The position numbers and the translations under genes are program-made. A stretch of DNA of 63,798 nucleotides, the filler included, from Dirinaria sp. TL-2023a (taxonomy: Eukaryota), in NCBI GenBank assembly GCA_051941275.1. It is 32 parts of 32 records of this genome, joined end to end, with 100 filler letters (N's around TTAATTAATTAA, not from the genome) between each part and the next. Parts side by side here need not be neighbours in the genome. Positions count along the whole stretch, not along the records: positions 14,181 to 16,094 come from JAVEBF010002472.1; 31 more parts are not named here. One strand, given 5' to 3'. Below are positions 1 through 63,798 of the stretch, one piece after another. Position 1 is the first letter of the stretch; every line of letters begins with the position of its first letter. The notes under the pieces are model-generated. The model was given only the letters and a program-made list of their open reading frames with translations, did no database searches and was not told where the DNA came from.

Positions 1-657
1 GGATGCGGATTGTGGTGGTTGGGGGGAAGGTTGGGGTGTTGAAGTGGAGAGTTCAGGGAGAGGAAGGTTGGGGAATATTAACATTTAATTTTTCGGATAT
101 TTTTATTTTTATTTTTTTTTTTTTTTTAGAAGCGGAGAGGGGGGAGATGGCTGGTACATACATACATACATACATACATACAGTAAGGTTAGTGGCTTGC
201 AGAGTCGATGATTCGTCAATGCAATGCACGATCCGGCACTTGCGATTCGGTGGAAACAACTGGGGGGATGAAGCGGGAGCGCGCACGGCCCGTTGGTACG
301 AATACTTGGCGCGTCTGAGGACGAAAGCTTGGAAGCTACAGTAGTGGCTCAGTAGCTTAAGTAGCTTAACCGGGGACTCGCCAATGGTGCCGGGCTCGCC
401 GGGCTACTACTACTAGCCTAGCCTACTTACCTCATCCCATGATCTCGGTAATTGGTACCGAAAGTAAATTTTTTTTTTTGGACGGCCAGACATATCGAAG
501 GGGTTGATGATATATCTGTTCCACGGTTCCAGAATTCGCGTGCGAAACCCGACCCTGTTTTTCCTGAGCTATACCTCGCGGAGCGCCAGTCCTTGAATTT
601 TCGAGGTTCAGGGATATAGGGCGCGGGCCCAAGTGGAAGGAAGGGGAAAGGGAAGAG

Positions 658-1936
658 ATGGCGCCAGCAGTGGTGCAGGCAGCGGCGAACGCTGGGTCGG
701 CAGCGAAGGAGTTCAAGAAAGAATCGCCGGCCGCGCGATTACTCGGCTCAGGTACGTTACCTACATTTGCGTACATATAACGATATACTTTATATCTTGC
801 CTCTGCTGCTGCTGCAATGTCTCACCTCCTGCGTGACTGACCACTTTGAACAGGCTCCGCTGGCATCGCTGAACTCGCCATCTTCCATCCCGTACGCCCC
901 CATTCACATACTCTTCCACTCGGACATTTTTTTTCTAAAGACCTGCGAATATAGGTCGACACAATAGCCAAGCGCCTCATGAGCAACCAGACAAGAGTAA
1001 CCTCTCCCTCTCCCTTTCCCTCAACCCCACTTTCCACGAAAAACCCCCTTCTTCGAACAAATCAAACTGAGAAAAGCAAACCAGGTAACATCCGCCAGCG
1101 CGCTAAACACCGTAATATTCAAATCCTACGCCACATCGCCCCTGGCCCAGAAATTCACCTCCCTGTTCCCGGGCCTCGGCTACGCGGCGGGTTACAAGAT
1201 CCTGCAGCGGATCTACAAATACGGCGGGCAACCCTTCGCGCGGGATTTCCTGGCGCTGCACTACGGGGACAACTTCGACCGGACGTTTGGGAAAGGGACG
1301 GGCAAAGCGATGCTGCACGCGACGGCGGGGAGTCTGATCGGGATCGGGGAGATCGTGCTGCTGCCGCTCGACGTGCTGAAGATCAAGCGGCAGACGAACC
1401 CGGAGGCGTTCCGGGGCCGCGGGGTCGTGAGGATCGTGGCGGACGAAGGGTGGGGGCTGTATAGAGGGGCTGGGTGGACGGCGGCGAGGAATGCGCCTGG
1501 AAGTTTTGCCGTATGTAGCCATTTCCCCTTTCCCCCCCCAACCACAAAAAAAACCGTAAAACCCCCCGTTTCCTAATCATTTGTATAACAAACAATCCCA
1601 GCTCTTCGGCGGCTCCGCCTTCGCCAAAGAATACCTCTACTCCCTGACGGACTACAACACGGCGTCGTACCTGCAGAACTTCGTCGCCTCGGTCGCGGGC
1701 GCGTCCGCCTCCCTCATCGTCTCCGCGCCCCTCGACGTCATCAAGACCCGCATCCAGAACCGCAACTTCGACAACCCGGAATCCGGGTTCCGCATCATCG
1801 GCAGCATGTTGCGAAATGAAGGGCTGACCAGTTTTTTCAAGGGGCTGACCCCGAAACTGCTCATGACGGGGCCGAAGCTCGTGTTCAGTTTTTGGCTGGC
1901 GCAGACGCTGATCCCGGCTTTTGGGAAGGTTGTTTG
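658..1936 (+). CDS. GGC1: Mitochondrial GTP/GDP carrier (SLC25 family), 5 exons: 658-751, 854-891, 955-996, 1085-1510, 1602-1936; stop cut by contig end
   Basis: Spliced translation KESPAARLLGSGSAGIAELAIFHPVDTIAKRLMSN...SLFPGLGYAAGYKILQRIYKYGGQP...PLDVLKIKRQ...PLDVIKTRIQ...GLTPKLLMTGPKLVFSF has three Px[DE]xx[KR] carrier motifs and resembles Ggc1/Yhm1; all introns are GT..AG. Confidence 0.92.
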
Positions 1937-2036
1937 NNNNNNNNNNNNNNNNNNNNNNNNNNNNNNNNNNNNNNNNNNNNTTAATTAATTAANNNNNNNN
2001 NNNNNNNNNNNNNNNNNNNNNNNNNNNNNNNNNNNN
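1937..2036. other. Artificial contig-joining spacer (44 N + TTAATTAATTAA + 44 N); first of 31 identical spacers
   Basis: The same 100-bp structure recurs every ~2 kb; the 12-mer gives stops in all six frames; segment lengths fall monotonically from 1936 to 1866 bp. Confidence 0.98.
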
Positions 2037-4071
2037 GGGTTGGATGGAGCGTTTGTGGGGGATGTGTGTAGGGTTGTTGGGATGTATTGGCTGGTTTTGG
2101 AGGGGGGGTTGTGATTGATTAAAGAGCGAGAATTGCAGTCCATGGAGAAACCCCCGATCGAAGGAGAGAAAAACCAGTTGTCGAATTTGGGGTTTGAGTA
2201 GTAGTTTTTTTTTTTTTTTTCTTTTTTTTTTTTCGGTTTTTTGGGAATTTGAGCACAACATGTGTGAGAGAGAGTTGAAAGAGCGCAGAGTGAATGAATA
2301 TCTACCTACGTATTCATAAAGAAGATGTATTGTTAGTTGGATAGGTAGGACCCATTCTTTGCTAGGTTTTGTATGCATACATGGGATGGGATGGGATGGG
2401 ATGTTGGTTGAGTAAGGTAGGTAAGATCTTACCTTATTTAAGCAGGGTGGCGGTTTAGATTGCGTACTTTACTTTCTCCTGAATCAGGCTGGAAAAGGGT
2501 ATTTTTCTTGGGAATTTTTAACGATGGGGGAGAGAGCTACTAGTAGAAGGAGAGTGTAAGATTCAGTAGAAAAAATGCGGTTAGCAATTGGTCTGAGGTA
2601 CGAGTACTCAGAGGATACTAGGTAACTTGTGTTCTGGCTTGCTTGGAGTCATAAGTCCCAAAAAAAAAAAAAAAAAAAAAAAAAGGGGAAAAAACCCCTT
2701 GATGCGATTGGGGCGAAAGGCTGATGGTTTTAGGGAAGTATAAAAATTTCATGATTCTGAGAGATGACCTTGATGTTGCAGGGTTTTGTTTAGGGGCTAG
2801 GGGTTGCAGTTGGAGAGTTGGTTACGAAATTGACTGATTCACTATTCGAGAGGTGAAAGAGAATCTAAAACCATCCAGTCACAGCCTCTTGATAAGCCCA
2901 GATGCGAGGTTATCGGTACTGGCTATCTACTTCCGAGATGAAGCCAGTTATATTGCCCGAGTCATGGCCCAGTTGAAAGCCTGAATTGGTTTTTCCAGGA
3001 AAAAGTTGTGTTGGACGAGTGAGTGGCATTCGCTCGATTGATATATATGGCATCTGCAGCGCCATACTATGCGGGATCAGGATGGGAACATATAACAGAA
3101 TTGGCGCGCTCATTGATGTTCTCAAGATTGCTGACTGCATCCACGAGAGCCTGATTGACGTGGTAACCTAGCTAATAGTCGAATTGAATTCTGTTCATAC
3201 GTTTGCAGAGTCGAGGGCCCCAAAGCTGTGCGCTACTAAGATGGTTGGCCGTGTCGTCTGTATATCAAATGTTCAGTTCCGAGTGTAGCGTGATTACGAC
3301 CAAGTCAGACGTGGAAGCCTATCGCATCTATCTTTGATCCGTTTTTTTAAGTTGCTGCAGAAGATGATTTGAATGTGTGTTCATTCAGTTCTCAGAAGGT
3401 CAGGCCCAAATGTAGGCCACATTGGCGTTGTAGCCGAAAGTCACAATGCGAGCCTTTTGCAGTATCGGCAGGAAGTAGATCTTTTGGCTAGAACAGTGGT
3501 CCAAGTCCTGAATCTCGTGTCCAATGTCCATGTCCCGGTGTGACCGCATGCAAGCTATAAATCAAAATAATGCTGTGCTGCTCTCAGCGCAGGATTTTTC
3601 ATCAGACATATCCGAGGGTATGTATCTATTCAATGGTGGCATTAGCTTAGTTCCAGCAGTGCGTGTTTCTCGACTTTCTTAGAGTTGCAGTAGCAGTGTA
3701 AACACCAAAAATTAGTACCTCTTCGTTAGCTTCTCACTAGTGTGTCAGGCATCAAATTTAGGCGAGCCAAAAGCGCTAAGAGCCAGAAAGCGCTAACTTA
3801 AAAAACCTTAGCTCCCTCGGTCCTTAGGTTCCAGCGACTCGAGCGATCAAGCAGTTCTCAAGCTGCATTTCACGACAAGGCTGAGGATGTGTGGGTAGTT
3901 TCTGCTTCGTCCAATACCATCGTCCTCTCCGAATGAATCGCTATGAGCCCGGCAATATGCCGTCTGAGACCNNNNNNNNNNNNNNNNNNNNNNNNNNNNN
4001 NNNNNNNNNNNNNNNTTAATTAATTAANNNNNNNNNNNNNNNNNNNNNNNNNNNNNNNNNNNNNNNNNNNN

Positions 4072-5834
4072 TCTATTCCTGCAACAGGATTTCAGCTCGA
4101 GGACCACCCCATAGACGAGAGACGAAAACTAAAAGTCATTGTGATTGGTGCAGGATTGTCGGGTATTCTTGCTGGCATTCTTCTACCGATAAAAGTCCCT
4201 GGAATCGAATTGACAATCCTTGAAAAGAACGCTGATGTCGTAAGTCTGCTCGGAGCTACATCACAGATATAGGTGTGACTCACAAGTACCGATTGGATGT
4301 CTATTAGGGTGGTACATGGTTCGAGAACATCTATCCGGGAGTCCGTTGTGATATACCAGCGCTTGTATACCAAAGTACTTTTGCGTCAAACAATAAATGG
4401 ACGGAGGAATTTGCTCGAGGTGCCGAGATAAGAAATTACTGGCAGAACTTGGCTCGAAAGTATGATGTCTACCGCTTTTTGAAGGCAGGGCGTCGGGTTG
4501 AAAAATTGGAATGGGATGACGCTGGCTCCTTGTGGCATGTAACCGTCCGTGACGTTAAATCTTCCGAGATCTCTCACGAAACCGCAGACTTTGTGGTGAA
4601 AGCAATAGGCCGTTTCAACGCTTGGAGATTACCGCAGATCCCTGGAATAGAGGATTACCAAGGCTTGGTTCGACATACCTCGAATTGGGATGCCAACTTC
4701 GAGGCAGCCGACAAAAATGTCGCTGTGATAGGCAATGGAGCGAGTGGCATTCAAGTAGTTCCCGAATTACAGAAGGTCGCTCGTCATGTTGACCACTACG
4801 CCCGAAGCAAGACTTGGATCGCCAGCTCGTTTGGAGGAGATGAGCGAACCACTTCGCCTAAGGCTCTCGATCCCGAAATATTCCGATCTCAAGAAGCTCT
4901 CTTAGAAGCGAGAAAAAAAGTCGAAGGAAAATATTGGCGGAGATTCCACTCACAAATTCGAGGGTCTGAGGCAAACAATCAGCTGCGGGAGGATATCATC
5001 CAGCTTATGACGAAGCGCTTGCAACGAAAGCCTGAGCTCATCGAGAACCTCCTTCCAGATTTCTCTCCAAACTGTCGTCGACTGACCCCTGGGCCCGGGT
5101 ACCTGGAAGCTCTCTGCGCCGAAAACGTAGATTACATCCAAACACCCATTAAAAGGTTCACTGCTCGTGGCCTGGAAACGGTCGATGGCAAAGTCCGAGA
5201 AGTTGACGCAGTATTTTGCGCCACTGGTGCGAACACAGACTTGGTTCCCCCTTTCCCTATACTCTCCCGTGGTCTCGATCTTCAAGAGGCCTGGAAGCCT
5301 TCGGGGAAATTTGGCTTCCCCTACACTTACTTGGGCCTCGCAACCCCCGGTTTTCCCAATCTACTGTTCATCGGAACCGCCCACCTCAACGGTGCTTCGG
5401 GTACCCTTCCCCATGGAGTCGAGATCCAGATCACCTACTATGCCAATCTTCTGCGCAACGCGTCGTCTCAGCACATCAAAGCTATGGAACCTCTGCCGGA
5501 AGCCGCGAACGACTTCCTGGCTTACTCCGACGCCTTCTTCGCTACCACCGTGTTGACCGACAACTGCAGCTCATGGGCCAATGGTGGACGTCCCGGCGGC
5601 CGAGTTCACGGGTTATGGCCCGGTAGTGCTGCGCATTGCACGCTCGTACGGCGAGAACCGAGATGGGAGGATTGGAAGTATGAGTATCACGCTAAAAGTG
5701 GAAATCGGTTCGCGTACTTTGGGAACGGGTGGACGGAGAGAGAGCAGGACCCAGAGGCCGACATGACAGCATATCTGAAGTTGGAGGAAGACAATGATCT
5801 AAGATATATTCACGAGGAATGGTGCGATCTTTAA
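4072..5834 (+). CDS. Flavin-dependent (Baeyer-Villiger/FMO-like) monooxygenase, 5'-truncated; intron 4240-4307
   Basis: VIVIGAGLSG FAD-binding motif, GGTWFENIYPGVRCD, BVMO-like fingerprint YQGLVRHTSNW, second Rossmann motif IGNGASG, ATG motif (CATG); GTAAGT..TAG intron. Confidence 0.9.
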
Positions 5835-6103
5835 GACTTGATTCTAGCGGTGGTGTTTCTTTAACGGTCAATGCTGTTCTTCAATTTAAAAGAGTGCATT
5901 CGTCAATGATGGCTGAAAGTAACATTATCGACTTTTTGTAATCGAGTCTCAGAACGGATTCAGATGGAGCCACTGTACTATTGTTTGCGGTGGAGGAGTC
6001 CACNNNNNNNNNNNNNNNNNNNNNNNNNNNNNNNNNNNNNNNNNNNNTTAATTAATTAANNNNNNNNNNNNNNNNNNNNNNNNNNNNNNNNNNNNNNNNN
6101 NNN

Positions 6104-8031
6104 GTTCTCTCGTCTTTCATCGAAGCATTCGAATTACGATTGATGAAATATTTACAGTTTCATGAAATTCTTTCATCGACGTTTATGTCAATAGCTTTTT
6201 CAGTATTATTTTTATGAAACATCTTCATCAACAATTATGCTATAAGCAGCTACGAGAACTCTTTCGCAGACGTTTATGTCAATAGCTTTTTTAGTATCAA
6301 TCTCATGAAACTTTTTCATCAGCGTTTATACTATTATTATTTGCTTATTTGGTCGCAGATATCATAGATCATTCTTTCGAGAACTTAATTCTCTCTGTTG
6401 TATGAGAGACATCGTGACTTTTCGCACTGAGATGTTTTTTCGATTAGTTAGCATTTTGTCTTATCATAAAATGTTAAATATTCACGTATGCTAGCTAAAT
6501 TCTGAACTTTATAATCACATGAAAATAACTGTGTTTCGTTTCGATTTCTGACGAGTTGCTCATCTAAAAAAAAGGAATGTTCGTGACTCTTTACATATTC
6601 GATTGCATTCAAGAACACTGACTAAACTCTTCAATCAATTTCATGTTTTCTGAATTTCACACACGTAAAACATGATCAATGAACGTCGTTCGATTTCGTT
6701 TTTTTTAAATTCGCTCTTCAACTCTTTTCACAAAATGACGTCTCTGTCTTCTGTTACATCAGATGTCTCGTTCTCTCAGACGAACGAATTCGATTTATCA
6801 GTTTTCGAAATTGCTATATTTGACATTTCTCTAAATTTCGAAAATGAGTCTCAAGTCTCATGAGATGAATTCAATGACTGAGAAAAAGTTCATGCAGTCA
6901 ATTCGAATTAAGTGCACAATTTTTTGCAAAAAATCAAACGTCGTTTTTTCTCAATCTCGCTTTTTTCAGACGTCGTCGCGTCTGTCGTTTCGATCTCGAT
7001 TTTTATTTTCATTCTCGATGCGTCGTTCACTACATCATTCACGTTAGAATTCGTTCAATTCTTTATGTTATTAAGAGAGACATCAGATAGAAAAAGAATT
7101 ATACAGCTGAAAAAGAAAAACGCGACTCTAAAAAAAGAATTGAAAAAGTTAAAAACACATGTTACAAGTTATGAGATCGACGAAAAGATATTTTTACGAA
7201 TTCTAGATTTAAAACAAGAAAATGCAACTCTGAAAAAGAACAACAAGACGTTGAACATCAAGCTCGTCGTCGCAGAGAAGAAGATGCGAAATTCAATCAT
7301 ATTGTCAGAGAATGTTTGAGAATCATAAAAATAAATACATTATCATAAACACTTAGTTTACATTCAACAAAAGCTCTCTTACATACGTGTATAGCGAAAA
7401 TAGTATCTAATATTTCAGAATCGATCAACTCAGTAATAATAAAGAATCAACGAATTCAGCCGCGATAAACAGTGAAGCAAAGAATAAACATGACAGTGTG
7501 ATCGTAACTTATCTCATTTGATCTGATATCTCTCATATCTTAACAATTTATATAGTATTGCATTCTATACATTTGATCATTCAATTTAAAATGACATCGA
7601 ACAGATCACGTTCAAACTCGTCTGATTCGTTATAAACTGAAAATATTAAATCTCTCTCTCAGCGTCGACGTCATATTTTCATCGAGAGTGTTTTTTCTTT
7701 CACTCTCGTCGTTTCACTTGTCTCTATCGTCTCTGTCGATCATGTCGTCTCTGTCGATTCTGTCGTCTCTGTCGCTTTTATTGATTCTCTCGAGTCTTTC
7801 GATCAAATACGACTTGAATCGTGCAATTTCATCGCGCGTGTGTTGACAATGTTCAGCGAGTAAATGACTGCGTTCATTTTTTAAATGTCGTAACTAGATG
7901 AAATGTAACATCACGAACATCTTTGACTCTGAGATCGTGAAAATCATCGTCAGCTCTCATGCGTTTCGACACGCTCGTACATTTAAGTTTTTAACATCGA
8001 AGTTCTTTTTCGTCGTCTCTCAATTATCATC
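6104..8031. mobile_element. Heavily hypermutated (RIP-like) repeat relic, probably LTR-retrotransposon derived
   Basis: AT-rich; only about three CC/GG dinucleotides in 1.9 kb by manual scan while CG and CA persist; degenerate coiled-coil ORF 6912-7319; possible TG..CA LTR at ~7303-7545 followed by a decayed gag-like frame. Confidence 0.6.
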
Positions 8032-8321
8032 NNNNNNNNNNNNNNNNNNNNNNNNNNNNNNNNNNNNNNNNNNNNTTAATTAATTAANNNNNNNNNNNNN
8101 NNNNNNNNNNNNNNNNNNNNNNNNNNNNNNNACATACTCTCGTCATCGTATTGAGAAAAAATTTCGACATTGATGTGATTTGAGAAATCAATTTTTAAAA
8201 TTATTTTTCGTGTGCGATCAAAATATTTAAATACAAAAATCGTAATGATTGTTTATTTCAATTGAGTGAACGTTTTTTGACATGTTTTATTTTAATTAAA
8301 TATGATATTTTTTGAGTCAAT

Positions 8322-8787
8322 TGTGAGGTGAAGGGCCTCGTTTAGAGGAGCTGCGTAGTAGAAGCGAAGCTGCAGACGAGGCACAGACACACCGCGTGAA
8401 CGCGGACGACGATTCTTGCTAATGAGTGAGAGGAACAAAGAAGCAGATTGCTTTTATTGCTAAGACTAATAACTGAGAAGATCAAAAGAAGTGAGCGACT
8501 CGTTTCTATCTTCAAATACGCTCGCTTTCTCTTTGTTATCTTGACTCCTAAATCCGACCTCGCGCTAGACTCTATCGAAACGCTTTAGACGAGATTGACG
8601 TGGCTCTAACTCGCGCTTCAATAGCAAGCGAGATCAGTTATCACGAGAACTACAGACGAGGTTGGCGTGACTCTAACTCGCGCTTCAATGACAAGCGAGA
8701 TCAGTTATCACGAGAACTATCTTGTCTTTCAAGCAGACGAGGCTTCGTGCGACGCTTCTGAGATCAAATTTCTCTAAAGTCGTCACA
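8322..8787 (-). mobile_element. 3' LTR (466 bp) of an LTR retrotransposon in minus orientation, with polypurine tract at 8788-8802
   Basis: TGTGA...TCACA inverted termini; the adjacent ACTATTTCTCTCTTC reads GAAGAGAGAAATAGT on the minus strand; internal 67-bp tandem duplication 8587-8719; remainder of the contig is CC/GG-depleted. Confidence 0.7.
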
Positions 8788-10151
8788 ACTATTTCTCTCT
8801 TCGAAGAATTCGACTCGAATTCTTATATTGACATATGATTAATCTCGCGCGATGAGATATCAGCGCTGATCATATAATTCAAAGCGAAATCGAATCACTT
8901 TGATTTTTTCGAGAGCGAGACAAAAGCGTTTTTGACGACACGAATAATTTGATGAAATTGAATTTCAAAAAATAATTTCTCTGATCAAAAGAGCAGTCTT
9001 TTATAAATCGATTAATTGATATTCACTCTGACTCAGATGATCTTGAAATTCTCGTTGATTGCAACTGCTTTGCGATGATCGTGTTATTGTTGATGCGACA
9101 ATAGAATAACAAGATGCTCATATAATCTTAGTAAACATAGATGACAATAACAAATGATAATTCTGAACTAAACAACAGTAAATAATGATCGTGTCAAAGA
9201 TAAATTTCATGAAGATGAGATATCAGATTGATATCGATAGTATGATACAATAGATTCATGGCGCGTTTTTTTTTGACGCGTTGAGCAGATGACAGTAAAT
9301 ATTATTTAAACGTTTCTCTGATCTGCGTCTTCTTTTTCTTCTTTTTCTTTTTTCTTTTTCACCTTCATGTATCAAGGCAAATCGTAAGTATATCCTCATC
9401 ATCTTCGCTGCTAGACTCTTGCTTCGTTGTTTACTATATCATTATCACTTCTTCATCGCACTGCGATTTAAACTCAGATGCAAATACTTTCTAAAGATCG
9501 TTGCCGAGACGCAGTGACCCTCAAATCGATGACAAGAACGATCGTTTCAACGCGTTTAAAAGCTGCTGAGTACCCTGACTAACATGACTGTTGAACTCGA
9601 TATAGATATCATTATGATAAGTGCTTATCATTTGCGAGACGCATCGTCGTCATGCGGTCTCTCTGACTGTTAAAAACATCGCTGACTGTGATACAGACTT
9701 CATCGCGCGCTCGTGACCCTCGCGAGCGTTTCGTCTCTGTCTTCGTCGTCGCGTTCTCGTCTTCTTCTCTCGTCTTCTCGTTCTCTCAACTTACGAGCGT
9801 CATGCTCGTCATTTCGACTAATTCTGCTTTCTCGTCGTCGAGAGCGATGAGTGTGACGATTCTCTCTCTCGATTTCTCGTCATCACGAATGTCGATGTTT
9901 GTCGCAGATAAATATTTAAAACACACTGAGAAGAAGTTGAGCTAACATGATGTTATAGCCGATGAGAAATCTCTCATCTAATGTCGACGATGTGTAACGA
10001 AATTTACGATCGATCGTCGTCATCGATGTGTTGCTTCGTCTGACGCTCGTCNNNNNNNNNNNNNNNNNNNNNNNNNNNNNNNNNNNNNNNNNNNNTTAAT
10101 TAATTAANNNNNNNNNNNNNNNNNNNNNNNNNNNNNNNNNNNNNNNNNNNN

Positions 10152-11910
10152 AGTTGTGTTAGATGTTATACTGCTAGGCTCAAATAGCGGTCTAGAAGCT
10201 GTTTTGCTACACTAGAATGAAGACTTGTCAGCCTAGCACGACATCTCGAAGAAGAGTGACTTACGAGACACGACTTCTTATATCAAGCTCTCAACCCGAT
10301 CGAGATGTCTATTATTGAGACTGAAAGATCTGTATCAGGAATATTCTTGTCCGAATCCTTACTCTTATCAGTTTTCTTATTCTTATCATTTTATTGCCGA
10401 TATGGCTCCCATTGTCTTGGCTTCTTTCAATCACAAAACTGAAGATTTGTCAGTTCAGCACAACACCTCAGAAAGCAAGACTCACAAGACGACTTCTTAT
10501 TGTCGGCTCTCAAGTCGATTGACTTGCCTGCTATCGAGGCTGGAAGATCTGTATCGAAGCATCCTTTTCAAAATCTTTACTCTTATCACTTTTCTTATTC
10601 TTATCATTTTCTTGCCGATATGACTCTCATTGTCTTGGCTTCTTTCAATCACAAAACTGAAGACTTGTCCGCTTAGTACAGAATCTCCGAAAAGCAGGAC
10701 TTACGGGAGAGCCTCTTGAACTGGGCTCTCGGCTCGATCAAGATGTCTATAGTTGATACTAAAGCATTTTTCACAAGAGTTATCGTTGTTTTCATACTTG
10801 TTTCTATTCTGATTCTCGCTTTTATCGTTCTTGTTATTCTTGTCATTCTTCTTGCAGATTTAGTTTATATCGTCTCCCTTTTGTATCCTCTAGGCTGAAG
10901 CTTTATCAGCTCAGCCAGACATCTTGGAAAAGCAAGACCTGGAAGCTGTCTTCTTGTAATAAGCCTCCAAGTCGATCGAGCTGTCTCTTATAGATGCTGG
11001 AGAATGTGCATCAGATTCATCCTTGTCACTATTCTTGTTCTTATCACTTCTCTTGTCCTCCTCGTCGATTTTGTTTTTACCGCCTGCTTTATTTATTAAC
11101 TAGATTGAGGATCTGTCAGTCTAGCACAACATGTAAGAAAAGAAAGACTTACGAGACGATTGCTTATATCTAAACTCTCAACCCAATCAGGGTTTCTGTC
11201 ATCGATGCGGGAGGGATCGGATTAGTATTATCCTTGTGAGTGTCATTGCTCTTATATTGTTACTTCTTCTTACAACCCTTGTTTCAGGTTGGGTTCTTGT
11301 GTCTTTCTTGCTTAGCCCGATGATTCTACTGGACTGGAGTGGAGACTTCCGTAGATCTAGGTTCGAAGTACTAGCCACAGACGCTGCAGCAATCGGACAC
11401 TGGTTGGTGGTCATGATCACCATCTTAGATGTGATCACTAGGCCCGCATACCGTGTCGACGACAGGAACTTAGAAGACGATCAATGGTAATGGTAGAACC
11501 GTGCAAGAAACGCCATGTTGACGACTACCGGTGCCTAGGAAACCATGCACGCCTTTGCAGAAGAAGTTTGGCAGATCCAAAGAGGTGCAGCGATGCGGTC
11601 TTAAAGTCCTTGTTGCCGAACTGGTTTTATGGTCTTTCTTGTCTATGCATTAGACTGAACACTCGTCAGCCTCGCACAACGACTCATAAATGCAAGACTT
11701 ACAAGATGGCTCCTTATTAAGCTCTCAAGCCGGTCGAGGTGTCTATCATCCATGCTTGAGCATCTGGATCAGGATTGTCCTGGAAGGCAATGACACCTCG
11801 CTATTCTGGCTTTGTATAGACTTAGAACGGATCCCCCTTCCCTAGCACGAACCTGTTAGTATAGCCTACAGTAAATTTAATGTGTTGGAGTGTAGAGCTT
11901 CTTACCAACT
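10152..11910 (-). pseudogene. Degenerate gene made of ~6 tandem ~220-bp exon+intron modules
   Basis: Each unit carries a 47-48-nt minus-strand GTRAGT..CTGAC..CAG intron-like block (10217-10264, 10439-10485, 10657-10704, ~10895-10942, 11105-11152, 11655-11702); the exon parts are mutually similar and contain stops. Confidence 0.55.
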
Positions 11911-12166
11911 CATATTGTTGTCTCTCAGTGGAACTCTTTCGAACGAATCTTGATCGGATGCACTCGCCTATCGTCTTTCAAAAGTGCTGAAGATTTATTG
12001 GGAGTCAAGGTGAGGAATGTCGAGCAAACCGAAAGTCAAGATGGTGGATCTTGGGAATGTTGAGAANNNNNNNNNNNNNNNNNNNNNNNNNNNNNNNNNN
12101 NNNNNNNNNNTTAATTAATTAANNNNNNNNNNNNNNNNNNNNNNNNNNNNNNNNNNNNNNNNNNNN

Positions 12167-12330
12167 TTCTTTCGAATCACAAAAAAAGAACGAATTCGAA
12201 ATCGAAAAGATATTGAAACGAAGAGATCAAAAGTATCTTATTAAATGAAAAAAATGATTTACGAAGAATAACACGTGAGAATCATTTAGAAATCTTGCGA
12301 ATTGTCAAAGATTTCTGCGACAGTTTCGAC
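12167..12330 (+). mobile_element. Chromodomain at the integrase C-terminus of a Ty3/Gypsy chromovirus, inactivated
   Basis: NEFEIEKILKRRDQKYLIK*KK*FTKNNT*ESFRNLANCQRFLRQF matches the chromodomain pattern E-F-E-I-E-K-I-L...YLIKWKG...NTWEP..NL.NC; Trp codons are converted TGG->TGA. Confidence 0.8.
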
Positions 12331-12893
12331 AACAAGAGAATCGTTAATTCAGAGATTGATAGAGAGAGAAAGAGCGTCGAGTGCAAAGAGATCGTTCACG
12401 CTCGAGAGCGAGAACAGAGATCTTTTCATCTTCGCGAACTTTTTCAGAATTTTCATACGTTTCAATTTTTCGACATTTGACATTTCTTTATCAAACATTT
12501 TTTGTTTTTGACGACGAAGAAATCGTTTTTGTTGACGAAAACGCTTAAACTTAAATTTTTTATTACGAGCTAACTCGTTGACGATTTTTCACGCTGTCTC
12601 AGTCTTCAACTTCTCTCGTTTTAATTTTTTCATCGCACGATTCATCGCATCGAAACTAATCGACGATTTCACAGACTCGCATTTCTTGTCTGTACGAACA
12701 CATTTCTCACAACGCTTGAACAAGAAAAAAAGACGATATTTCTTTTGTTTGAAAGCACAACGACGACAGAAAATCATGTTAACGATTTCGTGTTTAAGAA
12801 TACGATTCGCAAAAATCTTATTGATACGAGATTTGACGAACGACATGAAGCATAATATTCTTTGAGATAAAAAACGAAAAAAGAAAAAAATGA

Positions 12894-13254
12894 TGTTACG
12901 ACTCTGAGACACGCGAGTGTCAAGAGATGATTATTAAACAAGAAATCACGTGTGAGTAACAAAAATAAATAATTCTTGACGCTGTCTATCGAAACTATCG
13001 TGACTAGACGAGTTAAACGAGTTAGACTGCTGTTTATCGTGTCTATCATAGCTAGAGATAAACAGAGTAAATCAGATAAACGATTGTCTATCATGACTAT
13101 CATAATCTATCACGATGTGTATATAAATTCGCGACGCGACGTTTTTACAGTATCGTGTTCAACATCTTTGCAATAACTATTTACTGCTCAGAGTAATTTG
13201 TATCTTGTCGTGATATTGCTATATCATCTCGAAGACATTCGTGATTTCTTGACA
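12894..13254 (+). mobile_element. 3' LTR of the chromovirus (approx. 361 bp)
   Basis: Purine tract AAAAAAGAAAAAAATGA immediately before TGTTACG; TATATAAA at ~13120; likely end ...TTCTTGACA; lies downstream of the chromodomain. Confidence 0.6.
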
Positions 13255-13458
13255 GATCTCTTCAACAGATCAAACCCTAGCACCTTTCCTGTTTAGGACC
13301 TAACTCTAGATATCAGATCGATAGGACGCAACAATGACGTGTGTTTTCTATGTTCTTATTGCCTTCATCTTCTAGACGTATATTTTAAGAGTTTTGTATG
13401 CGAACATAGAATTGTTGATTTCTAGTGCGAGTGCTTCGTCTTGAGTCATCAATTGATA

Positions 13459-13812
13459 TGTAACAGTGATATCTGATACATTGATATATATTGACCAATG
13501 CAGGCTAGCGCCGCTTGGCAGTCGGGGGTGCCCAGAGACAATTCTTCGGGGTCTGAAACATGGCTAGCGCCGTCTAGAAGTCAGCGTCGAAAGATTGAAT
13601 CTCGAGACTGACTAGAAGTCAGTGAGCAGTTGACGTTTATAGAGCATTGTGTTTACGAGCGCTCGTGATTCGTCAGCGCGAGACTCGTCATGATAAAACA
13701 ATGTTGACGCTCGCGATTAAGTATAAAGAATCACTCACTCTTTCGAAAAAAGATTCTTAATGATTAGTTCTAGCAGAAACTACAGTATCAAATAATCGTA
13801 TAATCTATTACA
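13459..13812. mobile_element. LTR of a further retroelement family, shared with the contig starting at 22229
   Basis: 13459-13516 is the reverse complement of 22229-22286 (two differences, both CC->TC/GG->GA); begins TGTAACA; the right boundary (..TTACA) is tentative. Confidence 0.5.
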
Positions 13813-14184
13813 CTGTCACGTCTTTCACATAAATACTACGCAGACGAGTAATCGACGCATACGATTTTACAATTTTAATCACTTCAATCTTTTTAAGAAA
13901 AAGACTCGAAGTGTAATAATGATGACGTTCTCGCGTGAAATGTCAAAATCTCAACAATCGAAAAACGATTTTAAAATCGTTCTGAATGATCGTTCGTTTC
14001 TCGTCGTCGCGATTTTATCAAATGACGCTGAGTCAAACAACATTTCGAATGTTTTACGAGATGAGTTCGCTCAACGCATTNNNNNNNNNNNNNNNNNNNN
14101 NNNNNNNNNNNNNNNNNNNNNNNNTTAATTAATTAANNNNNNNNNNNNNNNNNNNNNNNNNNNNNNNNNNNNNNNNNNNNTCAC

Positions 14185-14723
14185 TGTTAGAACCGGTGCA
14201 GAGCTCAGGTCAATGCAGGTATGATTAACTAAGGATATTATCACTAAGGAAGGAAAGAAGAAGAAGAGAAGCTAGATACAATGAGAGTCTCAGATATATA
14301 CGCGTGCGGGTGTCGCGTATCTCGATCGAGTTAGCGCATTATCCCTGAGAATCCTGAAAGATGTTGCCTCAGGTAGTATATCAGGTGCATGCTCGTAACA
14401 CTACCTCCCCCTTCAACAAGCCATTTCCTCATGACTTCATACAAGCCTTATTCATTGCGCATTGTAAGACGTTTGTGAAGGTCCAATTATCCTAGCAATC
14501 CAGTCCATAGTAAGGTGTTGTTGTAGATCCAATTCCTAGCGTTTGTATCATGTATGACGACTTCATTCTTCGCTAACTTTGTATTCTAATATTCTGACCA
14601 ATAGGTGTTGACTCTGCATCGATGTTGTGTGTCTTTTGTAGCAGATCTGCTGTGCGTGTTGACATTGTAGAAAAGTGCCTGTTGTAGCCGACTCGCTGTG
14701 TGTGTTTATTGTCTGCCGCGCAG
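14185..14723 (-). mobile_element. 3' end of an LTR element: 216-bp LTR (14185-14400), PPT (14401-14414) and non-coding internal sequence; left arm of an inverted repeat
   Basis: Reverse complement of 15244-15781; LTR reads TGTTAC...CTAACA and is preceded by GAAGGGGGAGGTAG on the minus strand. Confidence 0.85.
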
Positions 14724-15213
14724 TGTTACGACCCTGGAACACCTAAGTAGTAAGATAGGCACCAAGTCCCTTGACTTGGTTTAGTTAGTCTTTTGGCGCT
14801 GCCGGGACTTTTACCATTGAGAAACCTATCTAATCAAGATTGTGTCTTTGACATTAAACCAAGTCAACACGATCGCAAGATTCTGAGTTCGATTCTCAGC
14901 TCGAACGCTTGAAGGGTTTTCGAGTTTCGGCGAGAACTTGTGACTGAGAGCTTATCTAAGCTCGGGGCGATTACTGTTCTCTGTCAACAACACTTTAGAC
15001 TCTCTCTGAAATCTCGCGCGTCATGACTCGCTCTGATTAGTCTTGCTCATCGCGGAACGCGATTTCTCTAGAGAGAGAGGTAGTGTTACGACTCTGAAAC
15101 ACCTAAGTAGTAAGATAGGCACCAAGTCCCTTGACTTGTTTTAGTTAGTCTTTTGGCGCTGCCGGGACTTTTACCATTGGGAAACCTATCTAACCAAGGT
15201 TGGGTCTTTGACA
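14724..15213 (+). mobile_element. TRIM (terminal-repeat retrotransposon in miniature): 130-bp LTRs 14724-14853 and 15084-15213, 230-bp non-coding interior
   Basis: Direct repeats TGTTACGA...TTTGACA with 7 differences; PPT AGAGAGAGAGGTAG before the right LTR; post-LTR TAAACCAAGTCAA (14855-14867) is complementary to LTR 14771-14783. Confidence 0.85.
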
Positions 15214-15243
15214 TGCTCAATCGTCATAATCTTCTTCAAAGCC

Positions 15244-15781
15244 CTACGCGGCAGACAACAAACACACACAGCGAGTCGGCTACAACAGGCATTTTTCTAC
15301 AATGTCAACACTCACAGCAGGTCTGTTACAAAAGACACACAACATCGATGCAGAGTCAACATCTATTGATCAGAATATTAGGATACAAAGTTAGCGAAGA
15401 ATGAAGTCGTCATACATGATACAAACGCTAGGAATTGAATCTACAACAACATCTTACTATGAACTGAATTGCTAGAATAATTGGATCTTCACAAACGTCT
15501 TACAATGCGCAATGAATAAGGCTTGTATGAAGTCATGAGGACATGACTTGTTGAAGAAGAAGGTAGTGTTACGAGCATGCACCTGATATACTATCTGAGG
15601 CAACACCTCTCACAGTTCTCAGGGGTAATGCGCTAACTCGATCGAAATACGCGACACCCGCACGCGTATATATCTGAGACCCCATTGTATCTAGCTTCTC
15701 TTCTTCTTCTTTCCTTCCTTAGTGATAATATCCTTAGTTAACTATACCTGCATTGACCAGAGCTCTGCACCGGTTCTAACA
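15244..15781 (+). mobile_element. Second copy of the same LTR-element 3' end (LTR 15567-15781); right arm of the inverted repeat
   Basis: PPT GAAGAAGAAGGTAG then TGTTACGAGC...GGTTCTAACA; aligns to the reverse complement of 14185-14723. Confidence 0.85.
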
Positions 15782-18700
15782 GGAACGTCTACGCTACGCC
15801 GTCGAGAAACAGAGCACACTATCGAACACGCAGATGAGGGTCAGAAAACATCGATCGATGAACACAGCACTACAGCTCATAACGAAAAAAGTGCATACGA
15901 TATGAAGCGGAAACAAGAAACGTGTGATATCATTAATGAATCTGAACGTTTTCGAAGCATTCGATAACGTATCGCACGTCAGATTGCTTCACAATATGCG
16001 CAAACGAAAAATACCGACACGTTTGTTGACATGAGTGAAAAACTTTCTGAAAAAACGTCGAATCACACTGATTATTGACGACTACACGCAAGCGNNNNNN
16101 NNNNNNNNNNNNNNNNNNNNNNNNNNNNNNNNNNNNNNTTAATTAATTAANNNNNNNNNNNNNNNNNNNNNNNNNNNNNNNNNNNNNNNNNNNNCTTCTG
16201 GGGGCTTCAGGTTGCTGGTAAAAACTTTACCAAGATGTATTATTGCCGGAACCCAGGATCCCAAATACAGTAAACAAACCTCCTATCAACAAAAGGCCAG
16301 AACCGCGGGAGGGGTTCAGAACGTGCTTTCCAACCACTTAACCTGTCCATCGGGAGTGCGATATCATCATCATGCGTCGCGAATATCCGCCAATGGTACA
16401 TCCACCCAACGTATGCAGGGCCCGCTTCCGAAAAAGAAAAGGAGGACCTGCAACTTGACTGCAAGGCCTTGATCACTCGGTAACCAGCCGGAGGGCAGAG
16501 TGATCCCCCCCCCCACGGAACTCCTGTACGATAATCGAGATATATGTGGTGGAAAGTACCTATAGAGCTCCTGCACGAACAACGGGGAAAAAAGCCAACC
16601 GTCGTTGCAGGATCCGGAAACCCGACTGGTGTCGAATGCGATTCTTCGCTTCACCCCGTACCACTGTTACCTTCCCTCCGCACGTTTTAGCCACATACTG
16701 CGTACTGCCCGTACTGCTTACTCCTTCCAATGGATACGCGCAAGTGTATCACCATTTCTTCCTCTCCCCCACATCATCGAAATCAAATCTGCGTCTTTCT
16801 TAACTGGGAAGAAAAAGAACAAAGAAAAAGAAAAGAAAAGAAAAGAAAAGCAAAGCGCTCCCCACTGGCCAGTCCTAATGCAGTCCCTCCCGATGGATCT
16901 TATTTATCGCGAGTGATGAGAACGAGATAGTGGCGAAAAGCGCAAGCGCAAGCACAAGCACTGCTGGTGCTGGCCAGAGGAAATACCGAATGATCAATAG
17001 TAATGCGTATGGTACAGTAAATTTGAATTCCTCCGGTCGTCGTCCAGGGTACTCGTACTGGTTTTACTAGCGCCCGCGCTTTTTTCCACCCCAACCTTAA
17101 CCGCTGCGATGCTGCTCTGCAATGGAACATGCCTTCCTTTCCTACTACCGTCCTAACCGCTAAGGTCATGTACCTAAGTACATTACCTGAAAAGAACAGG
17201 GGTAGGTCAAGTGGATACTTAGGAAGAGAGCCAGAGAGCGAGATAGAGAGACTTAGGTAGTGCTAGACTGCTAGCAGCAGCAAAAGCAAATGAGAACTGA
17301 GCCGAGGCTTTTATGCTTTCTTCTTTTTCCCCCCTTTTCTCTTATTCTTCGAATTTAAACCCGCCAAAGTCTTTTTCGCAGAAGGATTCATATCTACCGT
17401 CCGTACATACATGTAAGATCTTACATTACGAAATTGCCATCCCCCATCTTCCCTACCTGCTTTGCCTCGGCTTCTTGCTTCTGAGAGGTACGAGTACACT
17501 ATGTATGTACATAGTAGGTGATGATACCATCCCTACCTTATTTGTCTTCCTCCTCTTGGCATCATCGATCAATGATTTCTCGTCCTTCATCTTCATCTTT
17601 TTATCTCCAAGGATGGGGAACAGCTAGCTACTTCTACACATACTTGTATACAAGACTTCGGTGATACTGTTTCTTTTCTTTTCTTTTTTTTTTTTGGAGG
17701 ACATTCAAGTGTCATCGCAACAGCATGGTATATCCCTCTGCGTGGTATATAGAGTCCCCCATACACCACCACCAAAAAAAAAAGGAGTAAAGAAACCTCC
17801 CCATCCGCACAATAAATCCCCAAAACACACGCGCACACACACTCTTTTTCTATTCCATTCCCTCCGAGTATGAGTGCTTTGATCTAGCCCTTCATCTATC
17901 CTCTTAATCCAGGTCTTCATTTCGCTCTTCTCATCTCTTTACTCTGTAACATATATATAATTCTTAACGTCCGTCTGTTTTTCTAATTCTCCTTCTTTCT
18001 TCCTTCCTTCCTTCCTTCCTTCCTTTCTTTTTTTTTTCCCCCCCCCAGAATGCATGTAAAGAATGGTATTAATTTTAGCTTTTAAAATGCAGGTAATTGC
18101 TTAAAAGNNNNNNNNNNNNNNNNNNNNNNNNNNNNNNNNNNNNNNNNNNNNTTAATTAATTAANNNNNNNNNNNNNNNNNNNNNNNNNNNNNNNNNNNNN
18201 NNNNNNNAAAAAAAAAAAAAAAAAAAAAAAACAGGTTCAACGAGTTGGCATCATGAAATGGCTTTACATTCGCCATTTGCCAGAATCACCGAAAGCTCAA
18301 TTCTTGATCTAAGCCAAAGCGATAATACGGATTTGGAGTGAATCGTTGGCCATTCTGGGTCTATCAACAGATATTGCCGGCAGACTCGAAGAAGAGGAGA
18401 AGAAAGTATCCACAGATATCCTTGCCACTACCAACCCAACTTGTCCATTGAATATCATAGAACCTGGTGCAGGCCTCAAATCTTCAGTTAGCCTCACAAG
18501 CTTTGGAGAAAGTGAAAGAATCTCAAATTGAAGCATCCTTATCGGATCGAGAAGATAACGATATTCTAATCAAGTACAGATAAACAGATACCAATGGAGC
18601 ATAGCAGGTCGAATCAAGGTTCCGTAGGGATATACACGCGCTGAGCACAGGTGGTCCTTCGGAAGAAAACTCAAAATTCTGTAAATCCCACAATATCCTT

Positions 18701-20287
18701 TATGTTTGATGTGAGGAGACGAACAGCCGGAATAGCAATCATTAGCTTCAAGGGTTATGCTCAGGCACTGATGGAACAGCTAAGGCTCAGATAATCCTCG
18801 CTCTGAAACGATGTCGTGTGAAGAGATTCAACAAAAATAGATTGTCAAAGCTCGGCTGACGAAACACTGTTTTCACTTTTCACAAAGCAAATTTCCACGC
18901 TGGTACGATCAATCAAGCCTAGAACCAAATATTTACTACTCGAACCAGAAGAGTTTAGGAATATTGACTTACTCAATAATGACATCTGGACGATTTTTAT
19001 CATAATATTTACACTTTCGAAGCTTTAAGGACGGAAGAACATATTCTTGAAGATATCAACAATCAGACCCAGCGATATATGCCATCAAAAAGATCTCAGA
19101 AATCAAGGCAATCGAGCTACCGTCAGAAATTCAATTCAGAAGAATTTCAAGGACTAAGTCCACCTTCACAAAACATACCGAAGCCGATGGTCGAGTACAA
19201 CGGTCTTTCAATTTAATTTCTGCCAGCCTTTAATTTGAACTTTTCCTCTTTTTACGTCCAGCCTGACGTGGGAAACCGTCGGAAACTGGTTTATAAAATA
19301 TTGGACCATTGTCAGCAATGAAAGAGGGGAGCATAGATCCTTTGAGTCTCAGGAGAGTTGAGATCTTGCATCTGAAACCGCTTTGGAGTTTCTAATTCTT
19401 CTCCTACTAGCATTCGTGAAAATCAAACTTCTTTGACGACCTCGAGCACATGTCCGTGCTTGGTCGACTCCGCCGAAGTATATCAGATCTAAGAGAAATT
19501 TCAAGACTCGCAACTACCGCAGAAGCCTTCATTGCAGATGACGTTTGCACGTACTAAAAGAGCAATAAAGAGAGGAGAAATTTCTCTAGAGGAATTTGGC
19601 TTGATGAAACAAACCCGAGGAGGATGGACAAATTCTTGAAAGGGACCTAAGGAATCGAAAAGAGGGCCACAAAAATGTTCCATTACTATCCGATTAGAAG
19701 AAAGTAAACAAAACTGAATTCAAAAACCTAACCCTCAGAACACTAGCTCATTGCGTTTGCTTCGACTACGAAGAGCATCTGAGCTCTGAGAAGGCAGGGA
19801 AAGGATTCTCGCACACGCGGGAAATCAAAAACTATCTCTGTGGCGTGTATGCATTTAGCTGAGTAACTTTAGATGAAGGAATCTGTCAACAGTGATATCG
19901 AATGAGATTATGCGCTTCACACACAGAAGGAGGCGGCGGATACTAGTACAAGTTGTCGAACATCATACGCAGAATTGAACGACTGTCAACGGTAATAGCT
20001 GCAATGAAAAACCTTGTGAGAATTCTGCTGCAACAATGCAGCATGACATGAGAGTACAAGTCTCTGCGACGGTGCGAATTTCTCGAGCACGAAAGCGCCT
20101 ACGCCGTACCCATGAACANNNNNNNNNNNNNNNNNNNNNNNNNNNNNNNNNNNNNNNNNNNNTTAATTAATTAANNNNNNNNNNNNNNNNNNNNNNNNNN
20201 NNNNNNNNNNNNNNNNNNCTTTTCCCCTATGATGATGCCCTTCCATGACCATGACGCCGAAATTTTACTAACATACGAGAAACAAAG

Positions 20288-20641
20288 GTGTCCGCGCTCT
20301 CCATATTCAACACCGTTCAAAGCTTCCTCACTCTCGTCTTCACCCGCCGTGTCTATGCCGGCGCTGCGAGTAAGGTCAATGTAACACCGCTGTCTTCCCG
20401 CCTCTTTGGCACTTGGACCTTCCTCTCCTGCATCATCCGGTGGTATGCGGCCTATCATGTCGAGAACCAAGCACTGTATACTGCCGCCCTCTGGACGTTC
20501 GCGATTGCGCTGTTCCACTTCTCGAGCGAGTGGTTGGTGTATGGCACCATGGAGTTTGGGACGGGCATTCTGCCGTCGCTGATCGTGGCGACGGTGAGCC
20601 TGATATGGATGACCATGCAGTGGGACTTCTATGTCGCTTAG
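20288..20641 (+). CDS. ERG28: Ergosterol biosynthesis protein Erg28, last exon (5' exon off-contig)
   Basis: VSALSIFNTVQSF...VTPLSSRLFGTWTFLSCIIRWYAAY...LFHFSSEWLVYGT...SLIWM..QWDFY is the Erg28 signature; upstream TACTAAC branch site and AAG acceptor. Confidence 0.92.
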   Translation: MSALSIFNTVQSFLTLVFTRRVYAGAASKVNVTPLSSRLFGTWTFLSCIIRWYAAYHVENQALYTAALWTFAIALFHFSSEWLVYGTMEFGTGILPSLIVATVSLIWMTMQWDFYVA

Positions 20642-22228
20642 GAAATTCTGACGACTCTGTCTAGTTGAAAGGGACAGGCAGAGCTTATGGTCTTGAAGAT
20701 CTCGCAGTTCTTTTTTGCGTGATCGTCGTGATAAGATTCTCGAATTGCAAGCATACTCCGCTGTCAAATTGGATACTCTAAGAGCGTGGGATTATAGGGA
20801 GATGAATGGGATGCTGAATTACATCGAGCGGTTTCAATAGGATTAGTGGGATAGTACCTTGCTCGGGTTCACATATTAATGCATTATCTTCCGGGGAAGT
20901 GTATGAGCATGGCTTGAATTAAGTGGCTTAGTAGATCATCATTTTTAGCAATATCAATGCCTTACTAAGATTGAATAATGACGAGATCAAATCCGGAGAA
21001 AATGGTGTGGTGTGACCCTTCTCAATGGAACCCTCCGAAATTGTGGCACTTGATTCCTCAGCTCTGTGAGAGGGTCTGTCTTCGGGCATGGCGGATAATC
21101 CTCTACTTCAGCTCTGGACTTCGATCCTGAGCCTTCCTCTTAAGCTTTCAAGCTTTTCCTCTTTGATGCTCGAGATGTAGACTTTTCATCACTGAGTTAC
21201 GTGTGCTTCCGCTGCTGGACTCAGTCTCCGCTACGCTCAGTGTTTCTGCTATTCATGTGCGACACATGTCAGTATAACATTCAACATGCCGGCACGCTCC
21301 TTAATTCCTTCCCTCCCCCCCCCGTACACGCGCAGTCAGTCCCAAAACCCACATATCAGAAAAGTGTCAATGATATCAATTTCCATCTATCAATCAAATC
21401 CTCCTCAAACTTCTACCATCTCCGAATTAAATCCATCTGTTTTCCCTGCACGCAATTATTCAAGCAAACAACATTATAATAGACAGACGCTAGAAAAACA
21501 GAAGACGGCTTTGCAGTTCGAGTGCTGGAGTATTGAGTTGTGGATCGTGGAAAAAGATATTGGTAGATGACTGTAAGGAGTGGTGATTGTGTATGTAGAA
21601 GGAAGGAATTGGAGGGGTTGAGGTTTTTTGTGGTATATAGGTGTAGGATGAGGGTTGGCGAGTATTTGAGGATCTTTTTTGTATATATGGAAAAAAAAGG
21701 AGGGGGGGCTGTTCTGAAATGTCAGGCTACAGGGACTTTGCTCGATGAATGGAGGAGGAGATGAAATGAGGCAGCCAGCCAGGCGAACAGCGAGGCAGGC
21801 AGGCAGGCAGGCAGAATCAAAATAATGTTTCGTGTTTTTTTTTTTTTGGGATAGATGTCATGAATCATTAGTGTGGGTTTAAAAAGTAAACGCGTTCCCT
21901 ATCCAGAGACAGAGACCAGAGCATTGAATGAGATTCGTGCTTTATGAGTTGAGTAGCGCTATTCAATGATGACTGTAAAATGGAGACAAGGGTGAGTCGT
22001 GTTCGCTGTACGCTAGCTAAAGCGGCTGTTTTTAAAATGTATGCCTGAGATTGGGTAGGGCGGCAGACGGGCTCGGGTTGAAGAGGAGTCTACGGAAAGA
22101 ATTGTGTTGGAAATGCAAATATTCTGATNNNNNNNNNNNNNNNNNNNNNNNNNNNNNNNNNNNNNNNNNNNNTTAATTAATTAANNNNNNNNNNNNNNNN
22201 NNNNNNNNNNNNNNNNNNNNNNNNNNNN

Positions 22229-22286
22229 AAGCGGCGCTAGCCTGCATTGGTCAATATATACCAATGTATCAGGTATCACTGTTACA
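22229..22286. mobile_element. Terminal 58 bp of an LTR (same family as 13459-13516)
   Basis: Near-identical reverse complement of 13459-13516; homology ends at ...TGTTACA. Confidence 0.6.
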
Positions 22287-23016
22287 GTCACAGAGTGCGT
22301 ACCCGTAGCATTCTTCTGATCTGGCAATTAGAAAATGAAAGTAAGTCTTTTGGTTCTCTCGGTGTTCAAGCTAAATCTTTAAACGATCAGGAATGGGTGC
22401 AGAAATGGATGGATCAGATTTTGAATGAGGACAAGGGTCAATACGTAGATTCAAATATTCCTCTCGGGTCGCTCTCTAGAAAGCATATTGCTTATGAAAA
22501 ATAGATCCTCCGTGTCACATTATATGTTCATCATGAATTCGAAAGCACAGCAATCTTCTACGGAACCTCCGAAGAGTATGATCAACATTCGAGCATTGAT
22601 AAATTCTACGGAAAATCGGATCTTGAGAGACTAATTGAGCGTGAGATCGAGCGGGAGGTGATGAATAACGAAGATCAGTTGCTCGTCACAAGTATGTACT
22701 ATTCTACTCACAAATGTCTAGTGTCTCACACTTAGAAATAGCCTCGATTGAGAGCGACATGCAGATTGAAATTCAGACGCTAGTTATCTCTCATCTTCGA
22801 CGTAATGTCAAATCGATTCACTTGACTTTTCGATCTCGAGAGCATCAGAGTTTTTGAGCACCGAGGCTGGAAGTACGACATCGAGGTCTTGTATAGATAG
22901 CTTATCAATCGACAATTCTTCATGTCGATGATAGAGTGTGTTTAGCTTCTCGATATGTCTGCTCTAGAACTGTGCTCTCTCAATCTTGCTTCTGTTACGA
23001 GCCTGGCTCTCACTGT

Positions 23017-24138
23017 TGTTACCCGGGTCATTTTCTACAAGGTTTTTGTGTGTGGTGTTGAGTTTTGACCTGATCGGGGTTAGCGCATCCGAAGTGGTGG
23101 TCGGTCCGGCCGATCAGGGTCCAACGCCCACATATTCATATTATGCCTGGTTTCAGTTCATAGATTTCTTTTCTTCTTCATGCTTTGTGTATTTAGTTGA
23201 TAGTATCTGCATAGATCATACATTCTGCATCGATCCTGACATTACACAAAGCATTAAACCTCTTACCTCGTTTTGCAATTGTACGAGTTTCAAACAATCG
23301 CAACAACATCTGTGTCATCATCTACAATTGAACTGAACACTGTTGTTTACACATCTTACTCTTTGCTCTCGTTGTTTCGCGAGATAAAAAGAAAGAAATA
23401 CGATTTGATTGATGATATCAGCAATGATTAAAGACGTCAACGAGAAAGCACAGACGTAACAGACGCAAACACATGCTCAGACTCAGAAGCAGAAAAAAGA
23501 AAAGACGTCGACGCGACAACTGCTATCGAAGTTCTCAGATGAGTTGACAATGACGTCTCAGCAACGCATGACTTGATTATTGAAGAAGACAGAAAAACGA
23601 CGCGTATCGATGATGTCAGATACTACTCTCGCAGAGTCAGAAGAAGCAAACACTTCGAAGAATATACATACGATCTCACAGTTACAATTCTGAGTAAATA
23701 AACGCTCTGTTGAGATGCTAAACTCGATGAAAATGAGTCGTCTGAAACGCGATACTGCTCTTCATTGCGTCGACGATTGAAATGAGCTAGTTAAGAAACG
23801 AGACGAGATCAATGATATTGTCATCGAGACTCAAGATCGTCATAATCAGTTTCGAGAGAAAGTCAATAAATGATGAAACGATTGAAGTAAACTACAGATC
23901 AGACACGATCGTGCGAAGAACGAGAATGCTCGTCTGAATGAGAAAAATAATCAACTAAAAGTCGAAAACGAACGATTGAATGTAGAGCTCGCTGTCGCTC
24001 GTACTCAACGCGAAGTATCTCAGAGTGTCGATTTATTGAGAGTTGAAAACGAACGATTGACTGCGAAGCTCGCTGTCGCTCGCGCACAACGTGAAGTATC
24101 GCAGAACGAAGTATCTCATGTCTCTCAAATAAACAGTC
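23017..24138 (+). mobile_element. 5' LTR (23017-23241), self-priming PBS and hypermutated gag-like coiled-coil region of a Ty3/Gypsy element, apparently nested in another LTR starting at 22993
   Basis: TGTTACCC...CCTGACA; TACACAAAGCAT (23243-23254) is complementary to LTR 23180-23191; downstream CC/GG-free frame with the repeat VENERLxxxLAVARxQREVSQ. Confidence 0.7.
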
Positions 24139-27100
24139 NNNNNNNNNNNNNNNNNNNNNNNNNNNNNNNNNNNNNNNNNNNNTTAATTAATTAANNNNNN
24201 NNNNNNNNNNNNNNNNNNNNNNNNNNNNNNNNNNNNNNTTTGCTACGTGTGCCGCTTTGGCAGATATCGGAGGCTTTTCCGTGATTGCTACTCTATCTCA
24301 TGAAAAGGGTTGACCTGCTATGATACTTTCACGTGGCGCAGAAAGAGAGAGATAAATGCCACTTTACCCCCCGGTCAAGCCAGGTGTGCTTTGTAGCAAA
24401 GAGCCATGTGGGAAATAATATGGAAAAGCTTTGCATTCGAGATTGCATCGAGCACTCGTTGTGACCGGCAGGAAACTGTATGTACTGTATGTATACTGTA
24501 CAATATTGTGCCCGGCCTTATGAACCCTTCCTCGACGGTACCGATAATGCATCGAGAAAGAATAATCGGAATCTTTATTCCAAGCATTGGATCATAATTC
24601 TACAACCTTAATACCCCAGCCAGCGATGGCTATTGGATTATTGACCCCCACATCATCGAATCTTGACAAGCAGCCTCAGTAATCCGTGCCCAGAGCTACA
24701 TTCTCTACCTAGCTTTTTCGAAAATCTATCGCACGTAGAAGATATTTTTGTAGAGCATATAAGGTAAGTATTACAGCCTAGCCTTGAAAAAAAGTACATT
24801 CAATAGAATCTTGAGCCACTGACAAATATTTTCCTTCCCTTGCGTCTCACTACTATCAACGACCGCGATTCGACTCCAAACATCTCTGTTTCTATATTCG
24901 TATTAAGCTTCTACGAATCTTATCTTCCGACACCGACCGTAGAATGATTTTTTATGGAGCGTTCGTACTGACTTTTCACACACTCGAGCTAGCCTTCATG
25001 GATATAGGCCGAGCTAACCACGCCAAGGACCCTCTCCCGAGATCTGTCTTCAACCTCGATACTCCTCTTCGCCACTGGCATTCCTTACAGATATTTTATA
25101 AAAAAAAAAAAAAAAAAGAGGGGGGGGTGTTGCGCTCCTACCATCGCAACAGTAGATATATTTTTCAGCATCTATATCGAGCGAAACCATCCTCTTCGAA
25201 ATCTCCCGAAATTCAAGAATACACATAGAGCTACTACTCAGAAGAATCTTCGATTACTGACCATGGCTGCTATTGATATCTTAGCTTGTTTTAGACTCTA
25301 ATGAGTTCGACGCACGAGGAGGCTGGGTAGTCGTGCAAAAGATTTTCTCCTGTTCTAAGAGTTGGAGGACTCAACTGTAGCAACAAGATGTTCTGTATAT
25401 GAGGCTATCGATCTACCTAGCGCAGCTGCTTCAAACCCCGTGGCAGCAGTAATGATCTTCGAGGCTGAACCTTTTTGCGAAGGATACACGATACTTATTG
25501 ACCAAGATTCAGAAGTTAAGAAGCGAAAGCCTAAATGCACTCTAATCTAGCATAGGGTTTAAGCCATCTATAGTCCCCCTATCCGCATCCATCCTCAGTC
25601 CCACTGTCTCGGGCCATTTTCCAGTCTATCTCTCAACATCCATTGAAAGAAGAGGAAAGAAGAAGAAAAAAACTTTTTTTTTACACATTTTTCATTCACG
25701 ACAATCGCCCAAGCGACTCCCATCGCACGTTCAGTCCTCTTTTTAATACAAGTCCAGAAGCAAAGCAAATTTCGAAGAGCACTTGCCGACCAAGGCTGAG
25801 CTGAAAATAAAAGCGCAACCTCATTCTCAAGGACTTAATTAAGAAGTCATAGATAAAAAGGGAGAGATAAAAAAGATAAAGCGAGAGGGGTAATATGTTG
25901 AGCAGTGACGAGTATTACAGAGCGAAAGAGAGAAATCGATCTTCAAGGTATTGGATTCTTGATATTTTTTATCTTGTTAAGATTTGATATGGAGAAGGCT
26001 GACAATAAATGTCCCTAAACCCTGTGATAAATGAACAACTTGATCCTTCTCCCCACTTTCCCCTCTTCCTTTCCCTCTCTTCAGTCTTCCATTCAATCGC
26101 AATCTGATTGGAAGGGGGGAAAAAAAAGCAAGTTAAAAATCAACCNNNNNNNNNNNNNNNNNNNNNNNNNNNNNNNNNNNNNNNNNNNNTTAATTAATTA
26201 ANNNNNNNNNNNNNNNNNNNNNNNNNNNNNNNNNNNNNNNNNNNNCATCAATATATCAAGGTTAAAATCCATTGCTATGCGCCTCGGAATCGCAAGGCGC
26301 ACTTTCTCTGGGGAAGCACGAGCGATAAGTTGGGTCCCCAGTCCAATCATTCTTCCACGTATAAGCCTGCCCACTGGGGGCCTTCCTTATGCGGTATCGT
26401 ATCCATCGAATCATATTTCAATGGCAATAATTCATATGTTGAGTGTTTTCAAAAGTGCCTGTGGATTCCAGAATCACGAACATTTCACCATGACCCTTTG
26501 TAGTTCCAGTCACTGTAAAAGTTTCTAGGCGCGCTAGGCGCAGCAGTAGCCGCCGCCTACACCCAAAGTTTACACCCGCAATGCTTAAGTTTCACTTACA
26601 TTCCTCCCTCTTCCTAAGTATATGTACCGTATATTCTCCGATTGTGACCGCCTTCCAAAGCTTTCAGCTTTCGACTTCCCCCTTCTCTGCTTCGAAGTCT
26701 TTCTACATCTACTTTACGTTTTATCACCGTGCCTGCCTTCAAGTATACCAGGAAGCTCGTACCTACTCAACCTAACCCTTTCCATAGTATCCGAAGATGC
26801 TGCCCGCCTTTGAAGAAATCTTTGAATTACTTGAGCTTGTACAGAGCCTTTCTTCCCTCTTTCACTTATCTGACTACAAGAGAAAAGCCTATTCCTTCCT
26901 AAATTTCTTTCATAACTGAAAAGTAGTAGAGCTCTACCGGCTGAGGAGACATGCTCGTCCGGCCTTGAAGCGAAGAGCTACTCCCTAATCTTTTTCCCAA
27001 GGACATTAGGATTGAGTCATCTGTCTCCGAGGTGTTCGAAAGCGAATAGGCGGTAACCCACCATCATCTTCAAAGCTCCTCAGTCACTAATCTGGAGTAT

Positions 27101-28379
27101 CGACATTGGGACTCCTATCATTTACGGTGCCTCAAGCGATAATGCTTACATGCAGCGGCTATGGCGAATATTTTAGATCTTCCAAGTGGACGTTCTTATG
27201 CGATCTGAACAACGTGATAATGTAATGATCAAGCCGCTCAGTAAACGTACAGTAACTTAGAGAAAACCTTTGGAAAGGACCATCAGTCTTCGGAATTTTC
27301 AGTCATTTCGAATACTAGTGTCTTGTTTCAGCTTTCATGATCGCCAAATATACGAAAAGTAGTGAATGGAATTCAAAAATTCAGCTTGACTTGTTAGTGT
27401 TCCTATAATGCAGCTCTGCTACCGTAGCCACAAACACTCCTAGAATTTTGATCTCGTCCATCAATTGATATGCCTCTGTTGGCATGACCGAGCTGTTCCT
27501 CCATTAAGTTTACCTCCCTGTTCCCACGGCTTGGTAGTGGCTAGCCAGTGCGCGAAGCACGCATGACGCTGAGTCACGGATCCTGTGACAATGGTTCCAA
27601 AGATTTTTGACTACCTTACTTCAGCAAGTTCAGAAAGAGCAGCGACTGATTCATTTCCAGCCCAGTCCCCAATTGTATTTAGCATTGGCCAAGGTCACGA
27701 GTCTGATAAGGGTGGGATTATGCTGAATGCAAAGTGTATAGATAGATTCAAAAGAAGAAGCGCTCCGTCCAGCCCCGCGCCTGCCTAATTGCCTGTCTAC
27801 AACAGGTTCCCAACTCCGGCATCATGCCAAGGTAAGATACCTTTTTCATGAACCGTTGGAGCGGTCACTCCCCAACACTACTGCGGCTGATCACCCGGCT
27901 GCCCGGGTGGGCTGTTGAGTCACCACTCACTGCGGCTCGCTCGGTCAGCTACATAGCTCGTTCGCTAAAAGCGGCAACCCTGGGAGAGCCCTTGGCTTTA
28001 ATGGCTTAAGCTGGCTCGGCTCATCGGCTGGGTGCAAATTTCGGTCTTCTTTTGAATGCCAAGACTGGGAAATTGCGCTAAGTTGCGCTTTGTGCAAGTA
28101 ATAATACGCTCTTGCCCGAACGCGCTTCCCCTTAAACTCTCCCCAATAATCNNNNNNNNNNNNNNNNNNNNNNNNNNNNNNNNNNNNNNNNNNNNTTAAT
28201 TAATTAANNNNNNNNNNNNNNNNNNNNNNNNNNNNNNNNNNNNNNNNNNNNGTGTCCTTAGCGGGGGCCTTTTTTAATCAGTAATTAATGAAATGGATAG
28301 TAACAGGATCCAAAGTCTGTGCGAACCTGCCATGAGCGATTTCATGCTCTTCTCTTGTGCGGCGGTCTCTGTTACCACA

Positions 28380-28900
28380 TTCGTGCCATAGGGGTTCTCC
28401 CATGGTTCTTGCACAATAACGTTTTCCTCGCCCTGCGCTATTGTGGACTTTGGTACAAGCTGACCTACCAGTTCCTCACTCTTCCACTTCCGGTTACGCT
28501 TTACCTTGTCGGCAGTAGCGGTTTTCTTAGCCTTTTTCGCGCACACTTTCCATCGCAGCCTCTTTTACAGCACGCTCCGCTTGTGCCTTCTCGAGGTCCT
28601 CAAAAGTCATTGCCCTCGCATTCTCTAGAGTCACTGACCTCCAAAGTTAGTTACACTAGTAGTAGAAGATGAATGAAGACATGGAAATGCACTATCCAGC
28701 GTCAACTGTTCAGATGCAAAAAAGGTTGCCTGTTTTTTACGCAAAACCACACTCTTCGTACTCTGCGGCTGCATTTTTGTCTGGTTGGCGGTGTATGTCT
28801 TACTAAATATGCAACATGCGTCTTGCGGATGCAACAAACCGGCTGCCGAAGCTTGCGCATGATCATCGATGGATCCCTATTCCTGGCTACAGTGTTCCAA
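28380..28900 (-). mobile_element. Decayed C-terminal fragment of a Pogo/Fot1-like transposase
   Basis: Minus-strand STKSVVL and RSVTLENARAMTFEDLEKAQAERAVKEAA followed by a Lys/Arg-rich tail resemble the conserved C-terminus of fungal Fot1/pogo transposases; frameshifted. Confidence 0.5.
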
Positions 28901-29554
28901 GTCATCTGCTACTGGTCATCTAAGTGCATATGTCTGCAGCATGTGAGATAAGTAAACTGCATCATTACATTCACTCGTACTGATTTTACTGGAGGATTGG
29001 CAGTAGCAGAGCTGAAAGGTGGTGACGTAGTTTCAGCTGAGTGATGCAGGGCTCACACGCTAACAGATTAGCTTCATCCATATGCAGATCTCTCAGGACG
29101 CTTGGATTTGGGCCAATCTCCATTCATTATCGTCCTCGTCGACCAGTCCTTGCAACTAAAGCCTCCATATGTATAAAAAGTGAACTTGCGTGGCTGTCAA
29201 GATTGCAGCCTATAATCTCTTACTCTCTCAGAACTAGGTTCACTCCGCCGTGCCGGATTATGCATGCCTTGTCAATAGCGACGATGCCCAACATCGACAC
29301 CCTGAAAGAACAGTACTACGGAAGATTATGAAAATCCTTAGCTTCACCCCGTCCTCATTGTAAAGCGTGCGTTGATCACTTCTGTCTCACGAAAAAGAAT
29401 TTCCCCAGATAACTCTGCATATCAACAACGGCCGACTGCCTCGTCCTGCGCAAATTCGATTTGGGTCCCTGTAAGACCTTCCTTGCGTCCAGCGAATTCC
29501 TCAACTGACATGTCGTTGCCAAGTAATTCAGCAGAGTCTATTTATGTACTGATA

Positions 29555-30156
29555 ATGACTTGGGATTGGTGCTTTGGCATACCCCTCGACCACCGGCTAA
29601 AGCCGTTGCTATCTTCCCAGCCTAAATCCACTCCGAAATCACTTGGTACTCATCAAGCAATACTTGGAAGATATGGGCATGAGGTTGATCATTCTGCAAG
29701 CTGTTCACCAGCAAGCTCAGAGGATGGTATCAAGTTCGCTCAATGGCTTGCTGAGCCTATGCAGCGGGGAGGCCTGGTAGTTGCACTCCTGCAACCTGCT
29801 GAAAGCCAGCGTTATACAACAAATTATGGGACTGTCATAAAAGAGTGCGCAACGCTCTTTTGGCTCAATGATATCTTGCAATTGGTTGGTGACTCCAGTC
29901 TCGGAAATATTAGTTGCTTTGATGCATTTCCTTTCTTCCTAGAAAGGCCTGGATGCAAGCAAGCGTTTCTGCAGATGAGAAATGCTCATGACACCTTCTT
30001 GCAAATGGTCCGTCAAAAAATGCCCGACGTTATACTCTGTGCATGGCAACCCCCCAACGGATTCCAAGAGGCGCAATTCTACAGTAAGGGTATTGGAGCC
30101 ACGAGCGAAACAGAGACTGTCACGGTGTCTGGAAAGTGTATCAAATTGGTCAATGC
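29555..30156 (+). CDS. Uncharacterised protein, putative uracil-DNA-glycosylase-like fold; 3'-truncated
   Basis: Open 200-codon frame with LVVALLQP, ISCFDAFPF, KMPDVILCAW and terminal IKLVNA, where a UDG motif-2 HP would be expected next. Confidence 0.45.
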
Positions 30157-30587
30157 NNNNNNNNNNNNNNNNNNNNNNNNNNNNNNNNNNNNNNNNNNNN
30201 TTAATTAATTAANNNNNNNNNNNNNNNNNNNNNNNNNNNNNNNNNNNNNNNNNNNNGAAAAATGCATTTCCGAGCTTTAAAAGAATGGAGGAAGGGAGTT
30301 CAACGCGCTCTGAGCACTGGCGGGATGTTTTAGCACGCCTTGGCTTGCATTAGGGAGCTTACATAATTGCGTATCATATGTATCATATCTGACGGTATCA
30401 TCATTTCAGACTAGGATTCCAGACTGATTGTGGCGCACCGCGGAAGGCTCTAGAAGTTTCTATGGCAATCCGCACGTTTATTGCTGTCAGGCATAGCCCT
30501 CCCACTGCCTGGTACTGTCCTGAGGCTGCCGCCTCATAGAGGTCGTTCCATTCCTCCCATCATCAACCACCACCGTAGTAACTTTAC

Positions 30588-30863
30588 ATGGACAAAGCTA
30601 GTCAGTTACTGGCATAAGGTCTTCCGGAAGGCGTGCCTAATTCATTCCGTGCCCTAGCTGATCATAGCGACGTCCCTCGCACTACTCTCCAGCATTGTGC
30701 ACGCGGTCGACGGTCCAAGGAAGAGAAGGCTCAAAGCCAACACTATCTCTACCCGTGGGAAGCGAAAGCCCTTGTTAAATTCTTGATACAACAGGATGCT
30801 CTTGGACGCTCCGTGCGAATAAAGTATCTACGTCCAATAGCCTTCAGTATCACCCGTCAGCGT
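30588..30863 (+). mobile_element. N-terminal DNA-binding part (HTH-psq + start of CENP-B HTH) of a Pogo/Fot1-like transposase, truncated, one stop
   Basis: MDKASQLLA*GLPEGVPNSFRALADHSDVPRTTLQHCARGRRSKEEKAQSQHYLYPWEAKALVKFL...GRSVRIKYLRPIAFSI. Confidence 0.8.
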
Positions 30864-30979
30864 TACCCCACTCACAAACATCTAATCTGTGTCCAATACT
30901 CATTTTTGGCCACTATTCCAGCCATCGAGACCAAGTCGCTGATTCGAATCTTTCATTCTTCAAGAGCACAACAAGCTCG

Positions 30980-32154
30980 ATGGAGTCACACGAGAAGATG
31001 GAGCCAGCTCGTCGGCCACTTCAAGATCTGCCAGCAATGCCCCTCAACAAGCGCCCTCAGCCCATATCGACCCCTAGCTCTCCTCTCGAAACAATGAACA
31101 CGCTCAAATCCATTGCACCCATGACCCCCCCAGCCACACCAGTACAACCACGACACAGTTCGTTGACATCAAGCGCAGGCAGCATACCATTGAGCAGCGT
31201 CAATGAGGAGGACCCCCAAGACTCCCCTTCAACAGAGACTTCACAAGACGCAGGGAACGTAACCACCTGAGAAGCAGCAATCCCTCGGCCGAATACCCAT
31301 TCCTACAAACTTCAGCCCCACAATACCTCCGGCTCTGAGTACGGTCGCGGCGTCTGGTCTATCGTTCACCGCGCACATGCCGTCGTTCCGCCTTCTTCAG
31401 CTCCTCCAACACCACCAAATTCACCCCCAACTAGCGCCGGTTCGGACTCCCCTCATAGACTGCGCTTTTTCGCAGTGAAGGCTCCAGCCTGCCGCGATGC
31501 GCACAAAATTCTCGATCACGAAGCCAGGATTCTGACGTATCTACATTCATTCTCTGGTGCGAAGGAGTACCTTGTCCCTTTTCATGGCTACGATGGCTCA
31601 GTACACTGCATACTCCTCGAACCGATTCCTCTCAGTCTTAGTGCGTACGCAAAGAGCTGCGCTCAGAACGCGAAGTTCAATATCTTGATACGAACGATGT
31701 TCGACCCTGTTATAGGCCTCGAGAAGTGAGGTAATCTGGCAAGGCGTCTAATCTCTGGGCTTGTATTCCTGTATTAGTACGATTGTATATACGGGGATGT
31801 GAAACCTGCTAATATACTATTACGTTGCATAGACTCGTGTTACGAGTCAGTATACTGTGATTTCTCTTCCTCAGCCATCACCTTCGACAACACGGCCGAG
31901 ATCACAGCCTTGATACCGAACTACTCGGCCCCCGAGCTACTCTCTTCCCTTACTTCGCATGGAATATCTACCTTGCCGACACGGGAAGCAGACGTTTACG
32001 CACTTGGCGTGACGTTACTCTTCGCTGCTACCGGAGAAAGTCCCTATGCGTGTGCGAGGATGGAAGTTCAGAAATTAAGCATGGTACGAGAAGGTAAGCT
32101 TATCGAGTTTGCGCGTAACGGAGAACAAGCGGCCAGAGTGAGAAAATCTGGGGT
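30980..32154 (+). pseudogene. Fungal Ser/Thr protein kinase pseudogene
   Basis: One frame with in-frame stops (31268, 31727, ~31775): YGRGVWS, FAVK, HEARIL, YGDVKPANILL (HGD lost), YCDFSS, YSAPE, DVYALGVTL. Confidence 0.8.
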
Positions 32155-33285
32155 NNNNNNNNNNNNNNNNNNNNNNNNNNNNNNNNNNNNNNNNNNNNTT
32201 AATTAATTAANNNNNNNNNNNNNNNNNNNNNNNNNNNNNNNNNNNNNNNNNNNNGTAAAGAAGGCAGAAGAAATCTGCTCTCCGCTCAATTAGAAGCTCT
32301 CTCTCGGAATGATCACTTTGAGCGAGTCGACTGAGTGAGCAGAGATGATTCGACTGTCTCATCGAAATAGCAGGAATTCCGAAAGACGGGAAGCCATCCA
32401 TATCTTACTGATCTTAGCAGAAGGCTATGAGTTTTTTGAACGGTAGAATTACGATTATTATTCTACAATCATTTCTGATCAACGATTTAAAAATACTTGG
32501 CTGTCTAAGGATATGATGCACGTTTTTCGTCCAAAAACGGTTATTTTTTATTGGATTACTGCCCAAGCACCGTACAAAGAATCCGGAGCCTTCCGCCAAG
32601 ATACCTTACTCAATGAGGATTGGTATAATTGCCTTCTTGTGTAAGATAAACGTGCAGCCGTTCAAATCCGACTCGCATATCCGCGAGGCTTAGCTCTCCC
32701 TACACAGACTACAATCTTCCTCTCCTGTTCCGAGAGGCGTGCTCGTCCTGTTCGAGAGCATCGCACTGGCTGCTGTCGATGAACCAATCATAGGGGCATC
32801 TACCGTCTCTCTCTGAGCCCACCTGAGAGAGTACCGAGCATATCAGAAGCCAGAGAAGATTGTATTGAAACCATTTATACACGTCATGATCATTACCAGT
32901 CGAGAAGCGTATGGAGATAACCTTCTTCCTCTTCCATCAATCTTGCTACTATTGGATTCATTGACTGAGCGTGTACAAAAGACTGAGAATCCATTTTTTG
33001 ACGCTACTGCACGAGTCCAAAAAGAAAAGAAAAGCTCAAGCATACCTGCCGCGAAACGGCACGGTACATCACTTGAAGCATAATGTCGCACTATTGGTCT
33101 CAGATTAGCTCACATTGCAGCGGTGATCGTATCATGAGTACAGGCAGCTTGCGTGATGGACTCATGTCCTCACGAGAGAAAGTGATAGACGTCGCTCAGC
33201 TGGATAACAGCCTGCCGAGAACCTTTCCTTCAGCTCTGGATAATCAGATTACCGCAAGACTATTAAACGAATAGAGCCGCTGTAA

Positions 33286-34152
33286 TCGTCTTCTAAGACG
33301 CTCCTCTCTTTCTACCAATTTGCTTTCTGCTGGGCTTTGAGCCTCAACCTTGTCGCGGCGAGGACCTCCCCACCAGTAGACTACAGGGTTTGCAACGTTC
33401 CGGGCCTGTCTAATAGAGACACCATCCATGTCATTCAGCGAGAGCTATCAAGCGGATGGTCTTCGAAGAGAGATCAGGATCTTAGAGGTACCACAAGTCT
33501 AGACAAGAGCTGGGATGGTGCTACATTGCTTAAGTTGTAGGTCCTCGCATGCATTTTTTTTTTTTTTTTCATAAGCAAGTGTCTTACTACTATTACAGCG
33601 ATACCTCTGGGACGATCTCAAATACCAGTAGTACGTCCCTCAGAGTCTCTGGGGGGGTGGACATTGTATGCAGTACTTGCTATGTCAAAGGCACGGCCAC
33701 GGCAGAGCTCAAGACTCAGGGAGATTTCACTCCCAGCCAAGTCATCAACGAGACACTGCATGAAGTTCAAGGCAAGGTGGAGAACTTCACCGACAGCCTT
33801 GATGACTACTTCGTCAACTACACAAAAGAGGTGATGGAGGAGTTTGAGACTAATGGCATCATCATCATCGACGATTTTGCATTTCCAACCTTCGATTTCG
33901 ACTTCGGCCTTGACATCCCGGCTATCCCAGATGTCTCTCTCCAGTTCCAATTCGACAGCATGAAGATGTGTAGGCAAATTGACACCACACTTTCATTAAG
34001 TGCAACATACGAAATGAATCTGTTCTCGTCCGAAACAGAAATCGGAATTAAAATTTCAGATAAACTTTCCCTTGGCGTCGTTATCTCCGTGGACCTCATC
34101 CTGGATATGACTGGCGAAATTGACATCAGCAGCGGGTTTCATATCGCTCTTG
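33286..34152 (+). CDS. Secreted/cell-surface beta-rich fungal protein (conserved hypothetical); start codon not found; 3'-truncated; intron ~33536-33598
   Basis: Signal-like LLSFYQFAFCWALSLNLVAA, KR site, LDKSWDGATL, then CSTCYVKGTATAEL and LGVVISVDLILD..GEIDISSGFHI. Confidence 0.5.
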
Positions 34153-34252
34153 NNNNNNNNNNNNNNNNNNNNNNNNNNNNNNNNNNNNNNNNNNNNTTAA
34201 TTAATTAANNNNNNNNNNNNNNNNNNNNNNNNNNNNNNNNNNNNNNNNNNNN

Positions 34253-36138
34253 GAGCTTTTGTGACTGGGCCGGTCTCTGTGGCGTCTTGATTAAGCAGCC
34301 TTTCGACAAGCGATTCGAGGGCATTATCCAACCATGCACTTTGGAGCTTCTCAGCACGCTCATCATCGCTTTTCAAGCCCCAATATTGCCTCATCCACAA
34401 TTCACCCTTCTGATTAGACGTTGCAGCAAGGACGAGATGATTTGCATTTGTATCATTCAATGTCTTGTGGTTATCTACCACCATGTCAATCTGGCGTTCT
34501 TTATCTGTTCCATCATCAAGAGCATCCATGATTGTACATATCTTTGACAAGAGGCTTGTACCTGTAGTGGCATTGATTGTTGCTAGTTCATCGATCTGTA
34601 GGGGACCCGTCCAGATGTCGTATAGGGAATCCGAGTATTCGATGCCGTTACCGGCTCCGTAGACTCTGCCAATGACCTCGTATTTTTTCCTGAGCTGATA
34701 CCGGGAGATGGCCCGCTCAAGTTTCTTGTAGATCTGAGATTTAGCAAGACAATTCTTTCCTGTACCATTCCAAAAATATTGCACGTTTTTCTTTTCCTGG
34801 GAGGTGAATCGATGGTCACTGCCTATCTGGGCATCCGACTGCGCTAAAATCTGACAAATGTATGCATTGGCATACGTTTCTCTGATCCAGTTCCCCTCAT
34901 CTGTGTTTTCGATGGAGCTTGTCAGCTCATGGGGTAAGCCTGAGGGTTTATCACTTGCGCCAAAGAACAGTTTCCTGTCTTCCTCCTTCATGTGCCACTG
35001 CATAACATTTGTCATTGTCGTCTGGGCGCTTGAATTGACTTCCTTAAGATCCAATGGTATATTGGCCAGTTCTTGGAGGACATTTTCCTTGTCATTGGTA
35101 CCAGCCGTGGCGAGTACTCGAGCAAAACGGTGCGGCTCACTGTGTGCGCTCGTTACATCTCGATTCGAGATTTTGGCCATTGATGCTGCTTGAAAAGAAG
35201 CTGCGGTTACAGTCGTCGTGGTTGGCTTGATGTATGTACCCACTAAATAATGCGCCGGACCTTCGTTGCCCTCGGAAGTCGATGAATAAGATCGCGACAA
35301 ACCAGAGAAGGTGACTAGGCCTTGAGAATTTGGCAAGCTCTTCTCCAGATCGATGGTCTGAAAGATTTCCGCAATAGAGAAATCAGGACCTAGGCCGATG
35401 TTTGTGTAATGCAAATTTTTTATAGGAGGCTCCATATCGACATAGCTGTCCTTGTTAGAAGCTTTCCATGTTAAGAATTCGTCCGAAGCTTCGATGAGAG
35501 CTTCTGCATGAAGCAATTCGAACCTGTGATGCTCTCTTTGGCTCACATCATACCTTACAAGATGTTTGTAGCATTTCTGAAGCTCGAGGGATGCGAAGTC
35601 GGGATTTTCGGATCTAGCCTTCTCTACTATCCTGTCTCTCACCTTGTCGTAATCATCGAGACGTAGCCTTGCAAAAGAGTAATGGTTTGCTACTACCGGA
35701 AGAACAATGGCCCCACACCGTAAAGACGGCTGGACATGCGTCTTATTCTGAGGCTCGTAATTCGACGGATCGTACGAAAGAGAGAAAGTAATTGGTTGAC
35801 GGGTAGAAGCTTCCGTGACAAGCCTTGAGCTCATGAGTTTTGTGGCAACCGGCGCGATATTTTCAGAAACATCCGCAACCGTTTGAGCCATGGGTGTGAA
35901 ACTGCCGGTGGCGAGTGCAGACAATTTGGGTTTGATCGTCTCCAGAGTCCCTGGTGTCAACCAGAAAGCTCTGGCCTTGCCCAGGATGCTCTTTTCAGTC
36001 TCGTCCCCTAGTCTTGCGCCAGCAAGAAGGTGTCCAAAGGCTTGCCGGCCTTCACAAGAGAAAGTGCAATGAGCGTGCTCCCATGTGCCATCAGGCACTT
36101 GCCTTGACCACGACAATGAATGTTTATCAAAGGTAGCT
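34253..36138 (-). CDS. Large intronless protein of unknown function, open across the whole contig (both ends truncated)
   Basis: About 628 codons without a stop, with globular-protein composition; no motif I recognise. Confidence 0.8.
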
Positions 36139-36893
36139 NNNNNNNNNNNNNNNNNNNNNNNNNNNNNNNNNNNNNNNNNNNNTTAATTAATTAANNNNNN
36201 NNNNNNNNNNNNNNNNNNNNNNNNNNNNNNNNNNNNNNTGATCCTCTGGCCTTAGGTAGGTCTAAATATTTCCAGATATCTGCTCGCTAGATAGGTGTTT
36301 GCGCACCATGAGAGCTTTTAAAGCAGCGTTTAAAGCTAAGTTAGACCACCTTTGCCACGGGCTTGAATACTTGAGCAAACACCGCTCGCAAAAGTTCCAA
36401 GGGCAGAGAATCAAGCATCTTGCTGCCAACCTTTCCTGCATTAAGCAATCACAACGTGTCGAGAGCGAAAGGTTGGGATACTTTATTCAGTGGGGGCACT
36501 GAAGTGAGACAGCCAGGCACTATCGGGGCGAGTGGGGGGTCGTGGAAGCTATAAGTTACACGGGCTATGAGGCTGCCAAAAGGATCGCATGGTCCACCTA
36601 AAATAGTAAATTTAGACCCCCAGTCTCTTCTGCTAGGGGGAGCGCTTCGGGTCCCACCCTTAACTTAGTTGGGCCAAACGACGAAACGTCGAAACATTGC
36701 GAGCACCCATTTCCTGAGGCGTGAATCATGGCCACCACAACAGTCAGTTTTCAGGGTCAAATGAATTCCCACCTCCTTTCTCCCATATCCCTGCATTTTG
36801 TTGCCTGCGATCCTTTGCCAACCATGATATGGCATGTCACCCTTCTGATCTTGTTGCAGGATAGGCGAATATTTAATTTGGTCTTGCAGGCTC

Positions 36894-37248
36894 TTACTCG
36901 ATCGAATCAGACTCATCGCTTATTGGTTTCTCCTCTTTCAAGTTGTTACACTTCTTGCTGATGATAGAGTCAAAATCTCTTGAAGAGAGGCTAATCGGCA
37001 GCGGATACGATTTCTCCTTCAACTTAGTTAATTCAGATTCAACACATGTGAATGCCTCTTACAATTTCGGATCTGGCGGGAGGTCACTGTTCGTGATCGA
37101 TCGATCGATAAGTATAATATCGTCCGTTTCTATGGATGATCACTGCTACGTCTGTGTGACACAATCGCGCCAGCTGATCTGTCCTCTTGATCAAGTTCGG
37201 TCTCCCACTGGAGAACTGTTGCGTTTTGGCTTTGGTCGCGTGTAACAT
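36894..37248 (-). pseudogene. Small SRF/MADS-box-like protein pseudogene, one intron
   Basis: KAKTQQFSSGRPNLIKRTDQLARLCHTDVAVIIHRNGRYYTYRSIDHEQ*PP, then after a GTAAGA..AAG intron EKSYPLPISL; the conserved W of WPP is TGA. Confidence 0.7.
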
Positions 37249-38224
37249 CTGATCGATTTGTTCGATCGAGTGCAACAGATTCGCGAAAGGTCGCTGCTTT
37301 TAAAATATCAGCGAGTTGCACTTGCTTGAATATCGAAAATCGGGGTAAGCTCCTCTTTTGACTCCACCGTGGCCACTTTTGGCTCTTTGCTCGACGGTTC
37401 GACGAGAAGGTAATGTTTATCATCAATTCTATCAGCACATTCCGACTGTACGGAAAGGTTTCGCTTAATCGAAAAATCTTCCTGAGCTCACGCAGTATTA
37501 TATTCTCACAGCTTGCAATGGATAAGGACACTGCCATCGTTAGGCTTTCTCGCATGCTATCAGGCAGTACAGATAGCAATGTGTTCTCAGGTTTCCCTGC
37601 TCAGCATTTCCTCTAAGATTTCTCCCAGAAGACGTCTCTCGAGAGCTGCGTCCCTCGAGAAGCCGAGCTCTCTTGGGAGTCAGGCGCGTCTCGGAGCTAA
37701 TTCTTCCCAGGATTCAATTCCCAGGAACCTTTGGCATACGAGACTGATTTGTACAATTGATACTGATAGAGTTATTCTCTCCGGCTTCCAACGCTCTGAC
37801 AGAACTCACCTCGACTCTTTCTCCACGTTCAAATCTTACACTCACAATTCGCCGACAACTATCCACCCTCCAATAGAGAAGGGCGTCGAGAGCGATTTAT
37901 CTGTTCGCAAATCATGTAGCGAAAAAGCGACGACGAGCTGAAGATCGATGACTTATCTCTAGCAGGTAACGAGGACTGTCAGGGCCTGCACAGCGCTCAA
38001 TGGCATATGGGTACGAATAGACTAGGACACTATCTATGAAGAAGAAAAGGAAAAGGAAATCTAAATACAGGTAGGTTTAAATGTGGGATCGGAACAACAC
38101 CGGTCCGAGGACGCTAAACCTGATNNNNNNNNNNNNNNNNNNNNNNNNNNNNNNNNNNNNNNNNNNNNTTAATTAATTAANNNNNNNNNNNNNNNNNNNN
38201 NNNNNNNNNNNNNNNNNNNNNNNN

Positions 38225-40109
38225 GAAGCGTTGGAGCGATCGCATGCCCGCCACCCCACCGCAATGGACAACACAGGGTGACGGTTTCTATCTCCAATTT
38301 GGCAAAGCAGACAACGCCGTGCCTTTGGAATATGTTGAAAATCTTGACAATAACGTCTTTAAAAAGAAATGCAAAGAAACACACGAGGAGGTTGCGGTCA
38401 AAGAGATGAGAAATCCCAACCCAGAGACCACTATTGAACTCCACAAGGAAGTGGAGATTCTTCGTGCGCTGAAACACTATCACTGTATTCGGGTCTTAGG
38501 ATGCTATACTCACAAGGGTTGGTTTTGTATTGTCACACAGCCAGTCGCCAATTGTGATCTTATGCAGTATCTCTCCCAGCCAGCGAGTGAGAGAGAAAGA
38601 GACTTAGACTGTGGCCCACCTGCTACTTTCTTGCCAAAGATCATGGGATGCCTGGCGTACACCTTGCACTACATCCACCAGGACCCCAAAGTTCGGCACC
38701 GAGACATCAAGCCCGGAAACATACTCCTCGAAAAAAGGGGAAGGGTATTGTTCGCCGACTTTGGGCTTTCAAAAACCTACACTGAGACTCAAACTGGAAC
38801 CAGTGGTCCATCCGCGAAAACACGCATGGTAGAATATCCATATTTGCCCCTCTTGCTACACGCTGACTCGATTTAGTACACTTCGCCGGAACGCGCGCGT
38901 GACAAACACCGAAACAAATCGGACGATATCTTTTCACTCGGCTGTGTCTTCGCTGAAATCTTTACTGTCTACAAGGGACGGCAGACCAAGGAGTTCTTAG
39001 AATGGAGAAAAGACAGTGATCCACACAGTGAAAAAGAGGGGTATTTTCATCGAACAGTACCAGCGGTCATTGAATGGCTTGAAAAGCTGGCCACTGAGCG
39101 AAGTGACGTGCAGATCATCCACTTAATACGAAGAATGCTCGACAGGCCTGATCGTCGACCAGACGCTGAGCAGGTCTGGAGGAGTTTGACTACCTGTACA
39201 GCTGGGAATGACATATTCTTCTGTGGGCCATGCTGCATGCCATTGGTACACTATGACCCACTTCTTGCCAGCTATCCCTCGACAGGTCCATCGGAGGCAC
39301 AATATGCCCATGAATTATCAACCACAAAGGTCCTGCAGGTGAACGATGATAAATCCTTCAAGCAGCGTTTTAAAGGAGACCAGCAGCTCGATCTCCGCTG
39401 GGTACGCAACTTGCGACAATGGAATCATTCGATCCTTGATGTTGTCGAAGACGGGACCCGCCCACATCTGCTAGCACGTAAGCGACTGCTAGCACGTAAG
39501 CGACTGCAAGCTTCAGCAAACATATACGCTAAAAACGAAGCGAAGATACTCAGAGATGTGCGCCATGGCCATATCGTGCGGCTTTTTGGTACGTACCTGC
39601 AAGGGGATACACATACGCTGCTCTACGAGCCAGCTGCCGATCGTGATTTACGCAGCTATCTTGAGCTGGTCGCTCTCGAGTACCAACGTAAAAAGATTTC
39701 GTCCAAGGGCAAAGAGTTTGATTTTCTGACTCGGTCTTTTGGATGCTTGGCAAACGCAGTAGACCATCTGCATAACAAAGGGTATGACCACAACGAAATC
39801 AGCCCCGAGGACGTCCTAGTCCACGATATAGGCGGACAGCCTAGAATTTTCCTTTCAAAATTTTCATTTGGGCTCAAATTCGAAAGAGGACCAAGTGCTG
39901 GTGGCACCATTTTGCGCTTCATAAATAGCTTTGGAAAGCTTTCGCTCACAGGTGGTCCCCCAACCAATACAGTACCTCAATCCCAGAACGACAAAAATCT
40001 AACGGTATGAAGCTCATGCCGTCTCTGCCTCAAACTCCTGACGATCGGGCTGACGTTTTCTAGGGTCTATATCGAGCCCCAGAACAAGAAGCAACATCGG
40101 TGGGACAAC
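38225..40109 (+). CDS. Tandem protein kinase (intact kinase + degenerate second kinase domain); introns 38829-38876 and 40005-40063; both ends probably truncated
   Basis: Domain 1: VAVK, EVEIL, HRDIKPGNIL, ADFGLS, YTSPE, DIFSLGCVF. Domain 2: ARKR, NEAKIL, HNEISPEDVL, SKFSFG, YRAPE. Confidence 0.88.
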
Positions 40110-40336
40110 NNNNNNNNNNNNNNNNNNNNNNNNNNNNNNNNNNNNNNNNNNNNTTAATTAATTAANNNNNNNNNNNNNNNNNNNNNNNNNNNNNNNNNNN
40201 NNNNNNNNNAGACAGGGATGGGGTAGGGGGAGAGAAGGTTGTAAGTCTTAGGGTTTGTTTAAAGCTCGCAAGCATTGAAGTCATTCATTTGAAAATTTTA
40301 TGCTGCAAGACCACACACCCAACGAACAAACGCTTC

Positions 40337-41338
40337 TCAACCGTTGACCACGACCCCACCATTCGGATGCAAGCTCTGCCCGGAGATGAAACTGCTATCC
40401 TGACTGGCCAAGAAGACGAAACAGGTGGCGATCTCGGACGGCTGGCCCGGTCGGCCCATGGGGGATGTGAACTGGTCCTGGGCGTAGCGCTTCATGGTGG
40501 CGGGGATCAGCGGGGTCCAGACGGGACCGGGGCAGACGCAGTTGACGCGGATGCCGAACTCGAGCTGCTGGTTCGAGAGCCCCCGGGTGAAAGCCACGAT
40601 AGCGCCCTTGCTGGAGGTGTAGTCGAGCAGGTCCGGGCGGCCGATGTAGGCGTTGACGGAGGCGCAGTTGATGATCGTGTCCCCCGACTTCATGTGCGCG
40701 AGCGCGTACTTGCAGGTGTAGAACAGCGGGTGCATGTTCGTGTCGAAGGTGCGCAGCCATTGCTCTTCCTCCAGCTCCGCGATCCCGTTCGTCATGTTTT
40801 GGTAGCCCGCGTTGTTGACCAGGATGTTGATCGTGCCCATGCGCGCTATGGCTTCGTCGACTAACTTCTTGCAGTTCGATGCCTCTGTGATGTCCGCTGG
40901 GTAGAGGTGGATTTTCCCGCCGTATTTCTCTACTTCCTTCTTCGTGTCCTGCGCGTCCGATTCTTCTTCCGGCAGGTAGTTGATCAGGGACTCTGCGCCT
41001 TCCATGGCGTACAGGATCGCGATCGCTCGCCCGATCCCCGAGTCCCCTCCCGTGATGACGGCTTTCTTCCCCGCGAGCTTGCCCGCCGCTTTGTAGATCT
41101 GGTACCCGCCGTCTTCGGTCGGGATGTGCTTGCTTTCCGGGTCCGGGCCTTTCATGTCCGACTGTCGGCCGGGTTGCTCTTGGTGTTGGATGGGGACTTG
41201 GTGGCCTGAGTTTTGTCATTTAGTAGGCTGATTGCAGAAAACGATAGTTTATGGATATATGGGAGATTATGCAATACCTCTTTTGAATTGGTCACCTTCG
41301 CTGGTGGCCGACTTTGCGGCATTCTTGACTGCTTCCAT
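40337..41338 (-). CDS. Classical short-chain dehydrogenase/reductase (YghA/YhdF-like); exons 41338-41278 and 41205-40337
   Basis: ITGGDSGIG, NNAG, YTSSK catalytic motif, PGPVWTPLIP, PMGRPGQPSE, GQSLHPNGG; GT..AG intron. Confidence 0.93.
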
Positions 41339-42052
41339 GCTTCGGTAGCGTTATAGAAAGTTTGACAGCGTGAGTTCCGGGGTTTCACTGAGGTTTCTAT
41401 GGTTTGGGTGGATTGGCGAGGCTTGTGGTTATGCTGGAGAGGTATGTGAATATGATGTGATGTGCCCGTGGAAGATCCTCGAGAAATTATTGGCGACTAC
41501 GTCAACAATTGACATGACGTGGTTGAGTCCCGTAGCCGAAATTGTTGCATTAAGGTAGATACTGCCAATTAGCTCCAGCCTTACATACCTTACAAAAGGG
41601 ACCGGCTTGGCCTGTCAAAAGTTCTTCTTCAAAGCTATTATTTGGAGTTCTAGTATTCAAGGTTCTCATTATCAATTGCAGCACCAGCCCCACCACCACC
41701 ACTACTGCTCAATGCTGTGGTTCAAAGACCTGGGGCCGCCATGGTATTCGCCATTATCTAATACCGAAGGATTAGCTAACTCTTCCCTCCAAGACGACGC
41801 GTTTGCCTATTGCGTATTAAGTTTCAGAATAAATATTAATGGGTTTCATTTAGTGAAGAAATTGCCCCACTACAGACTTGAATTCGACTTTCCCCCCTAT
41901 GACGTCACAACAACCGAGAACTCATCTTTCAGTGGCTTCAGCGGACTCTTCAAAATCAACTGTTTCCAATTTCGCATATCGCACAATCCTCAAATCCACC
42001 TCTCTCACCTTACCTCCTCGGCATCCAGAACCAAAGCAGCCCACCAAAGAGG

Positions 42053-42091
<39 letters not shown>

Positions 42092-42331
42092 NNNNNNNNN
42101 NNNNNNNNNNNNNNNNNNNNNNNNNNNNNNNNNNNTTAATTAATTAANNNNNNNNNNNNNNNNNNNNNNNNNNNNNNNNNNNNNNNNNNNNTCTCCACAC
42201 TCACTCTTTTCCCCTGCTGTTGCTGCCCCGGCTCACTCTTTGCCAGCCGCAGGCAACGCCATCCAGGCTGCCTTCGAGTCATTCATTTGACCTCGCCGTC
42301 GTTGGATAATCGAAGGTCACAACAAGCCATC

Positions 42332-43048
42332 ATGTCTTCAGCCTCTCCCGAGTCGTCTCCAACCCCGCCAACAGCAGCAGAAGTCCCCACGATCCAAAGT
42401 CCTCGTTCACCCAAGCCCGAGCTTCCTCCATTGAAAACTCCAAGCTCAGCTACCCTTCCCTCGCAGCTCCCCAGAAGCCCTGCCGTGGGGCTTCTGGAAG
42501 TGATCAAGCAGGAGGATGACGCCAAAACTCCAATCACTCCACCCACTGCATACACCGACTTCCTCAAGGCTCTCTCGCCCGCCATTTCGACTCCAGGCTC
42601 GAGCAGAAGCCCCAGTTTCTCTGACAAGGGCTCTCCAAGATCCACACCGAGCACTCAACCCTCCAGCGCAGCTAGTAGCTGCTTGTCATGCACGTACGAC
42701 CCTCATAAATCCTCATCGGCCGCTATAATCCCACCCTCGCCCATGGTTCGACCTCCCAATTCTGCACGAACACCCACGGCTCTGCGCAAATTGCGCATTC
42801 CGCAATCGCCAGCTTGCTCCCCGGCCACGGATTCTCCGAAGAGCAGTGCTATCCGGTCCCCGTTCTCACCTGCAGATTGGATCCTGGATGGAAAGACCCG
42901 GTTCTACGGTTCTCCACGATCCGCTCGCTCGGGCTGCCATCGACCCGTCAGCGTTCGTCAAGTCGTGACGCGGACCGTCACGTATACTCGGTCACCGGTC
43001 ACTCCGCTTGAACCTGCGCCCAAGGGCAAACGCAGAAAGATCGAGTAA
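42332..43048 (+). CDS. Ser/Pro-rich conserved fungal hypothetical protein with C-terminal NLS-like motif
   Basis: Intronless 238-aa ORF with blocks TPITPPTAYTDFLK, VRQVVTRTVTY and LEPAPKGKRRKIE. Confidence 0.75.
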   Translation: MSSASPESSPTPPTAAEVPTIQSPRSPKPELPPLKTPSSATLPSQLPRSPAVGLLEVIKQEDDAKTPITPPTAYTDFLKALSPAISTPGSSRSPSFSDKGSPRSTPSTQPSSAASSCLSCTYDPHKSSSAAIIPPSPMVRPPNSARTPTALRKLRIPQSPACSPATDSPKSSAIRSPFSPADWILDGKTRFYGSPRSARSGCHRPVSVRQVVTRTVTYTRSPVTPLEPAPKGKRRKIE

Positions 43049-45834
43049 CGATTGACTTCTCCACCCGCTCTACATCCCCACCATCATCATCATCGCTACT
43101 TGCGCATCTACTTCCATTTTGACTCCGAAATACCGAACGCCCCTGACTGTCATCTCTCACACCTTCCAGCCTCCAATCTCTAACTCACGCTTCTTATACA
43201 AGCTCCATTACCCACACCCAACATCCCTTCCAATCTACGTCGGCAAGCTCTTCCAAACTTTACAGACATGAAAAAGGAGGCACGATTTTACGGACTACCA
43301 AGCCTAGAGCACAGGCGCTGGCGGCAAGACCCAATTATGACGGGACAGTGTGTCTCGCGAATCGATTTGTTCTTGGAGTTTCCTGTTTTTAATGTATCTA
43401 CTGGTGTCGATGGGTGTTCCGGTGTCGGAGGAAGGCACATTGATCGCCTGCGCCCGAGATACCATTCGCATGTTTTGGTAGTCCCTGCAATCGATCTACA
43501 TCTATACCGTGTTATTGGCTGATTCGTTGCTCATCTTCTTGTTTCATCGACGGGACACTACTATTTACAGTAATTCCACCATCCAGGGTTTCGGCAACAC
43601 CCAAAAAGGAAACGACCAAGCAACCTGAGCAAAAGAGCGAAACGTCACTTCGTCAGGGCTAAAAGCAGCGAGCACAACCCAAACCACAGCCTTGGGACTG
43701 GCGAACCAAGGGCCCAAGGCACCAAGGACTGAGTAGTGTGCGAGAGAGCGCCGACCGGTCCCGTAGCCGCCCACACTAAAAGATTACGCAAAAAAAGCAT
43801 AATCCTAGTCCCTTGGGCCCAATGACCGGCTGCCCAGGCACTGCTAAGCGCCCGAGCTACAACAACCCTCTGTCTACATACATTTCGCTTTTCATGCCCT
43901 CTCCCTACATACTTGACTTTACATACATGCTGTGAACCAATGGATGAGAGCAGCACAGCAGAGCATAGAACCTGTCGGTGGGGGGCGGTTGAGTATGTAC
44001 GAAGGAAGAACGATGATTGGGCGCTCGGTCGTGTCGCCGTTGAAACTAAAAAGCCTGAGGATTCCCCTTNNNNNNNNNNNNNNNNNNNNNNNNNNNNNNN
44101 NNNNNNNNNNNNNTTAATTAATTAANNNNNNNNNNNNNNNNNNNNNNNNNNNNNNNNNNNNNNNNNNNNCCATGCATGAGAGACCCTATCAAGCTTGATT
44201 AGCGTTTCCGAAGTTATTTGAACCGATATTGCAATTTCTGTGACTCATTATACTTCACGGCAGCTTGAATCTTTGGAGCAGAAGACCGCAGGTGGAATGT
44301 TTATTAACGAGAAGGCGTCTTGAATCATGACACAATACCATTAGTCAACCTGCTAATGCACATCATTGATTTGAGCTTTTCTGCCCGCTCAAGGGAACTT
44401 GAAAAGTTTTCGAAACTACACAGAGAGGTGGTTGTGAAAATAGTAAAAAGGAGGGTGAGAGCAAAAACTCACGGAATGTACTGCCACACCATAATATGGT
44501 CTTGTGCCGCAAATTAGCTACCCTTTTTCAAGGTCGGCCACTCATTAAAATCTTTGTGGCAAAATTCAATTGTTGTACCCACTTGGAAGCCTGATGGAAT
44601 TAGTATGGTGGGTCATCGCGCATGTTGAAAGAGTTTGAAGCACTGGTGCCTTGTTCCTAAGTAGTTAGATTTTCTGAAACAGAAGGTAGAAATCAGCGCA
44701 ACAATTTAATTTTATCTTGGGAGCCGTTTTAGACAGGGATAAACGATAATTGTCAACTAGCCGCAAGGCTCACAGACAATACCTTTACCATAGACTTGCT
44801 CATCAATATTCTTTTCTTGCTTTCACATACAGCCTCAATGTCATGATATAGACTCTGAAGTCTCATGTGGAATCAGTCCTCTCTCAAATGACTCTTTGGT
44901 GATAGTCAGATTGGGAGCTATATCGTACAGCACACATTCAGAACACTACCCAGAAGATATTCTCATTATGCCTGGTGGATGGTCACTAACCGTGCCCCGG
45001 TAAATCGTAATCCATTTGTCCGGATCGAGCGCTTACGGTTGCACGTCAATGTCTGCTATGCTCAAGCTCAGCAAATTGAATGGTCCATTCGGTCTTTGGC
45101 CTTCAGTCAAAACTGTGCTGAGTAGTATACAGGGTGGCTGGCAATCGAAACGGCTACCGGAAGGATCGGAACCCCAGCATGGGACAATGATGATGCATTG
45201 CCTACCCAACGTCCCTATCTGAGCATAACATGGCTCCTCTAGCCGTAAAGGTACTATTCGAGATAGGATCAGCTTAATTGATGTTGTAATTCTTAGAAGA
45301 TCTCCACAACAAAGGCCGAGCGGGCCCTGCGATTGTCCAGCAGCAAACACTTGCCTTCTGAACGCCCGTTCAATATCAGAAGCAGCATCACACACGGCAC
45401 AATTAAGTCCGCAGGATCCCAATCCTCCCTTTCATTCAAAAATGAAACATTCGGATACTGATAGAGTGTCAACTTGTTACCTTCCGCATCCTTCGTGCAA
45501 GGAAGTCATTGCGAGAGCGGAGCGCTAAGTATGTGCTATTATTTGCAGAGGGCCCAACATCTCCGTGCGCAACAAATGATACAGCGGATGAGGCGAAGCT
45601 CCAACGCTTGACTTATCGACTCGGCGTAACAATGACCTTTCTAATATGGAAGCAGAAAGTCGTAGAGGTCATAAAAGGCGCTTGCAAAACCGAAAGCTAC
45701 ATCGTATCAAATTCCCCTGACCCAAGATTGGAACCCAAGAACACTGACTTTGTTCTCTTCTCCCATGTTTGATATTGTGTGCCTGTGTTAGTCGAGTCCT
45801 GGGCAGAGACCCTTATACCAATTTGTCTTCCACC

Positions 45835-46046
45835 ATGGAATTCCTTGGACTTTTCGTGCTCGCTATCATTGTCGCATGCTCTAGCCGCTCGCAAGCCTTT
45901 CAGATCGACATCAATGATGACGCTTTGTGCAATGGTACGGATCTAAATACTATCAGCATCAGCAATGACGGCAAATGCCACAATGAAAGCGCAGGAGAAG
46001 CAGCTGGTGTTGTCGTTCGCTCTAATTCCTCGGATGTGGGAAATGT
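45835..46046 (+). CDS. Small secreted Cys-containing protein, 3'-truncated
   Basis: CACCATGG start context; signal peptide MEFLGLFVLAIIVACSSRSQA; two Cys and N-glycosylation sequons follow. Confidence 0.6.
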
Positions 46047-48123
46047 NNNNNNNNNNNNNNNNNNNNNNNNNNNNNNNNNNNNNNNNNNNNTTAATTAATT
46101 AANNNNNNNNNNNNNNNNNNNNNNNNNNNNNNNNNNNNNNNNNNNNCCCCGATCCCTCCCATAGGTCAGCCAGTAAACTATACCCATCCTAAACATCACC
46201 AAAAACCTCATCGAGCAGTCTCAGTCAACGTACTACCTTCTCAAACAATGTCCATCTCCTCAGTATACAACACCATATACACCACTATCCTTCCCTCACG
46301 TTCACACACCATCTCCTTTCCTATCCAGGTGCCCTCTTCCCTCCACTAAAAACGCGCGTTCGCAGAACATCTTCCTTGGAAATCTTCCCTCGTGCGCTAT
46401 ATATGGGACTTATTCTGCCAACCGATCGCGTTCCTACTTCACTTACTGGTTTTGTATCAATCCCGGGCTTGCACCACTTACAACCGGGAGGAGCTAAGCG
46501 CTGTATTATCAGATGTCTATTTGATAATACTTCCTGAACCGCAACTCACTCACTCTAAGCAGACACTGCGCCGACGCAAAATTTTGTTAAACAGCGCGCA
46601 AAGCAAAGGCTCCTCAAGCAGTTTAAACATCCACAACGTACTTACATCGAACGCCTTATTACGGCCTGGATTCTATTGATAGATGGATTTATTTTGGGGA
46701 AATAGGCTTGTCGTGACGTACCAAGCAAGACTCTGATGTGCTAGGCTGTTTTCTAGGATTTGTTTGGGGTTTTTGGGGGAGGGAAGGGAAAGGGTGTGGA
46801 TGCCCTTCTTTTTTTTGAGTTTAATGATTGGTGTTTGAGTAGGGATTGGGAGGTGGGTTAATGGTGTGCGTGTGGATGATGCGAAGTTGGAGGTTGAGGG
46901 TTAGTAGAGATTTTGGTTCTGTGCCCTATGGACATGCTGTCGAGTTTGGGTTTTTTTTTCTTGTCGGTGTTTCCGGTATACTTCATCACTCCTTTTTTTA
47001 AATCAAGAGGGTAAGAAATGACGCTGCATGATTTTTTGATAAAATTTTGCGAGATGGAAATAGACTTTCAAGAGGTTTGGATTGCATTATTGGTTTCCCT
47101 TTTTTAATGTGAGTATATCTAGATCTTGGACAAAACTCATAGATAGACTCTACATGCAAGGGTCTTACTGCTATTATACCACACTCGCCACTGAACTTAC
47201 CTAGTCTGGATCTATGCTGAGTCGGGTAATTATCTCTCTTTTTTTTTTTTTCTTTTTTTTTTTTTTTTGGAAACTGACACACTACCCTCACCATTACTTA
47301 CTTACTTTCCTCTATAAATGTCTTCATCCACACCTCGATGCTAGAGAATCTGAAAGTGCAGAATCTTCTTTTTTGTGTAAGTGTCCAATAACATTTGACC
47401 ATTTGCCGATTTGACGGTGGCATTTTTATGATGAATTAGTTCCTCCTCGCTCCGTGAAAGCGTTCTTTGCTTGAACCTCGCTTTTGCGTTGGAATTGGGG
47501 AAAGGGAATGTTTAATCCTGAGCCAGTAAAAGGTCTGAGAGTATTAATAGGTGAAAACAAATTGTGGGGACTGGCGAGGAGGCTATAGCATTTAGAGTCG
47601 GGTGGTGTGGCGGCAGTGACACCTTTCCTCAACAGCTGCATCTCCGCCGAGCACAAGCATTGAGGCTGTCCTTGACGACTTGCAGTTGATATTCCATCCG
47701 TGCTGACCCATAACCCGCCATCTTCTCAACCAGCTCTTTCCCTTGACCGACGTCGTCGCAGATTCTTACATCGCCCACTCCGTCACTTCTCACGTAATCT
47801 TTCGCCATCTTGTCTCTCTCCTCGACGATGCCCACGGTACTCCCCTCGAGGCTTTTCATTTTGGGGGCCGTGTTTCCAGCAGCCATCATGCCTCCTAATC
47901 TCAACTAAGGACCCGGCAAAATCCTGTAATGCAGAATCAGGCACAAGTCATAAGCTAAAAAAACCAAAAAAAAAAAAAAAAAAAACCAAAACACAAAAAA
48001 TATTGCCCATTCCCATTTTAATCNNNNNNNNNNNNNNNNNNNNNNNNNNNNNNNNNNNNNNNNNNNNTTAATTAATTAANNNNNNNNNNNNNNNNNNNNN
48101 NNNNNNNNNNNNNNNNNNNNNNN

Positions 48124-49250
48124 GGCAAGGAATTGATTGACCAAGTCTTGGACAAAGTCCGGAATGTTGCAGACAATTGCTCAGGGCTCCAAGGTTTCTT
48201 AGTCTTTCACTCCTTCGGTGGTGGGACTGGGTCCGGATTTGGTGCTCTTTTGATGGAGCGTCTATCGGTGGATTATGGCAAGAAGTGCAAGCTGGAGTTC
48301 TGCGTCTACCCAGCTCCTCAGGTTGCCACCTCGGTGGTCGAGCCATACAACTCCATCCTCACCACCCACACGACGCTTGAACACTCCGATTGCAGCTTCA
48401 TGGTGGACAACGAGGCTATCTATGATATTTGCCGTAGGAATTTGGGCATTGGGCGGCCGAACTATGAGAACCTGAATCGACTGATCGCTCAAGGTACACA
48501 CCGCTCGGTGTGGATCTCCACCCCAAAATGCTAATCGATAACTAGTTGTCTCATCCATCACTGCTTCTCTCCGTTTCGACGGCTCTCTCAACGTCGATTT
48601 GAACGAGTTCCAGACCAACCTTGTCCCTTACCCCCGGATCCATTTCCCCCTCGTCGCGTATGCGCCTGTTGTGTCGGCGGCCAAGGCATCGCACGAGGCC
48701 AACTCTGTTCAGGAGATTTCGATGTCTTGCTTCGAACCTAATAACCAGATGGTGAAGTGTGATCCTCGTAACGGCAAGTACATGGCTACCTGCTTGCTAT
48801 ACCGCGGAGACGTCGTACCCAACGATGTTCACGCCGCCGTGGCTACCCTTAAGACCAAGCGAACGATTCAGTTCGTCGACTGGTGCCCTACCGGCTTCAA
48901 GATCGGTATTTGCTACCAACCACCTCAGATGGTACCTAATGGAGATCTGGCCAAAGTCAATCGCGCGGTGTAAGTCCTCCCCCCAAGAACCCGTGGGTCT
49001 GCAATTATTCACAACTGGCAGTTGCATGCTTTCCAATACGACCGCCATCGCCGAAGCCTGGTCCGCACTCTCACATAAATTCGACCTCATGTACGCCAAG
49101 CGTGCATTTGTCCACTGGTATGTTGGTGAGGGTATGGAGGAAGGCGAATTCTCAGAGGCTAGGGAAGACTTGGCTGCGCTTGAGCGTGATTACGAGGAGG
49201 TCGCCACAGACTCGCTCGAGGGTGAAGAGGGCGCCGAACCCGAATACTGA
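48124..49250 (+). CDS. tubA: Alpha-tubulin, 5'-truncated; introns 48494-48545 and 48970-49021
   Basis: [11 protein letters not shown] tubulin signature, [42 protein letters not shown], acidic tail ending in EY. Confidence 0.98.
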
Positions 49251-51676
49251 AGAATGGCTAGATTGCACAGGTCCATGCCGGCACGGTCCGCTCGCATCGT
49301 GGAGTCCTGGCCTGTCAAAGCGTCTTTCCTCGGGTTGCCCGTCTGATTCTCCTGCTTGTCTTCCAGCGCTGCTACAGATTGACTAGAATAGCCTGTTGTG
49401 TATGTTCTTCATGAGCGTTACCCTGTTTCACACATCGGTCCTAGAACTCGGAACATGCGAATGTGGAAGACTAGAATCTGCTACCATAAGTACCGAAGGT
49501 ATGGAGCCTTGGCCTTTGTGAAATGCACACACACGTGTGAGGCTTGATGTATTCTTACCAGCGCCGGCTACCAAACCCCCAATAGCCCTGCTGGAACATG
49601 AGATGATGTTACCTTATCTAACTCAATTTCCTTAAAACGAAACACTACACAGTATCCGCGGTCCATAGTCAAAGACTGGATAGGAAAACAGCTACTTCAA
49701 TCACGCTGAAGAAATTACTTCTGAGCTCTCTATAGCATTCTAGGAACGCATTGATGAGGCTGATCCTCATCCGGTGTCCTGATCACACATCCTTCGAGCA
49801 AACGATTTGCAATCTAGATGGGTTTTAGAGCCTGCAGCCACAGCATTTACTTTCGGATACTTGCGCATAAGTGGTGGTAAGAGAGGGATATTGGCAATGC
49901 AGGGCACAATGACTTTCAATGGCTAGGATCCGTTCACGATGTACTATTAAAGTAACGGATCTGCATCGAGAGTCGTTGAGTCGCCGGCAGCTTACTTTTG
50001 NNNNNNNNNNNNNNNNNNNNNNNNNNNNNNNNNNNNNNNNNNNNTTAATTAATTAANNNNNNNNNNNNNNNNNNNNNNNNNNNNNNNNNNNNNNNNNNNN
50101 CTCGACCATCATCTACTTAATAGTACAGGTGTAAGATGACTAACGAACTTGAAATAATGGGAGTAAGTGAATGGAGCACATCCCCTTCGTATCTCCACCA
50201 ACATCGTAATGCGCCTCGCTCAATATTTGCCTTAGAGTTCATTCAAGACTATTTATATCAAGTATATCATGATCATACTAAGCGATTACGACTTATCTTT
50301 ATGAAGGTCACAATGTGCACTTCGATCTGTTGGAATTTCGCTTATACCTAGCGCCTTGGCATGGTTATGTGTACTTTAAGTATCAAAGGGGCCAAGTCCT
50401 CCCAGCATTTCTATCCTCAGTGTCATCAAAAATGTCAATTTCCATCACGATCGTGCTCGCGCACCGAAGAAAAAAAATCCGGAATAGTCTCGGACAAACA
50501 TAATTCTAACCCTAATATTCTTGAGGTTTGAGGTAGGTAAGATGAAGGCTTTCCTCCCATACTGCTGTTGCATAAATCAATAAGGTAGCCATTCTGCGAG
50601 TTCTGCAAATGATGAAGCAATACATGCACTTTCAATGGTGGATTGCTTCATGAATACCGAACGAACGACCAACCACGTAAAAGTAAGAAAGAGGGGGTAG
50701 GAACTTACTTAGTAGCGAGTCTCCAAAAGAGAGACCGAATTGGGGATCATGCAGCAGTTTGGCCCCAAAGGGGCCCATGTCGTGGGAGGACAGAGCGACT
50801 CCAAAGCGGCACTCACCCGAGTGGGGTTGATGGACTGGTGGAGACACGACAGATTCCTGTCTTCTGGGCAGTTCCTGTCTCAGCATCTTTCCATTGTTTC
50901 ACATCTGACGTCAACAATTACAATCTATGGCCCAATACAATCATTGAGTACGGCTACTGCTTTCTGGATCCAGAATGACTTTCTATGCATCGGAAAAGCC
51001 GGTATACACAAATACCAAGTGCGATAGATCAAATGACAGCCTCCGCTGCTAGTGTTGCAGAAGGAAGCTTTGCCGAGGCCATGGAACGAAAGACATGAGC
51101 GCCGGAGCGACCTATCAAGCATCAACACGATGTCTCCTGATCCTTCCTAACATTGCGGATAAGACAGAGTGTGGACTTTGTGCGCCGATACTGCAGTGCA
51201 GAGACGTGCCGACGATACGTGCGCGGTGAGGCTCGAAGTCTGGAAGAGAAGTGTCCGAGGCCTTAACAGCGCAGCATATCTTGGATAACTCGAGGTGGCG
51301 GTGGGACTGTATTAGCTGGCATGCTGAATGAGGAACAAGCTGTCGGTTGAAGTTCCTGAATGTTTGGAAGCGACGTTGAGGCTTGGGGGGCTGGTGGACG
51401 CTATATCGCATATGTGAGTATGTACGAGTACTGAGGCAAGCTTTTCGAGTGCCCAACATACCGTCCTGCTCCGCATCGCTATCAAAGGCAGCCGCACGTA
51501 TCCAGTATCGCCTTCCCTCATGTCAACGCCGTGTATGCGGGATGGTCCAATCCAACGCGCATGCAGAGCAGTGGTATCGCCATGGGCGTCTATTCGTCTT
51601 AGTTAGCGGAAACGCCTCGATCCGGCCTAGCGTTCCCTGACGGCTTTGCACAACTTCTGTGGAAGCAGCACATGCG

Positions 51677-51976
51677 TTAATCGTCATCTGCAATTCTCAC
51701 ACGATGACTGAACTGAGATTGATCTTTACTTTTGACAGCGACGACGAGTCTCATGCTGCAAACGAGCTGTAGACGCTGTTTCTCGTACTTTAGCATTTTT
51801 CTGCTTTGTCGACTTCGACATGACAGATTTAGCATCAAGAACTTCCAATCGATCTGTATACATGATGAGTTATTAGTGTTATCTATTGATTGAAATTTCT
51901 GTAAAAAAAATTTACTCTGCTTCATGCTAGTTTGCTTTCTTTGATTAATTTTCACTTCGAGCATTATGTCGATAAT
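51677..51976. repeat. Hypermutated (CC/GG-depleted) repeat relic at the contig end
   Basis: Abrupt compositional switch to AT-rich sequence with almost no CC/GG, as in the other relic contigs. Confidence 0.45.
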
Positions 51977-53279
51977 NNNNNNNNNNNNNNNNNNNNNNNN
52001 NNNNNNNNNNNNNNNNNNNNTTAATTAATTAANNNNNNNNNNNNNNNNNNNNNNNNNNNNNNNNNNNNNNNNNNNNGAGTTGAACTTCGCGGCATTTTAT
52101 TTGTTCGTTGAGAGTTAAGAGGAGTTCGTCTGGGAGACTGGCGCCCATCTTTCGGTGCGTTGACGCTATCTATTCAAGTATAGTATGTATCTTTGGTTGG
52201 GGTATAAGGTAGACTAAGGTACTATCGGATAAGGTAAGGTACCTTAAAAGTAGGTAGCCTATTTAGCTAGCGCTATGTCGCGCTAAGGCGCGTATTTAGC
52301 GTATGCATAGTCTAATCGGCGAGTTGATACTCGAGCCGAAAGTCTTCACCCGGCTCGTATTTCGAGTTGAGTTTCAAGTATCGACACGAAGTACCAATTT
52401 TGTTTGAATTTCGAGTCGAGTCGATACTTTAAAAAAATCGAGTATCGAATCGTACTCAATATCGAATCGACTTTAACGTTAGACGGAGATATGGTTGGTA
52501 TTTGATGCGGTTAGCGTGTAACACATCAAGAATGAGTTGTCTAGGGCGGCTGCAATTGTGCACCACAGATAACAAATTATACGATACGATTGATCGTCGG
52601 GTCGGGAGAAGAGAGAACACAATATGTGGGTCGAGCGCATCAGTTAGGCTCGTCATCGACAACCTAACCTTACTGCATGCTTCCTTGCATGCAAAGCATG
52701 ACTATATGCAGGACTGCTTGATCCTTTGTCGAGATCAGGATCCAATATCAGCACAGGAAAAGCATGTCGGACTTGACAAGCCGTAAGTCCGCGTTCTCCC
52801 TTTTGAAATTGCACTAGCGCTGGCTGCCTTTATCGCCTTCCTGCACGCTCATTCTGACCATCGTTGGCGCGTATTCAATGTTGAAGTATGATTCGGGTAT
52901 TGACGCGCATTATGCATTCGTGACTCTGCATCGTAAGACGGGATTCTCGCCGCACAGCAATCATTCTGTACCCCTGCTTTTGGATGTGGTTGGCTTGCCA
53001 TCCCATTATCTTACATGCATGGGTGGGAAGAAGTGTCGGCTTCAATTTTTACAACGGTTCAGCACTCTGGTAATGATAAGCGCTGATTTCGACCCAAGAC
53101 ACTTTATTTTGAAAGCGGTAAATGCTCTGTGAAAGTGGGTGGCTGCCTCCGACTCACGTGAGCGCCAAGTATCCGCATGTCCAAAATGCGTCGCTACCTT
53201 ATCATTCAACCTGATTTTGCCGCTGTCTTCCCCCGATAAAACCACATCCCAATATTTGCTATTGGCTTTGATCGTGAAG

Positions 53280-53951
53280 ATGTCTGAAGAAGTTATACTT
53301 GTCGTTGGTGGTTGTGGATTCGCAGGTTTCCATGTTGTAAAGCTCTGCTAGAAGATCCAACCTGGTCCGTTCATGTTTTGAGTCGCAACCCATCAAAAAA
53401 TCAAGTCGAGGGTGCTCATTATCATACTGGGAGTGTTCTTGCACCCGAGCAACTATCTCAAATTTTTGCTAAAATTCGACCCACGGTTATCGTCCATGCT
53501 GCTTCACCCCTTTCCACTGGCAATTACGGAGGTGGCGAGCGTCACTTCCAAGAAACTAATGTAAAAGGTACACGCAATCTTCTTGAAATTGGTATTGCAA
53601 GCGACCACGTAAAAGCATTCACATAGACCTCGTCCGCAGATGTGGTAGATGCACCATTCTACTATTCAGCAACCGAAGACGCTCCAATCTGCACCATCAC
53701 CTCTCGAGCCGACCAATATTCGAAATCGAAAGCCATAGCGGATCAGATGGTGCTAGATGCGAATGGTAGAGGAGGCGTCCGTACTCTTTCTCTTCGGCCG
53801 GCAGGGATATATGGTGAACGTGACAGCCAGGCGATTCCGGGTTATCTACAAGTGCTTCGGGAGGATCGCCATCGGTATCAGATCGGCGATAACACAAGCT
53901 TGTTCGACTATGTCTCGGTAAAGAACTTTGCGATGTCTCATGTTCTAGCGG
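53280..53951 (+). pseudogene. 3-beta-hydroxysteroid dehydrogenase/NAD-dependent epimerase (Erg26-like family) pseudogene
   Basis: LVVGGCGFAG, VHAASP, NVKGT, TSS, YSKSK, LRPAGIYGE, IGDN; 1-bp frameshift near 53340 and in-frame TAG at 53624. Confidence 0.8.
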
Positions 53952-55156
53952 NNNNNNNNNNNNNNNNNNNNNNNNNNNNNNNNNNNNNNNNNNNNTTAAT
54001 TAATTAANNNNNNNNNNNNNNNNNNNNNNNNNNNNNNNNNNNNNNNNNNNNGGAGACCGGGCGGATCGGAGGATCATTGTAGGAGGCGTCGGGATGTAGA
54101 AGGGATCAGGATCTGGCCGTGGAAGCCGGCATCGAGCTCATCCGTACTGCCAAGTGGACGTCATGCAGCCAATGGAGGAAGCGAAGCGACGATACCGAAT
54201 AATGGGTGCCAGGAGAACTTACTGTGCCGAAAGTACAAGATTGGCTGAAATGTTTCACGGTCGCCATTTCTGAGCTCGCACCCAGAAAAACCGGCTGTTC
54301 TGGCCGCCAAGAAGGATGTGCCGTTGCCAAGCATTTTGAAAAATTGCCCGGTCTCCTTATCTGCCCTCGGCTCGACGGCTCGAGCTCGCCGAGGTGCCGT
54401 GGGTCCCACATGGATTTGGTGTCATCGCCGTTATCTATTATGCCACATATCACCATCATTTCAATTATAGAGGTTAATGGAGAAGACGATAAAGTAGAGA
54501 TCAGTATTAGGTCAGTGACAAGAGATCCAGGCAGATGACAGTGCTGGCGGACAGTGAAAACGAACACGCAAAGGACGCAATAATGATGGGATTTTTGGTT
54601 GGAGGTCGAAGTTCTAGGCCATATGGTTTCAAATTGCTGTTCTATTCCCTCTAAGTACATATAATGCTAGACGATGGATTGAAAGAAAGACGAGCGAAGG
54701 TAAAACAAACTTCTCCTGTCTTTCGTGCTATACACATCTATATTGTTACTCAAAAACACTGAGATAGGAAAGCTACGAGTAAAGTAATTATAGGAACTCT
54801 TGCCATTGTATATGAGATTTTTTCCCCAGCATGCTTCAATCTAAACTATCATGGGGACGGACGAGATTTCTCCCTAGAGCATGGAGGAGCCGTAGAGTAA
54901 AGCTTCTGGCTCGAATCGTCCACTTCAGTTGGATCGGAGAATGACCTTTCCATTAGTCCAATCAGAACCAGTCTCTTCAGAGTCGCTCTCATCGGAGCCA
55001 ATACTGTCAGAACCGTATGTGTCATGGAGACTTCAGTCCAAATCCAGGAAAACAGGACCAGGCTTATGAGTCACTGCCATCAGCTTCATCTCCAGTAGCA
55101 TCACTCGTGTAACACCTATCCCCATCAGAACCACTCCCATCAGAACCATCATCGGC

Positions 55157-55923
55157 TCAAGCTAAGCTATCGACCACCTCATCCGTGATTTTGATCATGT
55201 CATCTTGCCGTCGGTCCAACAAAAGCTTGCTTATCTTTTTACCATTGGGCCAGTCCGTTGATACTGCCTTTAGCATTTTGTCCGTCATCCTGACCTCTTC
55301 ACCTCTTCGCCGATCAAATATCAACGCCATTATCTCTTTACCACTGGAGGAATTTTCTGCTACGGCCTCGAGCACCTCCTGTGTGATCTGAATCTTATTG
55401 TTTAGTTGATCAAAGATCAACGTCATCACCTCTTCACCACTGTAGCCACTTTTCGCTGCTGCTAAGAGCACCTTCTCTGTGATTTGAATCTCATCGCCTC
55501 TTCGATCAAGCAATAATTCGATGATTTGTCGACCTCGATACTTATTTTGTGCTGCAGTCAGAAGCATGTTCTCTGTTATTTGAATCTCACTGTCTCTTCG
55601 ATTAAACAATAGTTCGATGATCTTTTGACCCTCATATTCATTTTGTGCTGCGGTCAGAAGCACGTTCTCTGTGATTTGAATCTCACTGTCTCTTCGATCA
55701 AGCAATAATTCGATGATCTTTTAACTCTGATATTCATTTTGTGCCGCGGCTATGAGCACGTTCTCTGTGATTTGAATTTCATCGTCTCTTCGATCAAACA
55801 AAAATTCGATGATCTTTTGACCCTGATATCTGTTTTGTGCTGCAGCCAGAAGCACCTTCTCTGTGATTTGAATCTCATTGCCTCTTCGATCAAACAATAA
55901 TTCGATGATCCCTTGACCTTGAG
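55157..55923 (-). pseudogene. C-terminal array of 32-aa ankyrin-like helical repeats typical of fungal NACHT/NLR-like proteins; interrupted by a stop
   Basis: 96-bp period (55475, 55571, 55667, 55763, 55859), consensus EIQITENVLLAAAQNxYxGQKIIELLFDRRGD; in-frame TAA at ~55721 where other units have CAA. Confidence 0.75.
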
Positions 55924-56023
55924 NNNNNNNNNNNNNNNNNNNNNNNNNNNNNNNNNNNNNNNNNNNNTTAATTAATTAANNNNNNNNNNNNNNNNNNNNN
56001 NNNNNNNNNNNNNNNNNNNNNNN

Positions 56024-56395
56024 CTCCACCCCCTGCCTAACCTTACTGCCATCCCATTGCAGGCACCACCTCCACGCGCCCTCCAATTCCTGGTTCCAGG
56101 CATCCTTCCACCTCTCCACGGCCCCCACTTCCTGCACCCTGTACCCCTCGCCTTTTCCTCCGCCACCTCGGAACCTCCCGTAAGGATCATCTGGAGCGTA
56201 TCGACCGTGCGAAGTCTCGGGGTCGTAGTCGGGCGAATGGGGTGGTGGGGAATCGAGGAGAGAATTCAGGAGCAGCGATTGCTGGCGCAGCAGAGAGGCT
56301 TGGTGGAAGCGGTTGCGTTGGTGTTGCAAGAGGGAGAGGTAGAGGACGGAGGAGGTCAAGGTTAGGCCTGAAAGGAAAGCACTGGGGAATCCCAT
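56024..56395 (-). CDS. MIC12: MICOS complex subunit Mic12 (Aim5), 3'-truncated
   Basis: MGFPSAFLSGLTLTSSVLYLSLLQHQRNR.HQASLLRQQ and ERWKDAWNQELEGAWRW resemble fungal Mic12. Confidence 0.8.
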
Positions 56396-57154
56396 GTTCT
56401 TGGAAAGGGGGTGTGGGTTCAGGATGGATAGAGAGAAGGGGGGGGGGTTGTTGTGGTTGTCAAATTGGCGAGGACTGGAGATTGCGTCCTGGAGTTCAAT
56501 GCGAGTGCGCGTAAATGGAGGGTTTTCTGATATTAGGTTGCCATTTTACGGCCTGGAGAGCGATTGGAGTAGGAGAAAGAGAAATGAACAAGTTGCAAGG
56601 CCAAGGTTAGAGGACAATAATGCGGTATTATTGATGTGATTTTGAGGTTTGTCAAAACATTATAGGAGCTCGGGCAGAACATCCGTCGTCGGAGGCTAAT
56701 CCAATTGGAGTTTAGCCCAGCCCTCCACCTCTTCAGGACCTTGTCCAGGACCCTGATCTGCCCGATGGTCCCGATAATAATGCCGACGGCCGGCGAGAAG
56801 GATCGGAGGAGAAACGAATAATATGAGGTCAACGACGAATTTCTTTTTTCTTTTACTCCCGCACCTTTTTCAACGCACAAAAGCTACAAAATATCCCTAC
56901 CAAGGACATACGGTGCCTAGCCAGTGGCCAAGAATCACAGACGATATTACGTATCCACCTAAACAGTTCTATCTGACCTCAGCTACTCCTCGCTGCCGCA
57001 TGCACCACAACTAAGCGGGAACCACATCAACCTCTCTCCCCACCAGCCACGGCCAAAAGGCTGCTTTGCCTCCTTTAAAAAAAATCAAGGAAAGCGAAGA
57101 GAAAAAAAATCCGAAAGAAAAAAGGGCATCTCAGCAATCCCCCCCACCCCAAAA

Positions 57155-57838
57155 ATGCGCGTCTTCTCCTCAACCCACACCTACTCCTACAGCTGGCGCG
57201 AAGTCTCAACAGCCAACTGGCGCAAATACTCCCCCTGGAACCCGTGTTCCTCGCACGTAGTCGGGGTCGACACACTATCCCGCAGCGTGGACCCGTCCAC
57301 AGGTATCCTTCGCACGGAACGCCTGATCACATGCCGGCAACCGTGTCCGGCGTGGCTCAACACGATCCTGGGAAACGCGCCCAACCAGCCGCCCACGAGC
57401 TACGTGTACGAAACCTCGTACGTCGATCCCGCGGCCCAGAGAGTGACCATGTGCAGCGAGAACCTGACGTGGAGCTCGATATTGAATGTGCGGGAGACGG
57501 TCGTTTATGTTCCTGAGCGGAGCGGGGAGCAGCGGAGCGAGGAGCGAAGCGAGGATAGTGGAAAGGGGGAGATAAAGGGGAAGGAAGGCGAGAAAACCCG
57601 CTTTTCGCAGGAAGCCCGCATCACGGCTGTGTGTGGCGGGTGGAAAAAGATACGGGAGAAAATTGAGGAGGCGAGTCTGGAGCGGTTCGGAGATAATGCG
57701 CGGAAAGGACGGGAAGGGTTCGAGGCCGTGCTGGAGATGAGCCGCAGGGTTTGGGAGCGGGAGAGGAGGGAACGCGAGTGGGAGCGCGAGCCGGAGCGCG
57801 ACAGGGGTGAGGGGAGCAGGGAGAGGTTGGTTTCTTGA
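57155..57838 (+). CDS. UPS2: PRELI/MSF1-family mitochondrial lipid-transfer protein, Ups2-like
   Basis: YSWREVSTANWRKYSPWN...HVVGVDTLSRSVD..TGILRTERLITCRQ...SYVYETSYVDP...NLTW...ERFGDNARKGREGFEAVL. Confidence 0.88.
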   Translation: MRVFSSTHTYSYSWREVSTANWRKYSPWNPCSSHVVGVDTLSRSVDPSTGILRTERLITCRQPCPAWLNTILGNAPNQPPTSYVYETSYVDPAAQRVTMCSENLTWSSILNVRETVVYVPERSGEQRSEERSEDSGKGEIKGKEGEKTRFSQEARITAVCGGWKKIREKIEEASLERFGDNARKGREGFEAVLEMSRRVWERERREREWEREPERDRGEGSRERLVS

Positions 57839-57994
57839 GTCTTTTTTTTCTGTTTTTTTTTTTTTTTTCATATTTTTTTATTATGAGGGCTAGANNNNNN
57901 NNNNNNNNNNNNNNNNNNNNNNNNNNNNNNNNNNNNNNTTAATTAATTAANNNNNNNNNNNNNNNNNNNNNNNNNNNNNNNNNNNNNNNNNNNN

Positions 57995-58945
57995 TGGCAG
58001 GATTTGATGGGATCGGTCTATAGGGGATCATTTGAAGTAAAAGCGTTGAAGCTTGATGCGCCCCAGACTGTGGAATCTTCCCTACTGCTGGCAGCGGCTG
58101 CACTGCAGATGTTTGAATATCGCCCTCTTTTTGCGTTTGTTTGCGTGCAGTTCCAGGCCCATCCTGATCGTTCCGCATTGGCGATAGTCGAGGCTCGGAT
58201 TGGCTAGATGCCCTTGTAGTAGCTTTGATCTCATTATCGGAGTCGGAACTGCTCGATTCATGTGACGAAGGTGCCGGGGATGGAATTCGTGGCCCATTGT
58301 ACGCGTTCTGGTTGGGAAAATAGGACTGGCGATCCTCGGCTTCGGTATATTGTTCTGCACGCCGCAATTCCGCGGCACTCTTGTAATTCTCGACAATAAG
58401 AGCCTTGAGGAGGTCGATCTCTTGACGCAGATTAAAGATCTGCTCTGAGTCCTCTTTCGACCTGTAAATGTAAGCGTTTGCAATTCCCGTACTCACCAAG
58501 GACGAAAAACATACCTTGACTGGATGCTTCCCAACTTGGATACTGTCACTGATTGGATCATCGTTTGTAGCATCGACTGTTCCGAATCGAGCCTCGCTTC
58601 CAGCTCTTTAGCTTTGGCCTTCTTGAAGAGCCATCGGACCGGAATGAACGGCTTAAGTCTCCTGGACCTGATCGTTGCGTTGATTTCTTTGAATGTTCGT
58701 TTACAAGAATGCTTGAGTTTTTGGATGTCTCGCAGTAAGTCTTTCGAGCAATTTCCCTTCTCAGCTTCCAGCACTCGTCCAAGATGTCTCAAGACCACGG
58801 TGAATTGAGAGACATGTTTTGCCATGCTTGCGATCTGCTGATGAGCATGAATCATGACGTCGCCAGTCTCGTACAGGCTCTTTGCGACTTTGGTCCCAAA
58901 GGCAGCGACGCCAAAGATGCTAGCAACAATGCCAATTTCAGCCAT
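57995..58945 (-). CDS. Protein with a fungal HeLo-like/STAND N-terminal helical domain; intron 58462-58514; 3'-truncated
   Basis: MAEIGIVASIFGVAAFGTKVAKSLYE...VRWLFKK...L..RLD pattern, followed by a low-complexity linker. Confidence 0.75.
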
Positions 58946-60149
58946 CTTTCAAAGTTGGCTATGATTCGACACAGTATGGTCGGAGAAGCCTTATTGCCCG
59001 CTATCGTGGTGCTACCACTACGCTAGGTGAGGGAACGCGCAATTGTCTATCGCAGGAGAACACAGTCTAGAGTTATTTTTTTTGGCCATGAAGAATGCGA
59101 AAAATGCACTAGTATAGGTATATACTGCGCTCCCAGTACAAAGAAGTCGACAGGGTGAAGGAAGGCTATACACCTCTGATGGATGACGATTTCATGCAGG
59201 TTCGACAGGGGCCAGCTATGAGCGCGACTGAGGATGTCTCGTCGAGGCCTTCTGGAAGACTCGCATCATCACAACACTGTCGCTGAGCAGACGATCTGGA
59301 GGTGCCAAAACAGAAGTCAACGTTGGTCAAAATTCATCTTGTATATACGAGTACGAGTAAAGGCGCTCGAGGCGTCTCCGGTTGCTCTGCATAGCGGCTT
59401 GGCGGCCTGACGTCTTGGCGTCTTGGCTGCGCTCTTGGCAATCGTCGTCTTCAGGGCTTCAGCCGCTTATTATTGCTACACCTCAATAGTATCTGACGAG
59501 CTTCTGTACATTACTTTGATCAGCAAATGCTCCAAGCTTTTTAGCTGTCCGATCAGGGTGACCTCGCATCTCCCCTCTTTTTATCACCCGAAAAGTGCTA
59601 TGGGATCAGTGTTGTCGAAGTTGATGTAATGATTTGCAATCGAGTGATGTGAAATTTGTATTTAGTATCTTCGTGACACTTGACTCGGGTACTTCATCAC
59701 GAAATTCACTGGCCTGGCTTTTGCCCCTCAATTGAATTCATTTCCCGTTTTTGACTGTCATGGTCGCTGCTCATCTTCGAATTCATGAACTCACATTCGC
59801 CATTCCATTCTCTTAATCCGCCTACAGCTTCGCATGAATAGCTAACTAACATCAAGCTATTGATNNNNNNNNNNNNNNNNNNNNNNNNNNNNNNNNNNNN
59901 NNNNNNNNTTAATTAATTAANNNNNNNNNNNNNNNNNNNNNNNNNNNNNNNNNNNNNNNNNNNNTTGGCGGTGGCGTCGACGCCTTCTGTGGGGTTTGTT
60001 AGTTGCTGTTTTTTTTTTTTTTTCTTTTTTTTTTTTTGGGGGGGATGGACGATGGGGTTGAGAGGAGAGGAGAGAGAAAATGGTGGTTGGTTGGTTCGTT
60101 ATTTACATGCAGTCTGAGAGAGGGAATTGGGCTTGAAGGGAATGAATGA

Positions 60150-61252
60150 TCATTCCTCATCCTCATCGTTGTCATCGTTACTACTACCTACATCCATAAC
60201 ACGCTCGCCCGCGCGTTCCAGAGTCCGCCGACTCCAGGCTCGCACGCCTTTGTACACACCCTATGCATGGTCAGCTTTCCTCCTTTTTTTACGGAAAGGA
60301 AGAAGGGAGGGAACGATACCCATAGAAAAGTAGCGACTCCGAGAACGACCACGACCCAGCTCAAATTCGCCAGTCGATCCCGTCCCGTATTCGCACGTCC
60401 GCCGCCGCTCATTATACCCGAGCTGCGCAGATTCCACCACTGCCAGGGCGAAAGCGCGAACACGAACTTCACGAAGCCGAGCAACCCCAGCGAAGCGAGC
60501 CCCTTGAGGAAATGCTCCGCCCACGAGGGGACATCGTCATCCGTCAGCACGGGCTCGATTTTCGAATTGATCTTCGACAGCGGATCGGTGGAAAGGGCGG
60601 AATACGGGTCGAAGTAGAGGTTGATGATGGGATCGGCCACGAATCCGAGCAGGAACATTGCGAATACGAAAATCGCGATCGTCAGCGCGACCTGCGCCAC
60701 CGTGCTGCTGATCCAGCGACCCCAATTCATCCTCTCCAGCCGGTACCGAAAACCGCACGTCGGGCACTGCCAGTAGTTCCGTCTCGAGTTCGGGTCTGCG
60801 TGCCGCCACTGCTGCAGACAGCCTTCGTGCACGTATTTCGAGGAGCCTTTGCATTTGCACGGCCGCAGCAGGCGGCCGGATTCCGGGTCTTCGGAGATAT
60901 AGCTGACGGAGGGCTGCCCCTGGAGACTTGAGGGTAGATGCTCGGAGGGGGGTTGGAAAGTGGGGTGCACCACTTCGAGACAGATCCGGCATGTTCGAGG
61001 CCGCCAATGGCGGTTTTGGTCCGCCCTTTCGCCTGCATTGGGCTGTTCTTGCCCTTGCTTTTGCGCTTGCTCTTCCTGTTTGACCCGTGCTTCTGATGTA
61101 TTAGGCTCGTTACTACGGTTGCTGGGTTGTGCTGGGGTTTCTTCGAAACCACCCGGCATTGGCGGAGCATCTTGATGCCCCGGGACCGGTGCACTGGGAA
61201 TGTTTGAAGGCCACTGCCATTGCGGATACGGGTTGAACCCAGTCGAAGTCAT
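60150..61252 (-). CDS. RING-CH (RINGv) membrane E3 ubiquitin ligase; intron 60261-60319
   Basis: CRICLE...LLRPCKCKGSSKYVHEGCLQQWR...CPTC (C4HC3), followed by three hydrophobic segments; last exon GVYKGVRAWS..VMDV. Confidence 0.92.
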
Positions 61253-61932
61253 GCTTTTTGCTTCCAGGTATTAGGTACAGGAGTCAGCCAGCCTCGAGCA
61301 AAATACAGAAGTCTAGGGACTGCCTCATTTGGGACAGGAACAGCATGTCATAGGGATCGTAAGGTGAGAGATGAGGAAACGTTTCCTTGAATAGCGAAGC
61401 CTGAAGGTCTGAGGCGTCCGTACGGGCGGCCGGGACCGAAAGCCGGCGCTAGTGAACAGCTTCCTCTTGACGCGCATGGGAGGCTGCCTCGAGCTTGCTC
61501 GAAATATACAACTTCTTTCTCCTACTACCTTACGTTCCAAGGCGTTTTCAAGCAACTGAATTGACTGCCGAAGTGTATATCTTGTGCTGAATGTGCTGAC
61601 TCCCTGCACTGCCAAAACCGTCAATCACCCACTATGGCCGACCGTTACAATTATTCACTTACAACCTTCTCGCCCAGGTATGCCATATTCTGAATCTCCA
61701 AAGATGGAGCCAAGGACTAATTGTACCAAGTGGTAAACTAGGACAAATAGGTTCGCACTCCTCCGCCCTAGCCATTACTAAACAACTTATTGAAAAAAAT
61801 CAACCCAGAATATGCCTTAAACGCTGTAAACCNNNNNNNNNNNNNNNNNNNNNNNNNNNNNNNNNNNNNNNNNNNNTTAATTAATTAANNNNNNNNNNNN
61901 NNNNNNNNNNNNNNNNNNNNNNNNNNNNNNNN

Positions 61933-63452
61933 ATCCCCACTCCCTTCTCCATCCGCAGCTGCAGCAGGAGCAGCACCCTTCCCCGTCCTCCTCGCGAGCC
62001 TCAGTCCCCCGAGTAACATGACCAGTGCTTCCAGCCCCAGTATCACCGCCAGCGTGACCATAGCGCCAATTACGCCCGCAACAGGCTTACTAACCCCACC
62101 ACCACCTCCTCCTCCACTTGTATTCCCAGTCCCAGCACCACTGGTCGTAGTGGCGGTAGAAGCCGAAGCGGCGCAGACACCGGTGCTGTTGCCGCACGCT
62201 CGGCACCACTGGTCTTGCCCTCCGATCGCGAACCGGTTCATCCCCGCGCTGAACGCGTTCCAGGAGAGGAGCGTGTTGGACTGGTTGAAGAGCGGGTAGG
62301 CGACCAGCTCGCTGGTGTTGGAGGCGGTGTTGTTGTGGAAGAGGAAGCGGACGCTGATATCCTTCGGATCCACGGGGGTGGAAGGGGACGAAGAAGCAGT
62401 GGCGTTGGTCACGAGCTCGAAAGCCATGCTCGAAGCGTAGTCTGGGATCGCGGAGAACATGCCGTTGGTACCGGGCACGGTGGACAGGTTCGCCAGCCCG
62501 AAGAAAGATTGGAAGGACCCGTAAGCGCCGAACTGGATGGTGATTTTCGGTTTCGAGGTGGGCGTTACGATGGTGCTGTTCAGCGCTGTTACGACCTGGG
62601 CGGCGAGCACGCTGCCGGAGATGGCGCGGATCGGGTCCGTCACATTGTAGGCGAGGGCGAATTCGTGCGTCGCGGCAAGGGCCGCGAGGCTGGAGAGGGT
62701 GCTGTTGGTTAGGAGGTTGGAAGAGGGGATGGTGCTGTTGTGGATCTCGGCGACGTTGATGAGGTCGAAGACTGTAGGAGTGTTTTAGCTCGATCTTCTT
62801 CTGAAGCAATACAAAGGGATGGCGTACTCGTGTAAGCATTTTTGTAGGTCAATTGGTCTGCCCCAAACGTCGCGTTCACCACCGGCGCAAGACCTTTGTA
62901 AAAGTCTCCGGTGCTGTTGAGGAGCTGGTTGTATTCCGGCGACGAGAAGTACTCGTTCGAGCTGGAGATCGCGTTGGCGCAATTGCCTGCGCCCTGCAAC
63001 CACGCGCTATCCTCGCTGCCTGTCCCGCTCGTCACCGTCTGCACGGGGATCAATTGGTACCCGTCCAACGGGGTGGAGACGTTTCGTCCATCTCGAAGCG
63101 CTTCTTCTCCCAATGTGTTCCCTACTGGCGGATACAGCCCTTGCAGGAACCCTTGTGCGCTGGGCATAAGGACATTGTCGAGGGGAGCGGACGCGCTAAT
63201 CTGACCCAATTTGACCACATCGGGGGAGATGGAGGCGATCTGGGAAGAGGCTGAGGAAGAGATGTACCGATTTCGGTAGTAAGTGCCTGAGGCAAAGATT
63301 TGGGAATAGCCCAGAGGGGTGAGTACAGTTGGGGGAGTGGATTTGGAAGTACGATCGCCGTGGCGTGAGAAGATGTAGACACCGAGCACGGTCTCTGCTG
63401 CGGTGGAAGGCAGGAAGGAAATCAGCAGTGGAAGGAAAAGAGATGCATGCAT
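61933..63452 (-). CDS. Histidine acid phosphatase family protein with signal peptide and C-terminal TM helix; intron 62772-62827; 3'-truncated
   Basis: Signal peptide, RHGDRT motif, LTPLG, VRFLFHN, and VAGVIGAMVTLAVILGLEALVMLL anchor. Confidence 0.9.
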
Positions 63453-63798
63453 GGTGGCGATTGCGCAGCTGAAGATCTATGGCTGCAAGGGAAGGGAGAG
63501 TAGATGCAGGACGAAAAGAGAGAGCGTCAATGATAATAATGGGAAAGTCGAGCTGAAGTAGATAAAGCAAGAGGGAGATGGTGGTGCAGCTATGCCTGAC
63601 AAGGAAAGTCCATGATATCAAGTAGGGAACATTATACCACACATTACTGTATTTCTTATCAATAACCGAATAGCGGAGATGTGGAGAAGAATAATAAGGT
63701 AAAGCAAAGAGTGGGAGAGTGGCTCGAGTGGGTGGGCAGAAAGTTTGGCCGAAGCCCCTCATCCGATGATCTCCCGATGATCCCCCATTAGATAAACC

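Follow-up and report, generated by a model that had tools for sequence, protein, structure and literature searches.

The repeats of this genome (Dirinaria sp. TL-2023a) carry a C-to-T signature directed at CpC, and there is very little doubt that this signature is real. It probably results from a region-targeted mutator of integrated double-stranded DNA, which would likely be the lineage's own RIP with CpC replacing CpA. RIP is the textbook example of genome defence in fungi; both its detection and the thinking on its unknown chemistry are guided by its preference for CpA. Our literature search found no report of CpC-dominant repeat hypermutation. A CpC-specific mutator had been proposed in a preliminary description of this DNA; this proposal is supported by the context bias between repeat copies, by the composition of long blocks and by the codons of a gene relic. 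All positions refer to the window, i.e., the whole stretch of DNA that was analysed (63.8 kb).

Context of the differences between repeat copies

Four pairs of repeats, all of them present where they had initially been reported, were compared: the arms of an inverted repeat and two direct repeats, both carried by the contig covering positions 14181-16094 (contig 8), a tandem pair of 66-67 nt units (8587-8719, plus strand) and a 58-nt match between 13459-13516 (plus strand) and 22229-22286 (on the minus strand, at the beginning of contig 12). Together, their copies differ by 40 transitions, 6 transversions and 1 indel column (47 differences). When changed and unchanged cytosines were pooled over the four pairs and separated by the 3' neighbour of the C, CpC proved to be the context of 29 of the 40 transitions versus 34 of the 273 unchanged cytosines (Fisher odds ratio 18.5, p = 6.4e-15), the other unchanged cytosines being 92 CpA, 60 CpG and 87 CpT. 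The share of changed sites thus reaches 46% for CpC (29/63), 7% for CpT, 4% for CpA (4/96) and 0% for CpG (0/60), an advantage of about 10-fold for CpC over the other contexts. Among the CpC sites, CCG lags slightly (0/8 changed, p = 0.04). The 18 differences other than CpC transitions include 11 other transitions, the 6 transversions and the indel. Repeat pairs alone cannot give the direction of change, and the CpC bias survives reversed polarity, i.e., T to C at TpC (p = 2e-11). The same pattern had been described for the two shorter pairs and was recovered there, with CpC as the context of 3 of the 5 transitions in the tandem pair and of 2 of 2 in the 58-nt match.

The 540-nt inverted repeat of contig 8 consists of a left arm (14184/14185-14723, minus strand; CC+GG 36 vs TC+GA 72) and a right arm (15244-15781/15782, plus strand; CC+GG 28 vs TC+GA 73), which are 94% identical (28 transitions, 4 transversions and 1 indel column). 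Most of their differences had been read as being of the CC/GG type, and 19 of the 28 transitions indeed lie at CpC (16 of 22 when only sites with the same neighbours in the two arms are counted). The right arm holds the T/A state for 19 transitions and the left arm for 9, and the sites divide into 16 of C/T and 12 of G/A type; both copies and both strands were therefore changed. Along the right arm, C/T and G/A sites are intermixed and show no grouping by strand. The outer 215 nt of the left arm (14185-14399) are LTR-like on the minus strand, with TG..CA ends and an adjoining purine run. The LTR-like end of the right arm (15567-15781) is preceded by the purine run AAGAAGAAGG, and a GGTAG/TGTTACGA junction is common to the LTR-like ends of both arms, directly before them.

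The two direct repeats lie between these arms, on the plus strand. The first one (14724-14854, 131 nt, TG...CA; CC+GG 15 vs TC+GA 14), initially described as the 5' LTR of a TRIM, and the second one (15084-15214; CC+GG 17 vs TC+GA 12) have the ends TGTTACG...TTTGACA, are separated by 229 nt and share 95% identity. Their five transitions are all at CpC and are the very ones previously listed (CCC/CTC, GGA/GAA, GGG/GAG, ACC/ATC and GGT/GAT). The copies also differ by two G/T transversions, absent from that list. As the terminal direct repeats of one element differ from each other, the changes arose after its integration. The element has the structure of a TRIM, in that a short non-coding interior is enclosed by a pair of short terminal repeats in direct orientation, with TG...CA ends. 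A purine run (AGAGAGAGAGGTAG) ends at 15083, immediately upstream of the second repeat, as a polypurine tract would, and the junction is the same as that before the LTR-like ends of the arms. However, there is no target-site duplication around the direct repeats (the outside 5 nt are CGCAG and TGCTC), so that the TRIM label for these 131-133-nt repeats is plausible but unproven. A search of metagenome contigs with a degenerate 40-nt pattern of the direct repeat retrieved 0 stretches.

The direct repeats enclose 229 nt of single-copy DNA (14855-15083, plus strand), which retain 9 CC+GG where 25.9 are expected, vs 50 TC+GA, and are rich in TCG/CGA. This interior is more CC/GG-poor than the direct repeats that flank it (Fisher p = 6.5e-6). 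On the other side of the right arm, the flank of the element (15782-16094) has 6 CC+GG vs 28.3 expected (Poisson p = 5e-7); having been heavily mutated already, this flank represents an older layer.

Exhausted blocks and the direction of change

Four further contigs (4, 5, 7 and 12) carry blocks of 0.5-1.9 kb that are nearly devoid of CC and GG. The block of contig 4 (6104-8031) keeps 1 CC and 2 GG in 1928 nt, where 109.2 are expected (Poisson p = 8e-43). Neither CC nor GG is found in the two blocks of contig 7 (12167-13274, 1108 nt, 64.5 expected; 13571-14080, 510 nt) or in that of contig 12 (23267-24138, 872 nt, 71.9 expected), while the longest CC/GG-free run of contig 5 covers 8742-9260, with other runs at 8132-8327 and 9719-9959. 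Over whole contigs, the observed/expected ratio of CC/GG is 0.03 (contig 4), 0.20 (contig 5), 0.18 (contig 7) and 0.40 (contig 12), and that of TC/GA is 1.5-1.6 in these four contigs. At saturation, all four CCN triplets are depleted (0.14-0.30) and TCG/CGA reaches 2.57. Contigs 7 and 12 show sharp borders between the blocks and their surroundings, the first half of contig 12 being normal in composition. The stretch between the two blocks of contig 7 (13275-13570) is a putative young single-copy insertion. Ten of the 11 runs of at least 150 nt without CC/GG in the window belong to the affected contigs, and the longest one elsewhere measures 184 nt.

In 26 control contigs, gene-bearing ones included, the CC/GG observed/expected ratio stays at 0.81-1.20. 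In the same way, when each unit of the old tandem arrays of contigs 28 (a 96-nt array) and 6 was counted against its consensus, T>C was as frequent as C>T and there was no CpC excess. Between repeat copies lying within exhausted blocks, none of the 11 transitions of contig 4 is at CpC and 6 of the 7 transitions of contig 12 are at CpG.

In contig 12, a minus-strand frame (23141-24190) is open over 349 codons except for 16 TGA. A Pfam scan of 24 read-through ORFs of the saturated blocks, with TGA read as X, gave no credible family, the sole matches being three to bZIP/TPR below the cut-off. No methyltransferase match was found among the ORFs scanned in the window, nor any tRNA gene, Rfam family or second copy of the CC/GG-free blocks within it. 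For a 508-aa monooxygenase-like ORF, 0 relatives were confirmed in metagenome contigs, all 37 pattern matches having been rejected by tblastn.

A gene relic of the minus strand (12286-12930) is located inside the first saturated block of contig 7 and has 67 database relatives. It carries GAN, TCT and TGA codons at positions occupied by Gly, Pro and Trp in intact relatives. At seven columns that are mostly Gly (5), Pro (1) or Trp (1) in the relatives, it reads GAA, GAG, GAC, GAA and GAC, then TCT, then TGA, i.e., codons that are one CC>TC or GG>GA step away from theirs. CpA is untouched here, with Gln retained in 50 of the 51 relic cells. As the blocks have lost CC/GG and gained TC/GA, and given the codons of the relic compared with those of its intact relatives, the direction of change is settled as C to T. 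Furthermore, 41 of the relatives, found in databases (ENA, JGI, Logan), contain at most 1.5% Pro plus Gly, a hint that the footprint may be abundant beyond this window. One relative is a hypothetical protein of Clathrospora elynae and the Atlas matches are Ascomycota clusters only. The relic family matches no Pfam domain; a longer or fused form of it was not found either, which is weak evidence.

As had been anticipated, indices of the TpA/ApT type miss this process. The products being TC/GA and not TA, the four largest blocks still have a GC content of 0.32-0.41; TpA/ApT is no higher than 0.56-0.71, with (CpA+TpG)/(ApC+GpT) at 0.83-1.13. The usual RIP criteria are TpA/ApT above 0.89 and (CpA+TpG)/(ApC+GpT) below 1.03, as reported in PMC3897900; in no block do the two values pass these thresholds together, and CpA>TpA is not the preferred change. 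The ratio (CpC+GpG)/(TpC+GpA) does reveal the affected regions: it is 0-0.08 in contigs 4 (0.009 for its block) and 5 as well as in the three saturated blocks that contigs 7 and 12 carry, and 0.12 in the flank of contig 8, versus 0.47-1.35 in the 26 control contigs. Runs without CC/GG can be used for the same purpose.

Processes that could produce the footprint

The mutator acts after integration and on either strand, probably on double-stranded DNA, and its targets are transposon-like repeats and the relic of a many-membered gene family. It changes the 5' C of CpC at about 10 times the rate of other cytosines, and spares CpG until CC is exhausted. At saturation, essentially all CC and GG are gone from sharp-bordered blocks, neighbouring genes appearing normal in composition. 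Copies of one element are mutated independently, so that paired copies differ mainly at CC/GG. The data directly show the context and direction of the changes, their occurrence on both strands and after integration, their confinement to blocks and their invisibility to the standard RIP indices. We infer that the process serves defence, with homology or heterochromatin as a putative trigger during the sexual cycle, and that its agent may be a cytosine-methyltransferase-like enzyme of the RID or DIM-2 type that would favour C instead of A as the 3' neighbour.

Several observations count against this RIP-type reading. Within the window, the CC/GG-free blocks have no second copy that would point to homology dependence. 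The arms carry about 2.4% divergence other than CpC changes, and a slow process about 25 times faster at CpC fits the numbers of the pairs equally well. In addition, CC depletion is stronger in the single-copy interior than in the direct repeats around it, a difference that plain RIP confined to repeats does not predict. The interleaved strand types of the right arm and the non-CpC transitions within exhausted blocks also go against it.

The main rival is mitotic or slow methylation-linked decay, in which CpC-preferring Dim2-type methylation would be followed by the change of (methyl)cytosine to T in ordinary growth, over a long timescale, with neither a premeiotic burst nor a pairwise homology check. 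We regard it as unlikely, although it has a precedent, since a functional dim2 is reported to raise C>T in 5mC regions during mitosis in Zymoseptoria tritici (PMC8016269). It would account for the 2.4% non-CpC divergence that accompanies the CpC changes in the arms and that indicates that the elapsed time was not short, as well as for the interleaving of C/T and G/A strand types, and the limits of the blocks could equally be those of heterochromatin domains. However, a uniform process should not leave terminal repeats with (CC+GG)/(TC+GA) of 15/14 and 17/12 yet an interior with 9/50, and the context reported for Z. tritici is again CpA (PMC8016269).

Several of the affected pieces look retroelement-derived, which would suit a single-strand cytosine deaminase (AID/APOBEC-like or other) editing transposon DNA exposed in transcription, replication or reverse transcription. 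Animal AID/APOBEC-like enzymes do cause C>T hypermutation of mobile elements, and APOBEC contexts are determined by the 5' neighbour. Here, the decisive neighbour is 3' of the C, as in methyltransferase-type enzymes and RIP (10.1101/344036). The differences between the terminal repeats of one integrated element place the changes after integration, the strands are about equally changed (contig 4 retains 1 CC and 2 GG), and a non-retroelement gene relic is affected too, all of which makes a deaminase very improbable. In the specific case of APOBEC3G-like GG>AG editing, the first G of GG should change, and it is the second one that does so here. ADAR editing of hairpin RNA was rejected on the direction of change, which is C>T here; among 5' neighbours, G is the one that ADAR favours least.

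That no targeted process exists, the pattern being due to chance, ordinary divergence, UV, foreign DNA in a lichen assembly or sequencing/assembly error, deserves hardly any credence: the window brings together short unplaced contigs, among which artefacts and contaminants gather, the affected contigs hold no gene tying them to the fungus and lichens are UV-exposed, but the p values are 6e-15 in the pairs and 1e-28 to 1e-43 for the depletion of the blocks, neither the control contigs nor the old tandem arrays depart from normal, and errors do not give assembled kilobases without CC or GG. UV dipyrimidine damage should also lower TC, which is enriched. The arms of the inverted repeat are 6% different and are therefore not one sequence read twice, which excludes a palindromic assembly chimera.

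Relation to known fungal systems

RIP is limited to duplicated DNA, is premeiotic in the sexual cycle and depends on RID, which acts on repeats, or on DIM-2/DIM-5, which act on single-copy DNA between repeats. As in the RIP described for Neurospora crassa and other Pezizomycotina, the footprint consists of C:G to T:A transitions in repeated or transposon DNA, in both copies and on both strands, with sharp borders; the gene-bearing control contigs keep a normal composition. In Neurospora, the 3' neighbour is reported to dominate, the third base having a minor effect and the top context being ahead by about 10-fold (10.1101/344036). The same hierarchy is found here, C taking the place of A. Furthermore, the Dim2/Dim5 pathway provides a precedent for the mutation of a single-copy stretch between direct repeats (PMC12543289), to which the CC-poor 229 nt of contig 8 can be likened. 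In contrast, the reported order of contexts is CpA>CpT>CpG>CpC in N. crassa, and CpA~CpG, then CpT>CpC in T. reesei (PMC5496416); CpC, preferred here, is the least preferred in these two species, which are the ones with crossing data.

Other systems resemble the footprint in part. The dim2-dependent process of Z. tritici, called a mitotic version of RIP by its authors, is likewise a region-limited C>T change in ascomycete transposons that spares CpG, although CpG is methylated there (PMC8016269). However, its context is CpA and it was seen directly in mutation-accumulation lines (PMC8016269), whereas the present data show CpC and a footprint only. In the RIPCAL/deRIP scheme, CpC>TpC (GpG>GpA) is one of four formal RIP classes, with (CpC+GpG)/(TpC+GpA) as its index (PMC2621366). 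In that work (PMC2621366), and in the studies using the scheme that our literature search covered, this class serves for bookkeeping and is minor in every case, and no CpC-dominant species is described. A 2025 survey of 1,239 fungal genomes concludes that a preference for CpA is common to RIP-like defences, and its section 9 mentions no Lecanoromycetes when naming strong cases (PMC12543289).

Other fungi offer precedents for repeat hypermutation with a context particular to the lineage; Microbotryum and other Pucciniomycotina show a TpCpG-biased hypermutation of transposons and Aspergillus shows CpG-biased RIP-like patterns. These patterns are CpG-centred, whereas CpG is spared here.

It is conceivable, and we propose it tentatively, that a RID- or DIM-2-type enzyme of a lichen-forming lineage was retuned from CpA to CpC, so that the preference of RIP could evolve to the opposite extreme; this would erase CC/GG from repeats completely and precisely. 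If CpC-specific RIP is true, context preference would be a tunable property of the enzyme, and this lineage would offer a natural variant for finding the part of RID/DIM-2-type proteins that reads the 3' neighbour. It would also account for repeats at 32-41% GC that still lose Pro, Gly and Trp codons. Finally, RIP would be under-counted wherever its product is TC/GA and not TA, and surveys based on TpA/ApT indices or AT-rich k-mers would overlook it in such lineages.

Transition contexts in the repeat pairs

The four repeat pairs on which the preliminary description had based a CpC-specific mutator resembling repeat-induced point mutation (RIP) were aligned, and each transition was oriented to the C-bearing strand. 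The arms of the inverted repeat of contig 8 (14184-14723 and 15244-15782; 540 nt, 94% identity) differ by 28 transitions, 4 transversions and 1 indel. As claimed, most of these transitions lie at CpC (19/28, and 16/22 where the neighbours match in both copies). Of the 28 transitions, 19 hit the right arm and 9 the left, and 16 are C/T and 12 G/A, so both copies and both strands are affected. The direct repeats located between the arms (about 14722-14854 and 15082-15214, 95% identity) show 2 G/T transversions and 5 transitions, all of them at CpC and identical to the five changes already listed. The same pattern was recovered in the pair at 8587-8719 (3/5 transitions at CpC) and in the pair 13459/22229 (2/2).

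Once the four pairs are pooled, 29 of 40 transitions lie at CpC; among the 273 cytosines without change, only 34 precede a C (odds ratio 18.5, p 6.4e-15). This result upholds the proposal of a CpC-specific mutator; the bias is real and far beyond chance. Change has reached 46% of CpC sites, 7% of CpT, 4% of CpA and 0% of CpG (0/60). The base 5' of the C does not significantly influence change in these pairs. Concerning the +2 base, CCG lags (0/8 changed versus 11/16 for CCA, 14/32 for CCT and 3/7 for CCC; W versus S, p 0.04).

Two control arrays were compared unit by unit with their majority consensus: a 96-nt array of 6 units in contig 28, used as a negative control because its divergence is ordinary and symmetric, and a ~220-nt array of 4 units in contig 6. 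Their T>C/A>G versus C>T/G>A counts are 17 versus 12 and 54 versus 37, and neither has a CpC excess. Thus, comparing repeats of this genome does not by itself produce the bias. One contig-6 pair does carry a CpC bias on a noisy background (11 CpC changed, 2 kept, p 0.002). The 96-nt array (55312-55919; ~6 units, 78-85% alike) overlaps a 187-codon minus-strand ORF.

Direction of change and CC/GG-depleted blocks

The pairs do not indicate whether C became T or the reverse, and direction was therefore read from the rest of the window. This window consists of 32 short contigs (1,866-1,936 nt each, sorted by size) separated by 100-nt linkers (N44, TTAATTAATTAA, N44) at 1937-2036, 3972-4071 and so on to 61833-61932. 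It is a bin of unplaced contigs and no single locus; adjoining contigs are therefore unrelated and any feature across a linker is an artefact.

The strand-symmetric observed/expected ratio of CC/GG is 0.03 in contig 4 (6104-8031), 0.20 in contig 5, 0.18 in contig 7, 0.40 in contig 12, 0.63 in contig 8 and 0.78 in contig 6, and ranges from 0.81 to 1.20 in the remaining 26 contigs. Where CC/GG falls, TC/GA rises up to 1.5-1.6 and CG to 1.3-2.0. Contig 4 retains 1 CC and 2 GG versus 109 expected, and two other blocks have none (12167-13274, 64 expected; 23267-24138, 72 expected), with Poisson p values from 1e-28 to 1e-43 for these three losses. Depletion extends to each of the four CCN triplets (0.14-0.30), and TCG/CGA is raised to 2.57.

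CpC>TpC is one of the four formal classes of RIPCAL and has its own index (PMC2621366). Control contigs have values of 0.47-1.35 (median 0.81) for this index, (CpC+GpG)/(TpC+GpA); it is 0-0.08 in contig 4, in contig 5 and in the saturated blocks, and 0.12 in the flank of contig 8. As anticipated in the preliminary description, the standard indices, applied with the thresholds quoted in PMC3897900, miss the signature: TpA/ApT is 0.56-0.71 and (CpA+TpG)/(ApC+GpT) 0.83-1.13 in the blocks, so their difference is negative everywhere.

Pairs within exhausted blocks differ elsewhere. In contig 4, where CC is already gone, 11 transitions comprise 5 CpA, 4 CpT and 2 CpG, and in a 65-nt pair from a block of contig 12 without CC (contig positions 1732-1796 and 1813-1877; 23960-24105 in the window), 6/7 lie at CpG. 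Thus, CpG sparing holds only while CC is available. The CpG changes of the latter pair may reflect a second-tier target or ordinary CpG decay, although the CpG observed/expected ratio is still high in the saturated blocks.

Two CC/GG-free blocks of contig 7 enclose an island of normal content (13275-13570; 296 nt with 22 CC/GG). Part of this island (13459-13516, starting with TGTAACAG) matches the start of contig 12. The island seems to have been inserted later than the mutation of the older DNA around it, and may be an LTR end.

Layers of contig 8 and gene relics

At its outward end, each arm of contig 8 (14181-16094) carries 215 nt that resemble an LTR (TGTTACGAG...GGTTCTAACA), with a purine run before them. 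The direct repeats start with the same TGTTACGA..CACCT, likewise after a purine run, so all four pieces look like LTRs of related retroelements. The junction between (purine run)GGTAG and TGTTACGA occurs at 14393-14412, 15072-15091 and 15555-15575, the inner edge of three LTR-like pieces from two repeat families; this recurrence suggests that the retroelements are related and conserve their polypurine tract and the start of the LTR. Only 4 nt of contig 8 precede the left arm, which would be expected of an LTR with further copies elsewhere in the genome. The direct repeats had been called TRIM LTRs: 131-nt repeats around 229 nt fit the shape of such an element, but no target-site duplication flanks them (CGCAG versus TGCTC).

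Wear differs by layer: CC+GG and TC+GA counts are 6 and 49 in the flank (15782-16094), 36/72 and 28/73 in the arms, and 15/14 and 17/12 in the direct repeats (14724-14854 and 15084-15214). The DNA around the element is thus older and close to saturation. Its single-copy interior (14855-15083, 229 nt; 9 and 50) is more depleted than the direct repeats that flank it (32 versus 26 together; p 6.5e-6). The interior may have had this composition from the start, may be of older origin, or may have been hit by an equivalent of the Dim2/Dim5 pathway, by which Neurospora mutates single-copy sequence lying between repeats (PMC12543289).

Frames were opened in the saturated blocks by reading TGA as X. 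In contig 7, this gives a 214-codon relic (12286-12930, minus strand) with 67 relatives from a HMMER search of 1.84 billion representatives, plus P0121 from a word-based search, all from ENA, JGI, Logan and NCBI records. Pro+Gly content is normal (at least 4.5%) in 17 of these 68, at most 1.5% in 41 and between in 10; a relic used as query preferentially draws in relics like itself, so 41/68 is no frequency. These 41 proteins, almost without Pro and Gly, have the appearance of hypermutated copies that were annotated as genes in public assemblies.

Seven columns of the intact set, mostly Gly (5), Pro (1) or Trp (1), were compared. The relic has E, E, D, E and D (GAA, GAG, GAC, GAA, GAC) at the Gly columns, S (TCT) at the Pro column and a stop (TGA) at the Trp column; a single GG>GA or CC>TC step separates each of these codons from GGN, CCN or TGG. 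Of 105 cells at the Gly columns in the 41 depleted relatives, 26 are D, 21 N, 14 S, 13 E and 9 K, with Gly retained in 3; the Pro column has S 12, F 9 and L 2 of 26. Gln (CAR) is unchanged in 50/51 cells and Phe in 82/85, so CpA is not a target.

Members of the family are small Ascomycota proteins of ~160-220 aa; their N-terminus is Cys-rich (C..C...C..C......C), and a charged stretch resembling a coiled coil comes after it. No Pfam domain was found in the family, and its only named relative is a Clathrospora elynae hypothetical protein. The CC/GG-free half of contig 12 carries two further frames without a Pfam match: 23141-24190 (-), with 349 codons, 16 TGA and no other stop, and 23460-24137 (+), with 226 codons, 6 TGA and a repetitive coiled-coil-like product.

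Putative mechanism and relation to known RIP

C>T change thus occurs on both strands of integrated DNA, is governed by a 3' C, is confined to blocks and reaches saturation. RIP proper, with CpC in place of the usual context, is probably the mechanism. A RIP-type process would fit the organism, which belongs to Pezizomycotina, the sharp borders and spared genes, and a specificity whose shape matches that of Neurospora, where the 3' neighbour is also dominant, about tenfold, and the third base minor (10.1101/344036). The best named relatives of a PRELI-domain protein encoded by contig 29 (59-67% identical) belong to lichen-forming Lecanoromycetes (Heterodermia, Lignoscripta and Trapelia among them), which indicates that the assembly comes from a lichen-type ascomycete; no gene linking the affected contigs to the fungus was found on them.

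A mitotic or methylation-linked process is a less probable source, at perhaps one chance in four. Beside the CpC changes, the arms have diverged by ~2.4%, numbers that a slow mutator could also give, and a Dim2-dependent mitotic mutator exists in Zymoseptoria, but it acts at CpA (PMC8016269). A single-strand deaminase is improbable, and the absence of any targeted process more so still.

In N. crassa, the order of RIP contexts is CpA>CpT>CpG>CpC and in T. reesei CpA~CpG, then CpT>CpC (PMC5496416); CpC, dominant here, is the least used context in both. In lichen fungi, ordinary RIP has been described, by GC content, RIPper or classical indices, in Cladonia rangiformis (PMC12542154), Xanthoria (10.1101/2025.11.25.690456) and Endocarpon (PMC3897900). 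A k-mer survey of 1,239 fungi that presupposed no pattern concludes that a preference for CpA is common to RIP-like defences; the strong cases that it lists all belong to Dothideo-, Eurotio-, Sordario- and Leotiomycetes, and 'CpC' is absent from its main text (PMC12543289). No report of CpC-dominant RIP appears among the full-text matches listed, a set that does not extend to the ascomycete RIP-context survey of Clutterbuck (2011). The pattern in this genome is RIP-like hypermutation with a CpC preference, of which a RIP-type process, although putative, would be the likeliest source.

What the first reader, a model, noticed from the sequence alone, without database searches (positions are those of the whole stretch)
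14724..15213. 490-bp fungal TRIM with a Tf1-type self-priming site instead of a tRNA PBS
Seen: 130-bp TG..CA LTRs, a PPT, and a 230-bp non-coding interior with hairpins (e.g. GAGCTTA-TC-TAAGCTC at 14948-14963). The 13-mer just after the left LTR (TAAACCAAGTCAA) is the exact complement of LTR positions 14771-14783, which also form an alternative hairpin with 14761-14768. Established: Tf1/sushi-group chromoviruses prime reverse transcription by annealing the transcript 5' end to the PBS. TRIMs are mostly described in plants and animals with tRNA primers. Inference: a minimal self-priming parasite whose LTRs may be short enough to limit RIP.
Basis: partly seen in the sequence, partly recalled or inferred. 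Interest (0 to 1): 0.7.

Follow-up and report, generated by a model that had tools for sequence, protein, structure and literature searches.

The report
Self-priming miniature fungal LTR retrotransposon
This is a real, multi-copy, gene-less 490-base jumping element of a fungus that most likely primes its own reverse transcription, borrows its enzymes from a full-length retrotransposon family of the same genome and may carry a tRNA-type promoter, but it does not escape the fungus's mutational defence.

Summary
Observation confirmed: 130-bp LTRs, purine tract and a 13-nt LTR/PBS complement (0 of 20,000 shuffles). It is a family, not a one-off deletion: 44 or more matches, 18 two-LTR copies of 458-511 bp, 5-bp TSDs on some copies and solo LTRs (none on this copy). 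The conserved pairing is 11 nt, not 13. Three other LTR families of this genome each have their own 11-nt primer/PBS pair, so Tf1-type self-priming is likely. New here: a TSD-flanked chimera (5' LTR of Ty3/Gypsy family D on the TRIM body) and five D-to-TRIM end fusions point to D as helper. A tRNA-type A box overlaps the primer and a B box lies 109 bp downstream (0 and 1 of 1,000 shuffles; absent from the other families); Pol III use is unproven, about 40%. The RIP-escape idea fails: 136 of 144 LTR differences are transitions, mostly at CpC. The scan reported this family before on other contigs of this genome, and similar elements in two other genomes. No RNA evidence. New variant of a known kind.

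The parts
14724..14853 (+). 5' LTR (130 bp, TG..CA); only about 49 bp lie upstream of the primer, with no TATA or CT-rich box seen
   Evidence: comparison with LTRs of families B, C, D
14761..14780 (+). 8-bp hairpin whose 5' arm copies the PBS core; the loop varies in length and sequence between lineages while the arms are kept
14773..14783 (+). predicted self-primer, 11-nt conserved core (3' end 14782 or 14783)
   Evidence: predicted duplex
14777..14788 (+). tRNA-type A-box-like motif overlapping the primer
   Evidence: 9.4 bits against host tRNA matrix, weak alone (53 of 1,000 shuffles); divergent lineages end in GG as tRNA A boxes do
14855..14865 (+). primer-binding site, complementary to the LTR; no TGG start
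14854..14975 (+). 122-bp interior block shared by all subfamilies (PBS, B box, closing stem, 3' hairpin)
14886..14896 (+). B-box / T-loop-like motif (T-arm-like stem 14883-14899 in this subfamily)
   Evidence: 14.4 bits, same position in 18 of 18 copies; 4 such sites in 330 kb of background
14948..14963 (+). conserved hairpin with variable loop
14976..15069 (+). subfamily-specific 3' interior (interiors of 198, 202, 204, 209, 230 and 255 bp occur)
15070..15083 (+). polypurine tract plus TAG abutting the 3' LTR
15084..15213 (+). 3' LTR; its primer copy carries a G>T change
14185..14723 (-). context: 3' half of a second non-coding LTR element (family B), reversed
15214..15781 (+). context: 3' half of family B (interior, PPT, LTR 15567-15781)

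Best explanation
A non-autonomous LTR retrotransposon (TRIM, here family A) that is self-primed like Tf1 and copied in trans. Shown from DNA: two LTRs, PBS complementary to the LTR, PPT, many dispersed copies, 5-bp TSDs, solo LTRs, fusions with family D ends. Inferred: (1) a short RNA starts at or a little upstream of 14773 and runs into the 3' LTR; (2) it is packaged by a self-priming Ty3/Gypsy of family D (full-length member with open gag and pol frames on G000:C1265); (3) the 11-nt LTR segment anneals to the PBS, the helper's RT/RNase H cuts at its 3' side and extends it; (4) plus strand starts at the PPT; (5) the helper's integrase inserts the cDNA with a 5-bp TSD; (6) inserted copies are then hit by RIP-like C>T mutation at CpC. 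The promoter is the weakest step: either a tRNA-type Pol III promoter split across the LTR edge (about 40%) or Pol II / read-through with the B box a leftover.
For: Family and integration: 44 matches with 40 of 100 candidates scored; 37 of 38 hits of an interior pattern are this family; perfect 5-bp TSD on 4 of 18 two-LTR copies and 5 of 7 full-length solo LTRs. Priming: 193 of 198 primer/PBS cells pair in 18 copies (186 Watson-Crick, 7 G-U); sliding the pairing drops it from 98% to 10-55%; longest complement to any of 27 retrieved tRNA genes is 8 nt, in the D arm; families B, C and D each have a different 11-nt LTR/PBS pair 1-2 nt behind the CA, and D shows a compensatory transversion in 3 clear and 1 degraded of 13 5' ends. 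Helper: C2447 is a D 5' LTR joined through an ACA overlap to the A PBS, interior and 3' LTR, inside a perfect TSD; 5 of 44 A left ends without a PPT are joined to a D-like end by TT+AG or TT+AA, the extensions expected on unprocessed cDNA, against 0 of 41 right ends; one such composite (C2269) lies inside a perfect TSD. C1265 has CCHC gag, RT, RNase H, integrase and Tf2-type SH3.
Against: No RNA, start site or cDNA end was observed. No compensatory change from selection inside family A (346 of 500 shuffles); one lineage carries an uncompensated primer transversion in both LTRs (L021), and D has one uncompensated case (L186). 9 of 18 two-LTR copies, this one included, lack a TSD; 3 could not be scored and 2 match 4 of 5. 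No alignable sequence is shared between A and D; A's LTR start and PPT resemble families B and C more than D. The third duplex of the Tf1 'pretzel' is not evident. The tRNA set is incomplete (63 of 962 candidates scored). The fusions rest on a fragmented assembly with no reads to check them.
Confidence: 0.8

Rival explanations
1. Refinement: the element is transcribed by RNA polymerase III from a type 2 promoter that exists only at the 5' end (A box in the LTR, inside the primer; B box in the interior), so one 12-nt stretch serves as promoter and primer, and the 3' LTR and solo LTRs are promoter-less.
For: A+B score 23.7 here, reached by 0 of 1,000 shuffles (1 of 1,000 for L004); 5' ends of families B, D, E score 8.7, 12.4 and none. 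4 equal B boxes and no pair in 330,212 bases of background, both strands. B box at the same place in 18 of 18 copies, with subfamily variation at the degenerate position; kept where the T-stem partner is deleted (198-bp subfamily) and in a divergent lineage (C641) whose U5 does not align. Divergent LTRs carry closer A boxes ending in GG and a constant 19-20 nt from an upstream purine in 7 of 7 LTRs. U3 is about 49 bp with no TATA or CT tract, unlike B, C, D. T4-T5 runs are weak terminators in yeast (PMC4937561, passages).
Against: The motif was spotted by eye before scoring. The A box alone is weak (53 of 1,000) and its conservation is largely explained by priming. A-B distance is 109 bp against 42-102 in 26 host tRNA genes. 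5 of 18 copies have a T5 run in the interior, and 23 of 26 host tRNA genes have T5 or longer within 30 nt. No strong terminator in the 3' LTR. The GTTCG core can also be read as an RNA stem. A tRNA-like start near 14757 would put the primer at +17, not at the 5' end as in Tf1.
Confidence: 0.4
2. The B box is a non-functional tRNA or SINE relic, or an RNA T-loop/packaging motif, and the RNA is made by Pol II from the short U3 or by read-through from neighbouring elements.
For: The T-arm-like 17-mer matches the host tRNA-Gln and tRNA-Gly T arms at 16 of 17 positions; copies sit mostly inside nests of other LTR elements; Rfam and ARAGORN see no RNA gene.
Against: The motif survives deletions on both sides and lineage divergence; no Pol II core elements were seen in U3; read-through could not supply a defined 5' end near the primer.
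Confidence: 0.45
3. Priming by a host tRNA or tRNA fragment, as in fungal Helenus, with the LTR complement a by-product.
For: The primer contains 8 nt identical to the D arm of host tRNA-Ala(AGC); Helenus uses anticodon-loop priming (PMC10886601); Tyr, Ile, Asp, Asn, Thr, Trp, Phe and Val tRNAs were not retrieved.
Against: No TGG start; the LTR match is 11-13 nt against 8; the fusion partner is a self-priming Ty3/Gypsy, not a Copia.
Confidence: 0.06
4. The helper is family C (chromodomain-type Ty3/Gypsy remnants sharing A's LTR start and PPT), or several families serve.
For: Same TGTTACGA start and GGTAG end of PPT; C is also self-priming; left-end extension AG fits a C-type PPT.
Against: No C-A end fusion or chimera among fetched loci, against 6 with D; no intact C member was seen.
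Confidence: 0.15
5. One-off internal deletion or assembly artefact.
For: This copy has no TSD and sits at the centre of a 540-bp inverted repeat.
Against: Dozens of copies in at least six interior classes, TSDs on others, arms only 94% alike.
Confidence: 0.02

Closest known systems
Tf1/Tf2, Tj1, Tosmo1-3, Tcry1 and the Tf1/sushi chromoviruses (MAGGY, Cft-1, skippy, Boty, Afut1 as listed in PMC6934838)
   Same: PBS just behind the 5' LTR that is complementary to an LTR segment; PPT; TG..CA; 5-bp TSD; 11-nt core (the Tf1 length of 11 is recalled).
   Different: No coding capacity, 490 bp; U3 of about 49 bp; extra U3/R hairpin; A/B-box pair; third duplex of the pretzel not evident.
TRIMs of plants, ant (PbTRIM), bivalves (biv-TRIM)
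   Same: Under 1 kb, 100-250-bp LTRs, non-coding interior with PBS and PPT, TSDs, solo LTRs, tandem copies.
   Different: Those have tRNA PBSs (Met, Leu) or none identified (biv-TRIM); this one pairs with its own LTR.
Helenus / TRIMp3 (Kojima 2024, PMC10886601), with Cassandra and Ajax
   Same: Fungal TRIMs with A- and B-box motifs and 5-bp TSD; Pol III use proposed.
   Different: Helenus has both boxes inside each LTR, is reported from Pucciniales and Agaricomycetes, is tRNA-primed, Copia-dependent, and the paper found no LTR/PBS complementarity. Here only the A-like box is in the LTR, the B box is interior, the primer is the LTR and the partner is Ty3/Gypsy.

Membership tests
TRIM | under 1 kb, two LTRs of 100-250 bp, non-coding interior | tested here: met
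   458-511 bp, LTRs 127-133 bp in 18 copies
TRIM | PPT before the 3' LTR | tested here: met
TRIM | multi-copy with TSDs | tested here: met
   4 of 18 full copies and 5 of 7 solo LTRs with perfect 5-bp TSD; none on the window copy
TRIM | PBS complementary to a tRNA (usual wording of the definition) | tested here: not met
   no TGG; best 8 nt in 27 tRNA genes, set incomplete. Hence a variant, not a plain member
Tf1/sushi self-priming group | PBS complementary to an LTR segment | tested here: met
Tf1/sushi self-priming group | primer at the RNA 5' end and cleaved by RNase H | not testable with these tools
   needs RNA and cDNA ends
Tf1/sushi self-priming group | three-duplex pretzel structure | tested here: inconclusive
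   central duplex and a short R-U5 pairing predicted; no consistent third duplex
Tf1/sushi self-priming group | RT/IN phylogeny and chromodomain | tested here: not met
   the element has no ORF, so it works like, but is not, a member; the candidate helper has a Tf2-type SH3 and only a weak chromodomain hit (E 0.03); no tree was built
Helenus (TRIMp3) | tRNA-derived sequence with A and B boxes inside the LTR | tested here: not met
   B box lies 33 nt into the interior; no tRNA by ARAGORN or Rfam
Helenus (TRIMp3) | tRNA 3' end or anticodon-loop primer, Copia partner in fungi | tested here: not met
   tRNA set incomplete
TRIMp3 (any Pol III-driven TRIM) | working Pol III promoter | tested here: inconclusive
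   motif pair significant; function untested

The most novel reading that the evidence does not exclude
A Pol III-transcribed, self-priming TRIM lineage: the A box is the reverse-transcription primer, the B box lies in the interior so that only the 5' LTR is a promoter, a U3/R hairpin hides the 3' primer copy, and the RNA rides in particles of a Ty3/Gypsy family with which it shares no sequence. It would be a tRNA-independent, SINE-like LTR parasite and, if the scan's notes on other fungi hold, a recurrent design.
Probability: 0.35. Interest if true: 0.7.

Novelty: new variant of a known kind. Interest (0 to 1): 0.45.

Why it matters
It extends Tf1-type self-priming to a miniature non-coding element and gives a short natural map of the cis signals that such an element needs (primer, PBS, a 122-nt block, PPT). 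How TRIMs depend on their helpers is an open question in the Helenus paper; here the chimera and the end fusions name a helper from genome sequence alone, one with no alignable homology. If Pol III drives it, this is a promoter layout not described for Cassandra, Ajax or Helenus. It also shows that 130-bp LTR elements are not spared by RIP-like mutation, here with an unusual CpC bias.

Tried and rejected
Metagenome scan with an interior pattern: 0 hits. A primer+PBS pattern gave 5 metagenome and 1 viral hit; none aligned to the element beyond the pattern or had LTRs, so they were taken as chance. Sequencing runs: none was listed, no RNA holder listed, so no reads were laid. Rfam: 5 chance matches, E 1.7-8.3, in 8 loci; ARAGORN 0 genes in 14 loci. 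Within-family covariation: uninformative; the one two-sided change in the alignment is two CpC-type transitions at one pair. The idea that the U3/R hairpin masks the 3' primer copy held at all three tested 3' ends in 2 of 5 copies (L004, L006) and not in the other 3, so it stays a weak hypothesis. No full-length element with A's LTR was found in the fetched loci. C2975, first read as a D-D junction, has no LTR upstream and was dropped. C204 was dropped from the interior count as a chance hit. L140 was left out of the tRNA matrices (encoded CCA, probably bacterial). L006 and L015 were left out of the mutation count (cut end; LTRs of two subfamilies). No insertion age was computed, because hypermutation breaks the LTR clock. 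The host's class was not determined. No protein-database or structure search was run.

Full report
Observation. The window is a string of 32 small contigs of a 27.7-Mb assembly; the element lies on G000:C2472. The host looks like a filamentous ascomycete (intron-bearing tRNA genes, gene content, RIP-like mutation); its class was not determined. The two LTRs (14724-14853, 15084-15213) differ at 7 of 130 sites. The 13-mer at 14855-14867 is the exact complement of 14771-14783; none of 20,000 LTR shuffles reached 13 nt and 14 reached 11. The hairpins and purine tract are as described. This copy has no TSD.

A family. A search of the genome gave 44 matches with only 40 of 100 candidates scored; an interior pattern gave 38 hits, 37 of them this family. 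Eighteen two-LTR copies are 458-511 bp. They share the LTR and the first 122 interior bases and differ in the 3' interior. Perfect 5-bp TSDs flank 4 of the 18; 2 match 4 of 5, 3 cannot be scored (contig end, tandem), and 9 have none. 5 of 7 full-length solo LTRs have perfect TSDs. Divergent lineages with unalignable U5 exist (C641, C599, C2540, C2269, C465, C2243).

Priming. The duplex is predicted with probability near 1 whether the RNA starts at 14757, 14771 or 14773 (L004). Inside the family there is no informative covariation, and one lineage has an uncompensated transversion in both LTRs (L021). The better evidence comes from the genome's other LTR families: B (1.67 kb, non-coding), C and D each have their own 11-nt LTR/PBS pair 1-2 nt behind the terminal CA, and D has a compensatory transversion in 3 clear and 1 degraded of 13 5' ends, probably one event, with one uncompensated case. 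Family E (C1331) shows 9 nt. The longest complement to 27 retrieved tRNA genes is 8 nt, in the D arm; the set is incomplete. Self-priming is established for Tf1/sushi elements (bioRxiv 10.1101/2022.12.06.519325, section 28 read whole; PMC4600332, PMC5341516, PMC6317226, passages). The 11-nt length for Tf1 and the original Levin papers are recalled, seen only as citations.

Helper. Two RT loci with long open frames exist among 32 matches: C1265 (family D) and C1331 (family E), both Ty3/Gypsy by domain order. A shares no alignable sequence with either, yet C2447 is a D 5' LTR joined through a short overlap to the A PBS, interior, PPT and 3' LTR, inside a perfect TSD. This is what an intermolecular plus-strand transfer between co-packaged D and A templates would give (inference). 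In addition, 5 of 44 A left ends that lack a PPT are joined to a D-like LTR end by TT+AG or TT+AA, against 0 of 41 right ends. TT is the spacer between D's CA and its PBS, and AG or AA are the last bases before A's 3' LTR, so these look like unprocessed cDNA ends; in C2756 the D LTR is a 3' LTR, where TT exists only in cDNA; in C2269 the composite lies inside one TSD. Two of the five (C875, C2756) may share an origin. None could be checked against reads.

Promoter. Families B, C and D have a CT-rich tract (B also a TATA-like run) just before their primers; A has about 49 bp and neither (read by eye). Matrices from 26 host tRNA genes place an A box at 14777 and a B box at 14886. The pair score was reached by 0 of 1,000 shuffles here and 1 of 1,000 for L004, the B box alone by 5 and 0, the A box alone by 53 and 29; the 5' ends of B, D and E have no such pair. 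In 330,212 bases of masked background there were 4 equal B boxes and no pair. The B box is at the same place in 18 of 18 copies, survives loss of its stem partner in the 198-bp subfamily, and survives in the divergent C641 lineage. Divergent LTRs carry A boxes closer to the tRNA consensus and keep 19-20 nt to an upstream purine; that tRNA genes start 18-20 nt before the A box is recalled. Against: the motif was noticed before it was scored; A-B spacing (109) is just beyond the host range (42-102), though yeast SNR6 has widely spaced boxes (PMC9136082, passages); 5 of 18 copies have an interior T5; there is no strong terminator; the A box is conserved anyway as primer. Earlier notes on this genome judged Pol III unsupported or a relic. 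I had the idea before reading them, lowered it from 0.5 to 0.4, and took the relic reading from them as a rival.

RIP. Between the two LTRs of 16 copies, 136 of 144 differences are transitions; 108 of the 136 are at CpC (0.23 per site against 0.03 for CpT and CpA and 0 for CpG). The inverted B arms show the same (28 of 32). Short LTRs did not protect the family. The usual RIP context is CpA (PMC12543289, passages); one search on CpC listed 12 papers, of which I read none. Whether RIP itself is the cause is inferred.

U3/R hairpin. Its arms are kept across lineages while the loop takes at least four forms. Blocking the 5' arm in the 3' LTR moved the PBS from the 5' primer to the 3' copy in 2 of 5 copies tested and not in 3: a plausible mask, weakly supported.

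Comparison with print. Fungal TRIMs are published: Helenus (PMC10886601, parts 1-4 of 6 read; supplements not read, and its tables could hold further families) has both boxes inside the LTR, tRNA primers and Copia partners, and the text has no mention of self-priming, Tf1 or ascomycetes. biv-TRIM lacks a canonical PBS and mentions self-priming only for autonomous elements (PMC6934838, passages); PbTRIM is tRNA-Leu primed (PMC3532108, passages). Five searches aimed at a self-priming TRIM or non-autonomous chromovirus and two on fungal or Pol III TRIMs listed none that describes one; the library lacks most subscription journals, and Repbase was not searched.

Verdict. A real self-priming TRIM family, very probably mobilised by family D, already noted several times by this scan in this genome. 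The additions are the 11-nt core, the helper evidence, the quantified A/B-box pair and the refutation of RIP escape. New variant of a known kind; interest 0.45.

Noticed in passing
window 14185-14723 and 15214-15781: The TRIM joins two 3' halves of family B in inverted orientation, starting 30 bp apart in B's interior; arms 94% alike, outer flanks different, no TSD. Ectopic recombination, two-target integration or misassembly; unexplained.
   Followed up: partly
L031 (G000:C2379) 406-2075: Family B is a second non-coding LTR element, 1.67 kb with internal tandem repeats, 216-bp LTRs and its own 11-nt self-primer; its LTR ends resemble family C.
   Followed up: partly
L247 (G000:C2447): Chimera of a D 5' LTR and the A body inside a perfect 5-bp TSD.
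   Followed up: yes
G000:C875, C2260, C2500, C2756, C2269: D-like LTR ends fused to A left ends by 4-nt linkers that match unprocessed cDNA ends; never to A right ends among fetched loci.
   Followed up: yes
L193 (C2243), L176 (C9), L068 (C2980): A LTRs are interrupted by LTRs of families B, C and D at LTR positions about 92-113; a possible insertion hotspot in U5.
   Followed up: no
all repeat families examined: C>T mutation with a strong CpC bias and no CpG changes, unlike the usual CpA context of RIP.
   Followed up: partly
L002 (C265), L030 (C2354): Tandem LTR-interior-LTR-interior arrays of family A.
   Followed up: no
L099 (C1331), L100 (C1265): Two Ty3/Gypsy elements with open gag and pol frames despite the hypermutation; C1331 has a clear chromodomain and a long non-coding-looking 3' region, C1265 a weak chromodomain hit and a 1.3-kb direct repeat at its ends.
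   Followed up: partly
L152 (G000:C2:36663-36770), L154 (G000:C1162:4937-5034): Two related tRNA-like genes with near-identical arms but different, atypical anticodon regions; possibly SINE-like or pseudogenes.
   Followed up: no
L140 (G000:C3015:237-318): tRNA-Leu gene with encoded CCA on a 1-kb contig; probably bacterial contamination of the assembly.
   Followed up: no
window 15885-16094 (and RT match C2472:1570-1872): A degraded RT-like stretch follows the right B LTR, so the composite sits in another retroelement.
   Followed up: no
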